A stretch of 64,000 nucleotides of DNA, taken from contig CAYRZH010000002.1 in the NCBI GenBank assembly GCA_964428845.1, forward strand, positions 6,924-70,923, in the 5' to 3' direction. This DNA is from an uncultured Candidatus Saccharibacteria bacterium. Lineage in GTDB: Bacteria; Patescibacteriota; Minisyncoccia; Phycocordibacterales; DATGWK01. A model generated the notes under the pieces. It was not told the origin of the DNA and ran no database searches. It saw nothing but the letters and a program-made list of their open reading frames with translations. This document shows, piece after piece, positions 1 through 64,000 of this stretch (position 1 is the first letter of the stretch; every line of letters begins with the position of its first letter). The position numbers were made by a program, and so were the translations under genes.

Positions 1-120
1 TTTTGCGAGCGTCGTATACCAGCTGGCAACAGATGGTGTGGTAAACACTGAGCCGATAATGCCGGCAAACTCGGAAATTGCGATGGCAACGATGAGTTTG
101 AGGGTGTGATTGGTTTTCAT
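1..120 (-). CDS. TspO/MBR (tryptophan-rich sensory protein) family protein, N-terminal 40 aa only; gene runs off the window start
   Basis: Reverse complement of 1-120 translates without stops as MKTNHTLKLIVAIAISEFAGIIGSVFTTPSVASWYTTLAK; the WY..L.KP N-terminus is typical of TspO. Its ATG (120-118) overlaps the mscL stop in an ATGA arrangement. Confidence 0.5.
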   Translation of the reverse strand, partial: MKTNHTLKLIVAIAISEFAGIIGSVFTTPSVASWYTTLAK

Positions 121-530
121 GAGTTATTTTTCAATATAACTTGAGTACAGTGAGAACAACGTCTGGCGTCAATTGGGATCTCGCTTAGACATTCCTTACA
201 TTTTTTCGTTGTCGGATCTGTCGGAGCCTCCTTTCGTGATCTTGAAATAAGGTAATTCATCGGTTTAATGACGAAGAAAAAGATTGCGGTCGCAACCAAG
301 ACGAATGAAATGAGGACATTAGCAAAGTGACCATACATAAACTGACTACCGTTTAGCGTAAATGAAAGTCCCCCGAAGTCTGGTACTTTTGCTATTGCGC
401 CGATAAACGGCGTGAGAATGTCTGTTACCAATGCGTTAACTACTGTTCCAAAAGAGGCGCCGATGATAACGCCCACCGCCAGATCGACAACATTGCCCCT
501 TAGTAGAAATTGCTTAAATTCTTTTAACAT
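117..530 (-). CDS. mscL: large-conductance mechanosensitive channel MscL with C-terminal CxxC..CxxC zinc-ribbon tail
   Basis: N-terminus MLKEFKQFLLRGNVVDLAVGVIIGASFG is near-identical to the canonical MscL N-terminus; two TM helices; C-terminus CKECLSEIPIDARRCSHC. Confidence 0.85.
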   Translation of the reverse strand: MLKEFKQFLLRGNVVDLAVGVIIGASFGTVVNALVTDILTPFIGAIAKVPDFGGLSFTLNGSQFMYGHFANVLISFVLVATAIFFFVIKPMNYLISRSRKEAPTDPTTKKCKECLSEIPIDARRCSHCTQVILKNNS

Positions 531-675
531 ATAAATAAATAATTAGATTAAAACTGTGATTAATTATAGCAAAAATTTAGGATTATATTGAGATATTTAA
601 AATCACTACTTTCAAATCGACTCGGTATCTAATACACTTGGAGTATATTAACGATAAGAAGAAGGCAAAATTTTT

Positions 676-1167
676 ATGAACAAAAACACACGGGTTATTA
701 TCACGATCGTCGCACTGGTAGTTATCATCGCCGGAACATATGCGTTAGTAAGTAATAGGGAAGGTGTGGTGAAGTCTCCCGATCAGAAGATGATAGAAGA
801 TGGTATTGTGAATGAAGGTCAAAATACAACAGATAAAGGCAATGCTCTTACGGAAATGGGTTCATATGAGGTCTATGCGCCAGAAAAGGTCATGCTTGCC
901 TCGGCCACTCATAATGTTGTTCTCTTTTTCCGGGCAAGCTGGTGCCCAACCTGTCGAGCTCTAGATGCAGATATCAGGGCTAGTCTCACAAAGATTCCAA
1001 GGAACCTCACTATCCTTGATGTGAACTATGACGACTCAACAACGCTCAAGAGAAAGTATGGGGTTACTTACCAGCATACGTTTGTGCAGGTAGACAAAGA
1101 TGGCAACCTTATCAAAAAATGGAGTGGTAGCCTGACACTCGCATCACTTGTGGCAGAGGTTAAATAA
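676..1167 (+). CDS. membrane-anchored thioredoxin-like protein (WCPTC active site)
   Basis: N-terminal TM helix followed by FFRASWCPTCRALD thioredoxin-fold CxxC motif. Confidence 0.65.
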   Translation: MNKNTRVIITIVALVVIIAGTYALVSNREGVVKSPDQKMIEDGIVNEGQNTTDKGNALTEMGSYEVYAPEKVMLASATHNVVLFFRASWCPTCRALDADIRASLTKIPRNLTILDVNYDDSTTLKRKYGVTYQHTFVQVDKDGNLIKKWSGSLTLASLVAEVK

Positions 1168-1170
1168 AAT

Positions 1171-2967
1171 ATGTTGCTTCTTCTGATTTCGTTTATTGCT
1201 GGGGTGTTGACTGTGCTAGCACCCTGCATTCTGCCACTCCTGCCAGTGATCATTGGCGGCTCACTTTCTGATGGAAGAGCAGGGGGGTTCAATAAAAAAA
1301 AGGTCTTTACAATCATCCTCTCACTTGGAGTGTCGGTTATTGTCTTCACTCTGCTCCTCAAAGCGAGTACGCTATTTATAAACATTCCTGAATATGTGTG
1401 GAAATGGATTTCTGGAGGGATAATAATATTTCTAGGTCTTGTCACCCTTTTCCCGTCACTTTGGGAGGGGAGATTGCTTGCAAAGCTGAGTGCACAGTCG
1501 AATAAGCTTATTGGTAAAGGTTTCCAAAAGAAAAGTCTTTGGGGCGACGTCATTATTGGTGCGGCACTTGGCCCTGTCTTTTCAACGTGCAGTCCGACAT
1601 ATTTTATTGTTCTTGCCACTGTGTTGCCGGTGAATTTTTTTCTGGGACTTGTAGACCTTTTGGCCTATACCATAGGTCTCTGTCTCTCACTTCTCATCAT
1701 AGCTCTTGTTGGTCAAAGGATCATGGACAGACTTGATGTTGCGGCTGATCCGAATGGGTGGTTCAAGAAAGCGCTTGGCGTTCTGTTTCTTGTCGTCGGC
1801 ATAGCTATTATTAGTGGTTTTGATAAGAGAACCCAACTTTTCCTTCTTGATTCGGGTTTTTTCGATGTGACGAAAATAGAGCAGAAATTATTAGAGAAAA
1901 ATAATGAGCCGGTAGATACTGTGCTCACCCCACCAGATACCCGCACGGTAGATACTTCAACAAGCACCCCAATAAATACTTCAACAGATACTTCGACAAA
2001 AAAAGATTTGACCATGGACCCAATCAAGGAACAGAAACAATCAAAATACAAAAAGGTTCCCGAGCTGAGTTCCATTGCTGGTTATCTGAATACTGATGGG
2101 AAGCCAATAACGCTAGCTGATCTTCGGGGGAAGGTAGTTCTCCTTGATATCTGGACGTACAGTTGCATAAATTGTCAGAGAACATTGCCGTATATAAATG
2201 AATGGTACGCTAAGTATAAAGATCAGGGATTTGTTGTGGTGGGGGTCCACACTCCAGAATTTGCCTTTGAAAAAATACAACTAAATGTCGAAAAAGCAAT
2301 CAATAGATTTGGCATAAAATATCCGGTGGTTCTCGATAACAACTACTCGACATGGAATGCTCTCGGTAACTTATATTGGCCACGTAAATATCTTGTCGAT
2401 ATTGATGGGTACATTGTCTACGACCATATTGGTGAAGGGGCATATGAGGAAACAGAGAGAGCTATCCAAAACGCTCTCAAAGAACGTGCTACCCGTATGG
2501 GCATAGAAAATGAGATAACTACGACTACAAGCAGGCCGGCAGGTGTTGTGTCGGTAGATTCAAGTAGGGTAAAAAGTCCCGAAACATATTTTGGGTCAGA
2601 CCGAAATGAATATCTGGCAAACGGTACCGCGGGCCGCCCAGGTGAACAGATTTTTTTGATTCCTACAACAACGTATTTTAACAAGTTGTATCTGGGTGGT
2701 ACCTGGAATATAACTTCTGAATATGCTGAAAATAAAAGTGTGGGAAGTATCGTTTTCGGTTATGAGGCAAAAAATGTTTACATCACTGCGGGATCGGCAG
2801 AAGGTACTGAAGTAGAAATTTATAAGGATAATGTGTTTGTAAAAAAAATAACCATCAAAGACGAAACCCTCTATCCGCTCATAGAAGATGTAGACTATGG
2901 GAAACATGTACTCAAGATTGTGATCCCAAAGTCTGGATTACAGGCATTTACCTTTACATTCGGGTAA
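1171..2967 (+). CDS. CcdA/DsbD-family thiol:disulfide transporter TM domain fused to a TlpA/ResA-like thioredoxin domain plus a C-terminal beta-rich domain
   Basis: N-terminal polytopic region with APCILPLLP (CcdA signature Cys). A Thr/Ser/Pro-rich linker follows, then DIWTYSCINCQRTLPYINEW (redoxin CxxC), then an extra ~130-aa C-terminal domain. Confidence 0.7.
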   Translation: MLLLLISFIAGVLTVLAPCILPLLPVIIGGSLSDGRAGGFNKKKVFTIILSLGVSVIVFTLLLKASTLFINIPEYVWKWISGGIIIFLGLVTLFPSLWEGRLLAKLSAQSNKLIGKGFQKKSLWGDVIIGAALGPVFSTCSPTYFIVLATVLPVNFFLGLVDLLAYTIGLCLSLLIIALVGQRIMDRLDVAADPNGWFKKALGVLFLVVGIAIISGFDKRTQLFLLDSGFFDVTKIEQKLLEKNNEPVDTVLTPPDTRTVDTSTSTPINTSTDTSTKKDLTMDPIKEQKQSKYKKVPELSSIAGYLNTDGKPITLADLRGKVVLLDIWTYSCINCQRTLPYINEWYAKYKDQGFVVVGVHTPEFAFEKIQLNVEKAINRFGIKYPVVLDNNYSTWNALGNLYWPRKYLVDIDGYIVYDHIGEGAYEETERAIQNALKERATRMGIENEITTTTSRPAGVVSVDSSRVKSPETYFGSDRNEYLANGTAGRPGEQIFLIPTTTYFNKLYLGGTWNITSEYAENKSVGSIVFGYEAKNVYITAGSAEGTEVEIYKDNVFVKKITIKDETLYPLIEDVDYGKHVLKIVIPKSGLQAFTFTFG

Positions 2968-2983
2968 AAAATAAATAATTGAT

Positions 2984-3021
2984 AAAAAAACGGCCAGAAT
3001 CCTCCTTAGAGAATCCTGGCC
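2984..3021 (-). terminator. intrinsic terminator (serves the minus-strand gene 3041-4051)
   Basis: GGCCAG..CTGGCC hairpin followed by a T-run on the minus strand. Confidence 0.5.
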
Positions 3022-3040
3022 GCACTGCTTCGATGATGAA

Positions 3041-4051
3041 CTACATGACTGATACGTTCTCGTCCGGATGGAATGCCTTCCGCAGTTCAGGCCTCTGATT
3101 CCACATCCGCACCGCCGTTCTCACAAGGTCGCGAATCTGGGGAAGCGTTCCCTGCAGACCGAGGACGTACATATGATGTGAGTCTGGCCGAAGCTGGAAC
3201 GTCACGTAGCTGACGGCGTCTTGGAGCATAACGCGGTCGTAGCCGCACATTTCAGCCGCCAGCACCTTCACCGACCCGAACTGGCCGGACGCTCCGCGAA
3301 ACTTTGCGCCGTCCAGGACTGCCTTCATTCCATTGAAGTAGACTTCATCCTGGAAGGTGATGCACAGCTCGTAGAGCATTCCGCCGATAGTGACGATGTC
3401 GTGATCCTTGTCAATCGCGCCGCGCGTCATGATCGAGGTGTCGAGCCAGAGGTTCTCATAGACATTGGCGCCTGTCTGGAGCTCCTCGAATCCCTGATCT
3501 GGTTCGCCGTAGATCGTAACGTGGACTGCACGATCACGGAATTCGCCGAATCTGGAATCAGGCGCGTCGTCGTTCTTCGTATCTGTGTACCACGCTTCGA
3601 CGGTGACCCAGACGATGTACTTCGTTTCCTTCCACACCGGATCGGAGTGCAGATAACCCGTGCCGTGCGCATTGAGGCGTTTGGACCTCCAGAGCACCCA
3701 CCAGGCATAAATCTCATCGAGACTTCGTTTGCGTTCCGCAGAGTTGCGCGGAAAGTTGAGCTGGTTGAGGATCTCGCCATCGGCGTCGATAGCGAATGCG
3801 TACTCGCCTCGGCGCATGACCTGATCCTTACGGTTGCCTTTGAGATGGAAGATACACGAGGAATCGCCGAGACCAACGTTGTCCGCTCTGCGATACATGA
3901 GATCTCCGTCCGCTTTTTCCACTCTGATGGTCAGATCATCAACCTTGACCCCGCGCTCGCCGTCGAAAGGTTCCATGCGGGACGCGATTATTCTTTCCAC
4001 GAAGGGATATTGCTTAAGCAACTCGCGGTTCTTCGAGGCCGTCGGCTTCAT
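3041..4051 (-). CDS. hypothetical protein (336 aa), GC-rich accessory gene
   Basis: ATG at 4051 preceded by an AGGAGGG RBS; about 58% GC against a ~40% background; no family recognised. Confidence 0.6.
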   Translation of the reverse strand: MKPTASKNRELLKQYPFVERIIASRMEPFDGERGVKVDDLTIRVEKADGDLMYRRADNVGLGDSSCIFHLKGNRKDQVMRRGEYAFAIDADGEILNQLNFPRNSAERKRSLDEIYAWWVLWRSKRLNAHGTGYLHSDPVWKETKYIVWVTVEAWYTDTKNDDAPDSRFGEFRDRAVHVTIYGEPDQGFEELQTGANVYENLWLDTSIMTRGAIDKDHDIVTIGGMLYELCITFQDEVYFNGMKAVLDGAKFRGASGQFGSVKVLAAEMCGYDRVMLQDAVSYVTFQLRPDSHHMYVLGLQGTLPQIRDLVRTAVRMWNQRPELRKAFHPDENVSVM

Positions 4052-4124
4052 TTCGTGCCCTCCTACGTTCCGTAGTTTTCAAATTGTTGGCGTTCCGCCA
4101 ACAGTCGGCCTACATCGGACGACA

Positions 4125-4157
4125 ATATAAAATATAATGATTTCTTCAATCCGTCAA
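4125..4157 (-). promoter_or_regulatory. sigma70-like promoter for gene 3041-4051
   Basis: Minus-sense TTGACG - ~17 nt - TATTTT, about 70 nt upstream of the ATG. Confidence 0.4.
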
Positions 4158-4196
4158 TTCTTTTTGAAGGTTCTTAACCGTACGAAAAAATGGAGA

Positions 4197-4245
4197 GGGA
4201 ATTGGGTTATTTGAAGTTTATTTAGTATAAAAGAAAACCGCCCCC
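4197..4245 (-). repeat. conserved ~50-bp inter-cassette repeat unit, copy A
   Basis: GGGAATTGGGTTATTTGAAGTTTATTTAGTATAAAAGAAAACCGCCCC is about 85% identical to copy B at 4827-4876; its 3' end forms one arm of a terminator hairpin. Confidence 0.6.
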
Positions 4246-4268
4246 AACGGCTTTCCGTTGGGGGCGGG
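4231..4268 (-). terminator. intrinsic terminator for gene 4276-4665
   Basis: CCGCCCCCAACGG ctttc CCGTTGGGGGCGG hairpin followed by TTTTCTTTT on the minus strand. Confidence 0.7.
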
Positions 4269-4275
4269 ACTGATT

Positions 4276-4665
4276 TCAGCTTGCGAGCTGGACCTCGGAC
4301 GCACTGATGATCGGCGCCCAGGCTTCTTCAAGGGTTGGGAAGGCCTTGAGCGCCACTTCCACAAACCCATGAAGATTTCGATACGCGAACTCGACATCGT
4401 TGCTGTAGAGAGGAACCTGCCTCTCGCTCGAATAGACGAGGGTTGCGAACCCTGTCAGCTTCCAGCATTCGACGGCTCTCGAATGCTTCATTACCCTGAA
4501 GGTCCATCTGCACGACTCAGATTCGACCGTGGCTTCGATTCCATCCTTAGAAGAAAAGGGGACCATGCCGAAGGTCATTCTGATGACCTGATCGATCTCC
4601 GACCGCATCCTGTCGATGTTCCGTGAGCCCCGAATCAGACGAGCCGCGGTCTCCGTGCTGTTCAT
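4276..4665 (-). CDS. hypothetical protein (129 aa), GC-rich
   Basis: ATG at 4665 preceded by AAAAGGAG; no family recognised. Confidence 0.55.
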   Translation of the reverse strand: MNSTETAARLIRGSRNIDRMRSEIDQVIRMTFGMVPFSSKDGIEATVESESCRWTFRVMKHSRAVECWKLTGFATLVYSSERQVPLYSNDVEFAYRNLHGFVEVALKAFPTLEEAWAPIISASEVQLAS

Positions 4666-4736
4666 TGCAAACTCCTTTTCTCAAAGGGCCCTCTCGGGCG
4701 GGTGATGAGCATCTCTGCTCGGGAACTAACTTTCCA

Positions 4737-4765
4737 TATATTACACTAAATAACAAAAAAAGTCA
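4737..4765 (-). promoter_or_regulatory. sigma70-like promoter for gene 4276-4665
   Basis: Minus-sense TTGACT - 17 nt - TAATAT. Confidence 0.5.
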
Positions 4766-4826
4766 AGTAATCGTAATGGTTCAATACCTTGGAAAATTTT
4801 AGAACTCTAGATGGGGGAAACGGCTA

Positions 4827-4876
4827 GGGGATTAAGTTATTTGAAATTTAGTTTTGTATAAAAGAAAGACCGCCCC
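4827..4876 (-). repeat. conserved ~50-bp inter-cassette repeat unit, copy B
   Basis: GGGGATTAAGTTATTTGAAATTTAGTTTTGTATAAAAGAAAGACCGCCCC. Confidence 0.6.
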
Positions 4877-4894
4877 GTGCACCAGGGCGGTCTT
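4868..4894 (-). terminator. intrinsic terminator for gene 4908-5315
   Basis: GACCGCCC cgtgcacca GGGCGGTC hairpin followed by a T-run on the minus strand. Confidence 0.7.
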
Positions 4895-4907
4895 GGTTCT
4901 TGTGGAG

Positions 4908-5315
4908 TTAGCTTTTGAGAGAAAGCCACTCCTTCTCCCCGAGTTGTCGTACACGCCCTTCGATGAGCGTCGCAATCATGCTGATCTCTTCCGCGGTTAC
5001 CCACGGTAGACCATCACTTTTGCGTCGACAAACCTGGGATATGTAGAAGCATCGTCGCACGAGCTCCTCCACAAGATCCAGGCGGTCTGATTGTTCGCAA
5101 GAGCCACGCGCCGTGACACTTGCCGCACTTGCGAGGAATCTCTCGACGTAGCCGAGATATTCATCGGGTGCCACGAGGCAGTGGAGAGGGTCAACCTCAT
5201 TCCATGCCTCGTAAACGATCGGACCGATTGGCCCCCATTTCTCCAGAAGTGCAGCCGAGATTCGACTCTCGTACGCACAGCTGAAAGAGGGAAGACCGGG
5301 GTTGTGGCTCGTCAT
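4908..5315 (-). CDS. hypothetical protein (135 aa), GC-rich
   Basis: The internal ATG at 5315 (MTSHNPGL...) is preceded by an AAAGGA RBS; the longer ORF-track start lacks an RBS. Confidence 0.5.
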   Translation of the reverse strand: MTSHNPGLPSFSCAYESRISAALLEKWGPIGPIVYEAWNEVDPLHCLVAPDEYLGYVERFLASAASVTARGSCEQSDRLDLVEELVRRCFYISQVCRRKSDGLPWVTAEEISMIATLIEGRVRQLGEKEWLSLKS

Positions 5316-5510
5316 GGTTTTTCCTTTGTGGTTCGGGGTTTCCGACACAATTAAGAAAAAACCTAACCTAACACTGCATGGCCCCACTTGGGTTCGCCAT
5401 GATGTGCCACAACCTTTCTGGTGTTTACCCTAACATATCGATAGTTTTTTGTCAAATAGTGCTCTGACTCGTGGGCAAGTTCAGAATTCTTAATTGGGTA
5501 AATATAGAAA

Positions 5511-5555
5511 GGGAATTGAGCCGATTAGGTTTTACATAAAACACAAAACCCGCCC
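5511..5555 (-). repeat. diverged third copy of the inter-cassette repeat unit, copy C
   Basis: GGGAATTGAGCCGATTAGGTTTTACATAAAACACAAAACCCGCCC shares both ends and the TTT..ATAAAA core with copies A and B. Confidence 0.4.
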
Positions 5556-5590
5556 TTCCAACGAGTCTTGTGACTAATTGAGAGTGCGGG

Positions 5591-5836
5591 TCATTCTTGC
5601 GCCATTTTCAGAAGCACCCCTTTCGCCCCGTTGAGCACCCGTATCTGGGTTTCGACACACGGTTCTAACGATTGAGGGACTCCCCCTGACAAAAGTCGCT
5701 GCAGGGTATTGACGTTCTGGCAGAAAATACAAAGGCCTTGAAGGAACATGGCAACAGTCTCAGCCGTTGGCATTTCACCCCTCAGGATCTTCCTTTGTAA
5801 CCCAGCGGCGATAACCAGCATGTCTTCGTCATTCAA
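5591..5836 (-). CDS. hypothetical small protein (~77-81 aa); start uncertain (TTG at 5836 or ATG at 5821)
   Basis: GC-rich ORF co-oriented with the three cassettes; an AGGAGG lies about 30 nt upstream. Confidence 0.35.
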   Translation of the reverse strand: MNDEDMLVIAAGLQRKILRGEMPTAETVAMFLQGLCIFCQNVNTLQRLLSGGVPQSLEPCVETQIRVLNGAKGVLLKMAQE

Positions 5837-6062
5837 ATGTGCAGTTAAAGGTGTGATTTGAACACCTCCTTTCTGTGTGAAATACTATCACAATAAAGAA
5901 TATGTGTCAACTACGCTAATGGCTCCGCACATTTCATCTTTACCGAACTGTATAAAATCTATCCACTAGTTAAATCGAGTATGGAAAGAATGAGAAGGTT
6001 GAGTTTCTTTGATATATCAATGAAATTTTCACAAAGTGCACATGTTCGTTTTTAGCAAAGGA

Positions 6063-6093
6063 AAAGGGTTCGCATATTGCGAACCCTTTAAAA
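6063..6093. terminator. bidirectional intrinsic terminator
   Basis: AAAGGGTTCGCA tat TGCGAACCCTTT perfect hairpin flanked by A/T runs. Confidence 0.6.
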
Positions 6094-6675
6094 CTAACGA
6101 ACCCTACCGGTTGCTCTCCATTTTTTCCAGATTGGTAACCATTTTCCCCGAAACAATCCAAGGTGAATTACATCGTGGTACCTTCCATTCTTGAAGAAAT
6201 GCTTTTTCTTCCTGCCCTCGATCTCGTAGCCGCAGTGTAAGCTATAGGCAAGACTGCGCATATTATAGGCGAGTGCCTCTGAGCATATCCTGCGAAGATT
6301 AAGAACATTGAAGGCATAGTCGAGGAGAGTCATCTTGGCGTCTGTGCCAAATCCCTTGCCCCAATATTTCTTCTCTCCGATAAGTGTTCCAGTCGTGGCT
6401 ACTCTGTGTACCCACTCAATCTGATGGATGCCGATGACCCCAATGGGAATACCTTGTTTGGTCTCAATACAAAGAACGATATTCTTGTCATCAGAATCGA
6501 GCTTGTTTAGCCATTCTTCCTCCTGCTTCTCTGTATGAGGAAATGCGATAGAAACAAATTCTCTTATTTCCGGATCATTAATCCAACGTGTGATAATTGG
6601 TACATCAGCCCTAGTGAGTGGACGAAGATTTACTTTTCTACCAGAAAGGAAAACAACTCTCTGCTTGTTTGTCAT
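6094..6675 (-). CDS. GNAT-family N-acetyltransferase (RimJ/RimL-like)
   Basis: Acetyltransferase fold motifs (IGVIGIH..VATTGTLIGEKKYWGKGFGTDA); ATG at 6675 with a GGAGAAAAAA RBS. Confidence 0.7.
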   Translation of the reverse strand: MTNKQRVVFLSGRKVNLRPLTRADVPIITRWINDPEIREFVSIAFPHTEKQEEEWLNKLDSDDKNIVLCIETKQGIPIGVIGIHQIEWVHRVATTGTLIGEKKYWGKGFGTDAKMTLLDYAFNVLNLRRICSEALAYNMRSLAYSLHCGYEIEGRKKKHFFKNGRYHDVIHLGLFRGKWLPIWKKWRATGRVR

Positions 6676-6919
6676 TTTTTCTCCGATCGTTAAAGAACAA
6701 AAATGCCTCAGCGACATGCCGAGACAATTTATACAACCCAACTTTTAGTTCCTTTTAATTAGATAGAGATGCATAGATTGTCCCAGCAAAAATGCCCTTG
6801 CCGTCGGCAAAGGTATTAAGCACAATATTCATTTGGGAACATCTATGATTATTCATAGCCAAATAAAGATAGCAGGAAAATATTGTGGTGTCAAACTGGG
6901 CCCCGCGTTGTTGAGGATG

Positions 6920-7264
6920 TTAGAACCCATTTAGCCAGTATCTTTTGATTATCGGCAAAGATAGAGTAGAGAGAATGTAACCTAAAACTGGGACAAAGGC
7001 TTTTAGCCAAAAGTTGTTTTCATGAATCATTACGAGCCAAATAGCGGCGACAATGTATGTGATTATCGAAATCGTGAATCTTCGAACCCAACTTACTTCC
7101 CAAGCCTTGTCATTTTCTACACGATTGTTACGCTCTCTAATTGTCTTAAGCTCAGTTTCTATTTCTTGTGTATTCATGAAAGTAATAATAGCAAACATAA
7201 AAAGAAAACCACCGGATGAGTACCCGGCGGTCTTTTGAGTGGCGTTTTTAGGTAACCACTTCAC
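6920..7264 (-). CDS. hypothetical small membrane protein
   Basis: Three predicted TM segments; no family recognised. Confidence 0.4.
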   Translation of the reverse strand: MKWLPKNATQKTAGYSSGGFLFMFAIITFMNTQEIETELKTIRERNNRVENDKAWEVSWVRRFTISIITYIVAAIWLVMIHENNFWLKAFVPVLGYILSTLSLPIIKRYWLNGF

Positions 7265-7832
7265 TACCTCTTATTTCTTCAGCTCCTTTTCTGTGAAGTG
7301 CGGCGGCGGCGATGAGGCCACAGAGGATCACACAGACACCTGGGTAGAATCGCTCTTCGATCAACCAACCCTTGCCTCCCATTAGTGAGAGGAAGTTGGC
7401 GACGACGTACCCAATGTATATGTACCCGGTCTGCTTGTCGGGCTTCCGCCATGATTCCACGATCTGCGGTACCCCTGCGATGAAAACCGCAAGAGTGCTC
7501 GCAACGATCGCTGTTCTCGATCCGCTCATTTTCCAAACCACCAAACAAATGATGACCAGTGCGAGTATGAGCCACTCGAACCAGGTCCATTTGAATAGTT
7601 TTTTGTAAAGAAGCGAAGCAATCACGAACGACCCGCCAATCACATAGAAGACGAGCAAGAGAAAGTTTCCTCTCTCAATGATCGTGCTCACCATTGCTAT
7701 GGCGTCCAAGAAGACCCAAAGCATCCAAGCTGCGACGCTTTGCTTTACTTCACCTCTCATGATGCCTCGGATAAGCGGGACGTATAGCAGGAAGGCAAGC
7801 AGACCGCCCGCCCAGGCCAAAGTGCTCTCCAT
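7248..7832 (-). CDS. hypothetical polytopic membrane protein (194 aa), GC-enriched
   Basis: About 6 hydrophobic helices; roughly 52% GC. Confidence 0.5.
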   Translation of the reverse strand: MESTLAWAGGLLAFLLYVPLIRGIMRGEVKQSVAAWMLWVFLDAIAMVSTIIERGNFLLLVFYVIGGSFVIASLLYKKLFKWTWFEWLILALVIICLVVWKMSGSRTAIVASTLAVFIAGVPQIVESWRKPDKQTGYIYIGYVVANFLSLMGGKGWLIEERFYPGVCVILCGLIAAAALHRKGAEEIRGSEVVT

Positions 7833-7924
7833 TGGGCGATCTCCTTTATTTGAACTGTTTTGGGAAGGTGCTAAAAAACTCTAGCTATATAGTAGCATTA
7901 TTTTTTAAACGAGTCAAGTTTCAG

Positions 7925-8242
7925 CTCCGCGGGTAGGATTCGAACCTACGACCAATCGCTTACATTTGCTCCAAGCTTTCGCTCGGTATGGACTATATCA
8001 TCATCCTTCACCTGGTGGGTGGTTTGGATGTGGGGCGCTTCGTTCTGCTCTTGCAGAACTACTCTCTTGCGAGATAGTCTCTGAACCTTTCCTTTGATAA
8101 TTAATCTGGGGACTTGGCTGCTGATTGCCCACGGCTTTACGTTTGGGTTTCCAGCAATTCACCTCATTTTTCAGCCCGTATTCCTACGGGAAGCTGCGTA
8201 ATTTCGACACAGGCGATCGCTCTACCACTGAGCTACCGCGGA
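7925..8242 (-). tRNA. tRNA-Asn(GUU) interrupted by a group I intron (exons 8242-8209 and 7962-7925)
   Basis: The 5' exon reads TCCGCGG TA GCTC AGTGGTA GAGC G ATCGC CUGU. The 3' exon reads UAA GCGAT TGGTC GTAGG TTCGAAT CCTAC CCGCGGA G. This gives a perfect 7-bp acceptor stem, a CUGUUAA anticodon loop and G73 discriminator (fits Asn); CCA is not encoded. Confidence 0.75.
7963..8208 (-). ncRNA. group I self-splicing intron (246 nt) in the tRNA-Asn anticodon loop
   Basis: The conserved core elements occur in the right order: P AATTGCTGGAAA (8159-8148), Q AATCAGCAGCC (8126-8116), R GTTCAGAGACTATC (8086-8073) and S GATGATATAGTCC (8002-7990). The 5' splice site follows a U, the intron ends in G, and a GCAG guide sequence can pair with exon CUGU (U.G). 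Confidence 0.75.
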
Positions 8243-8310
8243 ATATTATATTTTCTACAAACTTCAAAGAACGCTGAACATCATAGCAAAAACTCCTCTA
8301 TAATAAAAGC

Positions 8311-8544
8311 ATGTACATCAAAATCCGCGCCGTACCATCGGCTAAAAAAGAGCTGTTCGAGCAAGTCTCCAAAGACCACTTTAAGATTACTGTGCGCGAG
8401 AAGCCGAAGAACAACCAGGCCAATCAGCGCATCGTCGCTCTCGTGGCTTCCCACTTCAAGATCGCTTCAGGGAAGGTGAGAATTATTTCAGGCCATCATT
8501 CGCCAAGCAAAATTCTTTCAGTCGATATTGAAACAGTCGGTTAA
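8311..8544 (+). CDS. DUF167 / YggU-family protein
   Basis: MYIKIRAVPSAKKE....ITVREKPKNNQANQRIVALVASHF...GKVRIISG matches the YggU pattern. Confidence 0.65.
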   Translation: MYIKIRAVPSAKKELFEQVSKDHFKITVREKPKNNQANQRIVALVASHFKIASGKVRIISGHHSPSKILSVDIETVG

Positions 8545-8614
8545 ATGTGTCCTATAAATTCCCAAGCACTATCTTTTGCTGATTTTGTAATTTTCTTTAG
8601 ACCAATTTGTTATA

Positions 8615-9037
8615 ATGAAAAAGATTATCAGTAACCATACGAGCATGAAAATAAACATCAAAGCCACAAATATGCATTTGACTCCCGAAATATCAGATTA
8701 TCTAGAAAAGAAGATAAATATGCTCGACAGACTGATCGACCCAGCTGATACAAGCGTTTCCTGCAATATAGAAGTCGGCAAGACAACCAACCACCACAAA
8801 ACAGGAGATGTTTTTAGGACAGAAATAAATTTAACAAAAGATGGCAAATACTTTCGGGCAGTGGCGGAAGAGGAGACACTCAACGCCTCGATTGATGAAG
8901 CGAAAGATGAAATCATGCGAGAGCTTAAGAGCCACAAATCAAAACGCCAGACTCTCATTCGACGTGGTGGTGCGAGAATAAAGGATCTTATAAGGGGTGT
9001 TGGAAATCTGAAGAATTTGAGGCGGTGGAGGAGGTAG
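8615..9037 (+). CDS. hpf: ribosome hibernation promoting factor / RaiA-family protein
   Basis: MKINIKATNMHLTPEISDYLEKKI is a sigma-54 modulation / YfiA family signature; the start may be at 8645. Confidence 0.8.
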   Translation: MKKIISNHTSMKINIKATNMHLTPEISDYLEKKINMLDRLIDPADTSVSCNIEVGKTTNHHKTGDVFRTEINLTKDGKYFRAVAEEETLNASIDEAKDEIMRELKSHKSKRQTLIRRGGARIKDLIRGVGNLKNLRRWRR

Positions 9038-9244
9038 GGGTCTTGAATAGATATCGAAGCAGGACAGTGTCTGTTGTCTGGTTTGGAGATCGATCGAGGA
9101 GAGTCCGCAGGAAGATTTACTCATCCACATCACAGGGTTTTGAATAGACGCCGAGGCGAGACTAGCGAGCGCGACGGCGCGAGCTCGAGGAAAATTTTAG
9201 CAAAAATTTATCCGTGCTCGACGAGGTGTGCTATTCAAAACCCC
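9037..9244. repeat. MITE-like structured repeat, copy 1 (208 bp, terminal inverted repeats GGGGTCTTGAATAG / CTATTCAAAACCCC)
   Basis: It shares three modules with 31199-31496: GAGAGTCCGCAGGAAGATT, GGGGTTTTGAATAGAYGCCGAGGCGRG and TTTATCCGTGCTCGAC..CTATTCAARACCCC. It exactly fills the gap between the convergent hpf and fmt stop codons. Confidence 0.55.
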
Positions 9245-9246
9245 AA

Positions 9247-10101
9247 TCACCTCACTCCCCGCAAGAAATCTTCATAAGACATTTCTTTCTTACCCTCCGG
9301 TATCACTTTAGTTATCTCCAACTTCCCATCCGACATCTCGGCTTCTCGCACCACTACGCGTAGCTTTTTGCCTTTATGATCCGCGAAAAAATATGCGGTC
9401 GGCCAGTCTCTGTACGCGCGGATTTTCTTTAAGTTTTCTTCGGCGTTGCCCAAAAGATCAAGCAACCCATCCTCTTTTTTGATCTTCTTTGTAAATGTGG
9501 CACGAGCGTGGTCCTGCTCCGTTGCTTTTATTTTCCCTTCTACCCAACCTGGAAGTATTTTTACTAGAAGTTTGCCACCTGCTTCTGCAAGAGTGTTTCG
9601 AAGTCGATCTGCGTACGGTGGCCAGTCCGAAATCGCTACTTCCTCCTGCACTACGATGGGCCCGTGATCCACTTTTTCGTCAACGAGCATTATTGTTACC
9701 CCTGTTTTTTCTTCATTTAAAATTGCTGACTGAATAGGTGTGGCGCCGCGAAGCTTGGGGAGAAGGGAAGGGTGAACATTTAAGGTGCCATGCTTGGGAA
9801 TATTTAAAATATTTTTAGGAATAATTTTACCGTACGATGCTACGATAAAAAGGTCGGCCGAGAGCGCTGTAAGTTTTTCAGAAAAATTCTTATCGTTAAG
9901 CTTTTCCGGCTGGAGGCACGCGATAGAGTGCTTTTCTGCCAACATCTTTACCGGAGAGGGAGTGATTACCAATTTTCTTCCTTGTGGTTTGTCTGGAGTT
10001 GTTACAATAAGCGTGGGTAAAAAGCCACCGGCCAGGAGTTTGTCCAAGACGCGACACGAAAACTCCGAACTGCCGAAAAAGACGAAGCCAATTTTACTCA
10101 T
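9247..10101 (-). CDS. fmt: methionyl-tRNA formyltransferase
   Basis: Formyltransferase N-domain motifs (HPSLLPKLRGATPIQSAI) and Fmt C-domain. Confidence 0.85.
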   Translation of the reverse strand: MSKIGFVFFGSSEFSCRVLDKLLAGGFLPTLIVTTPDKPQGRKLVITPSPVKMLAEKHSIACLQPEKLNDKNFSEKLTALSADLFIVASYGKIIPKNILNIPKHGTLNVHPSLLPKLRGATPIQSAILNEEKTGVTIMLVDEKVDHGPIVVQEEVAISDWPPYADRLRNTLAEAGGKLLVKILPGWVEGKIKATEQDHARATFTKKIKKEDGLLDLLGNAEENLKKIRAYRDWPTAYFFADHKGKKLRVVVREAEMSDGKLEITKVIPEGKKEMSYEDFLRGVR

Positions 10102-10606
10102 TTTTTATTGGCGGTATATCTTTTAAGTCCAGTGCTTTGTCGGTAAACAAAACTCCATCAAGATGATCTGTCTCGTGCTGAAATATTTGTGAAAGCAGGC
10201 CTGATGCCCCCATCTTAAATGGTTCGCCAGTCTCACTGTAAGCTTCTATCGTTGCCTGGGTTGAGCGTTTTACCTTGCCGTAGAGATATCTTACGCTCAA
10301 GCATCCCTCTTCCATCCATTCAGTTTTTTTGGAAAGTTTTGTGATCCGAGGGTTTATAAAGACAAGGTCCTCGGATCTTTTTTCTATATTTTTTATAAGG
10401 GAAAGAGTTCGGCCGGATACCACAAAGATACGTAATGCTTCACCTATCTGGGGTGCGGCAATAGCCACACCATCATCCTGCGATTCGAGCGCCTCTTTCA
10501 TCTTGCGGATTATGTTTTGCACTGGGACACTTTTTATCGAGGAAACCGGGACTTCTTGGGCTATTTTCCGCAACGTCGGGTTATCTCTGTCAACAATTTC
10601 TATCAT
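10094..10606 (-). CDS. def: peptide deformylase
   Basis: EGCLSV and HETDHLDG metal-binding motifs. Confidence 0.85.
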   Translation of the reverse strand: MIEIVDRDNPTLRKIAQEVPVSSIKSVPVQNIIRKMKEALESQDDGVAIAAPQIGEALRIFVVSGRTLSLIKNIEKRSEDLVFINPRITKLSKKTEWMEEGCLSVRYLYGKVKRSTQATIEAYSETGEPFKMGASGLLSQIFQHETDHLDGVLFTDKALDLKDIPPIKNE

Positions 10607-10628
10607 TTATTGATTATATCAAATGGTC

Positions 10629-12509
10629 TTAAAGGATGCTCTCGGGATCTATCGAAACATCAAACTGTGGTGGAAGTGAGCGCAACTTCTCTAGAAGCAG
10701 AGGTTCCACCCATCGATCTCTTCCTATTTTTATAAGAGCATGCATCGTATATTTCCCCTTCAGGTGCGGGGTGAATGCGGGGTAAACCTGAACCGAATAA
10801 TCTCCAAAGACGTGTGTAAGGTTTTCCATTTCTTCTTTTACTGCTTCTTCCCGGCCGGAGAGTGAAATTTTTATTAAAACTGTGAACGGTGGGTAGTCGA
10901 AAGCGCGCCTCTCTTCTATTTCTTCTTTGTAAAAATCAATGAGGTTTCCTCCCATAGCAAATCCCCAAATGCGACTCTCTGCGTTTCGTGTCTGTATAAG
11001 GACTTGTTTTTGGGCCAGTGACCTTATTTTCAATAAAATGTATAGCACTTTCTCATTTACTTTGAGATCCGGCATACCGAACATAGAGTCTATCGAAACT
11101 ACTGCTGTATTTGGGACCATCTCATCTATATAGGGCAAAGCCATTTCTGTTCCGAGAAGAACACTGCCGGTTGTTTCCAAGAATTTTTTAGCTTCTGCTG
11201 TGGCCTTGTTGTGAGTTTTTGTATTGTCAGCATCAATTCTGAAAAAATTAATATTCGGGAAGTCTTTCTTGAAATCTTCAGCTACTAACTCGGCACCTAT
11301 ACCAAGTGTTTTGAGTCTCCACCCGCCACAACCGAGACACTTCTGGTCAACGGCTCTTTTCTCACCGCATCTGTGGCAAAAAAGAAATCTCTCTGTCGGG
11401 GAAGAGTGGAGAGTAATAGGAGCCTTACAGCGTCGACATTCGACAACCCTACTACAATCGGCACAGAGGGTGAGAGGGGAGAGACCACGACGACTTGCAA
11501 AAAGAAACAGTCTTTCATTATTCTTTTTGGTGTTTTGGATTAATTCTTCTAATTCGGGAGAAAAAATTTTGAACAAACCGTCTTTCTTTTCTGCTTGGCG
11601 CATGTCTACGAGAGACTGCTTCGCACTTGTTATAGATCTAAATTTGAGCGGCGAGAGTTCTGCAAACTCATCGTGCTTGTATCTCCAAACCGTTTCGACT
11701 CGCAGTAGTGTGTCACCGCAAACCAGTCGCGCCCCGACCGCCCTGGCGAAGTACTCGGCGAAGATGCGCAGGTCGACATGTGGTCTGGTGGGGAGTTTGT
11801 AGAGTCGGGAACCTTCTCTCTCCACGATAATAGTGCCGAGGTCTTTGCGCGGCACAGACAAAAATCCTCCCGTTCCTATTATAAGCACGGGGTGATTTTC
11901 CTTTAGAAGCTTATTCCAAAGCATTACTACATCTTTCTTTTTTAGTTGATTGTGAAAAACAAAAGAGTAAGGACCGATGCCTTTCTCTAGATGAGTTTTT
12001 GCTCGTAGAACATCAGCAGATGTAGGCAAACACAAAAAAACCGAAGAATTCTTGGCAAACTCTTCCCGCACGATGCTCTTGTAGTGGGCAAATCTTTCTT
12101 CGTCGTCTGATTGGATGACAAGTCTGTGGTGTTTGTGCGGAATTTGTTCATTGTCTGGCTCGTCCAGATCCTCGGCGGCCTCAAGGATCTGCTTTGGAAT
12201 AATACTTTTGAGAACACTGCCAGTAGTGCTAGCGAAATATTCTGCGGTTATGCTGGCCGCCTCGATAAATTTGCTGGAAATAAACTTAGAAGAAACAAGT
12301 TTTTCAGCCTTCTTTATTGAAAACGAAAGTGCTTTCAAGTCAGCTTTTTTGTCTGCCAAATCTTCTATGCCGACGACAAGTGCATGCACACTTTTTCCTC
12401 GCAATGGTACTTTCATAATCGACCCGACGCTCGCGTCTGTGGAAGTAAAATATGTAAGAGTCTCTTTGGAAATCCCGCGACTAAAAGGTATGACGCTGAT
12501 TATCTTCAT
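10629..12509 (-). CDS. priA: primosomal protein N' (PriA helicase)
   Basis: DEAD-like helicase motifs plus the PriA Cys-rich zinc module (CADCSRVVECRRC...CHRCGEKRAVDQKCLGCGG). Confidence 0.85.
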   Translation of the reverse strand: MKIISVIPFSRGISKETLTYFTSTDASVGSIMKVPLRGKSVHALVVGIEDLADKKADLKALSFSIKKAEKLVSSKFISSKFIEAASITAEYFASTTGSVLKSIIPKQILEAAEDLDEPDNEQIPHKHHRLVIQSDDEERFAHYKSIVREEFAKNSSVFLCLPTSADVLRAKTHLEKGIGPYSFVFHNQLKKKDVVMLWNKLLKENHPVLIIGTGGFLSVPRKDLGTIIVEREGSRLYKLPTRPHVDLRIFAEYFARAVGARLVCGDTLLRVETVWRYKHDEFAELSPLKFRSITSAKQSLVDMRQAEKKDGLFKIFSPELEELIQNTKKNNERLFLFASRRGLSPLTLCADCSRVVECRRCKAPITLHSSPTERFLFCHRCGEKRAVDQKCLGCGGWRLKTLGIGAELVAEDFKKDFPNINFFRIDADNTKTHNKATAEAKKFLETTGSVLLGTEMALPYIDEMVPNTAVVSIDSMFGMPDLKVNEKVLYILLKIRSLAQKQVLIQTRNAESRIWGFAMGGNLIDFYKEEIEERRAFDYPPFTVLIKISLSGREEAVKEEMENLTHVFGDYSVQVYPAFTPHLKGKYTMHALIKIGRDRWVEPLLLEKLRSLPPQFDVSIDPESIL

Positions 12510-12512
12510 TAG

Positions 12513-12548
12513 CTTGAATAGTAATCTTAGAGAATATATTTTACAAAC
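12513..12548 (-). promoter_or_regulatory. sigma70-like promoter for priA
   Basis: Minus-sense TTGTAA - 17 nt - TACTAT immediately upstream of the priA ATG. Confidence 0.4.
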
Positions 12549-12550
12549 CT

Positions 12551-12670
12551 AAGACAAAATCCGCACAAGCTACCTCGCCTCGCACGGATATTTTTCTGCT
12601 GAAAAATTCCTCGTGCTCGCGCCGTCGCGCTCGCAAGGCTTCGTCTCGGTACTTGTGCGGATTTTGTCTT
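12551..12670. repeat. 120-bp element with 19-bp perfect terminal inverted repeats (AAGACAAAATCCGCACAAG / CTTGTGCGGATTTTGTCTT) around a GC-rich core
   Basis: Seen directly; the right arm overlaps the murA stop codon. It sits between murA and priA on the minus strand and may be a terminator structure or a MITE. Confidence 0.5.
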
Positions 12671-14180
12671 ATAAATCTCTCAATATCTGAATCTTTGCAC
12701 CAAGGCTATTGAGTCGCTTGATGATATCTTCGTAGCCACGATTGATACTGTAAATATTTCGTAGCACCGAGGTGCCCGAAGCCGCGAGCATACCGATAAG
12801 GATAATTGCGGCGGGGCGAAGGGCTGGCGGGCAAATGACCTCTGCCGCCTTGAGCTTTGTCGGACCGGTGATATAGATGCGATGTGGGTCGGCAAGTAGT
12901 GTGTCGGCGCCGAGTTTGTCGAGCTCTTTGTAGTGTATGGCGCGTTTCTCATAGACCCAGTCGTGTATAAAGGTGGTACCTTTGGCTTGGGTGGCGATCA
13001 CCGCGAAAAATGGAAGATTGTCTATGTTTAGTCCTGGATATGGTCGTGCCTCGATCTTTTCCTCGAGAGCCACGAGTTCGCTTGGTGATGTCTTGATATC
13101 TACTAGATTGGTACGTTCATTTAAGGCTTTATAACTTTTTATAATTTTATATTTAAAACCCATCTTCTCGAGTTTGAGCAGTTCGAGTTCTAGAAAATCA
13201 ATAGGACAGCGGCGAATGGTTATGCTCGACTTGGTCACTGCTGCCACGGCGATAAAAAACATGGACTCGATCGGATCCTCGCTCACATAATACGTGATCG
13301 GCTGGTCTATCACTTCTTTACCATGGATAGTTATTGTCGTTGTGCCTATACCTTCTATCTTCACGCCCAATTTTTCTAAAAAAAAGCAGACTTCTTGGCC
13401 CATGTAGTTGGCAGAAGCAAACTTGATGACAGTTTTTCCCGGGATCTTGGCGGCGGCGATGATGGTATTTTCGGTAACTGTGTCACCAGACTCGTAGAGC
13501 ACGATATAGTTGGGTTTGAGTGCATCTCTCTTCACCTCATAATGTTTGGAGGTGGTTTTTATATCCACCCCAAACTTTTCTAGGGCAAAAACATGAGGCT
13601 GTATAGTCCTAGAACCAAGTCTACACCCGCCAGCCTGGGGGAGTTTAAAACTTTTCGAGTTATGTATTAGGGAGCCGATAAGCATGATAATGCTTCTAGT
13701 TTTCTCTGCGGCTTCTGTGTTTATCTTTTTTATATCAATATTTTTAGGTGGTTTTATCTCGAGATCAGCACCACTCCATTTTGCCGATACGCCCATGCTC
13801 TCGAAGACCTCTATCATCCTGCGAACTTCTTCTATGCGAGGAACATTTTTTAAGATTGTTTTGTTTTTGTTTAAAAGGGAAGCGGCAAGAAGACCCATGG
13901 TGCCGTTTTTTGAAGTTTTTGTGACGATCTCGCCGGAAAGTTTTCTCCCGCCATCTATTTTTACATTTATTGCGCCACGAGAAATATTTAGAATATCCTT
14001 GTTCAACACAGAGCTGATCTTTGAGAGTGTCTCCGTGCTTAGGTTCTGCTCACCCTTCTCGATACGAGCAATGACACTTTGGGTTGTTCCGAGTGCTTTA
14101 CCAAACTCTTTCTGGGTGATACCACGCTCTTCTCGGAGGGTATGTATAAGTTTGCCGATATGTGCGAGCTGACTTTTCAT
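12669..14180 (-). CDS. murA: UDP-N-acetylglucosamine 1-carboxyvinyltransferase with an N-terminal XRE-type helix-turn-helix domain (HTH-MurA fusion)
   Basis: The N-terminal ~75 aa (LIHTLREERGITQKEFGKALGTTQSVIARIEKGEQNLSTETLSKISSVL) is an XRE HTH. It continues in one frame into a MurA N-terminus (KNGTMGLLAASLL..NVP) and a full MurA body. Confidence 0.8.
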   Translation of the reverse strand: MKSQLAHIGKLIHTLREERGITQKEFGKALGTTQSVIARIEKGEQNLSTETLSKISSVLNKDILNISRGAINVKIDGGRKLSGEIVTKTSKNGTMGLLAASLLNKNKTILKNVPRIEEVRRMIEVFESMGVSAKWSGADLEIKPPKNIDIKKINTEAAEKTRSIIMLIGSLIHNSKSFKLPQAGGCRLGSRTIQPHVFALEKFGVDIKTTSKHYEVKRDALKPNYIVLYESGDTVTENTIIAAAKIPGKTVIKFASANYMGQEVCFFLEKLGVKIEGIGTTTITIHGKEVIDQPITYYVSEDPIESMFFIAVAAVTKSSITIRRCPIDFLELELLKLEKMGFKYKIIKSYKALNERTNLVDIKTSPSELVALEEKIEARPYPGLNIDNLPFFAVIATQAKGTTFIHDWVYEKRAIHYKELDKLGADTLLADPHRIYITGPTKLKAAEVICPPALRPAAIILIGMLAASGTSVLRNIYSINRGYEDIIKRLNSLGAKIQILRDL

Positions 14181-14285
14181 ATTTAAAATCAGCATAGCAT
14201 ATATGATATGTTTTGTCTTGTCATTGATGATCTGAATTGTGGATAATGATAAGTAATCTTTTCTAGGCCAAACTTTTTTCATAAA

Positions 14286-14320
14286 AAATAGTTGTCAATT
14301 GAGTGGAATCAGAATATTAT
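14286..14320 (+). promoter_or_regulatory. sigma70-like promoter for mreB
   Basis: TTGTCA - 17 nt - TATTAT. Confidence 0.4.
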
Positions 14321-14340
14321 TGAGTTCGATCACTAAAAAT

Positions 14341-15354
14341 ATGGCTTTTTTACGCAAAAAATTGGGAATCGATCTCGGTACCACAAGCACACTGGTTTTT
14401 GTCCCGGGCAAAGGGGTTGTCTTAAATGAACCCTCCGTGGTAGCTGTTTCTGAAGAGGACAACAAGATCATGGCTATTGGTATCGAAGCCAAAAGCATGA
14501 TCGGTAAGACTCCAGAAAGTATTATTGCCTACAGACCCATGAAGGATGGAGTTATTGCTGACTATCGTGTCACCGAGGCCATGCTTCGGTATTATATAAA
14601 TAAAGCTTTGCCGAAATGGAACCTTACAAAACCCGAAGTCCTCATCTCTGTCCCTGCTGGTGTAACTTCCACAGAACGTCGCGCGGTCATCGAGGCGGCG
14701 ATCAAGGCGGGGGCCAAGAATGCTTATGTGGTAAAAGAACCCATCCTTGCGGCAATCGGAGCGGGAATTCCGATCCAGGAAGCAGTAGGGCATATGATAG
14801 TCGATATCGGTGGAGGTACCACTGACGTTGCAGTGATCTCGCTCGGGGGTATAGTAGCGGCCAAATCCGTAAAATGTGCTGGCAACAAGATCGACTACGC
14901 TATTGCCGACTATATCAAGAAGACATTCAATCTAGCGATCGGAGACAAAACTGCTGAAGATGTGAAGATTAAGATAGGTTCGGCTATTCCACTCGACGAA
15001 GAACTCTCGATCACCATCAAAGGTCGAGACTTTATTTCTGGTCTACCACGCTCGGTTGAGATAAAGACAAACGAGATCGTCAAAGCTATAGGTAGGGAAT
15101 TGCGGGAAATGGTCAAAGCTATAAAAGATGTCTTTCAGGATACTCCGCCAGAGCTTGCCTCGGACATTATTGATAGGGGAATAATAATGACCGGAGGATC
15201 CTCTCAACTTCGAAATCTCCCAGAACTTGTTTATCGAAGAACCGGTGTGAAGGCTATTCTTGCAGAAGATCCAATTTTTTGTGTTGTGAAAGGTACAGGA
15301 ATAGCCCTCGAGCACTTAGCTGTGTATAAGAAAAGCATTATCGCCAAAAGGTAG
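14341..15354 (+). CDS. mreB: rod shape-determining protein MreB (paralog 1)
   Basis: Actin-like ATPase motifs (LGIDLGTTST, DIGGGTTD). Confidence 0.85.
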   Translation: MAFLRKKLGIDLGTTSTLVFVPGKGVVLNEPSVVAVSEEDNKIMAIGIEAKSMIGKTPESIIAYRPMKDGVIADYRVTEAMLRYYINKALPKWNLTKPEVLISVPAGVTSTERRAVIEAAIKAGAKNAYVVKEPILAAIGAGIPIQEAVGHMIVDIGGGTTDVAVISLGGIVAAKSVKCAGNKIDYAIADYIKKTFNLAIGDKTAEDVKIKIGSAIPLDEELSITIKGRDFISGLPRSVEIKTNEIVKAIGRELREMVKAIKDVFQDTPPELASDIIDRGIIMTGGSSQLRNLPELVYRRTGVKAILAEDPIFCVVKGTGIALEHLAVYKKSIIAKR

Positions 15355-15410
15355 TTATTTTTTGGCTTTTTTGACGATTGTTAAAAAAAGATTTTTAATA
15401 TTGGATGTTG

Positions 15411-15438
15411 TTGACCTCTACTGAAATTGGAGTAATAT
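15411..15438 (+). promoter_or_regulatory. sigma70-like promoter of the unassigned RNA
   Basis: TTGACC - 16 nt - TAATAT. Confidence 0.45.
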
Positions 15439-15444
15439 TTCAAA

Positions 15445-15745
15445 CCAGGAGCGTGCATCAGACGAAAGAGCTTCCCGCAACGCGGCTCAATTGCCGCAAC
15501 AAACCCTGACCTCTTGCCAAAGGCTCGGCTACAAACCCACCGTCCCAACAGTGGGCGACAAGGGAGCGTAGTTTCCGCAAGGAAGGAACCCGTCGGGTTC
15601 TCGATCCGTTGTCGGGAGGAGATTCCGGCAATAGTCCGGAACGAACCCCCCCAAGGGTAAAGGGAAGAGTACTGGGGTCCGCTCAAAAAGACTCTGCCAC
15701 GCACGCAAACCTATCCCCCCGGCCATCACGGTTGGGGGGATTTTC
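15445..15745 (+). ncRNA. unassigned structured RNA candidate (~300 nt, GC-rich)
   Basis: About 58% GC in a ~40% GC genome, with no credible ORF on either strand. It is bracketed by a strong promoter and a CCCCCC..GGGGGG-Urich intrinsic terminator and contains a GNRA-capped helix (UUUCC GCAA GGAAG). Confidence 0.4.
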
Positions 15746-15749
15746 ATTT
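15715..15749 (+). terminator. intrinsic terminator of the unassigned RNA
   Basis: CCCCCC ggccatcacggtt GGGGGG followed by ATTTTCATTT. Confidence 0.6.
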
Positions 15750-15807
15750 ATTTGTTAGCCTTTTAGATTTATTCGATGGCGGGTGTTTTTAGTATAATGT
15801 TTGTATC

Positions 15808-16518
15808 GTGGAAACTTTAAAGAGAATCTATAGGGAAACATCCACTTTGCACCACGCCTGCCTTCTTTTGGGAGAAAGCGACTCACTTCTTAAAAAATTA
15901 GTTGATTTTCTAGAAGATGAAACCTCTTTTCGTTCTCGCGGCAATCCAGACTTCTTCCAAATTTCTCTCGATGTCTGCGGCATCGACGAAGCTCGCATGC
16001 TCAAAGATAGAGCTTTGATGAGGCCTATTGGGGATATCAAGATAGTGATTGTTTCCTTTAACTCTATAACCACTGAAGCCCAAAATTCTCTCTTGAAGAT
16101 TTTTGAAGAACCTTTGGGTCAGACCCATTTTTTTGTTATCGCTCCCAACAAAGAAATATTTCTCGATACGTTATTATCAAGATTTTTTGTTGTTGATGGT
16201 GAACTAGACGGCAGTACTGACAGAAGTAAAATGGATAGTGTAGCCGAATCATTCTTGAAGTCATCTCCAAAAGACAGGATCTCTCAAGTCGCTAGCATGA
16301 TAGAAAAAAAGGATAAAACTGAAGTCGTTCGGTTTCTAAACTCCCTCGAAGGTTTGATATCCAAAAGTCTAAAAAAAGATGGGCCATCAGAGAGTTTGGT
16401 AAACATTTCAGAAGAGATACTTCGTTCAAAGAGTTTCCTCTACGATCGTTCTCCATCACTCAAGATGATTCTCGAACATTTATCTTGTATTATACCTATA
16501 TCCAATAAATCCAAATGA
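15808..16518 (+). CDS. holB: DNA polymerase III delta-prime subunit-like (clamp-loader) protein
   Basis: AAA+ clamp-loader-like N-domain (HHACLLLGE, DEARML..IVSFNSITTEAQNSLLKIFEEP). Confidence 0.65.
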   Translation: METLKRIYRETSTLHHACLLLGESDSLLKKLVDFLEDETSFRSRGNPDFFQISLDVCGIDEARMLKDRALMRPIGDIKIVIVSFNSITTEAQNSLLKIFEEPLGQTHFFVIAPNKEIFLDTLLSRFFVVDGELDGSTDRSKMDSVAESFLKSSPKDRISQVASMIEKKDKTEVVRFLNSLEGLISKSLKKDGPSESLVNISEEILRSKSFLYDRSPSLKMILEHLSCIIPISNKSK

Positions 16519-17009
16519 CCCTAGCTACTCATATCGTTGTTGGTGCTGCAGGTGCAAAAATCTTTGCCACAAATCCAATCCAAGGTTTTATTATTGGTTG
16601 GTTGAGTCACTATATTCTTGATTTTATTATTCACTGGGACTATCCGTTGTCTGTCACAAAGACGAAGAAAGTTCAATTTCCAGAAGGTAATCCCTTTTTA
16701 AATAAAGAAATACTCATAGATGTCTCCAAGGTAATTGTCGATGCTCTTTTGGGTTTTATTATCGTCTATCTTTTTTTGCGAGATGGAGTCCAGTTCTTTA
16801 ACCCTATTCTTTTTGCCGGTGCCCTTGGTGGTACAATCCCAGACTTTCTCCAGTTTCTTTATGCGATACGCAATATAAAGTTAGTTGGGGTTTTCCAGAA
16901 ATTCCACAATTTTATGCATGCCCAGAGAGATTTTTCTACCAGACCAATACTCGGGATTTCTATCCAGCTCATTTTAATTTTCGTTATTCTAGTTCTGTTT
17001 AATGGTTAA
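16515..17009 (+). CDS. hypothetical membrane protein (possibly DUF457/YdjM-like membrane hydrolase)
   Basis: MTLATHIVVGAAGAK N-terminus and 4-5 TM helices; overlaps the holB stop. Confidence 0.4.
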   Translation: MTLATHIVVGAAGAKIFATNPIQGFIIGWLSHYILDFIIHWDYPLSVTKTKKVQFPEGNPFLNKEILIDVSKVIVDALLGFIIVYLFLRDGVQFFNPILFAGALGGTIPDFLQFLYAIRNIKLVGVFQKFHNFMHAQRDFSTRPILGISIQLILIFVILVLFNG

Positions 17010-17018
17010 AATTTTGTT

Positions 17019-17606
17019 TTGTTCGACGTTCTGATACAATGTCTCTCAAACTCCATGGTTTACAATTTTTCTTCCTTTAAAGATAAAACAAAACAGACAG
17101 CCGCCTGGCTTTCAAGCGAGTTCAATTCAATCCGTACTGGTAGGGCTACTCCAGCTATCCTCGACAGCATTTCCGTAGAATCTTATGGAGCCAAGATGCC
17201 TATAAACCAGGTAGCGAGTGTGACCACCGAGGGTCCGCGCAGTCTTCGAGTTGCCCCATGGGACCAAAACCTCACGAAAACAATCGAGAAAGCAGTTATC
17301 GAGTCGCGGTTGGGGCTTTCCGTTGCTATAGATGAGAAGGGTCTTCGGATTACTTTTCCGGAGCTTACGGCAGAACGCAGGCAGTCACTCCTTAAGGTTG
17401 TCAAGCAGAAACTCGAGGAAGCCAGAGTTACTTTGCGCAAAGAACGAGATAGAGTCTGGGAAGATATTCAGGCAAAAGAAAAAGAGGGTGGTATGGGTGA
17501 AGACGAAAAATTCCGGCTGAAAGCAGAAATGCAAAAGATTATAGACGAAGCCAATAAAGAACTCGACACTCTAGCGCTCCGAAAGGAAGAAGAGGTGGCA
17601 AAATAA
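17019..17606 (+). CDS. frr: ribosome recycling factor
   Basis: EFNSIRTGRATPAILDSISVESYGAKMPINQVASV matches the RRF signature; the start may lie at a downstream Met. Confidence 0.85.
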   Translation: MFDVLIQCLSNSMVYNFSSFKDKTKQTAAWLSSEFNSIRTGRATPAILDSISVESYGAKMPINQVASVTTEGPRSLRVAPWDQNLTKTIEKAVIESRLGLSVAIDEKGLRITFPELTAERRQSLLKVVKQKLEEARVTLRKERDRVWEDIQAKEKEGGMGEDEKFRLKAEMQKIIDEANKELDTLALRKEEEVAK

Positions 17607-17612
17607 TTCTCG

Positions 17613-18770
17613 ATGCTCTCAATAATAATTTTTATAATAATTCTTGCAGCTCTGATTATCGTTCACGAGCTCGGGCATTTTCTGGTGGCGCGTGCGGTTC
17701 GGGTTCGCGTGGACGAGTTCGGCCTCGGCTATCCACCCCGAGCGACTAGATTGTTTAAGTGGAAAGAGACGGTTTTCACCTTAAACTGGCTTCCTTTCGG
17801 TGGCTTCGTCAAGATTTTTGGAGAAAATCCAGACGAAGAATCCATCTCGGGCCCAGAAAGCAGTAGTAGTCTGGTTCATAAACCAAAACTACACCAAGCT
17901 GCTGTCGTTGTGGCGGGCGTCGTTTTCAATGTTTTATTCGCTTGGGTCCTTATATCCTTGGGATTTATGATCGGTCTTCCAACACCCATATCAAGCGGTA
18001 TCGGTGTTCACGAAGTAAAAGATCCAAAACTTGTCATAACAAGTGTTTTGTCTGGCTCACCGGCATTTGAGGAAGGTTTAAAAGCAGGGGACGTGATAGT
18101 CTCGATCTCTACCGTGGATGAGGCGGCTCTGGTAAAAACTCCAAGTGCTACGGGTGGTGCATTGGGTACATCACAAGAAACCCCAGCCGCACTCAATCCA
18201 GAAGACGTCTCTAGTTTTATAAGTCAGAACGGAGATTCCGTAATTTCCATTACATATAGCCGTGGCGGAGAAATCGGCGAATTGAAAGCAACTCCTCGTG
18301 AAGGAATCATTCCCGAGAAAAAGGCCATTGGAATATCCATGGATACGATCGGTATTTTAGAGTTGCCGATTCACAAAGCATTTTGGGAAGGAGCGAAGAC
18401 GACAGTTCTTCTTACAAAGGCGACTATTGTTGGCATTGCTACGTTTATTTATGATTCGGTTCGCGGTCACTCCGACTTGTCCCAGGTGACTGGCCCTGTG
18501 GGGATTGTGGGTCTAGTGGGAGATGCTTCTAAGCTAGGGTTCATATACATACTTTCATTTACGGCTTTCATATCCATAAATCTTGCAGTGATAAATCTTA
18601 TTCCATTTCCAGCACTCGATGGCGGTCGTCTTTTGATGATCGTGATCGAGAGCATAAAGAAGTCGCCTATAAATCCAAAGATAGCAAATAGTGTCAATGC
18701 TCTCGGTTTCATTTTGCTCATCATTCTGATGCTTGTGGTGACGGCCAATGACATCGTTCGCTTATTCTAG
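17613..18770 (+). CDS. rseP: RIP zinc metalloprotease RseP/S2P (M50 family) with PDZ domain
   Basis: HELGHFLVAR HExxH motif in TM1, a PDZ segment, and the C-terminal NLIPFPALDGG motif. Confidence 0.8.
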   Translation: MLSIIIFIIILAALIIVHELGHFLVARAVRVRVDEFGLGYPPRATRLFKWKETVFTLNWLPFGGFVKIFGENPDEESISGPESSSSLVHKPKLHQAAVVVAGVVFNVLFAWVLISLGFMIGLPTPISSGIGVHEVKDPKLVITSVLSGSPAFEEGLKAGDVIVSISTVDEAALVKTPSATGGALGTSQETPAALNPEDVSSFISQNGDSVISITYSRGGEIGELKATPREGIIPEKKAIGISMDTIGILELPIHKAFWEGAKTTVLLTKATIVGIATFIYDSVRGHSDLSQVTGPVGIVGLVGDASKLGFIYILSFTAFISINLAVINLIPFPALDGGRLLMIVIESIKKSPINPKIANSVNALGFILLIILMLVVTANDIVRLF

Positions 18771-18808
18771 CTGTTGTACTGCTAAGTATTAAAATTTTCT
18801 TGATAAAA

Positions 18809-18836
18809 AAACACCCGCTTCCATTTTGGAAGCGGG
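18809..18836 (-). terminator. intrinsic terminator for gene 18877-19476
   Basis: ACCCGCTTCC atttt GGAAGCGGGT hairpin followed by TTTTTTT on the minus strand. Confidence 0.65.
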
Positions 18837-18876
18837 TAACGTACTGGGTCGTGTGAACGTGGACATGGGCATAGTG

Positions 18877-19476
18877 CTACTTTCTACTGCGCCTCTTCTT
18901 CTTCGACTTCGTCGAGGTGTCCTTCCAGCCGAGCCGGCCGGTGACTTTGTAGAGATTGAGCGGGGCGCCCTTCTTGCCGTCGCGGGGTTGCTTGCCGACA
19001 ACGACGATGCCATCGAGCAGACGCGACAAGATGAGAGAAACATGGTTCGGCATAAACGCCACGGACATTCTCGACAGCTTATCGGTCACATCGTGGCGAG
19101 TGAAACGCTCCAGACCACGCATACTCTCGACTGCCTGGAGGACATGGGGCTTCAGGTCGGTCATGGACAGCTCGTTGCCGTTGCGTGGGGTGGCTCTGCG
19201 CCGGCGCCTCTTGGTCTTTGCCGGGAGCGAAGTCCTCGTTTTGGTCAGGACTGCCGGCGAAGAGTTTACCGAGTTCGCGTGCCCGGAAGACTTGCTGGAT
19301 GGGTTTGTTCCATCGAGCCGCGCGCTCACAAGCTCCAGGCCGAACGACGCACAGAGGCTATCGAAGATCCTCTGTAGCTCGGCCATGTGCCTCTGATACT
19401 TGTCCTCGTATTCCCGACATCGCCTCTCGAATTCAGCCACCAACGCCGCCTGCAGAGCCCGTCTCTTCATAGGCAT
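18877..19476 (-). CDS. hypothetical basic protein with C-terminal winged-helix-like region (199 aa), GC-rich
   Basis: ATG at 19476 preceded by AAGGAG; Arg/Lys-rich; the C-terminal segment LSRMSVAFMPNHVSLILSRLLDGIVVVG..KGAPLNLYKVTG resembles a wHTH; about 60% GC. Confidence 0.55.
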   Translation of the reverse strand: MPMKRRALQAALVAEFERRCREYEDKYQRHMAELQRIFDSLCASFGLELVSARLDGTNPSSKSSGHANSVNSSPAVLTKTRTSLPAKTKRRRRRATPRNGNELSMTDLKPHVLQAVESMRGLERFTRHDVTDKLSRMSVAFMPNHVSLILSRLLDGIVVVGKQPRDGKKGAPLNLYKVTGRLGWKDTSTKSKKKRRSRK

Positions 19477-19642
19477 ATACTTACTCCTTGCCGTTTTACG
19501 GCTTTATGCGGGCTTGGAACCCTGTTTACCTGTTACTAGATCTCCAAGGTCTAGCGACATCTGTCTACCAAAACCACCATTCTGGGGTGGATATTACACA
19601 CCCTGTACATTTTGTCAATACATGGTAATATCTGTCCCAGTG

Positions 19643-19675
19643 GGCCTGTAATGGTTACAGGCCATTTAATGGTTC
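19643..19675. promoter_or_regulatory. perfect palindrome GGCCTGTAA-TGG-TTACAGGCC plus a TAATGGTT direct repeat in the divergent control region
   Basis: Seen directly, between divergent genes 18877-19476(-) and 19713-20018(+). Confidence 0.45.
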
Positions 19676-19712
19676 TTTTACAAAGGAATTTAGAATCCAA
19701 GAAAGGGAAATA

Positions 19713-20018
19713 GTGCTCAAGCCACAAGTCAGAAGGGATTCTGACAACGGTTTCATAAAGGCCGTTGTTGGGAAAGTTCGTGATAATGGCAAAGGTGTAT
19801 TTGCAGTCGCCTACCTACAGAATGGTGAAACCCACCCAAATATTTCTGCTGGAGAAAGCATCACGTTTTCTCTAGACGATTGGGGGGGGAGGCTCCAACC
19901 GCGCGTTGGACAAGTTGTTCTGTTGGGGGATGTTCAGTGTTTTGCCAAGGGATGGCGTGCATTGTCTGCACGCCCCGTCACACTCGAGCCACAAGCCACA
20001 GCCACAAGAAAGGGGTAG
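19713..20018 (+). CDS. hypothetical protein (101 aa), first gene of the GHKL operon
   Basis: GTG at 19713 with an AAGGGA RBS; the C-terminus EPQATATRKG is encoded by the 30-bp direct repeat. Confidence 0.5.
   Translation: MLKPQVRRDSDNGFIKAVVGKVRDNGKGVFAVAYLQNGETHPNISAGESITFSLDDWGGRLQPRVGQVVLLGDVQCFAKGWRALSARPVTLEPQATATRKG
19984..20013 (+). repeat. 30-bp direct repeat DR1 (TCGAGCCACAAGCCACAGCCACAAGAAAGG)
   Basis: Identical copy at 20808-20837; each copy encodes a C-terminal EPQATATRK and supplies the RBS of the next gene. Confidence 0.8.
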
Positions 20019-20020
20019 TT

Positions 20021-20848
20021 ATGCAGAGGAAAGTCAACAGGGGTTCAACGGCAGAATGTCTCAAGGTTTTTTCGGACGAGAATCGCTTCAATGTTACCAA
20101 CATAGCGCGGTGTCGCGTTCGCAATCAAGTCTGTACGCTTCTTAGGATATCAGCCTCGACTGGTCATGCTTGGTTTGCCAGGCAGATTCTGCCGACTGGT
20201 GTAAACATGTTCAAGTTGCAACTTCTTCTCGAAGTTTGTGGCTTTGAAATCAAAGAGCGGCAGAATCTAACTCCTCTGTCTCGCGCTCTTGCTGATCAGG
20301 TGGCCCTGAATGTTCTTTCGGTTGGAAGAGCAGCCTCATTCATTGGGTCAGATGAAGACAAGATTGTCGCGCTCGCGTCTGGTCGTGAAGGAGCCAGTCC
20401 AGATCGGATCTCGAGAACGACCGAATTAGTAGAGATGGAAAAGCCGGCGGCGGAATCAAGAATGGAATTTTTCCGTCAGTCCCTGAAAAAGTTTGGCGTA
20501 GTTTTTGCACAGGAAGCACCTTCGCAGGAGACAGTTCGTGTCGACGCAGATATGCAAGTGCCTACGTCGACTTTGTCACCATCGGCACCACCCTTGGCGA
20601 GCGACACTGATCGGACGCATGCTGTTCATGCGCTCGCGCATCTAGTTTTGGGGATCAAGCACCTTGCCGCAAGAGTGGCCTCCGACGAGTTTACTCCAGC
20701 GGAAAGAGATATGCTTCGTCGTATGACAGGTAATGGCCTTTCCAATGCGATCTTCGATCTTTCGAACATCTTTCACCGCTTGTGCGGTGAGAGAGCTCGG
20801 AGTCGAATCGAGCCACAAGCCACAGCCACAAGAAAGGAGCCGTTGTGA
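20021..20848 (+). CDS. hypothetical protein (275 aa), second gene of the GHKL operon
   Basis: The ATG at 20021 is 2 nt after the gene-1 stop, with an AAAGGGG RBS; the C-terminus EPQATATRKEPL comes from DR2. Confidence 0.55.
   Translation: MQRKVNRGSTAECLKVFSDENRFNVTNIARCRVRNQVCTLLRISASTGHAWFARQILPTGVNMFKLQLLLEVCGFEIKERQNLTPLSRALADQVALNVLSVGRAASFIGSDEDKIVALASGREGASPDRISRTTELVEMEKPAAESRMEFFRQSLKKFGVVFAQEAPSQETVRVDADMQVPTSTLSPSAPPLASDTDRTHAVHALAHLVLGIKHLAARVASDEFTPAERDMLRRMTGNGLSNAIFDLSNIFHRLCGERARSRIEPQATATRKEPL
20808..20837 (+). repeat. 30-bp direct repeat DR2
   Basis: Identical to DR1. Confidence 0.8.
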
Positions 20849-22566
20849 GGAATTTCACACCGCCGTCTACTGCTGGCAGACACACCGCCATTAAGTTCAA
20901 TCAGGGCCAGGCCCTCTTGCATCTTGCTGGCATGTACCCGACTTTGCATGAGGTTATCCTCGAGCTTGTCCAAAACGCCCTAGACAAGGACGTGCGGGCA
21001 ACTCGGATCTGGATCGTTGTCAATCAAAAGACTCGGCACATCGCGGTGCGCGACAATGGTGCCGGAACAACGCTTGATAGATTCAACGAGGCACTTGCGT
21101 CAGTCGCGGAACCAGGCCGCAAGGGCGAGGGGAGTCTGGGACAGTTTGGTATCGGTCTCATTTCTCCTCTTGGTAAGTGTAAAGAGTTTGTTTTTCTCTC
21201 CTGCCCAGCACCTCATATGTACGGGTTCCAGGAGTGGACGTTTAGAACCGATCACATCACTGCGCAAAGACAGGATCTGATGATCCCTCTACGAGCTCGA
21301 GATGATCTCACGCTTCAGGATAGACCTCCTCCAGGAAAAACCCGGCTCCAGTGGCGATCGGAAATGAGCCTTACTGGTATCACGACTGATGGTGTCGTTG
21401 GTCAGATTTCCATGGACGCTCTTATCGGGGGTATTCAAGACCGCTATGCCACCGTTATGCGGCGTAACAAGACTATCATTTCGGTGGAGATCACCGACAA
21501 GGATGGTAGTGTCGAACGGCGGCCCAATGTGACGGCTTCAGACTTTCGAGGTCGTGCTCTCGAAGAGTGGACGTATGTAGAGCCCTCTGCTGGCAGGACC
21601 ACATTTCGTTTGTTTGTTGCTCCCAAGTCCAAAACGGGACGAAGCGGGCGGGTGGTTGTGGGAATCATGGGGAATGATTTCAGAATTCCACTCCACTATG
21701 TCGTCCGATCTGCGACCGCTCTTCTTGGCGAAGAAGTGGTTACGGCACTGTCGTCTGGTCTTTTCGAGGGAGAAATCATCTCTGAGTGTGCCAAACTGCA
21801 CCCAAGTCGCAGAAGTCTTGTCAAAGACGATGCTTTCATTGGCTTCTGTTTGGCTATCGAGGAGTGGTATAACCAAGTTGGGTCAAAGTGTGTTGATGAG
21901 ATTCGTCAGTCCCGACAGGAACAACGGTTCCAGGATCTGGGACTGCGATCGATGAAGGTGATCGAGGGTCTGCTCAATAATCCCGCGCTTTCATCGCTCC
22001 GGGCGGTTATCGGTTCTTTTGGCCGAGGCACGGTCAGTAGTGCTCACCATGACCCCACGAAGAAGGTCGTAGGTGAGCAGGAAAAGCCAGCCTTGTCGGT
22101 TCAGGGAGTCTTTGCCACGCCGAGTGGAGAAGACCCGGAAGATCCTGACGACGGCGGAGGATCTTCTGCCGAGAAGCCGCCTCGGCCGCCTCTCACTGTC
22201 ACAGGTCCTAGAGGTCCAAGACGGAAGATCGTGAGAAGCTCGAGCTTCGGCTTGCAGTTTGCTCATGAGCCAGTTGAGGGTTCTCCCGACTTGTGGAATC
22301 TTGACACAAGAGAGGGTGTACTGACCTTCAACATCCGGCATCCACTCTGGGTTGCCTGTGATGTGAGGGACGTTCCACTCATGAAACTGCAGGAGTGGGT
22401 GGCGATACAGGCGTTGACGCTTGAGATGATGCCTCCGGCCCTGCGCGTTCCACAACGGCTTATTTTGGATGAGATCACCGTTTCGATGGTTTCCTGGATT
22501 CTTGGTGCTGACAAAGCGAGGGGTTCTATCCCGAACCCGAAGGGTAAGAGGAGACCCTCGCAGTAA
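20845..22566 (+). CDS. GHKL/Bergerat-fold ATPase (HATPase_c_3; MORC/Hsp90/MutL-like N-domain) with a ~440-aa uncharacterised C-terminal region
   Basis: N-box ELVQNALDKD, G1 box VRDNGAGT and G2 box GSLGQFGIGLIS are present in canonical spacing. A GTG start overlaps the gene-2 stop (GTGA) and is preceded by AAAGGAG. Confidence 0.65.
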   Translation: MRNFTPPSTAGRHTAIKFNQGQALLHLAGMYPTLHEVILELVQNALDKDVRATRIWIVVNQKTRHIAVRDNGAGTTLDRFNEALASVAEPGRKGEGSLGQFGIGLISPLGKCKEFVFLSCPAPHMYGFQEWTFRTDHITAQRQDLMIPLRARDDLTLQDRPPPGKTRLQWRSEMSLTGITTDGVVGQISMDALIGGIQDRYATVMRRNKTIISVEITDKDGSVERRPNVTASDFRGRALEEWTYVEPSAGRTTFRLFVAPKSKTGRSGRVVVGIMGNDFRIPLHYVVRSATALLGEEVVTALSSGLFEGEIISECAKLHPSRRSLVKDDAFIGFCLAIEEWYNQVGSKCVDEIRQSRQEQRFQDLGLRSMKVIEGLLNNPALSSLRAVIGSFGRGTVSSAHHDPTKKVVGEQEKPALSVQGVFATPSGEDPEDPDDGGGSSAEKPPRPPLTVTGPRGPRRKIVRSSSFGLQFAHEPVEGSPDLWNLDTREGVLTFNIRHPLWVACDVRDVPLMKLQEWVAIQALTLEMMPPALRVPQRLILDEITVSMVSWILGADKARGSIPNPKGKRRPSQ

Positions 22567-22597
22567 GGCAGGTGGCTCACCAGAGACATCTGACCAC

Positions 22598-22628
22598 CCC
22601 GGTACTTGTGTGCCGGGGTTTTTTTATA
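22598..22628 (+). terminator. intrinsic terminator of the GHKL operon
   Basis: CCCCGGTAC ttgtgtg CCGGGG followed by TTTTTTTA. Confidence 0.7.
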
Positions 22629-22695
22629 CCAAATAAAACTTGGAATTTACTTTTTTGAAGTAGACCCGTGGCGTTTTTTTGTGTACTATTTCGAC

Positions 22696-23949
22696 ATGCT
22701 GCAGTCGAAACTTTTTACGAAAACTAGAAAAAATGCTCCCAAGGATGAAGTTTCTCGAAACGCCGAGCTTCTCATCCGAGCCGGTTACATTCACAAAGAT
22801 ATGGCCGGTGTCTATTCTTTTCTACCTTTGGGTCTTCAGGTTTTAAATAATATAGTTTCCATAATCAGAGCCGAGATGAAATCGATCGGAGGTGAGGAAG
22901 TTTTCCTAGCGGCGCTTCAAGATAAAAATCTCTGGCTGAAGACTGGTAGATGGCAGGACGAAGCAATGGACAACTGGTTCAAGACGAAGCTAAAAAATGA
23001 CACCGAGCTTGGCCTTGCTGCCACTCACGAGGAACCGCTGACGAATCTTATGAAAGATCATATTCATTCATATCGGGATTTGCCTCGATACGTCTTTCAA
23101 TTCCAAACGAAGTTCAGGAATGAAACTAGAGCAAAAAGTGGAATCATGAGATGCAGAGAGTTTTTGATGAAGGATCTCTACTCATTTTCTCCAAGCGAGG
23201 AGAGTCATAAAGAGTTTTACGAAAAAGCAAAAGAATCCTACCGGAGAATTTTTGAAACCCTTGGAATAGGGGATCGGACATATTTGACCTTTTCTTCGGG
23301 CGGATCATTTTCTAGGTATTCTCACGAGTTTCAGACCCTTACGGAGGCTGGAGAAGACACAATCTTTGTACATGAGGGTAAGAAGATGGCTATAAACAAG
23401 GAGGTAATGAATGAGGAGGTTCTCGCTGATTTGGGTCTCAAGGAGTCAGATTTGGTAGAGAAAAAGGCTGTTGAAGTGGGGAATATCTTCAGTCTGGGTA
23501 CAAGATTTTCCGATGCCATAGAGCTTTCATTTGTAGACAGTGGTGGCAAAAAGATGCCAGTAGTCATGGGCAGTTATGGTATCAGTCCAGTCCGACTCAT
23601 GGGCACGATAGTAGAAGTGCTCGCGGACGAGAAGGGAATTGTCTGGCCCGAAAACATTGCTCCGTTTAAAGTTCATCTCATAGGGCTTGGCCAAGATGAT
23701 GAAACTGTTCGAAAGCAGGCCGATAAGATTTATACAGATCTGGAGGCACAGGGAATCTCCGTTTTATATGATGACCGCGATTTGCGTGCCGGTGAGAAAT
23801 TTGCCGACGCTGATTTGATCGGCATTCCATTTCGAGTGGTGGTCAGTGGAAAAACCCTAGAAGGCGGCGGGGTAGAGATAAAGAAAAGAACAGAAGAAGA
23901 AACAAAAATTATTCCAGAGAAGAAACTTAGAGAAATCCTGTCCTCCTAA
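22696..23949 (+). CDS. proS: prolyl-tRNA synthetase (compact form without an editing domain)
   Basis: Class II aaRS motifs, a ProRS N-terminus (RAGYI..AGVYSFLPLG), and a C-terminal anticodon-binding domain. Confidence 0.85.
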   Translation: MLQSKLFTKTRKNAPKDEVSRNAELLIRAGYIHKDMAGVYSFLPLGLQVLNNIVSIIRAEMKSIGGEEVFLAALQDKNLWLKTGRWQDEAMDNWFKTKLKNDTELGLAATHEEPLTNLMKDHIHSYRDLPRYVFQFQTKFRNETRAKSGIMRCREFLMKDLYSFSPSEESHKEFYEKAKESYRRIFETLGIGDRTYLTFSSGGSFSRYSHEFQTLTEAGEDTIFVHEGKKMAINKEVMNEEVLADLGLKESDLVEKKAVEVGNIFSLGTRFSDAIELSFVDSGGKKMPVVMGSYGISPVRLMGTIVEVLADEKGIVWPENIAPFKVHLIGLGQDDETVRKQADKIYTDLEAQGISVLYDDRDLRAGEKFADADLIGIPFRVVVSGKTLEGGGVEIKKRTEEETKIIPEKKLREILSS

Positions 23950-23952
23950 CCC

Positions 23953-25014
23953 ATGAAAAACTCGATTCTGAAACTCTATAACCTGTTATCGAACGATATC
24001 GGTATCGATCTCGGTACTGCAAATACTTTAGTGTACATGCGCGGCAGAGGGATCGTCATAAACGAGCCATCTGTAGTCGCGGTGAACCAAAAGACTGGCA
24101 GGATTGTTGCTATCGGTAGCCAGGCGAAGCAGATGCTCGGACGGACCCCTACTCACATAGTGGCTGTAAAACCATTGGTTGAGGGTGTTATTTCGGACTT
24201 TGAGGTCACAGAAGAAATGATTACCTACCTCATCAACTCTGGACAAAAGGATTCCAAGAAATTTCTAGGGCCGCGAGTGGTGGTTGGAGTTCCTTCAGGT
24301 ATCACCAATGTTGAGATCAGGGCGGTGCGTGATGCCACCAAGAACGCCGGAGCCAGAGAAGTTCATATTGTAGAAGAGCCCGTCGCTGCTGCTATTGGTA
24401 TAAGACTTCCTGTCATGGATCCGGTGGGTAGTATGGTTGTCGATATTGGAGGTGGTACCACAGATATTGCAGTCATCTCCCTTGGCGGAGTTGTCCGCTC
24501 CAAAAATGTTAGGATTGCCGGCGACAAGTTCGACAACGACATCATTTCCTATATCCGCGGGGAATTTAAAATTCTTATTGGCGACAAAACAGCAGAAAGC
24601 GTAAAACTTGCTATCGGGGCAGTTCTTCCTTCTATCCAAGGAATGGAAGCGGTTATTCGGGGTCGTGATCTTGTGACCGGTCTTCCGAAGGAGGTCGTGA
24701 TTACCGACACAGACGTTCGAGAGGCTATGTCACAGTCTATTGGCACGTTGGTGGAATCTGTAAAAGAAGTCATAGAGACGACACCACCAGAGATCCTTTC
24801 TGACGTCATGCACCGGGGGGTTTACCTTGCCGGCGGTGGGGCTCTCATCAAAGGTTTCAGCCAGCTTCTAGAAGACCATATCAAGATTCCAGTTCATATT
24901 GCCGAAGACCCCCTCACCGCTGTGGCTCGCGGAGCCGGTATCATCCTAGAAGACCTTCCTTACTTCAAAGAAGTGCTCATTGCAAACAAAGATGATTTAC
25001 CTCCGAAAAAGTAA
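23953..25014 (+). CDS. mreB: rod shape-determining protein MreB (paralog 2, in the mreBCD-mrdA cluster)
   Basis: IGIDLGTANT and DIGGGTTD motifs. Confidence 0.85.
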   Translation: MKNSILKLYNLLSNDIGIDLGTANTLVYMRGRGIVINEPSVVAVNQKTGRIVAIGSQAKQMLGRTPTHIVAVKPLVEGVISDFEVTEEMITYLINSGQKDSKKFLGPRVVVGVPSGITNVEIRAVRDATKNAGAREVHIVEEPVAAAIGIRLPVMDPVGSMVVDIGGGTTDIAVISLGGVVRSKNVRIAGDKFDNDIISYIRGEFKILIGDKTAESVKLAIGAVLPSIQGMEAVIRGRDLVTGLPKEVVITDTDVREAMSQSIGTLVESVKEVIETTPPEILSDVMHRGVYLAGGGALIKGFSQLLEDHIKIPVHIAEDPLTAVARGAGIILEDLPYFKEVLIANKDDLPPKK

Positions 25015-25783
25015 GAAGGGTGGTAAAAAAATAATTTTCATCAGCTCTTTGGTGATTTTGTTTCTTGTCTTAGCTTTCTTTCTGATGTCGAGAACTCCCG
25101 ACTCTCTTGCTACTGTCACAAGATCAGTAGGCTTTCCGATCTGGAAAGCCAGGAACTTTTTCGTGGATGAAACCAAAGACACTTTCAACTTTTTTCGCTC
25201 TCACAATGCCTTGATTACGGAGAATAAAAGATTGAAAGAAGAGAACGATACTCTAAGGTCAACACTTCTTGGTCTAGATACTCTCAAGTCAGAACATGAA
25301 AAACTTCTAGCCGACTTTGGGCGCAGCACTATAGAAAAAAAGGTTTTAGCTTCGGTACTGGTGAGGCCGCCACAGACGCCGTACGACACTCTCATTCTAG
25401 ACGTGGGAAGTGACAACGGAATCATTCCCGGCAATATCTTTTATAGTATGAGCGGCTTTGCTCTCGGTACCATAAACGATGTTACCAAACGGACTTCGAA
25501 AGCCATTCTTTTTTCTAGCACCGATGTTGAAGTTGAGGGGCTGGTCGAACGTAGTGGTTTTCCCATCAATCTCCGGGGTAAGGGAGGAGGAATTTTTGAA
25601 GTTCAGGCCCCGCAGGACGCAGATATCCTGAAGGACGATGTCGTTATTATGCCAACCTTGAGGGGTTCAATAATCGGTTTTGTAGCCGACATAGAATCAA
25701 GCGTTACGAGTGCCTTCAGGCGCGTTCTTGTTCAGATACCTATAAATGTTTCGCACCTGCGTTTCGTCCAGGTCGAGATCTGA
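24980..25783 (+). CDS. mreC: rod shape-determining protein MreC
   Basis: N-terminal TM helix, a coiled-coil (ENKRLKEENDTLRS) and a beta-rich C-domain; position after mreB. The start may be at 25085. Confidence 0.7.
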   Translation: MQTKMIYLRKSKKGGKKIIFISSLVILFLVLAFFLMSRTPDSLATVTRSVGFPIWKARNFFVDETKDTFNFFRSHNALITENKRLKEENDTLRSTLLGLDTLKSEHEKLLADFGRSTIEKKVLASVLVRPPQTPYDTLILDVGSDNGIIPGNIFYSMSGFALGTINDVTKRTSKAILFSSTDVEVEGLVERSGFPINLRGKGGGIFEVQAPQDADILKDDVVIMPTLRGSIIGFVADIESSVTSAFRRVLVQIPINVSHLRFVQVEI

Positions 25784-25803
25784 CGTTCGATAGCATTGTA
25801 GTA

Positions 25804-26079
25804 ATGAAAAAATTAATTATAAGAATAATAGTCAATGTCGCCGCAGCATTAAGTATTTTTATTATGCCTTGGTGGTTCTCCCTCCTTCTTATCATCAGTT
25901 TTCTCTTTTTATTTAATAATTATTATGAAATATTATTTTGGGGGTTTCTCATAGATGTCCTCTACGGAGTTCCTAACCATTCCTTTTTTCAGACCAATAT
26001 GTTATTTACCTCGATCTCATTTTTGGCTTTGGTCGTTTCTTTCTTTGCTAAGCGCAATCTAAGTATATATTCATCATGA
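25804..26079 (+). CDS. mreD: rod shape-determining protein MreD-like small membrane protein
   Basis: Small multi-TM protein between mreC and the PBP2 gene. Confidence 0.55.
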   Translation: MKKLIIRIIVNVAAALSIFIMPWWFSLLLIISFLFLFNNYYEILFWGFLIDVLYGVPNHSFFQTNMLFTSISFLALVVSFFAKRNLSIYSS

Positions 26080-27758
26080 TCTGGCCATTTAGAAAAACTT
26101 CCTACAGTGAAATCAATCCAGAGGAAATTTTTATTGATTCAAGCAACTTGCCTAAGTTTGATACACATCATTTTGAAGGCAGGCTTGAGAAGCCGATTAC
26201 GGCGAGAACCGTTATTATTCTATCCACAGTTTTCATAATCTGTGGCGCTGTTTTTCTTGGAAGGCTTTGGCTTCTACAAATAAACCGCGGTGAAGCGTAC
26301 AGTGTTCAAAGTGAGAACAACCGTTTGCGTTTCAGCGACATTTTTGCCAATCGTGGAGTCATTTTCGACCGCAATGGAGTGATCCTCGCTTCAAATAAAG
26401 AAGACCCCGGGGGTGCCGAATTCGCATTGCGCACATACCCAGAAATTCCAGGCTTGTCTCATGTTGTAGGGTATTTGAAATATCCAACCAAGGACGCTCA
26501 CGGCTTCTATTATAGGAAAAATTTTATCGGCGAAGACGGTATTGAGGCGGCCATGAACGACACACTCTCTGGTACCAACGGCATAAAGATCGTCGAAACA
26601 GATGCTTTGGGTAAAGTTCAATCGGAAAGTGTCACCCGTTTGCCAGAAGATGGCGAAAATATTGTTCTTTCTATAGATTCTAAAGTTCAAAGCGAACTAT
26701 ATAAAATAATCAAAGATGTCGCCGAAGCCAAGGGATTTAGTGGCGGATCTGGCCTTATCATGGATGTGAGAAACGGAGAACTTCTTTCGCTCGTGAGTTA
26801 TCCAGAATATAGTTCGGCACTCATGACTCAAGGAAATTCTGAAGATTTCAAAAAATATCTAAACGATAGCGCTAAACCATTTCTCAACAGAGCTGTTTCT
26901 GGTCTGTATACTCCAGGTTCTATCATAAAGCCGATTCTCGCTATGGCTGCTCTAAAAGAGGGAATCATTGATCCCAATAAGCAAATATTGAGTACCGGCT
27001 CAATCTCTGTTCCGAATCCATATTTCCCAGACAAAGATACTGTTTTTCTGGATTGGAAAGCTCACGGCTATGTAGATATGCGTAGAGCGATAGCTGTCTC
27101 CTCAAACGTGTATTTCTACTCGATAGGTGGTGGTTTTTCTGATCAGAAGGGTCTTGGTATAGAAAAGATTGAAAAATATGTAAGACTTTTTGGTTTGGGA
27201 GAAAAAACAGGCATAAATCTCTCGAGCGAACAAGTTGGTGTTATACCAAACCCTCGGTGGAAAAAGGAAGTATTTGATGGAGATCTTTGGCGAATAGGGG
27301 ACACTTACAACAGTTCGATCGGCCAGTACGGTTTTCAGGTTACACCTGTGCAGGTGGTGCGCTACATTGGGGCATTGGCAAATGGGGGGTCACTTTTTAC
27401 TCCGACTCTTCTCAAAGATAGCAGTTCTACCAAGGTAGGGAAGCTCGACTTCATGCCCGAGCATTTTGACATCATTCGCGAAGGAATGCGCGGATCGGTC
27501 CTTGATGGCACAGCTTCTGGTCTCAATGTGCCCTTTGTAGAAGTTGCGGCTAAAACGGGAACAGCCGAGATTGGTACAGTAAGACAGCTCGTCAATTCTT
27601 GGTCGGTCGGCTTTTTCCCATACAAAAATCCAAGGTATGCGTTCGTTATTCTTATGGAACGCGGCCCACGTAGCAATCAAGTCGGAGCTACTGCTGTGAT
27701 GAGACAGATGATTGATTGGTTGAATATATATGGCCAGGAATATGTTATCCCAAGCTAG
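26076..27758 (+). CDS. mrdA: penicillin-binding protein 2 (elongasome transpeptidase)
   Basis: SxxK (GSIIKP), SxN and KTGTA transpeptidase motifs, plus an N-terminal TM anchor. Confidence 0.85.
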   Translation: MIWPFRKTSYSEINPEEIFIDSSNLPKFDTHHFEGRLEKPITARTVIILSTVFIICGAVFLGRLWLLQINRGEAYSVQSENNRLRFSDIFANRGVIFDRNGVILASNKEDPGGAEFALRTYPEIPGLSHVVGYLKYPTKDAHGFYYRKNFIGEDGIEAAMNDTLSGTNGIKIVETDALGKVQSESVTRLPEDGENIVLSIDSKVQSELYKIIKDVAEAKGFSGGSGLIMDVRNGELLSLVSYPEYSSALMTQGNSEDFKKYLNDSAKPFLNRAVSGLYTPGSIIKPILAMAALKEGIIDPNKQILSTGSISVPNPYFPDKDTVFLDWKAHGYVDMRRAIAVSSNVYFYSIGGGFSDQKGLGIEKIEKYVRLFGLGEKTGINLSSEQVGVIPNPRWKKEVFDGDLWRIGDTYNSSIGQYGFQVTPVQVVRYIGALANGGSLFTPTLLKDSSSTKVGKLDFMPEHFDIIREGMRGSVLDGTASGLNVPFVEVAAKTGTAEIGTVRQLVNSWSVGFFPYKNPRYAFVILMERGPRSNQVGATAVMRQMIDWLNIYGQEYVIPS

Positions 27759-27821
27759 TGTTTGACTTAATGGATAGAGGCAAGATACAATTGTCCCAAT
27801 GTTTTTTAAAACGAATCATCT

Positions 27822-28292
27822 ATGGAAGGAAGTCAAGAATATTTAACACAGGAAAAATACGACGAGTTTAGTAAAGAGCTCGAAAATCTCAAATCCGTTA
27901 GACGTAAAGAGGTCGCCGAGAATCTTGAGTATGCTAAGTCTCTCGGTGATCTTTCCGAAAACGCCGAGTATCACGAAGCTCGCGACATGCAGGCCAACAT
28001 CGAGGACCGTATCTCAAAACTCGAGGGTATATTGAAGCTGGCTATCATAGTTCCACCGTCACATGATACTGCCACTGTGACCATAGGTTCTGTGGTTACG
28101 GTAGAGAAAGAGGGAGAAACCGACAAAAGAACTTATACTATTGTAGGCTCGGAAGAGGCTGATATGAGCACGGGCAAAATTTCTATAAAATCTCCACTTG
28201 GGCTTAGCATTATGGGGAAAAAGAAAAAAGAATCTTTCACTTTTAAAACTCCTGGCGGCTCTGTCACATACAAGGTAGTTGATATAAAATAG
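27822..28292 (+). CDS. greA: transcription elongation factor GreA
   Basis: GreA coiled-coil N-domain with the LGDLSENAEYHEARD motif and an FKBP-like C-domain. Confidence 0.85.
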   Translation: MEGSQEYLTQEKYDEFSKELENLKSVRRKEVAENLEYAKSLGDLSENAEYHEARDMQANIEDRISKLEGILKLAIIVPPSHDTATVTIGSVVTVEKEGETDKRTYTIVGSEEADMSTGKISIKSPLGLSIMGKKKKESFTFKTPGGSVTYKVVDIK

Positions 28293-28297
28293 ATGGC

Positions 28298-29830
28298 ATG
28301 TCAACTATTGATGAAATAAGAGAAAATAGATTAAAGAAACTCTCTGAGCTCAAAGAGAAGGGGATAGACCCGTACCCGATTGAGTCAAAGCAGGATTACA
28401 CACTTGCTGAAGTCAGGGCGAACTTCGCCAAACTCTCGGGCGGGTCAACATCGAGCTCCCCAACCTCTGGCTCTGGGTCAGGTCCTTCTAAATCATCTAA
28501 GTCAAAAAAAACCCTGACTCTTGTCGGACGTGTCCTTTCTCTCCGTCCGCAGGGTGCCATCATCTTTTTTGATTTCAATGATGGTACGGGGAAGCTCCAA
28601 GGTCTTCTCAAAAAAGAAGAGAAGATAAGTGACGAAGACTTCGATCTTTTTGCCAATTATGTAGATATCGGTGACTTTGTCGAAGTCACCGGGTCTTTGT
28701 TTACTACGACTCGCGGGGAGGAGAGTATCCAGGTGGCTAAGTGGCGTATGCTTGCCAAGAGTTTGCGCCCACTACCAGAGAAATGGCACGGCCTCCAGGA
28801 CGTAGAGGAGCGCTTTAGGCGCCGCTACCTAGACCTGATCGCCAACGAGGAGGTGAAGAAGAGGTTTATTACACGTTCGAACATTATCCGAGAACTGCGG
28901 ACCAATCTAGAAAAAGAAGGCTTTATCGAAGTCGAAACCCCAGTGCTTCAGGAGCTCGCCGGTGGCGCATCTGCAGAGCCTTTCAAAACTCACCACAACG
29001 CACTCGATTGTGACTTTTTCCTACGCATTGCTCCAGAGCTTTTTCTCAAAAAGCTTCTTATTGGAGGTTTCCCGAAAGTCTACGAAATCAGTCGAAACTT
29101 TAGAAATGAAGGGATAGATGTTACTCACAACCCAGAATTTACTAGTCTCGAATACTACGAAAGTTGGAGTGACTCGGAGAAACAGAGAGCTTTTGCAGAA
29201 AAGATTTTTAAAAACATCGTAAAAAAGGTTTTTGGAGACACTGCGATAACTTTTGATGGAAATTCTATTGATTTTGGAAAGAAATTTAACGTCATTTCCT
29301 TTTTTGATCTTCTCAAAAGATATGCACTACTTACTCATCCGGAAAACGCTACTCTTGAGGATTTGAGACTCAAGGCCAACCAACTAGGTGTAAAATTTGC
29401 TCCCGGCGACTCTCTTGAGAAGATTATGGATGGTATTTATAAAAAGACGTGTCGCCCAAAACTTATCCAGCCGACTTTTGTAGTCGATTATCCAGCAAAC
29501 TATCTGCCACTGGCCAAGAAATCTCCCGAAAATCCGAAGCTCGTCGATGCATTTCAACTTATTGTTGGAGGTCTCGAGCTCGTAAAAGCTTTTACGGAGC
29601 TGAACGATCCTCTCGATCAACATGAGCGCTTCATGAACCAGGAGAAAAACAAGGAGCGCGGTGACAAAGAAGCCCAGCCCAATGATAAAGATTTTGTCGA
29701 AGCCCTTGAGTACGGCATGCCTCCAGCCGGTGGGGTAGGTATCGGTATCGATCGCCTAGTGATGCTTCTCACTGACACCAAAAATATCCGTGAAGTGATT
29801 CTATTTCCGACATTGAGGCCGAGGCAGTAA
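28298..29830 (+). CDS. lysS: lysyl-tRNA synthetase (class II) with a Ser/Gly-rich low-complexity insertion
   Basis: OB anticodon-binding domain and class II motifs (FRNEG, GGVGIGIDR); an insertion SGGSTSSSPTSGSGSGPSKSSKSKK lies near the N-terminus. Confidence 0.9.
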   Translation: MSTIDEIRENRLKKLSELKEKGIDPYPIESKQDYTLAEVRANFAKLSGGSTSSSPTSGSGSGPSKSSKSKKTLTLVGRVLSLRPQGAIIFFDFNDGTGKLQGLLKKEEKISDEDFDLFANYVDIGDFVEVTGSLFTTTRGEESIQVAKWRMLAKSLRPLPEKWHGLQDVEERFRRRYLDLIANEEVKKRFITRSNIIRELRTNLEKEGFIEVETPVLQELAGGASAEPFKTHHNALDCDFFLRIAPELFLKKLLIGGFPKVYEISRNFRNEGIDVTHNPEFTSLEYYESWSDSEKQRAFAEKIFKNIVKKVFGDTAITFDGNSIDFGKKFNVISFFDLLKRYALLTHPENATLEDLRLKANQLGVKFAPGDSLEKIMDGIYKKTCRPKLIQPTFVVDYPANYLPLAKKSPENPKLVDAFQLIVGGLELVKAFTELNDPLDQHERFMNQEKNKERGDKEAQPNDKDFVEALEYGMPPAGGVGIGIDRLVMLLTDTKNIREVILFPTLRPRQ

Positions 29831-29845
29831 TTTTTTAGTAAGAAA

Positions 29846-29870
29846 AAAGCGTTGCTGTTGTGCAACGCTC
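29846..29870 (-). terminator. intrinsic terminator
   Basis: AGCGTTGC tgttg TGCAACGCT hairpin followed by a T-run on the minus strand. Confidence 0.5.
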
Positions 29871-29887
29871 CGCTGTCTGACTCGATC

Positions 29888-30301
29888 TCATGGGATATTG
29901 CCGCTATAGATGATCCTGGAGAAATCGATGTCCTTCTCCGAGAGTGTTTTTAGCGACATATTCATCTCCGCGTCTCTTGAGTAGATAAAGTAGGTGCCGG
30001 GTTCGAGTGCTACGACACCATGGTCCTTGGTAAAGAACGTGTTACCGTCAGCTTCCTCGACGTCGGCAACTCCCAGCTCTCTGTTCACCTTAAGTACCCT
30101 GTACGGGACGTTCGGCCGAAATTGTTGTTCAGGTGTCTGCGAGCGTGGTAGAGGAATTGGGAAAGCTCTCGGACTCTGCATTTCGGCCAAGGTCAGCTCC
30201 TTCAGGAAGAAGAAAGGTCCAAGAAACAAAACGATTATTGCTCCAATGACGATGATAAAAGCTGTTAGATCAGCAGATCCCCTGCGACTGAATTTCCTCA
30301 T
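29888..30301 (-). CDS. hypothetical membrane-anchored protein (138 aa)
   Basis: ATG at 30301 with an AAGGGAG RBS; N-terminal TM helix; a C-terminal beta-rich domain with the motif LEPGTYFIY. Confidence 0.5.
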   Translation of the reverse strand: MRKFSRRGSADLTAFIIVIGAIIVLFLGPFFFLKELTLAEMQSPRAFPIPLPRSQTPEQQFRPNVPYRVLKVNRELGVADVEEADGNTFFTKDHGVVALEPGTYFIYSRDAEMNMSLKTLSEKDIDFSRIIYSGNIP

Positions 30302-30453
30302 TTCTTCACTCCCTTTCGTTATGGTGGTGTGATGATTGTTTGCAACAAACACAATTCTGCCAACATACTACATATGGCTAAATCATCAGTCAAGATAGCC
30401 CAATAGTTCAATTGCTTAGGCTATTTGAGTAATACACTGTTTCCCAAAATGAA

Positions 30454-30480
30454 ACCCCCACAGTCTCCCGTGGGGGTTTT
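30454..30480. terminator. intrinsic terminator
   Basis: ACCCCCAC agtctccc GTGGGGGT hairpin followed by TTTGAAT; it shares GGGGTTTTGAAT with the MITE-like repeat end. Confidence 0.5.
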
Positions 30481-30505
30481 GAATGTGAACGTAGAACTCG
30501 TGAAC

Positions 30506-31066
30506 TCAGCAGGCCGCGAGCGATCCGCTGCGGGGGGGCTGGGGACCAACCCCGACCGCTTCCGTACCGACGGGTGGTCTGTTGTTGGCAACGATGGATC
30601 CCGGTAGACCCTCAACATACGCCAGTGATTCGGTAGTAGTCCGAGTGACACCGGCGAAACCTCCCTGGAGCACCACTTTCGTGGTGACGATGTATCGGTA
30701 CTTCCCAGGTGTCAGATTCAGGAAAACCTCGTCCTCCCGACCATGAATGGAGATATCCCGTAGCGGCCGCACGACGCGCAACCGGCCGTTTTGTACGACG
30801 AGCATGTACTCAACATCGTCGTGACGAAAGCCCCCCCTCACCTCGAGGATGTCGCCTGGCTCGAACACCTTACTGATGAACATGGGGCAGCCGATCCTGG
30901 CCTTGTAGGAATCTCGATCTCGCACAGTGGCGGCGATAAAGGAACACACAATGATGAGCACGATGAGCACCAGGACAATTGCGGCTGCCTCCCCAAAGGT
31001 GAACCAGGATCCTCCCGAGCTCATCTGGTCCGACGTCTGCGCCAACACGAGACTGAAATTGAACAC
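30506..31066 (-). CDS. hypothetical membrane-anchored protein (186 aa), GC-rich paralog of 29888-30301
   Basis: GTG at 31066 with an AAAGGAG RBS; TM helix; the motif LTPGKYRYIV parallels LEPGTYFIY of the neighbouring gene; about 58% GC. Confidence 0.5.
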   Translation of the reverse strand: MFNFSLVLAQTSDQMSSGGSWFTFGEAAAIVLVLIVLIIVCSFIAATVRDRDSYKARIGCPMFISKVFEPGDILEVRGGFRHDDVEYMLVVQNGRLRVVRPLRDISIHGREDEVFLNLTPGKYRYIVTTKVVLQGGFAGVTRTTTESLAYVEGLPGSIVANNRPPVGTEAVGVGPQPPRSGSLAAC

Positions 31067-31198
31067 GTTCTTCTCCTTTTTCCAAAGTGCTTGGTTGCGG
31101 TGCCCGACATAGGCAACCGATTATTTCCAAGGTTGATTATAGCACGCTTGATAGCATCTTGTCAATGAGTAAAACAAAATCCCCAGCAAACTTGCCAC

Positions 31199-31496
31199 GA
31201 GAGAGTCCGCAGGAAGATTCGGTATCTACATCATGGGGTTTTGAATAGATGCCGAGGCGGGATGATGTCTGGCCACAGAGATCGTTCGAGGAGAGTCCGC
31301 AGGAAGATTTGCATGGTCTGTCAAGTTGGCCAGATATCTAGAGTAGGTTCTCTTATATAGATTACCTGGCCAACTTTACAGAAATCTTCCGAGGATTAGG
31401 AAATTTGTCCGCTGGGACAAATTTCCGCTCTCCGAGAGCGATACTCTGTGGCGGACATGTTTATCCGTGCTCGACAGGCTGTCTATTCAAGACCCC
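31199..31496. repeat. MITE-like structured repeat, copy 2 (~298 bp)
   Basis: Contains the same three modules as copy 1. Nested perfect inverted repeats (CAAGTTGGCCAG/CTGGCCAACTT; GGCCACAGAG/CTCTGTGGC) point to a long imperfect hairpin. Confidence 0.55.
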
Positions 31497-31622
31497 TTTG
31501 GGAGGGGCAATGCTTGCTGGGGGTTTGTTGTGGCCGGTCTTTCTGTGGATAACAGTGTATTCTTGTGGGATAAAGTGGTATATACTTTGTATCAAGTGGG
31601 TGAAGGTGGTAAACTTTGATTC

Positions 31623-32057
31623 ATGCTCATCGGTGAATACACTCATACCATCGACAACAAGAACCGCATTTCTCTTCCTGCAAAATTTAGGAAAGAAATC
31701 GGCAAAAAAATTGTTGTCACTCACGGTCTAGATAACTGTCTCTTTCTCTATTCGACTCCCGAGTGGAAGAAAATTTCCGAGAAACTTGGGAACCTCGGAA
31801 TGGGGCAGGCAGATACTAGAGGGTTCAATCGTTTTATGCTCGCAGGCGCAGTTGAGATCGATGTGGATTCCATAGGAAGGATCCTCATCCCAGATTTTTT
31901 GAAGAAGTTCGCCGGGTTTGTGGAAAAAGTTGTTTTCACTGGCGTACACAATCGCATAGAGATCTGGGACGAAGTTCGCTGGGGTGAGTATAAAGCGAAG
32001 ATTGAGAAGCAGGCCGATAAGCTTGCCGAAAAACTTGGTGAGATTGGTGTGTTTTAG
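31623..32057 (+). CDS. mraZ: division/cell-wall cluster transcriptional regulator MraZ
   Basis: MLIGEYTHTIDNKNRISLPAKFR with duplicated MraZ repeats. Confidence 0.9.
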   Translation: MLIGEYTHTIDNKNRISLPAKFRKEIGKKIVVTHGLDNCLFLYSTPEWKKISEKLGNLGMGQADTRGFNRFMLAGAVEIDVDSIGRILIPDFLKKFAGFVEKVVFTGVHNRIEIWDEVRWGEYKAKIEKQADKLAEKLGEIGVF

Positions 32058-32073
32058 AAGATAAAGCACTCCA

Positions 32074-32967
32074 ATGGCCCATACAAGCGTTCTTTTACAA
32101 GCTTCAATAGACGGACTCGACCTTAAGGCAGGTGAAATTTTTGTTGATGGCACTTTGGGTGGCGGTGGCCACAGCGAAGAGGTCATTCGACGCTTTGGCG
32201 AGAGCGTAACCATCATAGGTTTGGATATGGATGTGGATGCGCTCAAACGTTCTCGCGAAAGACTCGAAAACCTCGGAGGCAAAATTATCTTTAGACAAGC
32301 TAATTTCAAAGACATAGACAAAATTCTCCTTGATCTCAATATTCCTTCTGTACAGAAGATTCTTCTAGATATTGGAACAAGTTCGTTCCAGATCGAAGAT
32401 TCAGGCAGGGGATTCAGCTTTAAGTCTGACGAGCCTCTTCAAATGACCTTTGTTAAAGATATTTCACCAGAGACTGTTACCGCGCGGGATGTGGTAAATG
32501 ACTGGGAGGAAGAAAGTTTAGGAAACGTCATCTATGGTTTCGGAGGTGAAAGATATGGCAGGCGTATCGCCCGAGCCATAGTCGAAGAGAGAGGAAATAA
32601 ACCAATCGAGACTACCGGTGAATTGGTGAACATTATCATCAAGGCGACTCCCTTTTCTTATCACCGAGGCAAAATCCACCCCGCTACCAGAACATTTCAA
32701 GCCATCCGCATTGCAGTGAACGACGAGCTTGGTGCACTGAAGCAGGGAATCACCAAAGGCTTCGAGAAACTTTCTGTCGGTGGACGTTTGGCGGTAATTT
32801 CTTTCCATAGTCTGGAAGATAGAATCGTAAAAGATTTTTTCAAGCAGATGAAGAACGAGGGCAGAGCAGACCTTATTACCAAAAAGCCGATTATAGCGAC
32901 CGAGGAGGAAGTTGAAGCAAACCCACGTGCTAGGAGCGCCAAACTCCGAATTATTTCAAAACTTTAG
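32074..32967 (+). CDS. rsmH: 16S rRNA (cytosine1402-N4)-methyltransferase
   Basis: HTSVLL..DGTLGGGGHS SAM-binding motifs. Confidence 0.9.
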   Translation: MAHTSVLLQASIDGLDLKAGEIFVDGTLGGGGHSEEVIRRFGESVTIIGLDMDVDALKRSRERLENLGGKIIFRQANFKDIDKILLDLNIPSVQKILLDIGTSSFQIEDSGRGFSFKSDEPLQMTFVKDISPETVTARDVVNDWEEESLGNVIYGFGGERYGRRIARAIVEERGNKPIETTGELVNIIIKATPFSYHRGKIHPATRTFQAIRIAVNDELGALKQGITKGFEKLSVGGRLAVISFHSLEDRIVKDFFKQMKNEGRADLITKKPIIATEEEVEANPRARSAKLRIISKL

Positions 32968-32983
32968 GAAAAGTTATTTAAAA

Positions 32984-33301
32984 ATGATAAGCAATTCAAT
33001 ACCATTTATAAACAAAAAAAGCACTTTTTGGATGCTAATTTTGGTTCTCGCGTTTGTTTTGGGTGTTTACCTCTATTCTCTGAACAGTGTAATGTTCAAT
33101 ATTGTCAAAAGAGGTGAAGCCGAAAAGAGTCTATCAAACCTGAAAACTTCAGTTACCGAGATAGAATCAAGTTATCTTGCACTTAAAAACAACATAACTC
33201 TAGATCTAGCATACTCACGCGGCTTTCAAGAGGTGGAAATTAGCGCATTCATTCCGAAGAAGTCTGTGAGCGCGGCACAAACCCTTTCGTTCATAGAGTA
33301 G
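32984..33301 (+). CDS. FtsL/DivIC-like cell-division membrane protein
   Basis: A single TM helix followed by a coiled-coil; position between rsmH and ftsI. Confidence 0.5.
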   Translation: MISNSIPFINKKSTFWMLILVLAFVLGVYLYSLNSVMFNIVKRGEAEKSLSNLKTSVTEIESSYLALKNNITLDLAYSRGFQEVEISAFIPKKSVSAAQTLSFIE

Positions 33302-33318
33302 TGCTATAATTCTTCTCT

Positions 33319-35031
33319 ATGAGATCGGAGCTCGTTTTGATTAGAGTTCGTCTACTCTTTTTTTTGCTTTTGATTTTTGCCATCATCCTCGTCTCTCGTC
33401 TATATTTTGTGCAAATTGTTTCCGGTGAAATTTACAGTACCAAGGCGGACCGACAGTATTTAAAGCCAAATTCATCGATTCTCAATCGAGGGACAATCTA
33501 TTTTAAAACTAAAGATGGTGAAATTGTTACTGCCGCTCATCAGAAGACGGGTGACACTATTGCTATAAATCCAAGTATTCTCAAAGATCCGGAAATGGCT
33601 TTCGAGCAAATTTCGAAAGTCGTCTCAATAGACAAAGAGAATTTTCTTTTGAGAGCCGCAAAGAAAAATGATCCCTATGAGGAAGTTCTAAAAAAGGTTG
33701 ATCTTGGTGATGGGGAAAAAATTCGTGACCTCAATATTCCTGGTGTGAACGCCTACAAAGAAAAATGGAGATTTTATCCAAACCATTCTGCCGGTGCCCA
33801 TGTTTTGGGCATTATGGCCCATAAAGGGGATGAATATGCAGGACGTTATGGGTTAGAACAATATTACGAAGATATTCTGGTGAGGAAAAATGAATTGTCT
33901 TATTCAAATTTCTTTGTCGAGATGTTTTTAAACGTCAAGAAAACCTTTTCTGGTGAAGACTCGGCTGAAGGGGACATCGTTACTTCTATCGAGCCGACAG
34001 TAGAATCATTCTTGGAACGAGAGGTGGAAACAATAAACAAAACCTGGAACGGAGAATTTAGTGGAGGAATAATAATAAATCCGAAAAATGGAGAAATAAT
34101 TGCCATGGCTATTTCTCCAACTTTCAATCCAAATGATTTAAAGAACGTCGACGATATCAATGTTTTCTCAAATAAGTTGGTAGAAGGTGTTTATGAGATG
34201 GGATCCGTGGTTAAGCCCATAACCCTTGTAAGTGGTTTGGACTCGGGTGCGATAACAGCTCGGACGACGTACTTTGACTCTGGCTCTATCACTTTAAACA
34301 ACAAAACAATTTCAAATTTTGATAAAAAAGGGCGAGGTTTGGTGGACATGCAAAAAGTTCTCAATGACTCCCTAAACACCGGTGCCGCATTTGTCATGAG
34401 TAAAATGGGGAAGGAAAAGTTTTCGGAATATATGCTAAACTTCGGCTTCGGCGAAAAAACGGGTGTCGATCTGCCAAATGAAGCAGCGCCTCTGGCAGAC
34501 AACCTCAAGAGCCCTCGAGAAATCGAGCACGCCACTGCCTCCTTCGGCCAAGGGGTAGCCATAAGTCCGATTTCAGCTGCTAGGGCCTTCTCTGTTATCG
34601 CAAATGGCGGCACACTCATTACCCCTCACATAGTCACCAATATCAAATATAAAAGTGGGATGACAAAGGACATTTCTTTTCCGGAGGGGAAAAGGGTTTT
34701 GAAAAAAGAGAGTGCCGAGGAAATTTCGAGAATGCTCGTCGAGGTTGTCGATGACGCGCTTCTTGGGGGGGTTTTGAAACTTCCTCATTATAGTGTGGCT
34801 GCCAAAACTGGCACGGCCCAGATTGCCAAGGAAAATAGTGGCGGATACTACGACGACCGATATCTACACTCATTTTTCGGATTTTTCCCAGCCTATGATG
34901 CTAAGTTTCTAGTTTTCCTTATTACATATAAACCTGGTCAAGTAAAATATGCTTCGGAAACTTTAGCACGCCCCTTTTTCAATATTGTTAAATATCTGAT
35001 AAATTATTACAAAATCCCACCAGACCGATAA
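33319..35031 (+). CDS. ftsI: penicillin-binding protein (FtsI-type divisome transpeptidase)
   Basis: SVVKP (SxxK), SxN and KTGTA motifs, plus an N-terminal TM anchor. Confidence 0.85.
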   Translation: MRSELVLIRVRLLFFLLLIFAIILVSRLYFVQIVSGEIYSTKADRQYLKPNSSILNRGTIYFKTKDGEIVTAAHQKTGDTIAINPSILKDPEMAFEQISKVVSIDKENFLLRAAKKNDPYEEVLKKVDLGDGEKIRDLNIPGVNAYKEKWRFYPNHSAGAHVLGIMAHKGDEYAGRYGLEQYYEDILVRKNELSYSNFFVEMFLNVKKTFSGEDSAEGDIVTSIEPTVESFLEREVETINKTWNGEFSGGIIINPKNGEIIAMAISPTFNPNDLKNVDDINVFSNKLVEGVYEMGSVVKPITLVSGLDSGAITARTTYFDSGSITLNNKTISNFDKKGRGLVDMQKVLNDSLNTGAAFVMSKMGKEKFSEYMLNFGFGEKTGVDLPNEAAPLADNLKSPREIEHATASFGQGVAISPISAARAFSVIANGGTLITPHIVTNIKYKSGMTKDISFPEGKRVLKKESAEEISRMLVEVVDDALLGGVLKLPHYSVAAKTGTAQIAKENSGGYYDDRYLHSFFGFFPAYDAKFLVFLITYKPGQVKYASETLARPFFNIVKYLINYYKIPPDR

Positions 35032-35037
35032 ATCCTA

Positions 35038-36357
35038 ATGAAAAAAATATTCAAAAAAATAGTTGTTTGGATTCTTACAGCCGAAGCTCATTTGGTACTC
35101 AAAAAATACAAGCCGAAAATAATTGCAGTTACTGGTAGCGTCGGGAAGACGTCGACCAAAGATGCTATCTACACCATTCTTGCTAGTAAGGCCCATGTAC
35201 GGAAGAGCCAGAAAAGTTTCAATAGTGAGATAGGGGTGCCCCTGACAATTTTGGGTTTAGAGAACGCCTGGAGCAGTCCTCTTGGGTGGCTACACAACTT
35301 TATAGAGGGTTTGATTCTAATAATCTTGCCAAGTATTTATCCAAAAATTGTTATTCTGGAAATAGGTGCAGATAGACCTGGTGATATAGAAAAGATTGGC
35401 AGGTGGATTCACCCGAATATTGTAGTAATAACAAGGTTGAGCAAAGTACCTGTCCACGTCGAGTTTTTTTCTTCCCCTGAAGATGTTAAAAGGGAAAAAG
35501 AATTTCTGGCAAAAGCTCTAAAAAAGGAAGGAATATTAATTTTGAACGCCGATGATGAAGATGTGATGTCCTTTGCGAAGAATGGAAATAGTAATGGAAA
35601 GAATGCTCGTCTCGTCACATATGGTTTTAAAAATAATGCCAAAGTGAAGGCCTCTGAATATAAAATTATTTATGAAAACCGAGACAGTATCAAATTTCCG
35701 ATAGGGATTAGTTACAAGGTGAACTTTGAAACAACGATCTCGGAGGTAACCGTTGGGGGTACGGTGGGTATGCAAAATGCTTATACAAGCCTCGCAGCGA
35801 TCGCTGCAGGTGTTTCGAGTGGATATGACCTTCCAAAGCTTGTAGGTATTTTGAGTGAACATAAAACACCTCCGGGCAGAATGAAAATAATTGATGGATT
35901 GAATAACTCCATTATTATCGATGATTCCTACAATTCTTCTCCTGTGGCGCAGAGTGAAGCCTTGGAAGCGTTACGTGACTTAGATGCACATGGACGCAAA
36001 ATAGTAATACTGGGTGATATGCTCGAGCTGGGGCCATTCTCTGTAGGTGAGCACAAATTGGTCGGAGAGAAGGTGGCAGAAGTAGCATCAAACCTGATCA
36101 CCGTAGGGGTAAGGGCTAGGGCTATCCGAGATGCGGCAATCAATGCTGGCATGAGCGCGAGTTCCACTATTTCCTTTGAGGATTCACGACAAGCTGGAGA
36201 ATATGCCAAATCTCTGATTGGTCCAGGAGATGTAGTTCTCGTGAAGGGCTCTCAAGGAGGTATTCGTATGGAAAGGGCCGTAGAGGCACTTATGGCTAGG
36301 CCGGAGGAAAAAGAAGAGCTACTTGTTCGTCAGGAGCCCGAGTGGCAGAAAAGATAA
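35038..36357 (+). CDS. murF: UDP-N-acetylmuramoyl-tripeptide--D-alanyl-D-alanine ligase
   Basis: Mur ligase P-loop IAVTGSVGKTSTK and Mur ligase middle and C-terminal domains. Confidence 0.8.
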   Translation: MKKIFKKIVVWILTAEAHLVLKKYKPKIIAVTGSVGKTSTKDAIYTILASKAHVRKSQKSFNSEIGVPLTILGLENAWSSPLGWLHNFIEGLILIILPSIYPKIVILEIGADRPGDIEKIGRWIHPNIVVITRLSKVPVHVEFFSSPEDVKREKEFLAKALKKEGILILNADDEDVMSFAKNGNSNGKNARLVTYGFKNNAKVKASEYKIIYENRDSIKFPIGISYKVNFETTISEVTVGGTVGMQNAYTSLAAIAAGVSSGYDLPKLVGILSEHKTPPGRMKIIDGLNNSIIIDDSYNSSPVAQSEALEALRDLDAHGRKIVILGDMLELGPFSVGEHKLVGEKVAEVASNLITVGVRARAIRDAAINAGMSASSTISFEDSRQAGEYAKSLIGPGDVVLVKGSQGGIRMERAVEALMARPEEKEELLVRQEPEWQKR

Positions 36358-36438
36358 AATTTGTGTAGTGTATTGCGTATCGCGCGCATATTTGTCTTCG
36401 TGGCTAATTTATTTTTATATGCACTGCGCGCCTTTAGC

Positions 36439-36510
36439 GGCCCTATCGTCTAACGGTTAGGACGGGAGCTTCTCAAGCTCCAAATCCGGGTTCGATTCCC
36501 GGTAGGGTCA
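36439..36510 (+). tRNA. tRNA-Glu(CUC)
   Basis: GGCCCTA TC GTCT AACGGTTA GGAC G GGAGC TTCTCAA GCTCC AAAT CCGGG TTCGATT CCCGG TAGGGTC A; a Glu-like D-arm. Confidence 0.75.
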
Positions 36511-36650
36511 GAGATTTGAGCGGGCCGAGAAGCTCTGGCCCTAAGCGGGCCGACTTCTCGGCCCGCGTCCGGGAATCGAACGCCGGAGCGATGTTTCGCC
36601 AGTAGGCGAAACCGCGAGGCGGTGCCCAGCCCGAGGCTAGGGCGGCGAGC
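36511..36650. other. GC-rich hairpin-dense segment following the tRNA (includes an inverted T-arm-like fragment)
   Basis: Perfect hairpins GCGGGCCGA cttc TCGGCCCGC (36546-36567) and GTTTCGCC agta GGCGAAAC (36592-36615); GTCCGGGAATCGAACGCC is an inverted partial copy of the tRNA T-arm. Confidence 0.4.
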
Positions 36651-36681
36651 CGAGAGGCGCGGGAGATTCCCGGTAGGGTAA
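36651..36681 (+). repeat. direct repeat DR-a containing a copy of the tRNA-Glu 3' end (att-like)
   Basis: CGAGAGGCGCGGGAGATTCCCGGTAGGGTAA; 14 of its bases (ATTCCCGGTAGGGT) match the tRNA 3' end. Confidence 0.6.
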
Positions 36682-36760
36682 TAGATGCTAAATATTAATT
36701 TGATCATTTGTGTTATATTCTCATAAGAAACACCTTAGCCATTACAGGAGGGAGTAATAA

Positions 36761-37060
36761 ATGAATATTATCAGAGCATGCTGTTTACTTTACCTTTGTA
36801 TTTGTATACCTTCAGACCTAAACCCCATGCTATGGATTGCAGGTAAATTCCTGGAGAGAAATCCCTTGCTACTCTCTATACATCTCTTGCTGTACCTGGC
36901 TTCAGGGATTTTCTTTTGTATAACAATTGGCTATGAAAAAAGAACTGCCAGAAAAAGAATAAGGCTAGGACTCTGTCCTGCGTGTGGTTATGATTGGCGA
37001 GTCACACCTCGAAGATGTCCTGAATGCGGAAGAATTCCGAGGCGCTACAGAATTGTCTGA
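36761..37060 (+). CDS. hypothetical small membrane protein with a C-terminal CxxC..CxxC zinc ribbon (99 aa)
   Basis: ATG preceded by a GGAGGGAG RBS; two TM helices; C-terminal CPACGYDWRVTPRRCPECG; located between DR-a and DR-b. Confidence 0.5.
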   Translation: MNIIRACCLLYLCICIPSDLNPMLWIAGKFLERNPLLLSIHLLLYLASGIFFCITIGYEKRTARKRIRLGLCPACGYDWRVTPRRCPECGRIPRRYRIV

Positions 37061-37073
37061 GCGTCTTTTTAGT

Positions 37074-37104
37074 CGAGAGGCGCGGGAGATTCCCGGTAGG
37101 GTCA
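37074..37104 (+). repeat. direct repeat DR-b (second copy, 30/31 identical to DR-a)
   Basis: CGAGAGGCGCGGGAGATTCCCGGTAGGGTCA; 17 nt are identical to the tRNA-Glu 3' end including the discriminator. Confidence 0.6.
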
Positions 37105-37149
37105 TGCGAGCAAAAAATCACGGCCTTTTGCTCATATTAGATAAAACAA

Positions 37150-37190
37150 AACCCCGTCCAAACAAGCGCGGGGCTTGTCTGAAACGGGGT
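37150..37190 (-). terminator. intrinsic terminator for gene 37201-37779
   Basis: Minus-sense CCCCGTTTCAGACAAG ccccgcg CTTGTTTGGACGGGG followed by TTTTGTTTT. Confidence 0.6.
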
Positions 37191-37200
37191 GAATGAATGA

Positions 37201-37779
37201 TCAGATGCGGCGGAAGAAGCTCAAGAAGTTGGTGATTCTCCTCACCACACTACGCTGGCTCAATCTCCCACGGAGTTCCCTGATCGTTGCCAACGCTCCA
37301 CCCAACTGCTGTTGGGTTTGCATGAGCTCGTTTTCGAGTTGCTTACGAGATTTGCCGTTCTGGCGTCCCTCGTAGCTCTCCTCGGGACGGATCGCGCCGG
37401 TCTTCACCATGTGCAGAATCGCCCTGAGGTCTTCCATGTTGTCGGCGATGATCCTGAGCGAGTACACCGGCAATTCGCGCCTGGAGTTTCCGCGTTCTCC
37501 CGGCGTGAGCTCGCATACTGCACTCCCATGCCGATAGACGCCGGATTCTCTGGGGCCCATTCGTGGGATTTCCTCGTGGCACGAGATTCTTACCACCAGA
37601 TTCTTCAGCGCGTCGGGGATGTCGTTGTCTTCTCTCCATGAGATATAAGGGGTAGAATCTCTATCGTACACATACTCACCAAAGATAGTTGTCTGATCTG
37701 CTGTGCCGTTCCTGCCGGGCTGACTCTTGTACTCGGGGAGCTCACGAACCTCGCCGCTTAGGTACACGTTGATGGACAT
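37201..37779 (-). CDS. hypothetical protein (192 aa), GC-rich, C-terminal coiled-coil
   Basis: The internal ATG at 37779 has an AAAAGGAG RBS; about 58% GC; no family recognised. Confidence 0.5.
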   Translation of the reverse strand: MSINVYLSGEVRELPEYKSQPGRNGTADQTTIFGEYVYDRDSTPYISWREDNDIPDALKNLVVRISCHEEIPRMGPRESGVYRHGSAVCELTPGERGNSRRELPVYSLRIIADNMEDLRAILHMVKTGAIRPEESYEGRQNGKSRKQLENELMQTQQQLGGALATIRELRGRLSQRSVVRRITNFLSFFRRI

Positions 37780-38089
37780 GACTTTCTCCTTTTGTCGCTC
37801 TGGAATCGGTAGGGTTACTGGCCCAGTCCGTTCCACAAGTCGATCTGGTATCATGGTAGCATATACTATTACTTATGTCAATAGTTTTATATTTTCCAAA
37901 TAACCCCTGAAATTAGGCTTTCTAGCTTCTGTAAAATAAAATCTTTCCGAGGCTAGGGTGGCGAGTAGACAAATATCTATAGTAGGTAGAGAATTTGGGT
38001 AAAGGTCGGTCGTCACTACTCCTCTTTAAGATACCCGCAGTTGCGGGCCAAAAAACGACGGTAAAGATTAGGATTAACAACAAAAGATT

Positions 38090-38230
38090 ATGGCAACACA
38101 AAACCACGCCAACCCGATTGACAGAAAAAGATTCCTACGAAAAGAAGGCCATCTGACTCGTCCACCACGCCTCGAAGGTGTAGTTAAAGAAAAAATGATG
38201 AAAGCAGTTAAGAAGAAGCCAAATGTTTAA
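38090..38230 (+). CDS. possible small basic protein (46 aa) overlapping the start of the PRTase gene
   Basis: ORF MATQNHANPIDRKRFLRKEGHLTRPPRLEGVVKEKMMKAVKKKPNV found by eye (below the ORF-track cutoff); weak RBS. Confidence 0.25.
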   Translation: MATQNHANPIDRKRFLRKEGHLTRPPRLEGVVKEKMMKAVKKKPNV

Positions 38231-38846
38231 AGACCGAAGAGAGGCAGGACGCAAACTGGCAGAAAAACTTGAAGCCTACCGTGGTGAAAACGGACTGATA
38301 CTTGCATTACCGCGAGGCGGGGTAGTTCTTGGGCATGAGATTGCCCATGCTCTTTCGATGCCGCTTGATATCATAACAACTCGAAAGATAGGACACCCAT
38401 CGAACCCAGAATATGCTATCGGAGCAGTAGATCAGGATGGTGTGACTATCCTAAATGAATCGGAAATCGCTTCAGTTGATAAGGAGTGGCTAAGAGACGA
38501 GGTCGAAAAACAAAAGGCGGAAGCGGTCCGCCGCAACGATTTGTATCGCAAACAAAGTAGAGCCCTTGAGGTTGGCGATAAAATCATAATCATCGTAGAT
38601 GACGGCATCGCCACTGGTTTTACCATGCGGCTCGCTGTGAAAGTGATCAAAAACAGAAACCCCAAAAGGGTAATTGTGGCGGTACCTGTTGCATCTCAAG
38701 AAACTATACAAAGGCTCAAAAAAGAGGGAGCGGATGAAATAATTGTACTTGAACCACCAGAGGAATTTATGGGAGCTGTCGGTGCGCATTACCAGCAATT
38801 TGACCAAGTTGATGATGAAGAAGTTATTAATCTGTTAAATTTATAA
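38223..38846 (+). CDS. phosphoribosyltransferase-family protein (COG1926-like)
   Basis: PRTase fold motif IIIVDDGIATGFT. Confidence 0.7.
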   Translation: MFKDRREAGRKLAEKLEAYRGENGLILALPRGGVVLGHEIAHALSMPLDIITTRKIGHPSNPEYAIGAVDQDGVTILNESEIASVDKEWLRDEVEKQKAEAVRRNDLYRKQSRALEVGDKIIIIVDDGIATGFTMRLAVKVIKNRNPKRVIVAVPVASQETIQRLKKEGADEIIVLEPPEEFMGAVGAHYQQFDQVDDEEVINLLNL

Positions 38847-38851
38847 TTTTT

Positions 38852-39082
38852 ATGAATCAAAAAAATATTTTGAAAATAGTTTTCATTCTCTCGCTTTTGG
38901 GGACCATTTTTTCTGGGACACTGTCATATATGGAGATTTTTAGTTCAACAGCAACGTGTCCTGCTCTCGGTGCTCCAGGTACGATTCTCGGATATCCCGC
39001 TTGTGTCTATGGTTTCGGCATGTTTATTCTACTCACGATAATCTCGGCGATCGGCCTCTGGGGCAATAAAAAACAAGAATAA
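38852..39082 (+). CDS. hypothetical small membrane protein with paired Cys (CPALG..PAC)
   Basis: Two TM helices; immediately follows the PRTase gene. Confidence 0.4.
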   Translation: MNQKNILKIVFILSLLGTIFSGTLSYMEIFSSTATCPALGAPGTILGYPACVYGFGMFILLTIISAIGLWGNKKQE

Positions 39083-39179
39083 AATTTCCTAAGGAATAAA
39101 TCTTGGCACGCCCTTGCAAAAAGCCGCTATATTGGCGTAGACTTCCTAGTGGATCGAATCAAACCAAGGGAGACTTACC

Positions 39180-39470
39180 ATGGAGCAAATGTCCCGAGAC
39201 GAATGGGAGTGGTTGCAGAAGCATGCCCGGATTGAGAATGGTGTTTACGTCTGCAAGCAGACGGGCGCTACGATAGCGACAGCCTTGGTTCCCAGATCAC
39301 TTTGGTTTAGGGGGTTTATGGGTGGTCCTGGCGAAGTGGAGTCGATACTGCATGTTTGTTGTCCATCCTGTCAGCCAGGCAAAGTCCCGCCTGAAAGAGG
39401 GACGAGCATCTACGAAGATGATATCGTCACAGTCGATGTGAATCCTGTTTTTCCAGCCGCTACTAGCTAG
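39180..39470 (+). CDS. hypothetical protein (96 aa), GC-rich
   Basis: AAGGGAGA RBS; Cys cluster VCK..HVCCPSCQ; about 57% GC. Confidence 0.45.
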   Translation: MEQMSRDEWEWLQKHARIENGVYVCKQTGATIATALVPRSLWFRGFMGGPGEVESILHVCCPSCQPGKVPPERGTSIYEDDIVTVDVNPVFPAATS

Positions 39471-39474
39471 CGGT

Positions 39475-39514
39475 CTTTTTTTGTACAAAAAAAGAGCAGG
39501 ATTGATTCCTGCCC
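39475..39514. terminator. bidirectional terminator between the convergent GC-rich genes
   Basis: CTTTTTTTGTACAAAAAAAG palindrome plus a GCAGGA ttgat TCCTGC hairpin. Confidence 0.5.
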
Positions 39515-39521
39515 TCGATGG

Positions 39522-39893
39522 TCAAACAACCCCCCGCATTCTCTCCTCGCGAGTAAGTCCAGGCCAGGGGAGGGACTTAGGTACTCGCCGCCTCTTGGGC
39601 GTGGCACTACTTGTCACCCTTGACGCACGAACTACGCCCATCTTCTCTCGCTCGCGCAAAAGCTCACGCTTCTGTGCTGCCCGTTTGCCGAAGAACTTGC
39701 CCATCTCGGCCATACAGGCGGCGATCGTTTCCGGCGACCGAATGTTATGGTCTCGGATGGTTCGGAAAAGAAGGGCCCTGAAATCTGGACGTTCCTTCTT
39801 TCCGCTCCGATGAAGGCTCATCTCGGCGGCATATCGCGTTGAAGCCTTGTCGATAAGCATCCGCACCACGGGGTCAACTGGTCTTTCTTCCAC
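39522..39893 (-). CDS. hypothetical basic protein (123 aa), GC-rich
   Basis: GTG start with an AAAGGAG RBS; Arg/Lys-rich C-terminus. Confidence 0.4.
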   Translation of the reverse strand: MEERPVDPVVRMLIDKASTRYAAEMSLHRSGKKERPDFRALLFRTIRDHNIRSPETIAACMAEMGKFFGKRAAQKRELLREREKMGVVRASRVTSSATPKRRRVPKSLPWPGLTREERMRGVV

Positions 39894-39974
39894 TCCGATA
39901 CTCCTTTATCCAGAGGTGAATGATTTTGTTCTTTCTATTGCAATTATACCACTTACCATGGCATTGTCAAACGA

Positions 39975-40427
39975 TTATCCCCACAACCCCTCCACAACCG
40001 CCTTCACATCGTCTCCTGCCGCTTTTCCTTTGAGCTCTTTCATTACTGCACCCATAAGCATTCCGGCCTTAGACTTATCCGCCACACCCATTTCGTCTTT
40101 CTTTTTTTTAGCAACAACCGCAATTTCCTCGCGGCTCATCATTTTCGGACTGTATTCTTCAATTATCTTTAATTCAGCAGTCTCCGCTGCTACAAGATCC
40201 TCCCTCGCACCTTTCTTAAACTGCTCGATTGAGTCCTTTCTTTGTTTTATTGCTCTTTGGATTACTACGAGGGCGTCAGCATCAGATATTGTCTCGTCCG
40301 GCTTTCTCATTTTTGCCACGAGTTCATTTGTGAATGCGGCGATGAGGCCACGCAGTACCGTCACGCGGACGCTATCCTTTGCAAGCATCGCTTTCTTCAT
40401 ATCCTCACGAATTTTTTCTTGGATCAT
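39975..40427 (-). CDS. GatB/YqeY domain-containing protein
   Basis: IQEKIREDMKKAMLAKDSVRVTVLRGLIAAF matches the YqeY N-terminus. Confidence 0.75.
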   Translation of the reverse strand: MIQEKIREDMKKAMLAKDSVRVTVLRGLIAAFTNELVAKMRKPDETISDADALVVIQRAIKQRKDSIEQFKKGAREDLVAAETAELKIIEEYSPKMMSREEIAVVAKKKKDEMGVADKSKAGMLMGAVMKELKGKAAGDDVKAVVEGLWG

Positions 40428-40500
40428 ATTTGTTTCGCGCTTTGTGTTTTTAATTTTTCTTACTCTATCACATTTCGAAGCTCGTTGATATAATGGGCGC

Positions 40501-41571
40501 ATGATTTATGGTCTCATTATCGGCGGCATAGTGGTCGTGATCCTCATAAATGCACTTTTTTTCTGGTTTATCACCCAGAGGCTCGGTAAAAGGGGAGAGG
40601 AACCAGCGAAAAATGATGCAGGCCTCAACTTACTCCTCCAGCAAATGAATGAGCTCTCGAGAAACATGGACCTCAAAATGGGAGAGACGAGCCGCCAAGT
40701 CCACGACTCTATGCGTTCCCAATTTAGCGAGTCTGCCAAGCTCATCCGCGAAGTGACCCAAGGACTTACCAAGCTCGACGAGACCAACAAGCAGGTGGTC
40801 TCTTTTGCAGACCAACTTCAGTCACTCCAAGACATTTTGAAAAACCCAAAGCAGCGTGGAATCCTCGGCGAGTATTATCTCGAGGCCCTCCTTAAAAATG
40901 TTCTTCCTCCAGGAAGCTACCAGATGCAGTATCCGTTTAAAGACGGAACCATTGTGGACGCTGTGGTTTTTGTAAAAGACAAGATCATACCTATTGACTC
41001 TAAGTTTTCTCTTGAAAACTACAACCGTCTTGTCGAAGAGAGGGACCCAGTCGAAAAAGAAAAACTAGAAAAAGCTTTTCGCGCCGATCTCAAGCTCCGT
41101 ATTGACGAAACATCTAAGTATGTAAAGCCGGCGGAAAATACCATGGACTTTGCCTTCATGTTTATTCCTCACGAAGCCATATACTATGATCTTCTCGTGG
41201 CTCAAGTCGGAGCAGTAAAAGTAAATACCCGCGACCTCATCGACTATGCATTCAAAGATCGTCGAGTCATCATCGTCTCGCCGACATCCTTCCTGGCGTA
41301 CCTCCAGACAGTTCTTCAGGGCCTGAAGGCTCTGCAGATAGAGGAGTCAGCCAAAGAGATACTTGGGCGTGTGGAAGTCCTAGGGAAGCACCTGGGGGCC
41401 TATGAGCAGTTTATGGGGTCCCTGGGTAGCTCGCTCGGTACTACCGTCAATCATTACAACAGAGCTCATAAAGAACTCCAGAAGATAGACAAGGATGTGC
41501 TGAAAATAACGGGAATTTCGGCGGGGGTAGAAGCCGCTCTCATAGAAAAACCCGAGGCGGGGGAGAGCTAA
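40501..41571 (+). CDS. rmuC: DNA recombination protein RmuC
   Basis: N-terminal TM helix and coiled-coil plus the RmuC core (GILGEYYLEALL, FMFIPHEAIY). Confidence 0.8.
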   Translation: MIYGLIIGGIVVVILINALFFWFITQRLGKRGEEPAKNDAGLNLLLQQMNELSRNMDLKMGETSRQVHDSMRSQFSESAKLIREVTQGLTKLDETNKQVVSFADQLQSLQDILKNPKQRGILGEYYLEALLKNVLPPGSYQMQYPFKDGTIVDAVVFVKDKIIPIDSKFSLENYNRLVEERDPVEKEKLEKAFRADLKLRIDETSKYVKPAENTMDFAFMFIPHEAIYYDLLVAQVGAVKVNTRDLIDYAFKDRRVIIVSPTSFLAYLQTVLQGLKALQIEESAKEILGRVEVLGKHLGAYEQFMGSLGSSLGTTVNHYNRAHKELQKIDKDVLKITGISAGVEAALIEKPEAGES

Positions 41572-41678
41572 GGTCATTTGCAGGTATTGGGCCTGTGTTG
41601 AGTGGGCAGATCTCGAAATTTCTTGAATTATGGCCTAGAGATTGCATTTTCCAAAGCTGTGTGTAGAATAGGGGAATT

Positions 41679-41996
41679 ATGGAATATGCCGTTATAGAGA
41701 CGGGTGGCAAACAATACCAGGTAAAAGCTGGCGATGTTTTAAAGATCGAAAAAATGCCAGGAGATTTTAGGGCGGGTGATTCTATCACCTTCGACAAAGT
41801 ATTATTGGTTGATAACGGTAAAGATACAACCATTGGCACTCCCTACATTTCTGGGGCTAAGGTCCTCGCAAAATTTGAGAAGGCTGGGCGCAATAAAACT
41901 GTTGATGTGGTTAAGTATAAACAAAAGAGTAGGTACTATAAGAAATATGGGCATCGTCAGCCATATTTTGAGGTTAAGATTGAGTCTATAAAATAA
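41679..41996 (+). CDS. rplU: 50S ribosomal protein L21
   Basis: MEYAVIETGGKQYQVKAGDVLKIEK is the L21 signature. Confidence 0.9.
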   Translation: MEYAVIETGGKQYQVKAGDVLKIEKMPGDFRAGDSITFDKVLLVDNGKDTTIGTPYISGAKVLAKFEKAGRNKTVDVVKYKQKSRYYKKYGHRQPYFEVKIESIK

Positions 41997-42012
41997 GCCG
42001 AACGATAGTATA

Positions 42013-42630
42013 TCACTGCCTGTTTCTAAGGGCATTTTTTATTGTCTCGTTGTCCGAATATTCTAATTCTGTCCCTAGCGAAAGACCCTTGCCCAATGTA
42101 GTAATTTTTAGTGGATATTTGTCTAAAAAGGGAGAGAGCGCCCTCTTTACAAAATCCGCCGTGTTTTCTCCAAGGGAATTGAAGTTCATGGCCAGGATGA
42201 TTTCTGTGAGACCACCTCTAGCTCGTTCCTCCACTGTTTTTAAAAGTTCTTTCAGGCGGATTCGTTTTTCTGGGGCGTCTTCAAGTATTGGTACCGAACC
42301 ACCGAGTACGAAGTAGTTTCCCTTAAAGGAACCAGTTTTTTCAATATTTTCCATATCCACGTCGTAGCTCACTATAGCCAAGAGCGAATTATCCCTATTT
42401 TTATCTCTGCATATTTTGCATTTATCTGTCGCTACCGATTCTCTTGGGAAAAATCGAAAGCAGGACTTGCAGGTAGAAACTTCTTTCTTTATGTCAGCAA
42501 TAAGGAGTGTAAGCTCGTCTATGTAACCTGAATTCTTTGTTAAAAGGAAATATACGAACCTTCTTGCCTGGCGCCCGCCGATCCCAGGAAATTCTGAAAA
42601 TAGTTCAGTAAGTTTGTTAAGAACGTTCAT
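42013..42630 (-). CDS. recR: recombination protein RecR
   Basis: HhH N-terminus (LPGIGGRQARR), a C4 zinc finger and a Toprim domain. Confidence 0.9.
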   Translation of the reverse strand: MNVLNKLTELFSEFPGIGGRQARRFVYFLLTKNSGYIDELTLLIADIKKEVSTCKSCFRFFPRESVATDKCKICRDKNRDNSLLAIVSYDVDMENIEKTGSFKGNYFVLGGSVPILEDAPEKRIRLKELLKTVEERARGGLTEIILAMNFNSLGENTADFVKRALSPFLDKYPLKITTLGKGLSLGTELEYSDNETIKNALRNRQ

Positions 42631-42659
42631 TTTGGATTATCTGTTTGGTTATCTAACAG

Positions 42660-44039
42660 TTAAAACTGGGCAAACTCTTTCTCGGCTCCACCAAAATTGC
42701 TCTTGTTGATACTTTGAAATGTCACCTTCTTATCATTGAAAAATAGTTCTACTTTCCCGGTTTCGCCATTTCTATGCTTCTCAATCAATATTTCGGCGAT
42801 ATTAGTTTTTTCTGATTCCTCTTTATATTTATCCTCGCGGTGAATGAACATAACAACGTCAGCATCCTGCTCTATGGAGCCGGAATCACGCAGGTCGGAA
42901 AGGCGAGGCCTGCCTCCGCGTTGTTCAACTGCGCGAGAAAGCTGTGATAGAGCAAGTATTGGTATGTCGAGCTCACGGGCGAGGTTTTTAAGGGACCTGG
43001 ATATTTCAGTGACTTGTTGCACCAAGTTATCACTGACACGGGCACCTACGGGAACCATGAGTTGGAGATAGTCAACCACCAAGAGCTTCAACCCCTTTTC
43101 ACTCTTTAGCCGACGGGCGATAGAGCGCATTTTGAGAATACTGTTGCCCGGCTGGTCATCGATGTAGATAGGGGCCTTGGAAAGGCGGTCTAGAGACTGC
43201 CTAATCGAGGCGAATTCATCCTCCTGGGTGAGGCGACCGGTACGAAGCTTCCAAGCGTCAACGTTTGACTGGGAAGCCAGCATTCTGTCGACAAGTTGCT
43301 GTGAGCTCATCTCCAGAGAAAAAATACCAACAGGAGTGTTGTGATTTATCGCCGTCTGTCGGGCAATGTCTAGAGCCAAAGAAGTTTTGCCCATAGAAGG
43401 TCGTGCAGCAAGGATTATAAGATCAGAATTTTGGAATCCAGATAGTTTGCTGTCAAGTTCCTGAAAACCGGTTGGCACACCGCGCAAACCCTCCTTGGTA
43501 TTGTGTAATCTGTCGAGGCGCTCCCAAGCTTCGGAAAGTTCGTCTTTAAGCTCTACAAATTTGTGTACTCCGGAGTAACTTGTAACATCAAAGATTTTCT
43601 TCTCTGCTCGATCAAGCATTTCCTCAAGATCTGTCGCTTCGTCGAAACCTAGATTTGAAATATGCTCGGCCACCTCAATGAGCCGGCGCATCATATATTT
43701 CTTCTGGACTATCTCTGCATAATACTTAGCGTTGGAAGAAGAGGGGACACTGCCAACAAGACTAGAAAGAAAAGTCGCGCCACCTATTTGGTCCAGCTGA
43801 TTTTTCTCCTTGAGCCGAGATGAGACAGAGAGAAGATCGATCGGGTTGCTTTTCCGAAAAAGCTCGAACATGGCATCAAATATAATTCGATTTTTTTCAG
43901 AATAGAAAGCATCTCGAGAGATAATATCGATGACTTCATACATCGCCTCCGGACGAAGCATGATCGAGCCAAGGAGGGCGGTTTCGGCCTCAAGGCTCTG
44001 TGGTGGTATGCGCAGATGGCTTTTAAGTTCCGGCGTCAT
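42660..44039 (-). CDS. dnaB: replicative DNA helicase DnaB
   Basis: DnaB N-domain, Walker A ARPSMGKTS, and the RecA-like C-domain. Confidence 0.9.
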   Translation of the reverse strand: MTPELKSHLRIPPQSLEAETALLGSIMLRPEAMYEVIDIISRDAFYSEKNRIIFDAMFELFRKSNPIDLLSVSSRLKEKNQLDQIGGATFLSSLVGSVPSSSNAKYYAEIVQKKYMMRRLIEVAEHISNLGFDEATDLEEMLDRAEKKIFDVTSYSGVHKFVELKDELSEAWERLDRLHNTKEGLRGVPTGFQELDSKLSGFQNSDLIILAARPSMGKTSLALDIARQTAINHNTPVGIFSLEMSSQQLVDRMLASQSNVDAWKLRTGRLTQEDEFASIRQSLDRLSKAPIYIDDQPGNSILKMRSIARRLKSEKGLKLLVVDYLQLMVPVGARVSDNLVQQVTEISRSLKNLARELDIPILALSQLSRAVEQRGGRPRLSDLRDSGSIEQDADVVMFIHREDKYKEESEKTNIAEILIEKHRNGETGKVELFFNDKKVTFQSINKSNFGGAEKEFAQF

Positions 44040-44117
44040 CCCAACATATTACCAGAGGTTGCCCTTTATCAAGTAGTGACAAGTTTGCCTAAACTGTTTC
44101 TAAGATGTTTATAAATA

Positions 44118-45512
44118 TTACAACTTCTTAACTTTCGCAGTTTCCCCGTCTGCAGTGTCTTCCACGCTGTACCCCTTATTTGTTATTTCGTCACGAAGAG
44201 CATCAGCTGTTTCCCAATCCTTTTGGCTTCTTGCTATCTCACGCTTCTCCAGGAGTTCTTTTACTTCTTTGGGTACATTTATAGCTGTTTTCTTTGATTC
44301 TTCCCCTAATTTTAGAATCTCCAGTCCGAGTACTTTGTCCATGTCTGCTATTGTGGCTCTTTTGTCTGCATCAGTAGTTTCAGTATCTTTTAGCAACTGC
44401 CAGGCAAGGGAGACGGCTCCTGGGGTGTCAAGATCATTATTTATTATTTCTTTAAACTTTCTTGAATATGAGTCTGATACGGATCCACCGGCTGGCATTT
44501 GGCCTACATGACCTGCAAGCTTGAACAGAGCGGTCTCTGCAGCACTGATAGCTTCGAAAGAAAATGTGATGGGGGAGTGATAATGTGCCGTCAGAAGCCA
44601 ATATCTGTAAGCGAGCGGGCGAATGCCTTTGTCCTCGAGATCTTTCAATCTAATAAAATTATTTTCAGACTTGGACATTTTGCCGCTAGGAACATTTACA
44701 AACGCATTGTGAAGCCAGTATCTGACAAACTGCTTTCCCGTTGCTGCTTCTGATTGGGCAATTTCGTTGTTGTGGTGGATCGGAATATGATCGATACCAC
44801 CAGTATGAATATCAAATGTTTCTCCTAGGTATTTCATGGACATCGCCGAACACTCTATATGCCAGCCAGGGAAGCCGACCCCCCAAGGAGATGGCCATTC
44901 CTGTTGTCGCGCTTCTCCTTTCTTTGAAAATTTCCAGAGAGCGAAGTCTGTCGGGTTCCTCTTTTCTTTATTTACACCTATCCTTGCTCCTTCCTCCAAT
45001 CCTTCCAGATTTATATTTCCAAGTTTGCCGTAGTCTCGGAACTTGGACGTGTCAAAGTAAACCCCATCTGTAGTTTTGTATGTAAAATCCTTTTGTTCCA
45101 GTCTCTCTATCAAGGCTATCTGTTCCTTTATATGCTCGGTGGCATGTGGAAAGATCGTGTCTGTGATATTTATGTTGAGTTTTTTTAAATCATCAAAAAA
45201 GGCCTTTTCGTAAAATTGGCTTATTTCTTTCGCCGTTTTTCCTTCCTTCTTGGCACTTTCTTCTATCTTGTCTCTGCCTGTATCTGGATCACCCGCCGGT
45301 TCGCCAACGTCGGTAATATTCAAAACCTGTTTGACTTTGTAACCATTCAGCTCCAAGGTGCGTCTCAACACATCTGCAAATACATAGGAGCGCATATTGC
45401 CGATATGGGCATAGTTGTAAACTGTCGGGCCACAATTGTACATTGTGACAATCGTCTTATCTAAGGGTTTAAAAACCTCTTTTTTGTTTGTGAGAGTATT
45501 CCCAAGTTTCAT
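44118..45512 (-). CDS. cysS: cysteinyl-tRNA synthetase
   Basis: HIGN (HIGH-class) and KMSKS motifs; the ATG at 45512 overlaps the upstream corA-like stop by 1 nt. Confidence 0.9.
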   Translation of the reverse strand: MKLGNTLTNKKEVFKPLDKTIVTMYNCGPTVYNYAHIGNMRSYVFADVLRRTLELNGYKVKQVLNITDVGEPAGDPDTGRDKIEESAKKEGKTAKEISQFYEKAFFDDLKKLNINITDTIFPHATEHIKEQIALIERLEQKDFTYKTTDGVYFDTSKFRDYGKLGNINLEGLEEGARIGVNKEKRNPTDFALWKFSKKGEARQQEWPSPWGVGFPGWHIECSAMSMKYLGETFDIHTGGIDHIPIHHNNEIAQSEAATGKQFVRYWLHNAFVNVPSGKMSKSENNFIRLKDLEDKGIRPLAYRYWLLTAHYHSPITFSFEAISAAETALFKLAGHVGQMPAGGSVSDSYSRKFKEIINNDLDTPGAVSLAWQLLKDTETTDADKRATIADMDKVLGLEILKLGEESKKTAINVPKEVKELLEKREIARSQKDWETADALRDEITNKGYSVEDTADGETAKVKKL

Positions 45513-46429
45513 TAGAGCCACTTTTGGTGTCTGAAAAATGCAAAAAGAAAAATGCCGATAAACAGGACTGATACTGTAAGAATCCAAAAATCATTTTCCA
45601 TTCCAATGATTGGTCGAGAAACTGAATCGATCTGGAATATTCCAATGACAAGAGATATTGGTACGGCGATAAAGGCGAGGACGGTGACCACTTTGGCAAC
45701 CTCACTTTGCTCGGTATTCAATAGAGAGTTGTTTGTTTCTCGAAGTTCGGAAATTATTTCCCTTTGACTTTCGATCGTGTGTTTGAGCTTGTCATAGTCT
45801 CCGAGAATACTTCGCATATGAAATGAGAAATATTCACCGTGAGCTCTTCCACCGTGCTCGCGGAGTGAGGCCAGGATCTCTTCGTGTTGAAAGAGAGTTC
45901 GTTTAAAATCGATAAGGACACGCCCGACGAGAGACAGAGATCTAACCATTTCTTTTTCTTTGCCCTTGAAAACATTGTTTTCAATCTCACTTGTCCAACT
46001 ATCTATATACGCGAGCTCATTGAATGCTGCGTCGTAGAGTTCTCGAAGCATTCGAAGAAAAATGAAATCGGCTGGATTCGGGATCTCTTTTTTATCCAAA
46101 ACAGATTCCGTTTCAAGAATTTTACTAAAAGTATGAAGGGCGTCTATGTTGTCGAATCGTGCCGTAATAACAACATTTTTACCGATGATAAAGTCGATTT
46201 CCTGGTCACTTCGTTCGCTCGTGTGGGAATGTTTGAAGGCGGGGAAGCGTAAAACCAGATATGTAAAATGCTCGTGAAATTCTATATACGGCTTGTTGGT
46301 CGGTATCAGAAGCTCTCTTGCGACAGGTCGGTCGATTTTGTAAATATCAATCACATGATTGATATCTTCTTCTGTGGGATGATTTAGATCAAGCCAGACT
46401 GCGTCTTTGTATCGATATGTGGAGATCAT
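45512..46429 (-). CDS. CorA-family divalent cation transporter-like protein (GMEN variant of the GMN motif)
   Basis: Cytoplasmic alpha/beta domain plus two C-terminal TM helices with IGMEND between them. Confidence 0.7.
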   Translation of the reverse strand: MISTYRYKDAVWLDLNHPTEEDINHVIDIYKIDRPVARELLIPTNKPYIEFHEHFTYLVLRFPAFKHSHTSERSDQEIDFIIGKNVVITARFDNIDALHTFSKILETESVLDKKEIPNPADFIFLRMLRELYDAAFNELAYIDSWTSEIENNVFKGKEKEMVRSLSLVGRVLIDFKRTLFQHEEILASLREHGGRAHGEYFSFHMRSILGDYDKLKHTIESQREIISELRETNNSLLNTEQSEVAKVVTVLAFIAVPISLVIGIFQIDSVSRPIIGMENDFWILTVSVLFIGIFLFAFFRHQKWL

Positions 46430-46508
46430 ATTGTTTCCAAAATTATATCAAACACGGAAGTTGACTACAACAATTCGCTTTGCGATAATTGCATTAAGTA
46501 ACTAAGTC

Positions 46509-47759
46509 ATGGAAATCAAAACCAAGCGGTACACCCCCGTCATTTTTGCCCTCCTGATCGTCGGGGCGTCTTTTTTTACAGGTTTTTTTATTGGCAAGGA
46601 TAGTGCCAATGTCGTAAGCGAGATTGAAGTTCTCGAGAACAAAACGCCAACAGTAAAGCAAACAGTCGATTTCTCTCCTTTCTGGAAAGTTTGGAATATT
46701 CTTGATGATAAATTTGTTCCTGCCGTGCTTACAACTTCAACCCCCACCACTTCTCTTGGTATTAGTAATGTAGAAGAAAGAGTTTGGGGGGCAATAGAAG
46801 GAATGGTTCGGTCTTTCGGTGATCCATACACCACATTTTTTCCACCGGTTGAATCTGAAATTTTCGAAAGTGATATTAGCGGAAATTTTGAGGGTGTAGG
46901 TATGGAAATAGGTGTTCGAGATGAAGTCTTGACCGTAGTCGCACCGCTTAAAGGAACGCCAGCTTATAGAGCCGGAATAAAAACTGGAGATAAAATAATC
47001 AGGATTAACGATACTACTACAGAAGGACTAAGTGTCGACGAAGCAGTAAAGACGATTCGTGGCAAAGGTGGAACCAAGGTTACCTTCACGATTATCCGAA
47101 ATGGCGAAAAGGAACCTTTGGTCATCGCGGTTACCCGTGGAGTAATAGACATTCCAACTATCGAATCGACCTTGAGACCAGATGGGATATTCCTAATCCG
47201 GCTTTTCAACTTTTCGGCCACATCACCAAATCTGTTTAGAAACTCTATCCGCAAATTTGTTTCATCTGGATCGAACAAATTAATCCTCGATCTCCGCGGT
47301 AACCCTGGGGGTTATCTTGAAGCAGCGATAGATATGGCGAGCTGGTTTTTGCCGACTGGGGCGGTAGTTGTGAAGGAAGATTTCAAGGAGAGTTCAGAGC
47401 TCGTTGTGCATAGAAGTAAAGGTTACGATATTTTCAACAAGAACCTTAAGGTGGTAGTTCTTATCGATGGCGGATCCGCTTCTGCTTCAGAAATCCTCGC
47501 GGGAGCTCTTCAAGAAAATGGAGTTGCCAAGCTTGTAGGAACCAGGTCGTTTGGCAAAGGATCGGTGCAGGAGTTAGTAAAAATAACCCCGGATACTTCT
47601 CTTAAGGTTACTATCGCTAGATGGCTTACTCCACAGAATCATTCTATCTCCGCAGGAGGACTCACTCCAGATTTCGAAGTTAAACTAAATGAAAAAGATT
47701 TTGCTAAAGGGATCGATGCCCAGATAAACAAGGCAGTTGAATTACTTCTACAAAAATGA
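46509..47759 (+). CDS. carboxyl-terminal processing protease (S41 family) with PDZ domain
   Basis: PDZ segment, and RGNPGG and GSASASEILAGAL S41 motifs. Confidence 0.85.
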   Translation: MEIKTKRYTPVIFALLIVGASFFTGFFIGKDSANVVSEIEVLENKTPTVKQTVDFSPFWKVWNILDDKFVPAVLTTSTPTTSLGISNVEERVWGAIEGMVRSFGDPYTTFFPPVESEIFESDISGNFEGVGMEIGVRDEVLTVVAPLKGTPAYRAGIKTGDKIIRINDTTTEGLSVDEAVKTIRGKGGTKVTFTIIRNGEKEPLVIAVTRGVIDIPTIESTLRPDGIFLIRLFNFSATSPNLFRNSIRKFVSSGSNKLILDLRGNPGGYLEAAIDMASWFLPTGAVVVKEDFKESSELVVHRSKGYDIFNKNLKVVVLIDGGSASASEILAGALQENGVAKLVGTRSFGKGSVQELVKITPDTSLKVTIARWLTPQNHSISAGGLTPDFEVKLNEKDFAKGIDAQINKAVELLLQK

Positions 47760-47774
47760 TAGAAATAAGCCTCT

Positions 47775-48218
47775 ATGAAAATAATTTTAAACAAAGATGT
47801 TTCGGGCGTTGGCAAAAAATATAGCGTTAAAAATGTGTCAGATGGTTACGCCTTAAACTTTCTTATCCCGAACGGCTTTGCTGTGGTTGCTACTGCGGCC
47901 CTAATAAAGCAGAGTGAAACACTTAAGGCGGCCGAGGAGGAAGGAAAGAAAGTAAAAGAGGATCTCTTGGCCAAAAATCTGAAAGCGGTAGAGGCTATTG
48001 AAGTTACGATCGCAGAGAAAGCAAACGACAAAGGTCATTTATTTTCGGGAATTCACAAGGAGAAAATCTCAGAGGAAATTAAGAAACAAACAGGTCTTGA
48101 TATCAGTCCAGAGTTTATGTCCCTCGACAAACCACTAAAAGAAATAGGGGATCACAAGATTCAAGTTTCAGTTTCTGGAAAAGTTGCTAGCTTTGTAGTT
48201 CACGTCGTAGCCCTCTAA
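47775..48218 (+). CDS. rplI: 50S ribosomal protein L9
   Basis: MKIILNKDVSGVGKKYSVKNVSDGYALNFLIP is the L9 N-domain. Confidence 0.85.
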   Translation: MKIILNKDVSGVGKKYSVKNVSDGYALNFLIPNGFAVVATAALIKQSETLKAAEEEGKKVKEDLLAKNLKAVEAIEVTIAEKANDKGHLFSGIHKEKISEEIKKQTGLDISPEFMSLDKPLKEIGDHKIQVSVSGKVASFVVHVVAL

Positions 48219-48229
48219 GAGAAAACCAA

Positions 48230-48502
48230 CTAGGAAACGCTCACTATCTTCTTACTCTTCTTTACTCCGTCGAGATGAGTCTTTCTTTTGTAATCGTAGG
48301 CCACAAAACCTTCCTTAAGAGCATATAGAGTGTGGTCCTTGCCCATAGCCACATTTCTTCCAGGTATTACATCAGTACCTCTTTGGCGTACCAAAATAGC
48401 ACCGGCTGACGCCTTTTCTCCGGAGTTTACTTTTATGCCGAGATACTTTGGATTCGAATCTCGACCATTTTTTGTTGAACCGCCTGCTTTTTTGGTTGCC
48501 AT
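48230..48502 (-). CDS. rpmA: 50S ribosomal protein L27
   Basis: [24 protein letters not shown] is the L27 signature. Confidence 0.9.
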
Positions 48503-48535
48503 ATTGGTCTATTTGGTAATATAATTGCGTTCAAA

Positions 48536-48916
48536 ATGAGTATATCCTACGACAGGAAAAAAATCAATAAAATCCTACTTTTGCTAGTTATTTTTGTTCT
48601 CGCCCCGCTTCTTTCATTTGGAATCATAGAGGTTGCCACTGCTGTGAGGGAAAAGAACCCAATTATTGTCTTCCTCCCAGAAAGGACCATCGAAAGCACA
48701 ACAAAAGATAAGAAAAGTGATAAAACAGAAGTTTCAGAAGGTTTGGCTGCGGTAGTTGCCTCAAAGAAGGGTGACAAGTATCATTTACTAGATTGTCCTG
48801 GGGCAAAGACGATTTTACCGGAGAATAAAATATTTTTTACAAGTACTGCTGAAGCCGAAAAAGCCGGATACAGCCGGGCGAAAAATTGTAAGGGTTTAAA
48901 TACAGAACCAAAATGA
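48536..48916 (+). CDS. hypothetical membrane-anchored protein with an Ada-like metal-binding C-terminal domain
   Basis: TM helix, then YHLLDCPGAKTILPENKIFFTSTAEAEKAGYSRAKNC, which resembles the Ada Zn-binding pattern. Confidence 0.4.
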   Translation: MSISYDRKKINKILLLLVIFVLAPLLSFGIIEVATAVREKNPIIVFLPERTIESTTKDKKSDKTEVSEGLAAVVASKKGDKYHLLDCPGAKTILPENKIFFTSTAEAEKAGYSRAKNCKGLNTEPK

Positions 48917-49500
48917 TCATTCTCGACGTTGAGACAACAGGGGCGAACCCCCATACCCATTCTCTAGTGAGTATTGGGGCGATCGACTTTGAAAATCCGG
49001 AAGAAAAATTTTATGAAGAATGTCGAATTTGGGATGGAGCTCACATTGAACCAGAGGCTCTCGCTGTAAATGGATATACTGAAGCAGAAATAAGAGACCC
49101 ATCCAAGAAGCGGGATGGGGAAATTCTCACCCTGTTTCTCGATTGGATTCTTGGCCGAGCGGATAATCTGATAGGTGGGCAAAATCCCTTTTTTGATACT
49201 GGTTTCCTCGAGGCTACGGCGGCAAGAGAACATATCAATTTTCCGATTGCTCGTCGCATAATTGATCTTCACTCGATCTGCTACTTCCATATGACAAAAA
49301 GAAACATCAAACCTCCATCAAAAAACAAGAAATCAGATCTTAATTCAGACGCCATTATGACTTATGTTGGTATAGGTCCTGAACCTAAACCTCATGTCGC
49401 CATCAATGGCGCCATCTGGGAAGCAGAAGCTTTTTCTAGACTTTTCTATGATAGGGCACTCTTTAAGCAATTCGAACACCACAAAATCCCCTGGAATTAG
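48913..49500 (+). CDS. DEDD-family 3'-5' exonuclease (DnaQ-like), stand-alone
   Basis: Exo I motif ILDVETTG, and Exo II/III regions. Confidence 0.7.
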   Translation: MIILDVETTGANPHTHSLVSIGAIDFENPEEKFYEECRIWDGAHIEPEALAVNGYTEAEIRDPSKKRDGEILTLFLDWILGRADNLIGGQNPFFDTGFLEATAAREHINFPIARRIIDLHSICYFHMTKRNIKPPSKNKKSDLNSDAIMTYVGIGPEPKPHVAINGAIWEAEAFSRLFYDRALFKQFEHHKIPWN

Positions 49501-49584
49501 CCTAAAAGACTTAAAATTGACTTGATTTGGCTAAACATATAGCATACGACTGCAACTTCCTGGAGACAGGTTTTTGTCTCTCGA

Positions 49585-50865
49585 ATGAACCAAGCTACCC
49601 GAGAAAGGATATCTAACCTCAAAATCTCCCTAAAATTGGGCTTTTTCCTGGCGCTTAGACAGATACGTCGAAGTAGCGCCTGGACGACAATCCTGATTAT
49701 TTTTGTGATGACCCTGACCTTCCTAAATCTTGTCGTGGTAAGTGGGATTCTTGTGGGCCTTATAGAAGGGTCAGTTGAGACTGTCCGTGCGCACTATACA
49801 AGTGACATTATCATTTCGGTTTTGAAGGAAAAGACGTATATCGAAAATAGCCCAAGGATCATTGAAATTGCCAAGAATTTGCCATGGACTGAAGCGGTCA
49901 CCGGAAGATATATGGAGGGTGGTGTGATTGAGGCAAAATACAAGGAACGCATAAAAGAAAATGATCTTATCGACAGTGTCGGTACTCTGATCACGGGAAT
50001 AAATCCTGAAGATGAAGATGCAGTGACGAAGCTCTCTGAACTTGTTGGTGAGGGGTCATATCTACTTTCTACCGATTATGATCAGGTTCTCCTGGGTTAT
50101 CAACTTCTGAAAAAATACTTGCCGATTGAGTCACCTGGCTTCACTACTCTTAGCGATGTTGAGGTGGGGGACAAGGTGAGAATAATTGTAAATGACAACA
50201 TCCGTGAAGTAACAGTGAAAGGGATTATCAAAGGAAAAGTTGATGAAGTTGGGCGCAGAGTATTTTTCGTTGATAGCCAATTACGTAACCTACTTGGGCG
50301 CAATGATTATGCTGTTGATGAAATTTCCATAAAGCTTAAGCCTGGAGCTGATGTAGAGGTCGCCAAGGAGGCTCTTATTGCGAGTGGAGTGGATAAGTTT
50401 GCGAAAGTTCAAACATATGAAGATGCCCAACCTAAGTTTCTCAAAGATATAAAAGATACTTTTGCCCTACTTGGCAATCTCATAAGTTCGATCGGCCTTG
50501 TGGTGGCTTCGATTACGATTTTTATTGTTATCTTCATAAATGCCATTACCCGCAGAAAGTCTATCGGCATCCTGAAGGGGGTTGGTATTCATTCTGTCGC
50601 TATCGAGTTTGCATATATAATTCAGTCATTGTTCTATGCCGTAGCCGGCACTGCTATCGGTATTATAGTCATCTTTCTTTTCCTCAAACCATTTATCGCT
50701 GCTCACCCGATAAATTTCCCATTTAGCGATGGGATACTCGTAGCAACCGTTCCTGGAGTGCTTATCCGTGCCCTGATTCTTTTTATCGCGACACTCATTG
50801 CTGGTTATATCCCAGCGAAAATAGTCGTAAAGCAGAATACTCTTGATGCCATCTTGGGCAGATAA
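49585..50865 (+). CDS. ABC transporter permease, FtsX/MacB/DevC-like
   Basis: Four TM helices with a large extracytoplasmic domain between TM1 and TM2. Confidence 0.8.
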   Translation: MNQATRERISNLKISLKLGFFLALRQIRRSSAWTTILIIFVMTLTFLNLVVVSGILVGLIEGSVETVRAHYTSDIIISVLKEKTYIENSPRIIEIAKNLPWTEAVTGRYMEGGVIEAKYKERIKENDLIDSVGTLITGINPEDEDAVTKLSELVGEGSYLLSTDYDQVLLGYQLLKKYLPIESPGFTTLSDVEVGDKVRIIVNDNIREVTVKGIIKGKVDEVGRRVFFVDSQLRNLLGRNDYAVDEISIKLKPGADVEVAKEALIASGVDKFAKVQTYEDAQPKFLKDIKDTFALLGNLISSIGLVVASITIFIVIFINAITRRKSIGILKGVGIHSVAIEFAYIIQSLFYAVAGTAIGIIVIFLFLKPFIAAHPINFPFSDGILVATVPGVLIRALILFIATLIAGYIPAKIVVKQNTLDAILGR

Positions 50866-50868
50866 AAT

Positions 50869-51561
50869 ATGATAGAAGTAAAAAAACTTAGAAAATCATT
50901 TGGTAGTGGAGACGGCGAGCTTGTCGTCCTAAAGGACTTGTCCTTTTCTGTGAAAAAAGGCGAGTTTATTTCGGTCACCGGAAGGTCTGGTTCTGGAAAA
51001 AGTACCCTTTTGTATCAACTCGGTCTTCTTGATATACCAAATTCGGGAGACATTTCGATCGACGGGGTCGATGTCAGAGCTCTCAAAAGTGCGTCACGTA
51101 CCCAATTTCGACTAGAAAAGCTCGGATATGTTTTTCAAGATTATGCGCTTATCACCGAACTCACCGCTATAGAGAATGTGATGGTTACGCTACTTATGCA
51201 GGGAATGACCAGAAAAGAAGCTAGGGAAAAGGCAAAGAAAGTACTATCTAAAGTGGGGTTAGCCGACAAGCTCGACAATCTACCAAGTCAACTTTCGGGA
51301 GGTCAGCAACAAAGAGTTAGCATCGCCCGTGCCATAGGGCATGATCCCAAAATTATTTTCGCCGATGAGCCTACAGCAAATCTAGACAGTGAAACCGCGG
51401 CCATGGTGCTCAAAACTCTCTTGGAGTTGAATAAAGAAGGACAAACCATTATTATGGTCACGCACGAGGAAGAGTATGCCAATCTAACCGACCGAATTGT
51501 TACTCTTTCAGACGGAATAATCGTTTCGGATATTGTAAACAAAAATAAAAATGTTAAATAA
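50869..51561 (+). CDS. ABC transporter ATP-binding protein (MacB/LolD/DevA-like)
   Basis: Walker A GRSGSGKST, signature LSGGQQQR, Walker B IIFADEPT. Confidence 0.9.
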   Translation: MIEVKKLRKSFGSGDGELVVLKDLSFSVKKGEFISVTGRSGSGKSTLLYQLGLLDIPNSGDISIDGVDVRALKSASRTQFRLEKLGYVFQDYALITELTAIENVMVTLLMQGMTRKEAREKAKKVLSKVGLADKLDNLPSQLSGGQQQRVSIARAIGHDPKIIFADEPTANLDSETAAMVLKTLLELNKEGQTIIMVTHEEEYANLTDRIVTLSDGIIVSDIVNKNKNVK

Positions 51562-53065
51562 AATCAATACAAAACTGAAAAGTGGAGTAGCGAAAAGTTT
51601 CGGCTTTATTAAGGCCCATTATATCCTCTCAAGCATTGTGGCCCTCGCGATAATCATACCCGTTGCGGTGTCACTCGGTAGGGGAGATGGAAGGGAATTT
51701 GTTGTGGTGAAACAAGGGACGATCGTCGAAACGGTTCGAGCTTCCGGTAAAATAAAGCCAGCAGAGGACGCTAATCTTGGCTTCAATAGGGGAGGTAGAG
51801 TGCTTGCGGTCAACGTCAAAGCAGGGGACACCGTCAAGGCGGGGCAAATCTTGGTTGCACTAGACAACAGCGAACTACTTGCCAACCTAAAAAAGGCACG
51901 TGCTGAACTTTCTCTCCAGGATATTACTGGCTCAAACGCTGAAGTGACTCTTGCAGATGCCGAAAACAATCTTATAGCAAAAATAAATGACGCATACACA
52001 AAATCCGATGACGCTGTAAGAAATTACTCTGACCAGTTCTTTGGGGGAACTCCACCGTCACTTTCGTTCAAGAGGTCGTTTGTTGAGGGCGGTGCCACCA
52101 TCTTTCTAAACATTGATCCCAAAGCGGAACTTTCAGTCGTAGGAAAGCGAACAGCAATAAGCAAAATGCTCCCGGAGTGGTTTTCTATGTTGACAAACTT
52201 AAAGAGAGGCAGTGACTATGAAGTATATATCACAGGGGCAAAGCGCAATCTGGAAACGATAAGGGTGTTTCTGGACGAATTATCTGTTGCTATAAACAAT
52301 CTTACCGTTCCGAGCTTCGAGTACAATTCAATTTTTGCCGGATTTAGGAATGATATCTCGAGCGCCAGGACAAACGTCAATACAGCCATAACAAACCTCA
52401 TCGCTGCAGAAGAAAAATATAATTCGGCGAAGCTCGATGCCAGTGCCAGCGCAGGCAATATGTCTACGCAACAAGCTCGAGTTCTTGCAAATGAGGCAAA
52501 CGTTCAGAGTATCGAAGCAGAACTTACTCAAATGATAATCAGAGCGCCTTTCGAAGGTACTATCACGAAAGTAGATTTGAGTGTCGGAGAGATAGCGAAG
52601 GCTGGCGAGAGCGCCATTTCTCTCATTTCGAGCAATAAGATAGAGATCGAATCAAACGTCTCTGAAGTAAATATTGGAAAAATCAAAGCCTCAAATCCGG
52701 TTAGAATAACCCTGGATGCTTTCGAGGGTAGGGAATTTTCTGGATTTGTCCGTCACGTCGAACCCGCCGAGACTATTGTGGATAATGTTGTGACATACAA
52801 AGTAGTGGTTGATTTTAAGGAAGGTCATAGTGATTTAAAAAGTGGTCTCACTGCCAATCTAGATATTGAGACATTTCGCAAGGACGATACTTTGATCGTG
52901 CCCCAGTTTGCTATTTTAAGTGAAGGCGGCAAGACTTATGTCAGTAAGCTTGATGGTGGTAAGATAGTTAAAACCGAGGTAGAAACCGGTGCTAGAGGTA
53001 GTGATGGTATGATTGAAATTGTTTCTGGATTAAGGGCGGGGGATGAAATAGAAATAAATAAGTAA
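51551..53065 (+). CDS. HlyD/membrane-fusion (periplasmic adaptor) family protein
   Basis: N-terminal TM helix, biotinyl-lipoyl-like and beta-barrel MFP segments (IIRAPFEGTITKVDLSVGE). Confidence 0.75.
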   Translation: MLNKINTKLKSGVAKSFGFIKAHYILSSIVALAIIIPVAVSLGRGDGREFVVVKQGTIVETVRASGKIKPAEDANLGFNRGGRVLAVNVKAGDTVKAGQILVALDNSELLANLKKARAELSLQDITGSNAEVTLADAENNLIAKINDAYTKSDDAVRNYSDQFFGGTPPSLSFKRSFVEGGATIFLNIDPKAELSVVGKRTAISKMLPEWFSMLTNLKRGSDYEVYITGAKRNLETIRVFLDELSVAINNLTVPSFEYNSIFAGFRNDISSARTNVNTAITNLIAAEEKYNSAKLDASASAGNMSTQQARVLANEANVQSIEAELTQMIIRAPFEGTITKVDLSVGEIAKAGESAISLISSNKIEIESNVSEVNIGKIKASNPVRITLDAFEGREFSGFVRHVEPAETIVDNVVTYKVVVDFKEGHSDLKSGLTANLDIETFRKDDTLIVPQFAILSEGGKTYVSKLDGGKIVKTEVETGARGSDGMIEIVSGLRAGDEIEINK

Positions 53066-53081
53066 AAAACAAGAAAACAAA

Positions 53082-53990
53082 GTGAGCGGCTATTCGGTTA
53101 TTCTTTTTTACAAATACGTAAATCTTCCTGATCCTCTCAAAGTAAAAGAGGAACAGCTTTTGCTCTGCACCAAGTTAAATCTTAAAGGGCGCATTATCCT
53201 TGCAGAGGAGGGGATCAACGCCACACTTGAGGGAACCAATGAAAATATTAAGGAATATTGCGATTGCCTCCTCGCCAATGACCTCTTCCGAGATATTCAT
53301 ATAAAAAGAAGTTCGAGTTCGGGCACCTCCTTACCTAGACTTATTGTCAAAGTGAGACCAGAGATTGTAGCATCGAAGCTTTCCAAAGAGATTGACCCAA
53401 CCAAAGCTACAGGGAAATATCTACCACCTGAAACACTTAAGGCTTGGATAGATGACGGCAAGGATTTTCAGATCGTTGATATGCGCAACGACTACGAATT
53501 CAAATCCGGCCATTTTGCAGGATCCATTCCATCAGGTATGAAAAACTTTAGAGATATCAAAGATGTGCCCCAAAAACTCTCCGATCTCAAGGAGAAAACT
53601 ATAGTTGCGGTTTGTACCGGGGGTATCCGATGTGAAAAGGCCAGTGCCAACCTTCTAGCGGCTGGGTGGAAACATGTCTACCAGTTAGAAGGTGGAATCG
53701 TTACTTATATGGAGAAATATCCTAGCCATGCATTTAAGGGAACTTTGTATGTTTTTGATAACCGTATAACAATGGATTTTGATGATCCAGATAAGCATAT
53801 CGTAGTAGGAAAGTGTGAAAAGTGTCTAAAATCATCAGAAAATTACATAAATTGTGCTAATGATAACTGCCATATTCACTTTATATGCTGTAAAGGGTGT
53901 CTCGATGCCTCGGGTAGGGGATTTTGTTCCAGTTTGTGTGAGAAAGCCTATGAATCCCAAAGCCTCGAAATTGCAGGAAAAGCCATATAA
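53082..53990 (+). CDS. trhO: rhodanese-domain tRNA U34 hydroxylase TrhO (UPF0176/YceA family)
   Basis: YceA N-domain (ILFYKYVNLPDP..GRIILAEEGINATLEG) and a rhodanese active-site CTGGIRCEKAS. Confidence 0.8.
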   Translation: MSGYSVILFYKYVNLPDPLKVKEEQLLLCTKLNLKGRIILAEEGINATLEGTNENIKEYCDCLLANDLFRDIHIKRSSSSGTSLPRLIVKVRPEIVASKLSKEIDPTKATGKYLPPETLKAWIDDGKDFQIVDMRNDYEFKSGHFAGSIPSGMKNFRDIKDVPQKLSDLKEKTIVAVCTGGIRCEKASANLLAAGWKHVYQLEGGIVTYMEKYPSHAFKGTLYVFDNRITMDFDDPDKHIVVGKCEKCLKSSENYINCANDNCHIHFICCKGCLDASGRGFCSSLCEKAYESQSLEIAGKAI

Positions 53991-54018
53991 TTAGCCATTT
54001 TTATACCATAGAAACGAG

Positions 54019-54056
54019 CGTTTGTCATTGACAAACGTTTCTCAATATGCTACTAT
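54019..54056 (+). promoter_or_regulatory. promoter with an embedded palindromic operator CGTTTGTCA-T-TGACAAACG overlapping the -35 box
   Basis: The 19-bp near-perfect palindrome lies at 54019-54037; TTGACA (54028-33), a 17-nt spacer, then TACTAT (54051-56). Confidence 0.45.
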
Positions 54057-54063
54057 ATTGTGG

Positions 54064-54087
54064 ACTCAGTTGCGACTGAGTTTTTTG
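54064..54087 (+). terminator. hairpin plus U-run (trhO terminator or attenuator in the leader of the following gene)
   Basis: ACTCAG ttgcga CTGAGT followed by TTTTTT. Confidence 0.5.
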
Positions 54088-54138
54088 TTTTCTTGATCAT
54101 TATTTGATCGATTCCAATCTAAAATCTAATCCAAAACT

Positions 54139-54621
54139 ATGTTTAATTTAGCCGTTATTGGTCTATATGTTGTTTCTGGCCTTGCCGGTGATGCTATGCC
54201 TGCCATGCCGATTCCAACTGAAACATCTGTAAACCAGATTCAATTGGAAGCAAGGAAACAGGACGAGTCTAAAGAAATCACAACCGAAGCCTACGTTAAA
54301 AATTATTTCTCTGACACCCCGATTCTTGCCGAGGTTGCAAGATGTGAATCCCAGTTTAGACAGACTGACAAAAGTGGTCGTGTCATCCGTGGGAAAGCCA
54401 ATCGTTACGACGTTGGTGTCATGCAGATTAATGAGCTATACCACTTAGATAAGTCTAAGAATCTTGGCTACGACATCTATACTACAGAAGGTAACCTTGC
54501 GTATGCTCGCTACCTTTATGAAAAGGAAGGAGCACGCCCATGGATGGCCTCTTCAGGATGTTGGGCAAAGTTTAGAGAAATAGCTTTAAGCAACGGAAGT
54601 AATTTCGATCACACTCTCTAA
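54139..54621 (+). CDS. secreted lytic-transglycosylase/lysozyme-like domain protein
   Basis: Signal peptide/TM, then ARCESQF...GVMQINE, which resembles the catalytic ES..GLMQ motif of SLT-domain enzymes. Confidence 0.5.
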   Translation: MFNLAVIGLYVVSGLAGDAMPAMPIPTETSVNQIQLEARKQDESKEITTEAYVKNYFSDTPILAEVARCESQFRQTDKSGRVIRGKANRYDVGVMQINELYHLDKSKNLGYDIYTTEGNLAYARYLYEKEGARPWMASSGCWAKFREIALSNGSNFDHTL

Positions 54622-54648
54622 AAAACTAGAAGCAACTAATTAAACTTA

Positions 54649-54675
54649 AAACCCCGCATGTGCGGGGTTTTAAGT
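54649..54675. terminator. bidirectional intrinsic terminator
   Basis: AAAACCCCGCA tgt GCGGGGTTTT. Confidence 0.7.
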
Positions 54676-54844
54676 TTGTAAAGAGAGTGATTTTTATAAG
54701 TATTTTTTTATACAATCAAGCAAAATAAACAGATTGACACTGGTGGGGAAGGGGAGTAAATTCAAATGCGGAATCGAACATTGAATTTATAAAAAGTAAT
54801 CAAAAATACACACCGGGCTCTTGCCCAGAAAGGTTGAGTGAGAA

Positions 54845-55918
54845 ATGACGATTGTGGCGAGATCCCAGGCCGTTCTCCCGGTAAATGCCGAAAGTTCAAA
54901 CGACCTCCTCATCTCTGAATTTGCCCGCTATTTGGGTAAGACCCAGAAAAGAAGTCCTCATACAGTGATCAATTATTGCCGTGATGTGAAATCATTGGCA
55001 GGTGTTCTTTCGGACGAATTTGGAGAGGATGCCAGGCTCGCAACCATGTCAGCCGATGAGCTGAATGTATGCCTCGGTATTTTCAGGAACAATCTGGGTT
55101 ACAAAACAAATACCGTAGCAAGGAAGGTCTGCGCCCTAAAGGCTTTCTTCAAGTGGTTTGCGGAACATAGAGATGATGGGGTAGAAACGGGCCCTGTCGG
55201 ATTCCTCTCTGCACTTCGCGCGAAGAGACACAGAGAAACAATTTCCAGATTTCTGACTCTTTCCCATGTAACCAAACTGATGCGGTTTGGTGTAAATACT
55301 GGAATTGTATGCAGGGCGCGAGATACCTTGGCGATAAGACTCTTCCTGTTTACAGGAATTAGCTGTCGTGAACTTGTTGCTATCAATCTGGGTGATTTCA
55401 CGTTGGAGCGGGACGCAATTACTCGTAGGGTGGTGAAGATCGTCAGTGTCAGAGTCGGCCAAGCTCACACAATCTCACTCGACAGGCCCGAAATTCAAGA
55501 AGCATTGGTCGGCTACCTTAATCTCGTTTACCCCAAGTTTTTAGGGCAACCGAGTGTTGGCAGTAGTCATAGCTCTCTTCGCTCTCTTCCTCTTATGGTC
55601 AGTGGTAAGAATAGCAAAGTGAGGATAAAGGGCAGGTCTATAAGGAGGAATCTCCAAAAAATCGGGCGCAAACTCGGCATTAGCCAATCAGGCGTAGAGC
55701 TTGGTCCGACATCTCTTAGGCATCGGTTCGTCATCGATCGTCTGAAAGACCGCACTCCTCGAGCCGCAATATCTCAACTACTGGGCAAGCGACACGCTCA
55801 CTGTATATGGTGGCTAAATCGACTGGCTGCCGACATCGTCAATGCCGGTGCCCTGCAGGACAGTTATGGGGAAGGGGAAGTGGCCAAGCCACAAAATCAC
55901 CCTAAGCAAGTAAAGTGA
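54845..55918 (+). CDS. tyrosine recombinase/phage-integrase-family protein (catalytic Tyr not at the canonical position), GC-rich
   Basis: SAM-like core-binding N-domain (FARYLGKTQKRSPHTVINYCRDVKSL), box I TGISCRE, and box II SLRHRF..LLGKRHA. The HxxxxxxxxxY spacing is absent; about 53% GC. Confidence 0.55.
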   Translation: MTIVARSQAVLPVNAESSNDLLISEFARYLGKTQKRSPHTVINYCRDVKSLAGVLSDEFGEDARLATMSADELNVCLGIFRNNLGYKTNTVARKVCALKAFFKWFAEHRDDGVETGPVGFLSALRAKRHRETISRFLTLSHVTKLMRFGVNTGIVCRARDTLAIRLFLFTGISCRELVAINLGDFTLERDAITRRVVKIVSVRVGQAHTISLDRPEIQEALVGYLNLVYPKFLGQPSVGSSHSSLRSLPLMVSGKNSKVRIKGRSIRRNLQKIGRKLGISQSGVELGPTSLRHRFVIDRLKDRTPRAAISQLLGKRHAHCIWWLNRLAADIVNAGALQDSYGEGEVAKPQNHPKQVK

Positions 55919-55934
55919 AAACCAATTTACCATC

Positions 55935-55960
55935 GGACCCTCCCAGTTGGGCGGGTTTTT
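55935..55960 (+). terminator. intrinsic terminator
   Basis: CCCTCCC agtt GGGCGGG followed by TTTTTT. Confidence 0.55.
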
Positions 55961-56172
55961 TCATAAATAAATTATTTTTTATTCGCTAAGAAGATCAGAT
56001 AACTCAAATCTCAACGTCTATCTTTTATGGTAAGGGAAGGGGTTTAGAGAGAGTATACAAACGTCGCACAATATATCTTTTGCGACACTACCTATATAAT
56101 AAACAAGGATTTTAAAAATACCACTTCCCCACTCGAAAAAAAGATTTTTTGAGCTTCTTCAGATTGATAAAT

Positions 56173-57174
56173 CTATTTAAATATTTTCTTTGCTCTCTCC
56201 CAGAATTCTGGATGACCATTTTCTTTCATCCAGTACCACCATTCTGCGCCCCACAGAAGTTGTTCGTCAAAACCGGCTCTTTTGGCAAACTCAATTGATT
56301 TATTAAACTTATCAATGTTCATGCGTTTGAGCTGGACATCGATTTCTGTATCGATAATAGGCTTAAGGAGCCACGGTTCAGCCGACAATTCACTCAATAT
56401 AATATTTTTTTGCCCATAAAACGATTTTACGAGGTTCTTTTTTAAGAGAAAGAAGGCTGGTGTAATTGGATACCTAAGTGGTCCCAATTTATGATTCCAA
56501 ATGTATAGGTATAGACTTGTCGCAAAAACGTCAGAATTTCTGTAAGCCTTGTACCAGAGACCAAGCTCGCCACTGTCGGTGAGCAGGATTTTTGTATCCG
56601 GGTCGATTTCTTTTACTAGACTGATTTCTTTCTTCAAAAATTCCTCGTTAGAAAAACTCCCGCAATGATTTTCTGCAAAAGAGGTCAAAAAAACTTCGTT
56701 TTCAACTTGCCAATATTTAATGCTTGGTCGATCTTTATAACGTTGCACTACCGCCGTTATATATTCGAGCACTTTGACCCTTTTCTCTTCGTCGTTGAGC
56801 CCAGAAACCCATTTGGGCTCGTGACACTCTGGCCAACCTGGCAGACGTCGCCCAATGGCAAGAATAATTGAGGAACCTCGCTTTTCGGCCTCATTTACCT
56901 GGAAATCTAAGTCTTTAAAGTTAAAAAGAGCTTCTTCTGGCTGAATATTGGGCCAATGGGCAGAAAGGCGTAGATATTTCACCTTCAGGTCATCCAATAT
57001 CGCTAAAAATGCCTCTTTCCAGTTGATTTTGAGTTCATCTGCGTGATATTTACTGAAAGATGCACCATAAGTGATTTTGTCGGGCGTTTCCTGCCAAAAA
57101 AACACAAATCCAAGGAAAATTAGGACAATTATCAAAATTACCGTTAGCCTGATTTTTGTAATTTTTTTTCTCAT
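56173..57174 (-). CDS. membrane-anchored TIM-barrel glycoside hydrolase-like protein (GH5/GH113-like)
   Basis: N-terminal TM helix; WQVENE-type catalytic acid motif. Confidence 0.5.
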   Translation of the reverse strand: MRKKITKIRLTVILIIVLIFLGFVFFWQETPDKITYGASFSKYHADELKINWKEAFLAILDDLKVKYLRLSAHWPNIQPEEALFNFKDLDFQVNEAEKRGSSIILAIGRRLPGWPECHEPKWVSGLNDEEKRVKVLEYITAVVQRYKDRPSIKYWQVENEVFLTSFAENHCGSFSNEEFLKKEISLVKEIDPDTKILLTDSGELGLWYKAYRNSDVFATSLYLYIWNHKLGPLRYPITPAFFLLKKNLVKSFYGQKNIILSELSAEPWLLKPIIDTEIDVQLKRMNIDKFNKSIEFAKRAGFDEQLLWGAEWWYWMKENGHPEFWERAKKIFK

Positions 57175-57178
57175 TGAT

Positions 57179-58066
57179 TCAGATAAACAAAACAAAGAAG
57201 CCTATAACAATAAGTAGAGTTGCTGCGGTTTTATGCAGGAATTCATGTTGGTGTTGTCTTCCTGAAAAATATTCTGGAAATTTTCTGCTCCATAACACAG
57301 CAAATAGAAATAGGAAAAGATATTGTAAAGCGGCCAAAGCATTGACGATCGATACGTCACCATATTTCAGAGCCAAAAGAATAAATATAAAAGCAATGCC
57401 GGCAAGTATCTTGTTACCTACCACCAGTTTCCTTTTGTACTTCGGGGATTGCCCGAAGTCATCTCTTATCAGTTTATAGACTCCTGGCCAAAGAAGGAGT
57501 AATAGAACAACAAATACGTTTGCCATTCGTGACCAGAAAAAACCATTTAAAAAGTCCTCATATCGAAAGAGCATCTTCATGGTTATGAGGGAAAAACCAA
57601 AAAAGAAACCCGAGCTCACAATGTAAAAAAATGATTTGTGGGTGAATTTGAAATGTGAAAACAAAGTCATTCCTAAGATTAAAATAAAAAAGCCGGCTAT
57701 AAAATGATTTGGTAGCTTCTCTCCAAGAGCGACACTGCTTAGGATAAATGTCGTTAGCGCAGCGGATCCCCCGACTACCGGCATCAATTCGGAAGGATCT
57801 GACCACAGAAATGATTCATAAAGAAAAAGTATTGAGACTACGAAAGCTACTGCTCCAAGCAATGAAAGAATAATGGTTTCTGGGGTGGGAATCTCAACTC
57901 CTCCAAGTGGCAAAAGTACGATGACAAAACCCGAAAGTAACCCTACATAAAAAGTGTAGACAATTGGTTTTGAGACAGTGCGAGTGGCGACGATTTGTCG
58001 ATCTATAAAAACCACTACGGCATTCAGAAATTGACCGATGATTACGAACAGTAGCCAGTTATACAT
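57179..58066 (-). CDS. polytopic membrane protein (~10 TM; DMT/EamA-like transporter candidate)
   Basis: Hydrophobic helices throughout; position between two glycoside hydrolase genes. Confidence 0.45.
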   Translation of the reverse strand: MYNWLLFVIIGQFLNAVVVFIDRQIVATRTVSKPIVYTFYVGLLSGFVIVLLPLGGVEIPTPETIILSLLGAVAFVVSILFLYESFLWSDPSELMPVVGGSAALTTFILSSVALGEKLPNHFIAGFFILILGMTLFSHFKFTHKSFFYIVSSGFFFGFSLITMKMLFRYEDFLNGFFWSRMANVFVVLLLLLWPGVYKLIRDDFGQSPKYKRKLVVGNKILAGIAFIFILLALKYGDVSIVNALAALQYLFLFLFAVLWSRKFPEYFSGRQHQHEFLHKTAATLLIVIGFFVLFI

Positions 58067-58074
58067 AACTTCTA

Positions 58075-59256
58075 TTATATCGGAAGAGTTCCGGTCTCGC
58101 AGATTTTCTTGTATACAAAGGCGGATTCCCTAACCTTTCTTCTCTGCGTAGTATAGTCCATCTCAAGCAAACCGAAACGTTTATTGAAACCCTCTGCCCA
58201 CTCATAGTTGTCCAGTAGAGACCAATAAAAATACCCGTGTACATTTACCCCCTCCCCCATCGCCTTGTGTATGAAAAATAAATGGTCGATGATGAAGCGC
58301 TCACGCTTTGTGTCACTACTATCTGCTATGCCATTTTCCGTTACATAAATCGGTTTGTTGTATCGTTTAAGTTCTTTGAGTACGTGATATATGCCTTCTG
58401 GATATATGTCCCAACCCATATCCGTTTTTTCGTACTCTATTTTTCTGCCGAAGGATCTGTGCATATAGTAGTTCAGGCCGATGAAGTCAGTCTTCCCAGA
58501 GAGTCGGTTGAGAAAATGTCTATTCCAGAACCAACTCATGAAAATAACAACTAGTTTGTAGATAGGATTTTGAGACGTGGAATGAAAGTACATATTATTC
58601 TTAACGATACCTACGGGGAAGTCATTTTTTATTATTTTTATTGCCTTATAAGCAGATAGATGACTTTTAGCTAAGTTGTTTAAAATCTTCAAATAAGTTA
58701 GGAAGGATTTCTTTTTAAACGGGGGCCACTTTCCTTGGATCCACCCGTTTCCGGCGAAAACCAGAGGCTCATTCATCGTCATAAAAAAAACTCCATCACA
58801 TTCTTCTCCTAGTTTCTTTACTACGTATTCGCAATATTTCGAAAAATACTTTGATATTTCAAAATTTTCAAAGCCGCCCTTAGCTGCTATCCACTCTGGT
58901 AAAGTGAAATGCCAAAGTGTCACGAAAGGAACTACCCCCCTACGTTTCAGGGCTCGTATTACATCTCTATAATGCTTTATCTCGTTCTCATCGAACTCAT
59001 TCTCTTTTGGTTCGATCCGTGACCATTCTATAGATAAACGGTGTGCTTTCTGGTTTAGCTTTTGAATGTTATCGAAATCCTCTTCATAGTGACCATAATG
59101 TTCGCACGCTCTCCCGCAAGCAGGCACTCTCCCCTCTTTTGCGGCTCTTGCCCAATCGTTGTTTTGAATCCCTCCTTCGACTTGGTAGGAAGCCGTGGCG
59201 CTACCCCACAGAAAACCTTTCGGAAATTCTATTTTGTCACTACTTTCCGTGCTCAT
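58075..59256 (-). CDS. GH1-family beta-glucosidase
   Basis: FLWGSATASYQVEGG N-terminus, MNEP acid/base and YVTENG nucleophile motifs. Confidence 0.9.
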   Translation of the reverse strand: MSTESSDKIEFPKGFLWGSATASYQVEGGIQNNDWARAAKEGRVPACGRACEHYGHYEEDFDNIQKLNQKAHRLSIEWSRIEPKENEFDENEIKHYRDVIRALKRRGVVPFVTLWHFTLPEWIAAKGGFENFEISKYFSKYCEYVVKKLGEECDGVFFMTMNEPLVFAGNGWIQGKWPPFKKKSFLTYLKILNNLAKSHLSAYKAIKIIKNDFPVGIVKNNMYFHSTSQNPIYKLVVIFMSWFWNRHFLNRLSGKTDFIGLNYYMHRSFGRKIEYEKTDMGWDIYPEGIYHVLKELKRYNKPIYVTENGIADSSDTKRERFIIDHLFFIHKAMGEGVNVHGYFYWSLLDNYEWAEGFNKRFGLLEMDYTTQRRKVRESAFVYKKICETGTLPI

Positions 59257-59407
59257 TCTATATTTTTAGTCAAGCAAACTCTCCCACCAGTTGAATGTTA
59301 AGTGTAGAAATAAATACAGTGGACCGTAAATCGGAAGCAGAAGGAAAAATAATAGGATTTTTAGACCTCTCATGTTTTAAATATTGGCGGCAGTATATCA
59401 TATCTAC

Positions 59408-59629
59408 CTATTTTTTAAACAGACCCGTTAGGAAATTCCAAATGAAATGAGCTGGCACGGAAAGATAATGTGTCCACAAAAAAATAGCTAGTCCTTTTAT
59501 GTAATCTACCCACTCTGAAATTTTCAAGGATTTCAAAAACTCTAAAATATTGAAATCAAATAGATATTTAAGAAGAACCAGAGCTATGATTATAAGTAAG
59601 ATTTTTTTGATAAATCCTTGGTTTCTCAT
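59408..59629 (-). CDS. hypothetical small membrane protein
   Basis: Two TM helices. Confidence 0.3.
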   Translation of the reverse strand: MRNQGFIKKILLIIIALVLLKYLFDFNILEFLKSLKISEWVDYIKGLAIFLWTHYLSVPAHFIWNFLTGLFKK

Positions 59630-59648
59630 GCCATCTATTATAGCAAAT

Positions 59649-60917
59649 TTAGAGGTATAAAAGAGGGTTCAAGTAAGCGCGAGTGTCAGCAACCGGCACC
59701 AGTGCTCCAGTACAATTTTTGCTCTGTCCTGTGGTAAACCTAACAATCCTGGTTCCCTGTGAAGCGTAGACACCGAAATGCAGGTGAGGTCCAGTAGAAT
59801 ACCCGGTGTTCCCACTGTATCCAATAATGTCGCCGACAGTCACCCTTTCACCATTATTTACTTTTATAAGGTCGAGGTGGGCGTAAAGTGTGGAGAGGCC
59901 GTTGTTGTGCTTGAGCAAAATCCATTTGCCGTACGAGTAACATCGAGGGACCAAGCTGGTATTGCCTGTTCCCTCAACAACCCCACTAGCCGCCGCTTTA
60001 ACTGGTGTGCCGCGGGGTGCTCTGAAGTCAACACCGTTATGCCCTTTTCCGCTGTAAGCGGCTGTTTTCGAAAACTCTGTATCGCCAAATTGTTGAGTGA
60101 CAAGAATATTGTCGAGAGGCCAGAAGAGGATACCTTTGCCGGAGCTCGGATAGCTCTTTGGGTCTATGATAAGTCGGAGTTGGTTTTCATATTCACTAAG
60201 TTCTCTTTCAAAAGCCTCACTTAGGCGCTTCTTCTCATCAAGAATCTTTCGATAGTTTGATTCTTTGCTTTTTGTCTCGGATAGTAAGACACTTTTTTCT
60301 TGCTTATTTATTTCAATGATTTTTTTCTTATCGCCGAGTTCATCATCAAGGGCGAGCAATATTTTCTTTTGTTTTTCGGTTTCTGCTTGTCGGTTTTCTA
60401 GTTCTCTTTTTTGATTCTGTAAATCCTTAACATAATCCCTTATGGCGGTTTGGATTTTTTCTATATTTTGGAAATCATCCCAAAGGACGTTGATACTGTC
60501 ATAAACCAATACGGTCTCTACCATCGAAGTATCGTCCTTCTGTTGTATATCTCTCAGAGTGTTTGCAACAACACCCATTTTTTGTTCTATACTTTGTTCG
60601 CTTTTCCCTATTTCAAAATCGAGCTCCCTTAGAGTAAGGGTAGCGTTGGATATTTTGTTTTGAGTAACTTGTAATTCTTTGTTTAGCTTGTCACGAGAGA
60701 TATCTAGAGATTTGACTGTAGCCTCAAGGCTCTTACTCTCTTTATTTACAATCTCGATCTGTTCCCCCAACTGTTTGATTTCCTTGTTTAGTATCTCGAT
60801 TTGGGCATTTTTTGTTTCAATATTTTTCTTTATTTCTGCTTCCGTTTGGGCAGAAGTGATGTGCGCGGAAAGTCCGAAACAAAAAAATATCCAAAAGAAG
60901 ACTTTTAATGCATTCAT
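59649..60917 (-). CDS. M23-family peptidase with N-terminal coiled-coil (EnvC/NlpD-like)
   Basis: Signal peptide, a long coiled-coil, and the M23 motifs HNGVDF and GYSTGPHLHF. Confidence 0.8.
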   Translation of the reverse strand: MNALKVFFWIFFCFGLSAHITSAQTEAEIKKNIETKNAQIEILNKEIKQLGEQIEIVNKESKSLEATVKSLDISRDKLNKELQVTQNKISNATLTLRELDFEIGKSEQSIEQKMGVVANTLRDIQQKDDTSMVETVLVYDSINVLWDDFQNIEKIQTAIRDYVKDLQNQKRELENRQAETEKQKKILLALDDELGDKKKIIEINKQEKSVLLSETKSKESNYRKILDEKKRLSEAFERELSEYENQLRLIIDPKSYPSSGKGILFWPLDNILVTQQFGDTEFSKTAAYSGKGHNGVDFRAPRGTPVKAAASGVVEGTGNTSLVPRCYSYGKWILLKHNNGLSTLYAHLDLIKVNNGERVTVGDIIGYSGNTGYSTGPHLHFGVYASQGTRIVRFTTGQSKNCTGALVPVADTRAYLNPLLYL

Positions 60918-62293
60918 AGGAAAAATCTCGCTGCTTTTTCTAATCTGGATATTGAATCCTTTTTTCCGAGAATTGAGATGACGGTAAAAGGGTCTGGAGA
61001 TTTCATTTTGCCGGTTAGAGCAAATCTCACTGGCCAGAGTACATTTCCCCTACCCTTTTCTGATGCATAGTTCCAAAGAAGTTCCTTTATGGATTCACTT
61101 TTAGAAAAAGTCTCTTCGCGAGCGCCCGAGAGCAATCGGATAGCCTCTCTTAGATGTGCCGCGGTCGTCGCCTCCGTTTTCTCTTCTTTCCATATCAAGT
61201 CTTCTTTTTTGTATGTTGGTTCTTCGAAAAAATAGTCCAATTCTCCAGCTTCAATCATCGAATCTATGTCGCTTAAAACATGTATTCGATCAAGAATAAC
61301 CGGAGTAATTTTTTCGACTAAAATTTTCGATATTTTCCAATGATTTTTCTTTACTAGTTCAGAATTTTTAATTCGGGCCTCTATTTCCTGTCCCAAAGTA
61401 TGTAAGGATTTCTTTTTTAAATATTCCCTATTGAGCCATCGGAGTTTCTCTTCATTGTATATCGCTCCGCTTTTTTGCACTTTGGATATGTCAAAAATTT
61501 TAACAAGTTCATCCAAGCTGAATATTTCCTGCTCGCCGCCAGGATTCCATCCCAAAAGAGCCATATAATTTAATAAGGTTTCGGGCATGTAACCCTGATC
61601 TCGATAATCCGTAAGTGCTCTAGCTCCTCTGCGTTTTGAGAGTTTCGATTTGTCGGGAGCTAGTATAAGAGGTAAATGGGCGTATATGGGTCTACGAGCG
61701 CCGATAGCTTCCCCTATAAGAATTTGTCTGGGCGTATTTGAAATATGCTCCTCGCCTCGGATGACATGAGTAACAGCCATCTCATGGTCATCTACTACAA
61801 CTGCAAAATGGTATAGTGGCTCGTTCAGACTCTTCGCTATCACAAAATCTCCAAGTTCGGTTGTGTCAAACTTTGTCTCCCCGCGGATTAGGTCGAAAAA
61901 GTTTATGGTGGTATTGGGATTTTTGAAACGTATGACCTCGCTCCTCTCCCCCTCTTTTAGGTTGGTCTCTTCTTCCTTAGAAACGTAAGCCTTCCCGCCG
62001 GCTATCAGTTTTTGGAGATATTTTATGTATATTTCCGTTCGCTCTGATTGTTTGTATGTCTCGTCGAATTTTAGGCCAAGCCACTCTAATCCATCCAAAA
62101 TATTTTTTTCATATTCGGGTTTTGATCGCTCTTTGTCTGTATCCTCGATTCTCAAAATTACCTTACCGCCTGCATGCCTCGCATAAAGGAAATTAAAGAG
62201 AGCAGTTCGAAAACCTCCGACGTGAAGTGTTCCCGTTGGGCTTGGGGCGAAACGCGTAACCACACTGTTATGATTTTCGTGTTTTTGTGTCAT
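60914..62293 (-). CDS. gltX: glutamyl-tRNA synthetase
   Basis: HVGG (HIGH) and KLSKR (KMSKS) motifs. Confidence 0.9.
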   Translation of the reverse strand: MTQKHENHNSVVTRFAPSPTGTLHVGGFRTALFNFLYARHAGGKVILRIEDTDKERSKPEYEKNILDGLEWLGLKFDETYKQSERTEIYIKYLQKLIAGGKAYVSKEEETNLKEGERSEVIRFKNPNTTINFFDLIRGETKFDTTELGDFVIAKSLNEPLYHFAVVVDDHEMAVTHVIRGEEHISNTPRQILIGEAIGARRPIYAHLPLILAPDKSKLSKRRGARALTDYRDQGYMPETLLNYMALLGWNPGGEQEIFSLDELVKIFDISKVQKSGAIYNEEKLRWLNREYLKKKSLHTLGQEIEARIKNSELVKKNHWKISKILVEKITPVILDRIHVLSDIDSMIEAGELDYFFEEPTYKKEDLIWKEEKTEATTAAHLREAIRLLSGAREETFSKSESIKELLWNYASEKGRGNVLWPVRFALTGKMKSPDPFTVISILGKKDSISRLEKAARFFL

Positions 62294-62296
62294 GTT

Positions 62297-63424
62297 CTAG
62301 AGTTCGTGTTTAAGGGCGATTGCTAGGATTTCCTTGGCGATAATGCGAGCCGAGTCTTTTTTTACAAAAGCGGCAGCTCCTTGTTTCATTGCCTCCCTTG
62401 TTTTGCCGTCTGTGGCTAAGCGTCTGATTTCAGAGGCGAGAATGTGTGAAGTAAGATTCGATTCCTCAATGACCACAGCTGCCCCGCTTCGAGCATAAGC
62501 ATAAGCGTTCTTCCTTTGGTGATCCCCATTTGTTTCCGTGATTGGGATAATTATGGCTGGTACACCCCAGGCCGCAATTTCAAAAATGGCAGAGCCGGCT
62601 CGGGAGATTATTATATCCGCAACGCCTGCGGCCATGCGAAGAGCAAGGACATTTAGATAATCAAAAGGTTTGTAACGACCTTTGTTCGGATCACCAGTAA
62701 GTACCGCTTCTACTCTGTTTTTTACATCCGAATAGTTTGCCTTGCCCGTCTGGTGAATAACCTGAAATTCTTTTAGAAGATCTGGCAGGATATCAACAAT
62801 AGTGTCGTTAATTATCTGGGCGCCAAGTGAACCTCCCAGGACGAGTATTGTCGGTACATCATTAGATAACTTTAGAAATTCATGAGCGCCGCTTTTTAGG
62901 GGTTCCAGAAGCTCTTTTCTTATTGGGTTTCCTGTGTATGCCACTTTCTCTGCAGGAAAGAATTCGGCCGCCTCCTCGTAGGAAACGGCGATCCTCTTGG
63001 CAAACCTTGCCGCCCAACGATTCACTCTTCCCGGCACGCTGTCTGACTCGTGGATGACAACAGGAATACCCAGTAGGCGGGCGGCAAAAAGAACCGGGAA
63101 GCTAGCATAGCCCCCTTTTCCAAAGACTACATCAGGAAAAATTGAAAAGACGTCCCAGGTTGACGTAATTATTCCCCAACCGGTTTTAAATAAATCAAAA
63201 AAATTTAAGATAGAAAAATAAAGTCTCAATTTTCCAGCCGAATTTTTCTTATAGATTATACCGTTATCAAAAAGAACCGCCGGATCATATGGAGTCGGAG
63301 CCATAAAATAGAGCTCTGGAGCGATGAGTCGATATTCTCTGGCGAGCGCATTGATTTCTTCAGCTACTGATACGATCGGGTAGAAATGACCCCCAGTTCC
63401 TCCTCCTGTAAACAGAATTTTCAT
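62297..63424 (-). CDS. murG: undecaprenyldiphospho-muramoylpentapeptide beta-N-acetylglucosaminyltransferase MurG
   Basis: MKILFTGGGTGGHFYP N-terminus; GT28 fold. Confidence 0.9.
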   Translation of the reverse strand: MKILFTGGGTGGHFYPIVSVAEEINALAREYRLIAPELYFMAPTPYDPAVLFDNGIIYKKNSAGKLRLYFSILNFFDLFKTGWGIITSTWDVFSIFPDVVFGKGGYASFPVLFAARLLGIPVVIHESDSVPGRVNRWAARFAKRIAVSYEEAAEFFPAEKVAYTGNPIRKELLEPLKSGAHEFLKLSNDVPTILVLGGSLGAQIINDTIVDILPDLLKEFQVIHQTGKANYSDVKNRVEAVLTGDPNKGRYKPFDYLNVLALRMAAGVADIIISRAGSAIFEIAAWGVPAIIIPITETNGDHQRKNAYAYARSGAAVVIEESNLTSHILASEIRRLATDGKTREAMKQGAAAFVKKDSARIIAKEILAIALKHEL

Positions 63425-63429
63425 ATTTG

Positions 63430-64000
63430 TTAAGTTTTTTGCCTAGTGTAGCGCGAAATATTCAAGACAATTCCAACCTCGGCCAAGGTGATAAGCATGG
63501 CTGATCCGCCGTGACTCACAAAAAGCAAAGGTATACCTGATAGTGGAAGAACTCCAAGCATTGCTCCCATATTGACAAATGATTGAGTCAAAATCAGTAT
63601 AACAATTCCCAAAGCCAAAAGTCCACCAAAACTATCTGGGGCTCGAGTAACTATTTTGAAGCCACGGAAGGCGAAAAATATGTACATACATATGAGACCA
63701 ATTCCACCCACAAATCCAAACTCTTCTGCCATAACCGCAAAGATTGAATCCCCGATCGGTTCTGGTAGAAAATTAAACTTCTGTATACTTTGCCCAAAAC
63801 CTCTACCCAAAACTCCGCCAGACCCTATGGCGATAAGAGATTGCTGGATCTGATAACTCGAACCAAACGAATCCTGCGCCGGGTTTATAAATGTTCTTAG
63901 TCTGTCCTTTATGTAAGGTCGTTCATGAATCACCACGGCGAAGCCGATGAGTGCGATCAGTGCGACAAGTAAAATATGCTTCCATGAAATTCCACCGGCT
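63430..64000 (-). CDS. ftsW: SEDS-family peptidoglycan glycosyltransferase FtsW/RodA, C-terminal part (gene continues beyond the window end)
   Basis: The C-terminal region LPEPIGDSIFAVMAEEFGFVGG is typical of FtsW/RodA; the reading frame is open through position 64000. Confidence 0.75.
   Translation of the reverse strand, partial: AGGISWKHILLVALIALIGFAVVIHERPYIKDRLRTFINPAQDSFGSSYQIQQSLIAIGSGGVLGRGFGQSIQKFNFLPEPIGDSIFAVMAEEFGFVGGIGLICMYIFFAFRGFKIVTRAPDSFGGLLALGIVILILTQSFVNMGAMLGVLPLSGIPLLFVSHGGSAMLITLAEVGIVLNISRYTRQKT

Follow-up and report, generated by a model that had tools for sequence, protein, structure and literature searches.

A modular family of probable non-autonomous MITEs with a conserved two-hairpin core between housekeeping genes of a Paceibacteria (CPR) genome

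A 9-bp target duplication would fit the IS903 group of IS5, IS4, and IS1 or IS256 types, and elements of the REP/REPIN or IS200/IS605 type, which are moved by HUH enzymes, make no target duplication. REP/REPIN elements also have a tetranucleotide conserved at the foot of their hairpin and are accompanied by a RAYT gene. For MITEs (miniature inverted-repeat transposable elements), the working definition used here is taken from the literature (PMC3049150). BOX repeats of Streptococcus have the composition boxA-boxB(n)-boxC, and in S. suis either boxA/C or boxE/F pairs surround the same boxB (PMC3049150). BOX folds into a stem-loop, with an internal module that folds on its own (PMC3049150). The DNA described here is a 64-kb stretch, called the window throughout and numbered from its first nucleotide. 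Its host is placed in the Paceibacteria (CPR); the fmt gene is at most 60-66% identical to any record, and the best matches are Lloydbacteria and Paceibacterota MAGs. Three loci of the window carry related elements (copies 1, 2 and 3), and these probably belong to a family of non-autonomous MITEs in this genome. The kind of element is already known, a MITE that is modular in the manner of the pneumococcal BOX repeats, and its two-hairpin core is unusually well conserved.

Copy 1 (9037-9244, 208 nt) exactly fills the space between two stop codons. The upstream ORF is hpf (8615-9037), which matches Ribosomal_S30AE and ends with a TAG at 9035-9037; fmt (9247-10101), convergent with hpf, matches Formyl_trans_N/C and has its stop at 9247-9249. 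The original prediction had placed a 208-bp element bounded by terminal inverted repeats (TIRs) at this position, beginning at the hpf stop and ending 2 nt short of that of fmt; its coordinates and sequences were reproduced, and both stops agree with them. The terminal repeats are present, with the TIR GGGGTCTTGAATAG at 9037-9050 and TIR' CTATTCAAAACCCC at 9231-9244, but copy 1 is not one hairpin, as an extra TIR inside it (9134-9147) is the pairing partner of 9231-9244. Copy 1 is therefore made of two units on the plus strand, of which the first (9037-9133) is a 5' partial unit and the second (9134-9244) a complete hairpin unit of 111 nt. After its TIR, the partial unit continues with a 5'-arm module that ends in GAGAGTCCGCAGGAAGATT (9099-9117), and then with a linker of 16 nt (9118-9133); it is a longer variant's 5' arm, with linker and without the matching 3' arm. 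The complete unit has the general architecture of the family, in which a closing stem formed by the TIRs leads to a stem P2 and then to a conserved core of two hairpins, here H1 at 9169-9180 (loop ACGG) and H2 at 9189-9213 (loop AGCA). Its fold reaches -50 kcal/mol (z = -6.2), and it scores 85 bits with the covariance model R1. An apparent outer stem joining the tails of hpf and fmt is native coding sequence, conserved in relatives.

Three modules are common to copy 1 and copy 2, as had been proposed. When the copies are compared with the window by BLAST, copy 1 positions 1-82 align with 31235-31310 (77% identity), positions 63-125, the 63 nt where arm tail, linker and next TIR join, with 31201-31262 (86%), and positions 171-208 with 31460-31496 (87%). 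The limits first given to copy 2 (31199-31496) were too short, because an outer stem P0, formed by 31170-31196 with 31506-31531, extends it to 31170-31531 on the plus strand. Copy 2 is thus a composite nested hairpin of ~360 nt (-182.8 kcal/mol, z = -12.3), which from outside to inside contains P0, a solo arm tail with linker, a TIR-bounded long-arm unit and apical hairpins. The solo 5'-arm tail (GAGAGTCCGCAGGAAGATT) and its linker (31199-31234, plus strand) form the same junction as 9099-9133 in copy 1. The TIR-bounded unit (31235-31496, plus strand) runs from GGGGTTTTGAATAGA to TCTATTCAAGACCCC and carries long arms in place of the core hairpins: 31266-31316 pairs with 31383-31457, the two being ~85% complementary, and the apical hairpins lie at 31317-31382 and 31399-31426. 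The arm mismatches, 5 G·T against 3 A·C, have no strand bias; this would suit a DNA palindrome in decay, and as a test it is uninformative. An SD-like AGGAAG followed by an ATG is seen in copy 2 only, and a small-ORF reading was rejected on account of this confinement.

The original prediction counted two copies and overlooked a third at 12550-12671, which lies between the murA stop and the priA start, has its core on the minus strand and includes the inverted repeats I1 and I17. In copy 3 a perfect 20-bp closing stem (TAAGACAAAATCCGCACAAG / CTTGTGCGGATTTTGTCTTA) encloses a two-hairpin core that is 82% identical, on the opposite strand, to 9151-9227 of copy 1, and the TAA stop of murA is the first three bases of this stem on the minus strand. 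The fold reaches -63.1 kcal/mol (z = -8.8), and the R1 score is 89.7 bits. The closing stem (TAAGACAAAATCCGCA) is homologous to the outer stem P0 of copy 2 (TAAAACAAAATCCCCA), and matches to the P0 motif TAARACAAAATCCSCA in the window are limited to these two copies. An isolated TIR fragment, CTTGAATAG, is found 29 nt away from copy 3 at 12513-12521 (plus strand), where it lies in the spacer immediately upstream of the priA start codon. This sequence has 3 matches in the window against a chance expectation of 0.8, the other two being within known TIRs, and the fragment may be the remnant of a TIR-type element.

With up to 2 mismatches allowed, 7 matches to the TIR pattern are counted in the window where 0.99 would be expected, and 0/100 shuffles reach this number; the 19-mer GAGAGTCCGCAGGAAGATT has 3 exact occurrences against 0.01 expected. 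An exact scan with the same 19-mer gave no match in 185,579 species genomes and, in JGI metagenomes, one chance match inside a histidine-kinase gene. Viral contig scans with the TIR, the TIR pair and the core motif gave nothing or GC-rich chance matches, and BLAST against phages and plasmids gave no match. Weak covariance-model matches at 21249-21323 and 8396-8475 were set aside, as they lie inside coding regions. Homologues of the core were recovered from fetched loci by profile and covariance-model searches: L033 (Parcubacteria GW2011_GWA1_40_21), L167, L086 and L163-L166, with L010 and L028 more distant. The R1 scores of the core range over 60-90 bits for copies 1 and 3 of the window and for L033, L086, L010, L028 and L167; that of L164 is 31 bits. 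All the homologue sites are non-orthologous to those of the window.

Units of 111, 122, 208 and ~360 nt are found, and the ORFs that overlap them in six-frame lists are short and run on into the flanks, so that the elements are small and non-coding. Their TIRs measure 14-16 bp in copies 1 and 2 and 20 bp, without mismatch, in copy 3, and are an imperfect 17 bp in L164; the TIR sequence varies between subfamilies. With three loci in 64 kb, the elements are dispersed and multicopy. Their orientation and context are mixed, since L086 and L164 are antisense to both neighbours and copy 2 lies between divergent promoters. The G+C content of the window, L033 and L086 cores is 49-57%, which is not AT-rich. 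One and the same core is found in three closing stems, of the TIR type (copy 1), the P0 type (copy 3) and the L033 type, and it is replaced in copy 2. L033 and L164 have homologous closing stems, and there is a resemblance between P2 of L164 (GTCGAGGCGGGCTG) and that of window copy 2 (GCCGAGGCGGGATG). The family is therefore modular: it combines, in varying ways, closing stems of two kinds with a shared P2 and with either the core or the long arms.

The closest syntenic relatives for the window sites are L082, L083, L160, L161 and L170, at 63-72% protein identity, none of them a near-identical strain that would offer strictly orthologous empty counterparts of the window sites. The gene order, DUF167-hpf convergent with fmt-def-priA-murA, is kept in the closest relatives. 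Between hpf and fmt, the gap is 209 nt in the window versus 9 nt in L082, 14 nt in L083, 2 nt in L160 and 10 nt in L161; between murA and priA it is 159 nt versus 4 nt in L083 and 46 nt in L160; and the spacer between the divergent orf and mraZ is 556 nt versus 150 nt in L170. In more distant relatives the stops of hpf and fmt overlap, or the gap between the two genes holds a plain bidirectional terminator. At all three window sites, the enlargement relative to the syntenic relatives is about the length of the element. Conservation reaches to the last residue in Hpf, Fmt and MurA at the C-terminus and in PriA at the N-terminus, and the conserved mraZ promoter/operator block begins ~13 nt past the end of copy 2. 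Given such short junctions in the relatives and such intact gene ends, all three window copies are therefore clean insertions. At the level of sequence comparison, these sites show the window elements to be discrete insertions in otherwise very short spacers between intact housekeeping genes.

Movement is seen in homologues. In L164, and likewise in L163, L165 and L166, serS and an ftsQ-like gene have a core-bearing element between them. The gap in L164 is 177 nt long and reads C, ATTATTTAC, a 139-nt element with imperfect 17-bp TIRs, ATTATTTAC again, and TAATCGG. In L168, whose ParB is 79% identical to that of L033, the same gap is empty: it is 32 nt long and reads TTATTTACTAATTG, and together with the A of the serS stop it contains ATTATTTAC exactly once. 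Given the same positional slack, 0.03% of random placements yield a perfect 9-bp flank match (9/9). A second filled and empty pair is found in the def-parB spacer, where L033 aligns with L163, L164 and L166 at 79% except for a 111-nt element; this element upstream of parB is present in L033 and L167 only, and L163-L166 are empty. As read from these filled and empty sites, a homologue of the family is shown to have transposed with a 9-bp target-site duplication. The perfect duplication of a target that is otherwise single-copy points to DDE-type transposition, with a staggered cut, and counts against movement of the REP/RAYT or IS200/IS605 type.

Within the window, no intact target-site duplication is found at the copies, the best 9-mer matches being 3/9 for copy 1, 5/9 for copy 2 and 7/9 for copy 3. 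The candidate for copy 3, a degenerate 9-bp duplication, is TTACAAACC at 12541-12549 versus TTATAAATC at 12669-12677, in which both differences are transitions. This parse takes 12669-12671 into the duplication, so that the element would end at 12668, and it is suggestive only, because 7/9 arises in 16% of random placements. Target-site duplications and a full-length parent transposon had been named in the original prediction as things to look for. The former are thus not intact at the window copies, but there is a perfect one (9/9) at the L164 homologue, single-copy in L168; of the latter, nothing was seen within the 64-kb window. None of the 19 window ORFs scanned against Pfam is a transposase. 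A candidate parent at 30473-31496 was rejected: the "TIR" on its left belongs to an ordinary terminator, of which it forms the 3' half, and the ORF that it encloses is membrane-protein-like and has no Pfam match.

The lack of intact duplications at the window copies would suit a REP/REPIN-like or IS200/IS605-derived palindrome moved as single-stranded DNA by an HUH enzyme (RAYT or TnpA), and so would hairpins that are conserved in structure more than in sequence, as expected for recognition of folded single-stranded DNA. Such an origin is nevertheless highly improbable, and the family is not assigned to REP/REPIN: the perfect 9-bp duplication in L164, single-copy in the empty site, is a DDE-type signature, the left flanks share no 4-5-nt target motif, and there is no HUH gene among the scanned window ORFs. 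Amplification chimeras can also yield long near-perfect hairpins, and the contig is metagenome-derived, so one may ask whether chance similarity or an assembly or amplification artefact, with chimeric palindromes in a metagenome-assembled genome, could account for the elements. We find this scarcely credible in view of three diverged copies on one contig, homologues in independent assemblies of different studies (L033, L086 and L163-L167), compensatory changes, and intact flanking genes.

Several known kinds of repeat or structured element were considered and rejected as identities. For a retron, there is no reverse transcriptase gene beside any copy; for the template or variable repeat of a DGR, the differences between copies are not adenine-specific; for an integron attC site, the R'/R'' motifs are absent. 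A group II intron domain V was discarded, as neither copy 3 nor L033 conserves the lower helix. The sequence GAGGAGAGUCCGCAG is similar to RNase P CR-I, but there is no Rfam RNase P match even at E = 10. A Tn3-type TIME was dismissed as there is no 5-bp duplication.

Conservation within the family is best in the internal core rather than in the TIR, and closing stems vary from one subfamily to another. H1 has 4-5 bp with a loop RCGG or AAAG, and H2 has ~10 A/U-rich bp with a bulged A and an ANCA loop. Across 7 sequences, 97.9% of the core cells are paired (RNAalifold and pair counting), and 11/14 core pairs have changed on both sides, which 0/500 shuffles reach, slid controls being far lower; these values are to be read with the caution that the second of the alignments used was fitted to the model and that the sequences are related to each other. 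The only non-Watson-Crick pairs of the core are 3 G·U on the core-sense strand, with no A·C, and this strand folds better in every case. The pairing, the G·U pairs and the better-folding strand speak for a cis-acting structured RNA, a terminator, 3'-UTR stabiliser or regulatory hairpin that is selected at gene ends and is not mobile. The abutment of copies 1 and 3 on stop codons speaks for it too, as do the plain bidirectional terminator in the hpf-fmt gap of some relatives and the 5' A-tract and 3' U-tract that flank the closing stems of copy 3, P0 of copy 2, L033 and L086, as in bidirectional terminators. Compensatory changes in quasi-palindromes can, however, also come from hairpin-templated correction, without any RNA function. 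The tracts are absent from the TIR stems of copies 1 and 2, which have no U-tail, and a consensus terminator scan, accepting 3-8-nt loops only, found nothing in the elements. The element is missing from the orthologous junctions of all the syntenic relatives, and for a homologue both a duplicated target site and an empty site are shown. L086 and L164 run antisense to the genes on either side, and copy 2, placed between divergent promoters, is upstream of the conserved mraZ promoter block. A cis-acting RNA is therefore an unlikely explanation for the family. Absence at orthologous sites, mixed orientation, the divergent-promoter context, the negative scan and the missing U-tails together led us to treat any terminator or processing effect as secondary.

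A family of MITEs thus remains the preferred reading, and it is also the one first put forward in the original prediction. It is supported by the enlarged window sites, the 9-bp duplication of L164 with the empty site of L168, the parB pair and the non-orthologous sites of the family. The other origin that had been considered, a structured RNA or bidirectional terminator, fares poorly against the absence at orthologous sites and the signatures of transposition, and may survive as a secondary effect. As a finding that would count against a mobile element, the original prediction had named the existence of only two copies, both conserved as 3'-UTR structures; a third copy and homologues were found.

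A further way to explain the conserved core is that the copies are trans-acting small RNA genes, or a structured non-coding RNA class duplicated around the genome. The core and its loops (ANCA; RCGG) are indeed conserved across several Paceibacteria genomes. Related modules adjoin tRNA-Asn in L010 and L028, with a further hairpin that has an invariant 11-nt loop, GAATACTTGGA. Such a class would be new: with Rfam 15, no window copy has a match at the gathering score, microRNA or snoRNA noise being the only return at E up to 10, and no family was found on the homologous loci. However, no promoter-like site reads into the copies, their locations are non-syntenic between relatives, and the core hairpins are wholly missing from copy 2. 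The near-perfect stems of 14-20 bp are less suited to a stable small RNA than to a DNA palindrome or a substrate of RNase III, and the signatures of transposition are present. We regard small RNA genes as very unlikely.

An interior that is better conserved than the termini, together with compensatory changes, is unusual for a purely selfish MITE. It is conceivable, although on balance rather unlikely, that the MITE carries in its core a structured module with a function, made of RNA or of folded single-stranded DNA and kept by selection across Paceibacteria genera. Such a core could be bound by a host or transposition factor, or could serve as a portable RNA 3'-end or regulatory structure. 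If so, the modules adjoining tRNA-Asn in L010 and L028 would represent the source gene or a sister family, and the core would be an undescribed structured nucleic-acid motif spreading by transposition in CPR bacteria.

A history of the MITE family can be proposed from these observations. The window copies would have been mobilised in trans by a DDE-type transposase that is encoded elsewhere or has since been lost. A full-length parent would end in GGGGTYTTGAATAG (or TAAGACAAAATCC) and encode this DDE transposase. One core lies within different closing stems, long palindromic arms can take its place, and units are adjacent or nested. The composites, copy 1 and copy 2, may have arisen from nested or adjacent insertion combined with deletion or recombination. 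In transcripts, the long hairpins probably serve as 3'-end structures or are targeted by RNase III, which would be a side effect and not the cause of their presence.

The sites chosen are narrow ones. MITEs have entered between stops that are 2-14 nt apart in relatives, with the genes undamaged, in a very small and tightly packed CPR (Patescibacteria) genome, and have also entered the conserved housekeeping operon murA-priA-def-fmt. With a target duplication and an empty site, active transposition is documented in a CPR lineage; full-text literature searches found no report of interspersed repeats of such a kind in CPR bacteria. The family should be useful as a strain-typing marker, and it calls for caution in the assembly of metagenome-derived genomes. 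It does not change our understanding of how MITEs work.

How this family relates to described repeats depends on the feature compared. Like SPRITE terminator-like repeats, the stems of copy 3, copy 2 P0, L033 and L086 have an A-tract, a GC-rich stem and a U-tract, near gene 3' ends (PMC3049150). Unlike them, the family stem encloses a structured interior of 80-300 nt and not a short loop, no U-tail follows the TIR stems in copies 1 and 2, and the consensus terminator scan is negative. With the IS903 group of the IS5 family there is some likeness at the ends. IS903 makes a 9-bp target duplication, and its end, GGCTTTGTTGAATAAATC, confirmed in plasmid records annotated with the IS903B transposase, has TTGAATA.AT and a GG start in common with the TIR GGGGTYTTGAATAGAT. 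This amounts to 11/16 matching positions, which is not significant given the many IS families, and there is no IS5-family transposase in the window; an IS903-group transposase is thus put forward as a possible lead to the source, not as a claim of membership.

The likeness to bacterial MITEs such as Correia of Neisseria, Nezha of cyanobacteria and RUP of S. pneumoniae is broader. In common with these, the elements are small (110-360 nt), non-coding and intergenic, have terminal inverted repeats and a highly base-paired fold, exist as dispersed copies with filled versus empty sites, and make a target-site duplication, here in the L164 homologue. They differ in that the TIRs of the window family are not uniform and that the conserved part is an internal core with compensatory changes. 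They differ also in being not AT-rich, with no intact duplications at the window copies and no partner IS found. The element fits the MITE definition except for AT-richness and a partner IS.

In its construction, the family is closest to the BOX repeats. Both place one internal module inside different terminal modules, with a variable interior and a composite build; in the window family and its homologues, this corresponds to the core found in three closing stems and replaced in copy 2. The hosts belong to different phyla, the internal module of the window family is not tandemly iterated, and a 9-bp duplication is documented here. To our knowledge, no sequence relationship between the two is to be expected, and the likeness is one of building plan, with no claim of homology. 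By analogy of construction, then, it is the BOX-type modular repeats that this family of probable MITEs most resembles.

Copy 2 of the miniature inverted-repeat element, a nested hairpin in the divergent spacer upstream of mraZ, lies between two regulatory-looking flanks. Immediately on one side of it, at 31136-31165 on the minus strand, a sigma-70 promoter of perfect extended form (TG and TTGACA-18-TATAAT) points left. On the opposite side is the mraZ upstream block (31544-31622, plus strand), which carries a DnaA-box-like TGTGGATAA along with repeated GTGGG motifs and is kept in the syntenic relative L170. Ordinary bidirectional terminator palindromes also occur in the window, at 54642-54677 and 30453-30486, an example of their sequence being AAACTTAAAACCCCGCA-TG-TGCGGGGTTTTAAGTTT. 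The 3' half of the terminator at 30453-30486, GGGGGTTTTGAATGT, resembles the terminal inverted repeat (TIR) of the element. This mimicry explains the TIR match with two mismatches at 30473.

Copy 3 lies next to murA (12669-14282, minus strand), whose product has an XRE-type helix-turn-helix at its N-terminus. This HTH_3 and EPSP_synthase fusion is shared with the syntenic relative L083 and is missing from L160 and L161, where the protein has 439-440 aa. At 19713-22566, two consecutive ORFs are each immediately preceded by a copy of a 40-nt direct repeat (19984-20023 and 20808-20847, 90% identical). The second ORF encodes a GHKL-type ATPase of 573 aa (HATPase_c_3), and the pair may be foreign. 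In L033 and L164, two loci with homologous elements, def and parB diverge from a spacer of about 400-500 nt (8400-8812 and 3686-4206, respectively). Conservation of this spacer is 79% across lineages that share 84% identity in ParB. It matched no Rfam family, and may serve as an origin region or encode a non-coding RNA not described before.

Several other features involve tRNA genes. The stretch at 7970-8315 (minus strand) is a group I intron (Rfam RF00028, 82 bits), and the matched region includes a tRNA-like 5' half (GCGGUAGCUCAGUGGUAGAGCGAUCGCCUGUG...). It looks like a tRNA gene split by the intron; ARAGORN made no tRNA call for this candidate. Around tRNA-Glu (CUC), at 36439-37120, the T-arm has an inverted partial copy downstream (36569-36581 versus 36490-36502), and three direct copies of the tRNA 3' end, at 36494, 36665 and 37088, bracket segments of ~175 and ~420 nt. 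This pattern looks like the scars of small integrative elements. The region 36430-36700 folds with z = -8.3, and contains a hairpin resembling H2, the A/U-rich hairpin of the element core: GUUUCGCC-AGUA-GGCGAAAC. In the more distant loci L010 (11630-11925) and L028 (12298-12440 and 14470-14625), core-like hairpins are accompanied by an extra hairpin in which the 11-nt loop, GAATACTTGGA, is invariant and the stems covary. These modules, which matched no Rfam family, adjoin tRNA-Asn genes and partial tRNA-Asn duplications, and may be either an undescribed structured RNA or an arm of a tRNA-targeting element.

Follow-up and report, generated by a model that had tools for sequence, protein, structure and literature searches.

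MurA with an N-terminal XRE-type helix-turn-helix domain in Patescibacteria: a putative enzyme–autorepressor with a palindromic operator candidate in its own promoter

On the minus strand of the window (the whole stretch of 64 kb that was analysed) lies a gene that encodes a MurA-type protein with a helix-turn-helix (HTH) domain at its N-terminus. Its neighbours are priA and a divergent mreB paralogue (Table 1). Two MreB paralogues are present in the window together with MreC and PBP2, and the non-coding region 15300..15850 gave no Rfam match. A protein identical to that of the window (P0001) was found on a 108-kb NCBI contig. In the ORF listing the minus-strand frame covers 12669..14282 and counts 537 aa from the first ATG. 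Translation almost certainly begins with ATG 14180 (503 aa, MKSQLAHIGK...), because homologues comprise 500–520 aa and are aligned from residue 1, and because promoter and operator candidate (14191..14210) fall within the hypothetical 34-codon extension. On the same grounds the 537-aa form starting at 14282 was ruled out.

Table 1. Features of the HTH-murA locus (positions refer to the window)
Feature	Position	Strand	Details
HTH-murA coding sequence	12669..14180	minus	503 aa; stop codon 12669..12671
MurA (UDP-GlcNAc 1-carboxyvinyltransferase) domain	12672..13970	minus	aa 71–503; PDB matches
Catalytic Cys186 codon	13623..13625	minus	C115 equivalent
Flexible linker	13971..14003	minus	aa 60–70; AF2 pLDDT
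XRE/Cro-C1-type helix-turn-helix	13995..14180	minus	aa 1–62; HTH_3
Recognition helix of the fused HTH			T32-T33-Q34-S35-V-I-A-R39-I-E41
Extended -10 promoter element	14191..14199	minus	TG 14199-14198, TATGCT 14196-14191; read from sequence and promoter scan
18-bp palindromic operator candidate	14193..14210	.	minus strand CATATCATATATGCTATG; family consensus TATAKCATATATGMTATA
DnaA-box-like TTATCCACA	14238..14246	minus	exact match; 28 nt upstream of palindrome
mreB paralogue	14341..15354	plus	divergent from HTH-murA; Pfam MreB_Mbl E 3e-131

The HTH domain continues into MurA without a stop codon and without a change of frame. Both domains are matched in this single 503-aa protein, as the first-pass annotation had proposed when it described an in-frame fusion with a complete MurA, and the peptide quoted there (GITQKEFGKALGTTQSVIARIEKGEQNLSTETL) is found in the translated ORF. 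Its assignment of the N-terminal module to the XRE type also stands, but the size given (~75 aa) has to be corrected to ~60–65 aa followed by a linker of ~10 aa. Two Pfam searches matched HTH_3 far above the cutoff of 23 bits, the one with the 537-aa form at aa 47–97 (E 6e-17, 61.8 bits), the other with E 8.5e-17 and ~61.4 bits. The AF2 model contains helices at 2–18, 23–30, 34–41 and 49–59, and the top PDB relatives of the domain are HipB, HigA, PezA, C.BclI and SinR. Among 92 homologues R16, Q23, S35, R39, E41, G43 and N46 are invariant and Q34 is conserved to at least 90%, so that the domain shows both the profile score and the conserved recognition-helix residues of the XRE/Cro-C1 family. 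In the linker pLDDT drops to ~50 across the block 61–70 and below 50 at residues 64–68.

The remaining part is a complete MurA with intact catalytic residues and predicted enzyme function. The AF2 model (pLDDT 90) shows the MurA fold in full length, EPSP_synthase (PF00275) is matched over profile positions 2–417 of 417 (aa 110–524 of the 537-aa form, E 3e-47), and the best PDB MurA match has an E-value of 8.5e-53 over query residues 71–500. Of the NCBIfam models, the subfamily PRK09369 is matched above its cutoff (321.5 vs 297 bits) and the equivalog TIGR01072 below it (314.3 vs 392.7). Residues are numbered after what we take to be the 419-aa sequence of E. coli MurA, which aligns cleanly. 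The equivalents of K22, N23, R91, C115, R120, D305, R371 and R397 are all kept (K91, N92, R162, C186, R191, D387, R455 and R481); these catalytic and substrate-binding positions are invariant in the 92 homologues, and the equivalent of D369 is not conserved. Compared with canonical MurA from E. coli or Enterobacter cloacae (PDB 1uae, 1ejc, 5ujs) the protein has the same two-lobed EPSP-synthase fold at ~28–35% identity, including the Cys-loop GGC-x-G-x-R, the K-N pair and the D305, R371 and R397 equivalents. It differs by the 70-residue N-terminal HTH and linker, an insertion of ~12 residues and the palindromic operator candidate, whereas canonical MurA has no DNA-binding domain.

Related loci were gathered by a genome scan with a closer alignment (A2). 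Among the 120 best database relatives 116 have the full length of 495 aa or more, and both Pfam domains are listed in nearly all of them. Both domains occur at 80 loci (species representatives and relatives) that range from Paceibacteria to Saccharimonadia, and at each of them one open frame runs through HTH and MurA without interruption. Taxonomic breadth was counted from explicitly named Paceibacteria-type and Saccharimonadales MAGs only, because the label “uncultured Candidatus Saccharibacteria” on many TPA assemblies looks generic. Across Patescibacteria the fusion is conserved, with identities between 33% and 100%, and it is found also in cultured Nonomuraea (Actinomycetota), where RefSeq and UniProt name it merely MurA or “HTH domain-containing protein”. 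Orthologous murA genes thus carry the same extension, which was the check proposed in the first-pass annotation. The architecture had been called unusual there; this holds against model organisms only, since within Patescibacteria the fusion is the normal form of MurA. A sequencing or assembly artefact, i.e. a frameshift or a lost stop codon that merged two genes, is excluded because the in-frame fusion is evolutionarily conserved. The same single ORF occurs in hundreds of independent assemblies (NCBI, JGI, ENA, Logan), no two-domain locus is interrupted and a short conserved linker joins the two parts, so that we regard this explanation as refuted and its probability as negligible. In three lineages (L001/L002, L042 and L075) the HTH has been deleted; it is therefore dispensable. 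In the searched literature, from which most subscription journals were missing, no publication describing an HTH-MurA fusion was found.

Directly upstream of the gene lies an 18-bp palindrome of the general form TATA[G/T]CATATATG[C/A]TATA. With up to 3 mismatches it is the sole match in the window (0.02 expected); its operator PWM score is 22.9 bits, and a scan with the same matrix found no further copy in the rest of the window (at most 8 bits). Within 250 bp upstream of the gene a palindrome with at most 3 mismatches to the consensus occurs at 63 of 75 fusion loci, compared with 4 of 390 random windows, and a good palindrome is missing at the other 12. T3, C6, G13 and A16 never vary, the distance from the start of the site to the ATG is 26–31 nt in about half of the cases, and in 912 kb of locus DNA all matches with up to 2 mismatches are located directly upstream of HTH-murA. 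Even in Nonomuraea (~70% GC) the AT-rich palindrome AATCTCATATGTGAGATA is found 29 nt before the start codon. The association follows the HTH: the HTH-less loci L001/L002, L042 and L075 retain synteny and the -10 element, but their palindrome is at background level with 6, 4 and 6 mismatches, respectively. A palindromic operator candidate in the own promoter, as is characteristic of XRE regulators, is thus found in the window and at 63 loci and is absent where the HTH is absent.

The extended -10 element falls in the right half of the palindrome and is homologous to TGnTATAAT/TATACT elements at other loci. As this half doubles as a promoter element, part of the palindrome conservation is accounted for. 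The ATG follows the -10 element ~10 nt downstream and the predicted transcription start would be about 4 nt before it, so that the mRNA would be near-leaderless.

Protein and site also vary together. If residue 33, the first of the recognition helix, is threonine, base 5 of the half-site is G (42 of 46 half-sites), and if it is serine, base 5 is T or C (72 of 74). This covariation (Fisher p = 7e-24) is not corrected for phylogeny and mostly separates two clades; the same rule applies to Nonomuraea and L086. The origin of the module looks to be among HigA-like antitoxin regulators, from which HTH and operator would have been recruited together. The same palindrome (TATAGCATATATGCTATA) is found at the promoter of Gp49-toxin (PF05973)/XRE-antitoxin operons, whose HigA-like antitoxins belong to Gp49/HigB-type modules, and upstream of small XRE genes. 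The HTH domains encoded there are 45–52% identical to the fused one and have the TTQSxxARxE helix in common with it. In a metagenome scan 46 of 72 non-edge palindrome sites were assigned to the Gp49-toxin/XRE-antitoxin or small-XRE kind; the site classes comprised HTH-murA (4), Gp49-toxin operons (18, in 15 of which the XRE antitoxin was seen) and small XRE genes (24). The Y4mF/HipB-type antitoxin model (NCBIfam TIGR03070) is matched by HTH-MurA with E 3e-11, though at 43.1 bits below its cutoff of 71.65. Unlike HigA-like antitoxins HTH-MurA has no toxin partner, its neighbours being mreB and priA, and it carries its HTH at the N-terminus of an enzyme; it is thus not a type II antitoxin of the HigA/Y4mF kind.

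In some lineages HTH and operator are kept and the MurA catalytic residues are lost (K22R, R91I/N, C115L/K, R120P/T). At 3 of 5 loci examined the gene of such a pseudo-enzyme is divergent from a separate, intact stand-alone murA-murB operon and lies upstream of a Mur ligase gene, with the operator between murA-murB and the regulator-murC genes. As HTH and operator are kept in these pseudo-enzymes, the comparison argues that the regulatory role is under selection in its own right and depends on the MurA fold. Retention of this fold after loss of the catalytic residues may also be seen as indirect support for ligand-controlled DNA binding.

From these observations we consider it probable that HTH-MurA is a bifunctional protein, namely a MurA and an autorepressor (a “trigger enzyme”) on its own promoter. 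Regulators of the XRE type commonly act as dimers that bind palindromes and control their own genes (PMC12565409). In its C-terminal 430 residues HTH-MurA would comprise a functional MurA, which catalyses the first committed step towards peptidoglycan precursors, and in its N-terminal 60 residues an XRE-type DNA-binding domain. Two copies of the protein would bind the palindrome over their own extended -10 and block RNA polymerase, and the abundance of MurA would thus be set through negative autoregulation. Architecture and operator agree with a trigger enzyme, in which catalytic residues and a DNA-binding domain reside in one polypeptide that acts at its own or a pathway promoter. Autoregulation had already been suggested in the first-pass annotation, and the conserved palindrome on the own -10 region lends it strong comparative support, while DNA binding itself, dimerisation and repression rather than activation are what we infer from domain and site. 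Several points weigh against this reading. MurA usually occurs as a monomer, and no dimer interface was identified in HTH-MurA, whose AF2 model is a single chain with a loose linker. The HTH is dispensable in three lineages, a good palindrome is missing at 12 of 75 fusion loci, TIGR01072 is scored below its cutoff, and, with 64 kb of the genome covered, a second murA or further operator copies might lie elsewhere. With less certainty, the MurA fold might serve as a sensor, the state of UDP-GlcNAc, PEP or UDP-MurNAc and the transition between open and closed form tuning DNA binding, by which transcription would be coupled to precursor flux. More tentative, and rather doubtful as a whole, is a phylum-wide version in which the open/closed state of the MurA fold, set by occupancy with UDP-GlcNAc, PEP or UDP-MurNAc, would control how the HigA-derived HTH of a metabolite-sensing trigger enzyme binds the operator. 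Patescibacteria would then regulate the committed step of cell-wall synthesis by a feedback loop made of a single protein, and acquisition of a second murA would have turned this protein into a pseudo-enzyme sensor that regulates murA-murB and murC.

Several other explanations have to be weighed against the autorepressor. As other XRE proteins use the same type of operator, a different regulator such as a HigA-like antitoxin could bind the palindrome in trans, or the palindrome could be a symmetric, bidirectional extended -10, and the fused HTH would then serve otherwise. The presence of the same 18-mer before many unrelated XRE and toxin–antitoxin operons fits with this, and so does the right half, TGnTATAAT, which in mirror image might act as a promoter for the divergent mreB. 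However, the fused HTH shares its recognition helix with those antitoxins, residue 33 co-varies with base 5, and the 912 kb of flanks contain no other such site. Moreover, the left half decays once the HTH is deleted, though promoter and mreB stay, and the palindrome is present also without a divergent gene (Saccharimonadia loci, Nonomuraea). We therefore judge binding in trans or a mere promoter symmetry to be unlikely. That the MurA part in the window is a sensor pseudo-enzyme only, with the true MurA encoded elsewhere in the genome, is even less probable: clear pseudo-enzyme relatives exist, TIGR01072 is scored below cutoff and the genome was inspected over 64 kb, but all checked catalytic and substrate-binding residues are kept and invariant in the close homologues. 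In addition no second MurA-like gene was detected, either in the window or in the ±6 kb around 84 related loci (L001–L084), whereas a stand-alone murA is adjacent to the pseudo-enzyme gene at 3 of 5 loci.

The mreB neighbourhood points to one more candidate. RodZ reportedly binds MreB through an XRE-fold HTH (van den Ent et al. 2010), and HTH-MurA resembles it in its N-terminal XRE-fold domain and cell-wall context. A RodZ-like protein–protein module that tethers MurA to MreB filaments would explain the divergent mreB, which is the neighbour at about half of the related loci, and would suit a window with two MreB paralogues, MreC and PBP2. Against it, the RodZ model HTH_25 reaches only E 0.17 and 12.1 bits (cutoff 24.6) as compared to ~61 bits for HTH_3, and the 60 best PDB matches include no RodZ chain and are all DNA-binding XRE proteins. 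RodZ combines HTH_25 with a subsequent transmembrane segment; here no such segment is found, MurA follows directly after the HTH, and the DNA-reading residues Q34, S35 and R39 are conserved and accompanied by the operator candidate. Fusion and operator occur also without adjacent mreB, and HTH-less genes retain mreB. On profile and PDB comparison together with this distribution we reject the tether and give it hardly any probability.

Among known systems the putative autorepressor resembles BirA (biotin ligase and repressor), PutA (RHH and proline dehydrogenase) and NadR (HTH and NMN adenylyltransferase), in which an N-terminal DNA-binding domain is likewise joined to an active enzyme and whose operator lies at their own or a pathway promoter. 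It differs from them by the XRE fold, the MurA enzyme and the peptidoglycan pathway, and ligand-controlled DNA binding, demonstrated for BirA and PutA, is conjectured here. BzdR from the benzoate regulon of Azoarcus consists of an XRE HTH and a fused effector domain that resembles shikimate kinase. With its enzyme-derived sensor domain it comes closest to the catalytically dead relatives, and HTH-MurA gives a hit to NCBIfam PRK08154. In the window protein, by contrast, the catalytic residues are retained and the enzyme fold is a different one.

Patescibacteria (candidate phyla radiation) represent a large share of bacterial diversity and have tiny genomes with very few recognisable transcription factors; to our knowledge almost nothing is known about their growth regulation. 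If HTH-MurA acts as proposed, they would possess a conserved regulator with a defined operator, attached to the enzyme that fosfomycin targets and by which carbon is committed to peptidoglycan, and a second function would be hidden in thousands of database entries called simply “MurA”. The 18-bp site and the 60-residue domain form a testable cis/trans pair, for which Nonomuraea offers a cultivable host carrying the fusion. The natural series from active enzyme–repressor to pseudo-enzyme regulator could illustrate how a sensor domain evolves from an enzyme. Finally, at 13 of 63 loci a DnaA-box-like match (up to 1 mismatch) is situated upstream of the palindrome at a distance of no more than 45 nt, and this site is a possible additional input.

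The first-pass annotation had described an XRE-type helix-turn-helix (HTH) fused in frame to MurA, and this architecture is borne out, since nothing interrupts the window ORF between HTH_3 and MurA. Translation started at ATG 14180 yields 503 aa (MKSQLAHIGKLIHTLREERGITQKEFGKALGTTQSVIARIEKGEQNLSTETL...) running unbroken into MurA sequence, and Pfam places HTH_3 (E 6e-17) ahead of an EPSP_synthase/MurA domain of full length (E 3e-47). The C-terminal part scores 321.5 bits (cutoff 297) with NCBIfam PRK09369 (MurA) and falls below the cutoff of the stricter equivalog model TIGR01072. MurA enzymes of solved structure match residues 71-500 end to end (best E 8.5e-53), and the aligned positions take in the GGC-x-G-x-R Cys-loop, the K-N pair, the equivalent of D305 and the arginine of R-G-Y-E. 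Aligned with E. coli MurA (419 aa), K22, N23, R91, C115, R120, D305, R371 and R397 are kept and D369 alone is not. An AF2 model based on 92 homologues is confident (pLDDT 90, pTM 0.82); in it, residues 2-59 fold into the four helices of the HTH, the linker at 64-68 has low confidence, and the MurA body that follows is canonical, its Cys loop flexible. By predicted fold and residues the enzyme part is a MurA family member, and the putative DNA-binding part is an XRE HTH of HigA-like type. No second MurA-like gene was found within the 64-kb window.

The same extension is carried by related genomes, with the HTH in frame in 78 of the 80 best loci (55-76% identity) from a GTDB scan, with one genome for each species, that gave >600 matches. 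A frameshift or assembly artefact, considered in the first-pass annotation, is refuted: the frame is open from the HTH through the end of MurA in 80/80 loci with both domain matches, and the best 120 clusters in a search of 5.8 billion proteins derive from MAGs of Patescibacteria, Paceibacterota and Parcubacteria in four independent data sources. Members reach at least 495 aa in 116 of these clusters, and both PF01381 and PF00275 are listed for nearly all of them, down to 70% identity. Named lineages with the fusion include Taylor-, Nomura-, Kaiser-, Lipton-, Uhr- and Doudnabacteria besides Saccharimonadales, and among 1.84 billion cluster representatives searched, fusions reach down to 33% identity. 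An identical protein is present in NCBI on a 108-kb contig. Public databases already hold HTH-MurA sequences under plain MurA names, and a full-text literature search found no description of the fusion or its operator. The architecture is phylum-wide, touches an antibiotic target and an under-studied superphylum and is immediately testable.

Nearly all extracted DNA upstream of fusion genes contains an 18-bp palindrome, TATA[G/T]CATATATG[C/A]TATA. It usually abuts AT or CT, and the right half thereby becomes an extended -10 element (TGnTATAAT/TATACT). Within 250 bp upstream, 63 of 75 fusion loci have it with at most 3 mismatches and 46 with at most 2, compared with 4/390 random 250-bp windows of the same loci at the former threshold; T3, C6, G13 and A16 are invariant across the 63 instances. 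In 912 kb of locus DNA all matches with at most 2 mismatches sit immediately upstream of HTH-murA. The window copy is the sole match there at up to 3 mismatches (0.02 expected) and the sole PWM match above 8 bits in 64 kb, scoring 22.9 bits. About half of the sites start 26-31 nt before the ATG; with the -10 hexamer ~10 nt from the start codon, a near-leaderless mRNA is implied. Some lineages, those of Doudnabacteria type among them (loci L022, L023, L024, L029, L047, L037, L032), have two copies 50-160 bp apart upstream of HTH-murA, one after a terminator hairpin and the other adjoining the ATG; such pairs suggest dual operators or cooperative binding. At roughly the -35 position, 13/63 loci have a DnaA-box-like TTATCCACA with no more than 1 mismatch, 15-36 nt ahead of the palindrome; this is a strong excess over the ~0.25 matches expected by chance in all 63 on a rough estimate, which hints at DnaA input or an unusual -35 element.

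JGI metagenomes scanned for exact TATAGCATATATGCTATA gave 82 sites in 80 loci. Four precede HTH-murA, 24 lie directly before small XRE genes (stand-alone, e.g., in L106 and L149), 18 before operons led by a Gp49 (PF05973) toxin gene (XRE antitoxin seen in 15), four are within 800 bp of an XRE gene, 22 lack one and ten are at contig ends. In the two-gene operons the site is at the promoter, and a Gp49/DUF891 toxin-like protein is followed by an XRE antitoxin of ~90-100 aa. Compared with the MurA HTH, those of the antitoxins show 45-52% identity and have the same TTQS-x-x-AR-x-E helix. Because the palindrome stands at toxin/XRE operons and XRE genes with this helix, it seems to serve a HigA-like XRE subfamily as operator type; the MurA HTH can be placed in this subfamily by sequence, in agreement with its NCBIfam match to Y4mF/HipB-type antitoxins. 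XRE regulators generally act as dimers that bind palindromes and control their own genes (PMC12565409).

Cultured Nonomuraea species contribute a further cluster of 246 members, 52% identical to the window protein, with RefSeq accessions and the label MurA or "helix-turn-helix domain-containing protein". The N. phyllanthi gene has a formyltransferase/enoyl-CoA-hydratase fusion gene on one side and a phage-type integrase on the other, and these neighbours suggest horizontal transfer. Exactly 29 nt before its start codon, within the terminal part of the preceding gene, stands the AT-rich palindrome AATCTCATATGTGAGATA in a genome of ~70% GC.

Conceivably the palindrome is bound in trans by another XRE protein or is purely promoter-structural. 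This is possible but disfavoured, as three observations link the site to the fused HTH. In-frame deletion removed the HTH in three lineages, L001/L002 (87% identical, "MKNSGGAINLKIEGG"), L042 and L075, which retain the mreB<->murA->priA->def gene order and a -10 element; their best palindrome matches have 6, 4 and 6 mismatches, equal to background. The candidate operator has thus disappeared along with the HTH. Operator base 5 (mirror base 14) co-varies with residue 33, the first of the recognition helix: with T33 (TTQS) it is G in 42/46 half-sites, and among the 74 with S33 (TSQS) it is T in 61 and C in 11 (Fisher p = 7e-24, uncorrected for phylogeny). The covariation mostly separates two clades. 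The Nonomuraea protein also obeys this rule (S33 with T5/A14), as does the group-2 protein of locus L086.

For all functional steps we infer a model in which one protein would be both MurA enzyme and repressor of its own promoter; bound to the palindrome it would occlude the extended -10 element, and the committed step in peptidoglycan precursor synthesis would thereby be under negative autoregulation. It would work like the trigger enzymes BirA, PutA and NadR; by conjecture, a ligand bound to the MurA domain might modulate DNA binding, on the pattern of BirA or PutA. That the window protein is a pseudo-enzyme is unlikely, its catalytic residues being invariant. A role of the HTH as RodZ-like MreB tether is not supported, and co-regulation of the divergent mreB is possible but unsupported.

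More distant fusions (P0130, P0131, P0139, P0144, P0145, P0176, P0178, P0271) have a highly conserved HTH and have lost the equivalents of K22, R91, C115 and R120. In three loci (L085, L086, L210) such an HTH-pseudoMurA gene is divergent from a separate stand-alone murA-murB operon, with the palindrome in the short intergenic region and ddl and/or a Mur ligase gene following HTH-pseudoMurA; the stand-alone MurA is catalytically intact by residues in L085 and L086, the two checked. In L209 HTH-pseudoMurA is last in an operon after NUDIX and sugar-nucleotidyl transferase genes, with palindromes upstream of these first two, and the L208 palindrome overlaps GATATAAT 4 nt ahead of the ATG. These proteins probably descend from the enzyme and serve as dedicated regulators. 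In mode of working they would resemble BzdR, in which an XRE HTH is joined to a sensor of enzyme origin. Since HTH, operator and MurA fold outlast catalysis, they argue that regulation was selected for in its own right and that the MurA fold contributes to it as sensor or oligomerisation module.

Features of the window and of related loci
Feature	Position	Strand	Remarks
HTH-murA ORF	12669..14282	-	ORF listing; 537 aa from first ATG
Palindrome	14193..14210		minus-strand sequence CATATCATATATGCTATG
Predicted extended -10, and start codon	TG 14199-98, TATGCT 14196-91, ATG 14180	-
DnaA-box-like TTATCCACA	14238..14246	-	upstream of palindrome
mreB paralogue 1	14299..15354 (start ~14341)	+	divergent from HTH-murA
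mreB promoter-like sites	14218-14247 and 14292-14320
mreB paralogue 2	23953..25014	+	~45% identical to paralogue 1
mreC	24980..25783		after second mreB
PBP2-type transpeptidase	26076..27758		after second mreB
Further PBP and Mur ligase	33319..36357
Perfect 20-bp inverted repeat	12550..12671		TAAGACAAAATCCGCACAAG and complement, flanking 82 nt; abuts murA stop codon
Group I catalytic intron	7970..8315	-	Rfam, 82 bits, E 2.5e-19
194-aa ORF without Pfam match	7248..7832		just downstream of group I intron
~380-bp stretch without convincing ORF	15381..15760		between mreB and holB
Toxin/XRE operons with TATAGCATATATGCTATA	L141 8365..9023		also L101, L126, L134, L140, L151, L160 and others
HTH-pseudoMurA loci	L085 6619..9536; L086 6624..9503; L210 3768..6740		also L208, L209
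N. phyllanthi locus with HTH-MurA of 509 aa	L087 = CP045572.1, 5665057-5682586

With two MreB paralogues, mreC, PBPs and a Mur ligase, the organism therefore has full elongasome-type cell-wall machinery. The inverted repeat between murA and priA, unique in the window, folds as RNA at -63 kcal/mol (z = -8.8) and could be a terminator or structured RNA. ARAGORN found no tRNA at the group I intron. In the stretch between mreB and holB, Rfam gives no match even at E <= 1; judged by eye, its overlapping ORF translations look odd and G+C-rich, and it could be an undescribed structured RNA.

Follow-up and report, generated by a model that had tools for sequence, protein, structure and literature searches.

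Within the window, the whole 64-kb stretch of DNA that was analysed, positions 15411 to 15750 of the + strand hold a putative RNA gene between mreB, which has its own terminator, and an apparently leaderless holB, which has its own -10 box. The surrounding genes encode a MurA-like protein, MreB (14299 to 15354; PF06723, 2.8e-131 in a Pfam search), a HolB-like protein (15808 to 16518; PF13177, 1.5e-12 in the same type of search), the product of an ORF without assignment, RRF and RseP. An RNA region of about 300 nt had been noticed here in a preliminary description, and its coordinates and features were found to be as described. These include a near-consensus, sigma-70-like promoter (TTGACC, a 16-nt spacer and TAATAT; 15411 to 15438) and a strong, one-way terminator hairpin with a U-run (15713 to 15741). 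The signals that delimit the locus are the following.

15343 to 15366, + strand: terminator-like hairpin and T-run ending the mreB transcript (10-bp stem, then TTTTTTGACG), which separates mreB from the RNA gene.
15411 to 15416, + strand: TTGACC, the -35 hexamer of the promoter of the RNA; at this place, 11 loci show TTGAC with little or no variation.
15433 to 15438, + strand: -10 hexamer TAATAT in the context GGAGTAATAT; a GAGTA(A/G)YAT context recurs in the counterparts.
15445 to 15750, + strand: transcript predicted from the sequence, with its start about 7 nt past the -10 box (+/- 3 nt) and its 3' end in the U-run past the terminator.
15713 to 15741, + strand: intrinsic terminator hairpin (a stem of 12 bp, 8 of them GC, and a 5-nt loop), then UUUUCAUUUAU.
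15793 to 15798, + strand: TATAAT -10 box of holB, 9 nt before the GTG start at 15808.

The predicted start lies about 90 nt 3' of mreB, beyond the mreB terminator hairpin, and the terminator of the RNA lies about 65 nt 5' of holB; the RNA is predicted to consist of a body of about 270 nt and the terminator. The T-rich stretch directly after the terminator hairpin is TTTTCATTTAT, and the reverse strand has no T-run at this hairpin, so that termination is expected on the + strand only. The promoter motif taken alone is weak evidence, because promoter-like matches turn up often in this region: 4 occurred in 1.2 kb, where 1.5 +/- 1.2 would be expected. Furthermore, holB appears to be leaderless or nearly so and is probably independent of the RNA promoter, since its own -10 box stands just before the start codon. 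The same TGnTATAAT-6/7 nt-ATG arrangement of holB was found in seven related loci (L081, L082, L085, L166, L169, L170 and L174).

The composition of the region had been described as about 58% GC against a genome of about 40%. The richness of the body was borne out (0.59 for 15445 to 15712, and 0.53-0.58 for the RNA region in 200-nt windows), although the quoted baseline was slightly low, the whole window having 0.444, its ORFs 0.45 and its other non-ORF DNA 0.41. Several coding stretches of the window are as GC-rich as the RNA body. The body contains no credible ORF and appears to be non-coding, as had been proposed; its ORFs are limited to two on the + strand with TTG starts (48-49 aa) and to antisense ones of 57-107 aa. 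A Pfam search with the five ORFs of the RNA region gave no match at E<=1, and tblastx among the 11 positional counterparts gave nothing below E 0.01.

Structure prediction placed the GNRA-capped helix reported earlier at 15573 to 15584, within the following arrangement of elements.

15447 to 15471, + strand: 5' strand of a closing helix (AGG, GCGUGC, CAGA and GAGC segments), predicted in both the centroid and the MFE structure.
15459 to 15462, + strand: 5' CAGA box, within AUCAGAC; the sole sequence element common to the positional family.
15482 to 15497, + strand: hairpin GCGGC-UCAAUU-GCCGC, then an A-rich linker, AACAAAC (centroid).
15536 to 15555, + strand: hairpin CCCAC...GUGGG with a C-rich loop (centroid).
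15557 to 15613, + strand: predicted three-way junction (MFE; both of its hairpins also in the centroid).
15573 to 15584, + strand: GNRA hairpin UUCC-GCAA-GGAA, inside the three-way junction.
15585 to 15601, + strand: hairpin GGAACCC-GUC-GGGUUCU, inside the three-way junction.
15623 to 15641, + strand: hairpin UUCCGGC-AAUA-GUCCGGAA, then AACGAA and a C7 run (centroid).
15681 to 15712, + strand: 3' strand of the closing helix (GCUC, UCUG, GCACGC and CCU), containing CUCUGCCAC (centroid and MFE).

The 311-nt stretch has a fold z-score of -3.3, which is owed mostly to the terminator, because the core without it reaches only -1.46 and folds no better than shuffled sequence. In the window copy the pairing of the two ends is not significant (p=0.11), and the pairing of box to tail has p=0.8. 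CCGR...YCGG hairpins similar to that at 15623 to 15641 were seen by eye in L082, L174 and L166. A reading of this hairpin as a circularly permuted P4 was rejected as a coincidence of the CCGG palindrome.

Known RNA families were searched for with Rfam, using the gathering threshold and E<=1 for the window, E<=10 for the RNA region (in lengths of 551 nt and 276 nt) and E<=5 for 11 related loci. This check, which had been suggested with the preliminary description, assigned no standard family to the window RNA at E<=10 and none to the counterparts; all that these searches produced were chance matches (psRNA14, ncr1175, ar14, isrJ). The RNase P RNA models RF00010 and RF00011 found nothing in the region at the gathering threshold or at E<=10, with either length, and nothing in the counterparts. 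The SRP RNA models RF00169 and RF01854 had no match at E<=10 in the window RNA, and the 6S models (RF00013 and relatives) had none at E<=10 in the window RNA or any counterpart. A 6S match is absent throughout the 64-kb window, a result that says nothing about the rest of the genome. In addition, ARAGORN detected no tmRNA in the window, a T-arm motif was not above chance in the window RNA by a shuffle test, and blastn against phages found nothing. The earlier view that the RNA is neither RNase P RNA, tmRNA, SRP RNA nor 6S RNA is in line with these Rfam and ARAGORN results.

A highly diverged universal RNA, either RNase P RNA or SRP RNA, was nevertheless weighed, since RNase P RNAs of the candidate phyla radiation miss the Rfam thresholds, score with RF00010 at lowered ones and keep many conserved features (Lui et al., 2021; PMC8172020). 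The window RNA resembles such diverged RNase P RNAs in its organism group, in being a GC-rich, presumably stable RNA and in being missed at default Rfam thresholds. It differs from them in that a match at E<=10, CR-V and P3 are all lacking and its counterparts go down to 170 nt. The P4 strand motifs, which we take to be GAGGAAAGUCCGGGC for CR-I and ACAGAAnnnGGCUUA for CR-V, were compared with the RNA directly. The best CR-I match is GAGGAGAUUCCGGCA, with 4 mismatches (equalled by 3% of shuffles), and AGUCCGG is also present. However, the CR-V match in the window RNA is no better than in shuffles, and the other ten counterparts have neither CR-I nor CR-V. On inspection, no P3 helix or hairpin was seen in the window RNA, and the sequence after the candidate P4 strand is too short. 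Counterparts of only 170-190 nt are too small for RNase P RNA. A threading by eye, in which GACGAAAGAGC, GCAACAAACC and AAGGGUAAAGGGAAGAG resembled CR-I, CR-II and CR-III, was rejected: the order is wrong, P3 is missing and too little sequence is left.

The likeness to SRP RNA (4.5S or Bacillus-type scRNA) consists of a GNRA hairpin followed by GGAAGGAAC and of a position upstream of a clamp-loader-family gene; in Bacillus subtilis, the scr gene is located upstream of dnaX. Here, however, the neighbour is holB-like rather than dnaX, the counterparts have no such hairpin, and no covariance model matches. The resemblance to SRP helix 8 that had been pointed out was not supported on closer comparison: GGAAGGAAC as the best match to GGAAGCAGCC has 2 mismatches, a chance-level result equalled by 20% of shuffles, and the bases taken for the 3' side of the loop are predicted to lie in the next hairpin (15585 to 15601). 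The domain IV pattern (a GNRA helix with an AGG / AGCA symmetric loop) was found in a positive control, E. coli 4.5S RNA, but is absent from the window RNA and all its counterparts (11 of 11). Universal RNAs keep invariant motifs, whereas no k-mer other than CAGA is shared above chance by the 11 RNAs. Identity with a diverged RNase P or SRP RNA is thus largely refuted, and we regard it as barely credible.

Sequence homologues of the RNA were sought with nhmmer and blastn in 80 mreB loci, 80 holB metagenome loci and 16 contigs chosen by protein identity, together with all-against-all comparisons among the counterparts. Beyond identical contigs, these searches found no homologue of the window RNA in 178 loci. 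The same layout of promoter, GC-rich body and terminator recurs upstream of holB in ten other distinct Paceibacteria loci, in agreement with the proposal that the stretch is a non-coding RNA gene, unassigned to a family, which carries a promoter and a terminator of its own. In five of these loci HolB is 48-52% identical to that of the window (L082, L174, L166, L169, L170), and in the other five 35-40% (L127, L128, L150, L156, L114). A search for HolB relatives in viral contigs gave two loci, both irrelevant. The slot lies upstream of holB, and between mreB and holB wherever the upstream gene is known, within a gene order that is the same in relatives (neighbours including mreB, holB, frr, rseP and proS). 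Promoters with at least 9 of 12 matches were called in 9 of the 11 loci, and TTGAC and the -10 context align across the loci.

This fixed position bears on the reading of the element as a part of the holB operon, that is, a leader or attenuator metering read-through into holB-frr-rseP-proS, or an insulator between mreB and holB. The RNA always lies directly upstream of holB and on the same strand, with its terminator 50-65 nt before the start codon, as a cis element would. Against this, the terminators are strong, the conserved TGnTATAAT of holB precedes the start codon by 6-9 nt whether or not a locus has the RNA, no conserved sensor sequence is present, and relatives manage without the element. 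We consider this reading very unlikely. A riboswitch or cis leader of holB was likewise rejected in view of the -10 box of holB itself, bodies that share no conserved sequence and the lack of an Rfam match. The sequence features of a generic stand-alone small RNA gene, by comparison, are found: an own promoter, an intrinsic terminator, a non-coding and intergenic sequence, and a layout repeated beyond the window.

The bodies of the 11 RNAs measure 170-300 nt with 50-59% GC, and at every locus (11 of 11) their GC is 10-22 points higher than that of the remaining non-ORF DNA there. Core fold z-scores of -4.1 to -6.6 were obtained in six of the 11 loci. CAGA occurs within the first 40 nt of eight of the 11 RNAs, a count that none of 2000 shuffles reached (P=0.002 controlling for any 4-mer), and CTGCC occurs within the last 45 nt of four (P=0.001). 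Pairing between the 5' and 3' ends is significant in L082, L127, L150 and L174. For the conserved closing helix (CAGA/UCUGCC), L082 and L174 alone reach significance, and the window copy does not. The GC excess, fold z-scores, CAGA enrichment and end pairing are signs that the body may be under selection. Beyond this, sequence comparison yielded little. No k-mer of 5-7 nt is shared among the 11 RNAs above shuffles, CAGA having been found by a position-restricted test; a MAFFT alignment of five RNAs has 38% column identity and is not meaningful; and a covariance model built from L082 alone failed to find any other member, L174 included, both with and without filters. The homology of the family is based on position, layout and a 4-nt box.

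Closer pairs of loci reveal how the gene changes. Between L082 and L176, whose HolB proteins are 92% identical, the RNA bodies share about 97% identity. Within about 130 nt of the interior there are only 4 differences, 3 of them at predicted unpaired positions, and where the 5' closing strand has changed from A to G, the opposite base has changed from U to C. This identity is not clearly above neutral, because 4-fold sites in the neighbouring genes are 81-96% identical. Between L082 and L174, with HolB 83-86% identical, the RNA bodies barely beat random sequence (score -12 against -22.6 +/- 6.1), while promoters and post-terminator spacers still align; such a pattern is unusual for a shape-constrained RNA. 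Compensated stems occur in the terminators of L082, L176 and L174. The close relatives L081 and L085 and most other Paceibacteria do not carry the gene in this slot, which suggests that it is dispensable or mobile.

Some of these properties would also be expected of non-functional DNA, either a pseudogene between signal-like sequences or an insertion in decay, for example what is left of a small mobile element that had terminal inverted repeats. Presence varies among close relatives, L082 and L174 diverge almost to randomness, several members have long end-to-end inverted repeats, the window core has no significant fold, and promoter-like matches are frequent in AT-rich DNA. However, the raised GC in 11 of 11 loci counts against decay, because decay should push composition towards the AT-rich background. 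Moreover, every member retains the promoter and the terminator, whose stem is compensated in three of them, the 5' CAGA box is enriched, and fold z-scores go down to -6.6. Neither a second copy in the 64-kb window nor copies elsewhere in the loci examined were found. Non-functional DNA is accordingly held to be a most improbable explanation. Retron msr-msd RNAs are similar in being hypervariable, GC-rich, structured and 170-250 nt long, with terminal inverted repeats, but annotation of the neighbour genes (mreB, holB, frr, rseP, proS) showed no reverse transcriptase gene adjacent to the RNA.

The predicted shape of L082 recalls 6S RNA (ssrS) and the Ms1 RNA of actinobacteria, and the RNA may be the 6S RNA of the clade or a 6S/Ms1-type analogue, in which a rod with a central bubble mimics an open promoter and sequesters RNA polymerase holoenzyme. 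L082 is predicted to fold in this way: a closing stem of 20 bp leads into a bubble of about 25/23 nt, whose 3' side carries a small hairpin, and then into a long, irregular terminal stem of about 26 bp. Stand-alone genes, lengths of 170-300 nt and ends that pair significantly in four members fit as well, as does the low sequence conservation; 6S RNAs show very low sequence conservation. Nevertheless, the Rfam 6S models do not match, and some close relatives do not carry the RNA in this slot. MFE folding, the only basis for comparing shapes here, gives multi-branched structures rather than rods for the window RNA (about 270 nt) and L174. The divergence is also faster than is usual for 6S RNA, which usually diverges more slowly at comparable protein divergence. 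A 6S-type identity is unlikely on balance.

The short 5' box raises another option, a trans-encoded regulatory RNA that acts by base pairing through a single-stranded seed, possibly the 5' (G)CAGAG box, the rest being a scaffold free to vary and a terminator. In common with such small RNAs, the gene has its own sigma-70 promoter and intrinsic terminator, is non-coding, conserves little beyond a short box near the 5' end and turns over rapidly, being present or absent among relatives. Rapid turnover and patchy presence are typical of base-pairing small RNAs. The box could be accessible, because in most members its pairing with the 3' tail is not significant. In contrast, bodies of 170-300 nt with 50-59% GC and strongly negative z-scores are larger and more structured than a scaffold needs, and the box is predicted to lie inside a helix in at least two members, buried in the long closing helix of L082 and L174. 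Moreover, we know of no small-RNA targets or chaperone in this phylum. Base pairing as the main mode of action is therefore rather doubtful. Y RNA and YrlA, which bind Ro, offer a further parallel in their stem-clamped ends, variable interior and conserved element only near the ends. The present RNAs differ from them: they lack an Rfam match and a recognised tRNA-like module, and a Ro (Rsr) gene was not seen in the neighbourhood.

Altogether, we favour, with moderate confidence, the interpretation of positions 15411 to 15750 as an independent gene for a stable, orphan non-coding RNA of about 300 nt, fast-evolving and trans-acting, which belongs to a lineage-restricted positional family and lies in a genome of the Paceibacteria type (Patescibacteria). 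In the proposed mechanism, the near-consensus sigma-70 promoter would start the RNA after the mreB terminator, and the intrinsic terminator would stop it before holB. The stable RNA would then act in trans through its folded shape, not as a cis leader of holB and not through a long conserved base-pairing sequence. It would most likely bind a protein, as 6S RNA and Y RNA do, a role that is a guess by analogy. A bolder extension is offered tentatively and may well prove wrong. In it, the RNAs form a new class of stable RNA in a Paceibacteria subclade, defined by the fixed mreB-holB slot, a conserved promoter, the 5' (G)CAGAG box, the terminator and a rapidly remodelled GC-rich interior. Its members would be partners of a protein, serving as a 6S- or Y-RNA-like regulator or decoy, possibly under diversifying pressure.

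A literature search found no description of 6S or other small RNAs in Parcubacteria or Patescibacteria, and a preprint on the TM7x transcriptome states that validated small RNAs are lacking. If the new class is real, it would rank with the earliest small RNAs to be defined in the candidate phyla radiation. The look-alikes of universal RNAs that can be excluded here, the SRP-like helix 8 and AGUCCGG, guard against mis-annotating this locus as a diverged RNase P or SRP RNA. Furthermore, bodies that are near-identical in close relatives and unalignable slightly further away, between better-kept flanks, form an unusual pattern that would be worth explaining if upheld with more genomes. Patescibacteria have tiny, densely coded genomes, and a GC-rich RNA gene that retains its promoter, its terminator and its position beside essential genes would provide a concrete candidate for RNA-based regulation in these poorly understood organisms.

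Between mreB and holB, the window carries an autonomous promoter-body-terminator unit without coding potential, whose elements are listed here together with the neighboring genes and the intron discussed below.

Features of the window (position, strand, description)
7970-8315, -, group I intron, Rfam call (RF00028)
14299-15354, +, MreB (PF06723, E 2.8e-131)
15343-15366, +, terminator-like hairpin closing mreB (from sequence)
15411-15438, +, promoter-like site TTGACC-16-TAATAT (from sequence)
15445-15712, +, GC-rich RNA body (59% GC)
15573-15584, +, GNRA-capped helix UUCC-GCAA-GGAA (fold prediction)
15713-15741, +, terminator hairpin of 12 bp with 8 GC pairs, then TTTTCATTTAT
15793-15798, +, holB TATAAT, 9 nt ahead of GTG
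15808-16518, +, HolB-like protein (PF13177, E 1.5e-12)

The promoter, the terminator hairpin with its T-run (found on the + strand only) and the GNRA-capped helix are present as the preliminary description had proposed. Its statement that no plausible ORF exists also holds, as only short ORFs overlap the region and none matched Pfam. The body was rightly called GC-rich, at 59% versus 41% in the other non-ORF DNA and 45% in ORFs, while the baseline of about 40% was slightly low (44.4% for the whole window). Several coding regions match this GC richness; as an intergenic stretch, the body is still exceptional in the window. Promoter-like matches are frequent in the local DNA (4 found against 1.5 expected per 1.2 kb). 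Furthermore, the fold z-score of the whole RNA stretch, -3.3, weakened to -1.46 upon removal of the terminator; for the window copy, structure beyond that expected from composition is therefore not demonstrable.

The RNA lies outside every curated RNA family. The Rfam 15 comparison suggested in the preliminary description assigned no standard family, either at the gathering threshold for the RNA region or at E<=10 for 551 nt of the region and the 276-nt core, and ARAGORN found no tmRNA, in agreement with the preliminary description, which could not match it by eye to RNase P RNA, tmRNA, SRP RNA or 6S RNA signatures. RNase P RNAs of the candidate phyla radiation are diverged and require lowered RF00010 thresholds (Lui et al., 2021, PMC8172020). 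Signature motifs were therefore tested directly, using RNase P, tmRNA T-arm and SRP sequences scored against shuffles. The best CR-I match had 4 mismatches and was equalled by 3% of shuffles, the CR-V match was no better than shuffles, and matches to the tmRNA T-arm did not exceed chance, nor did those to the SRP strand GGAAGCAGCC. A P3 helix was not found by inspection, the SRP domain IV pattern is absent, and the 3' half of the supposed SRP symmetric loop is predicted to form part of the next hairpin (15585-15601). The proposed resemblance to SRP helix 8 is thus not sustained, and the absence of Rfam matches, of domain IV and of P3, with CR-V and the SRP strand at chance, largely excludes an RNase P or SRP identity, even a diverged one. 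An RNase P core was also considered and rejected, the sequence 3' of any candidate P4 strand being too short.

Across the whole window, the sole Rfam matches at E<=1 were a group I intron and a single tRNA. The intron (RF00028, 82 bits) splits the anticodon loop of a tRNA gene at 7925-8250 (-), with 5' exon UCCGCGGUAGCUCAGUGGUAGAGCGAUCGCCU... and 3' exon ...AAGCGAUUGGUCGUAGGUUCGAAUCCUACCCGCGGA, which ARAGORN did not call. Lui et al. (2021, PMC8172020) remark that group I introns are often found in tRNAs of the candidate phyla radiation, and this case agrees with it. In addition, a stretch of 175 nt and ~70% GC (36511-36685, +) lies directly 3' of tRNA-Glu (36439-36510), delimited by a direct repeat of that tRNA's 3' end (AUUCCCGGUAGGGU). 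Its very stable fold (-102 kcal/mol, z -5.9) includes a perfect 13-bp hairpin, and Rfam gave no match. This stretch may have arisen by insertion into the end of the tRNA, or may be another structured orphan RNA.

MreB relatives of the window belong to Patescibacteria (Paceibacteria, Zambryskibacteria, Kaiserbacteria and similar groups). Among 5.8 billion proteins, the nearest HolB besides the window's own is just 57% identical, indicating a poorly sampled lineage. No sequence homologue of the RNA was detectable in any locus fetched. The nearest relatives conserve the gene order murA-like, mreB, holB, orf, frr, rseP, proS, mreB2, and in L082/83/84, L174/175 (whose contig begins at the very end of mreB), L166-168, L169 and L170 the mreB-holB spacer measures 340-410 nt. 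These spacers hold a same-strand near-consensus TTGACx-16/17-TAnnnT promoter, followed by a body of 170-280 nt that is rich in GC, then a strong terminator and a holB TGnTATAAT 6-7 nt before ATG. Five metagenome loci at greater distance (L127, L128, L150, L156, L114) carry the same arrangement upstream of holB. L081 and L085, though equally close to the window, have spacers of merely 82 and 47 nt, and the unit is missing in more than half of 80 metagenome holB loci and in most mreB loci.

Other features of these neighborhoods were recorded. The window's MurA-like enzyme (EPSP_synthase fold; 12669-14282, -) bears an N-terminal HTH_3 DNA-binding domain, a fusion also seen in L081 and L166 and not in L082 or L085. 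Upstream of holB in L171 (1540-1660), the place of mreB and the RNA gene is taken by tRNA-like sequences, of which one seems to contain an insertion. Other Paceibacteria mreB-holB spacers (L002 5012-5190, L135, L094, L100, L142, L106) contain long, nearly perfect 20-30 bp inverted repeats and no RNA gene; a core, CTCGCGCCGTCGCGCTCC, is common to L002 and L135, and CACCTTTCGCAA to L094 and L100. These repeats may represent a hairpin-element family or bidirectional terminators.

The unit recurs in the same slot within a subclade, and its GC enrichment, foldability and 5' box are not explained by chance. In all 11 loci, the window included, body GC exceeds that of the remaining non-ORF DNA at the respective locus by 10-22 points. 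Core fold z-scores were -6.6, -6.0, -5.7, -4.7, -4.3, -4.1 and -3.2 in seven members and -2.0 to -0.9 in the remaining four, among them the window copy. The TTGAC and GAGTA(A/G)YAT -10 context can be aligned between loci. CAGA, mostly as (G)CAGAG, occurs within the first 40 nt of 8/11 RNAs (0/2000 shuffles as high; P=0.002 with an any-4-mer control), and CTGCC within the last 45 nt of 4/11 (P=0.001), one of these being the window copy. Such a 5' box could act as the seed of a base-pairing small RNA, the main rival to the interpretation favored below. Pairing of the 5' and 3' ends was significant in 4/11 members, and a box-to-tail helix in L082 and L174 only; no common architecture was demonstrable. 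Shared 5-7 nt k-mers, position ignored, did not exceed chance, all-against-all nhmmer among the counterparts gave nothing at E<=10, and a covariance model from L082 did not find the other members. Likewise, tblastx among the counterparts revealed no hidden protein.

Closely related loci illustrate the tempo of change. L176, whose HolB is 92% identical to that of L082, has the same RNA, differing at 4 positions over ~130 interior nt, 3 of which are predicted to be unpaired; at one site of the 5' closing strand A has become G, matched by U-to-C on the opposite side, and extensive changes affect the 3' closing strand and the terminator's inner hairpin. Identity at 4-fold degenerate sites of this pair is 81% in holB, 96% in orf168 and 91% in frr, a sharp contrast between adjacent genes that suggests recombination within the locus. 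Between L174 and L082 (HolB 83-86% identical; 4-fold sites 53% and 41%), the body alignment is barely above random (score -12 vs -22.6 +/- 6.1), while the promoter (11 vs -4.5 +/- 3.6) and the post-terminator spacer (21 vs -6.0 +/- 4.0) are still alignable. By eye, a few hairpins keep their order (e.g., YCUC...GAGAGGA, GCCGA...UCGGC), the differences being insertions and a shifted closing helix. The body therefore retains composition and foldability, little sequence, and only part of its architecture. The maintained GC content, promoter, terminator and box make junk or a decaying insertion an unlikely explanation, though less so for the window copy taken by itself.

A role as holB leader was also weighed. 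The TATAAT 9 nt before GTG implies that the holB mRNA is initiated at a promoter of its own and is leaderless or nearly so; since this promoter is kept with or without the RNA, a leader is unlikely. The TGnTATAAT box lies 6-9 nt 5' of the holB start codon in the window (15793-15808), L081, L082, L085, L166, L169, L170 and L174, a spacing that leaves no space for a Shine-Dalgarno sequence, and from sequence holB appears leaderless across the clade.

The favored interpretation is that the unit would produce a stable RNA acting in trans, which would work via its folded shape, most likely through protein binding. In function, the closest analogues are 6S RNA, Ms1 and Y RNAs; the tests applied place the RNA in none of them, and a 6S-type rod appears in L082 alone among the predicted folds. 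A literature search returned no paper describing such small RNAs in Patescibacteria, and a TM7x transcriptome preprint states that no small RNAs have been validated. The window RNA is filed as an unclassified member of an ordinary kind, the stand-alone bacterial small RNA gene, with a modest chance of representing a new functional class. At the level of mechanism it offers no surprise as yet; metatranscriptome mapping would suit this locus well, as would covariation analysis given more subclade genomes.
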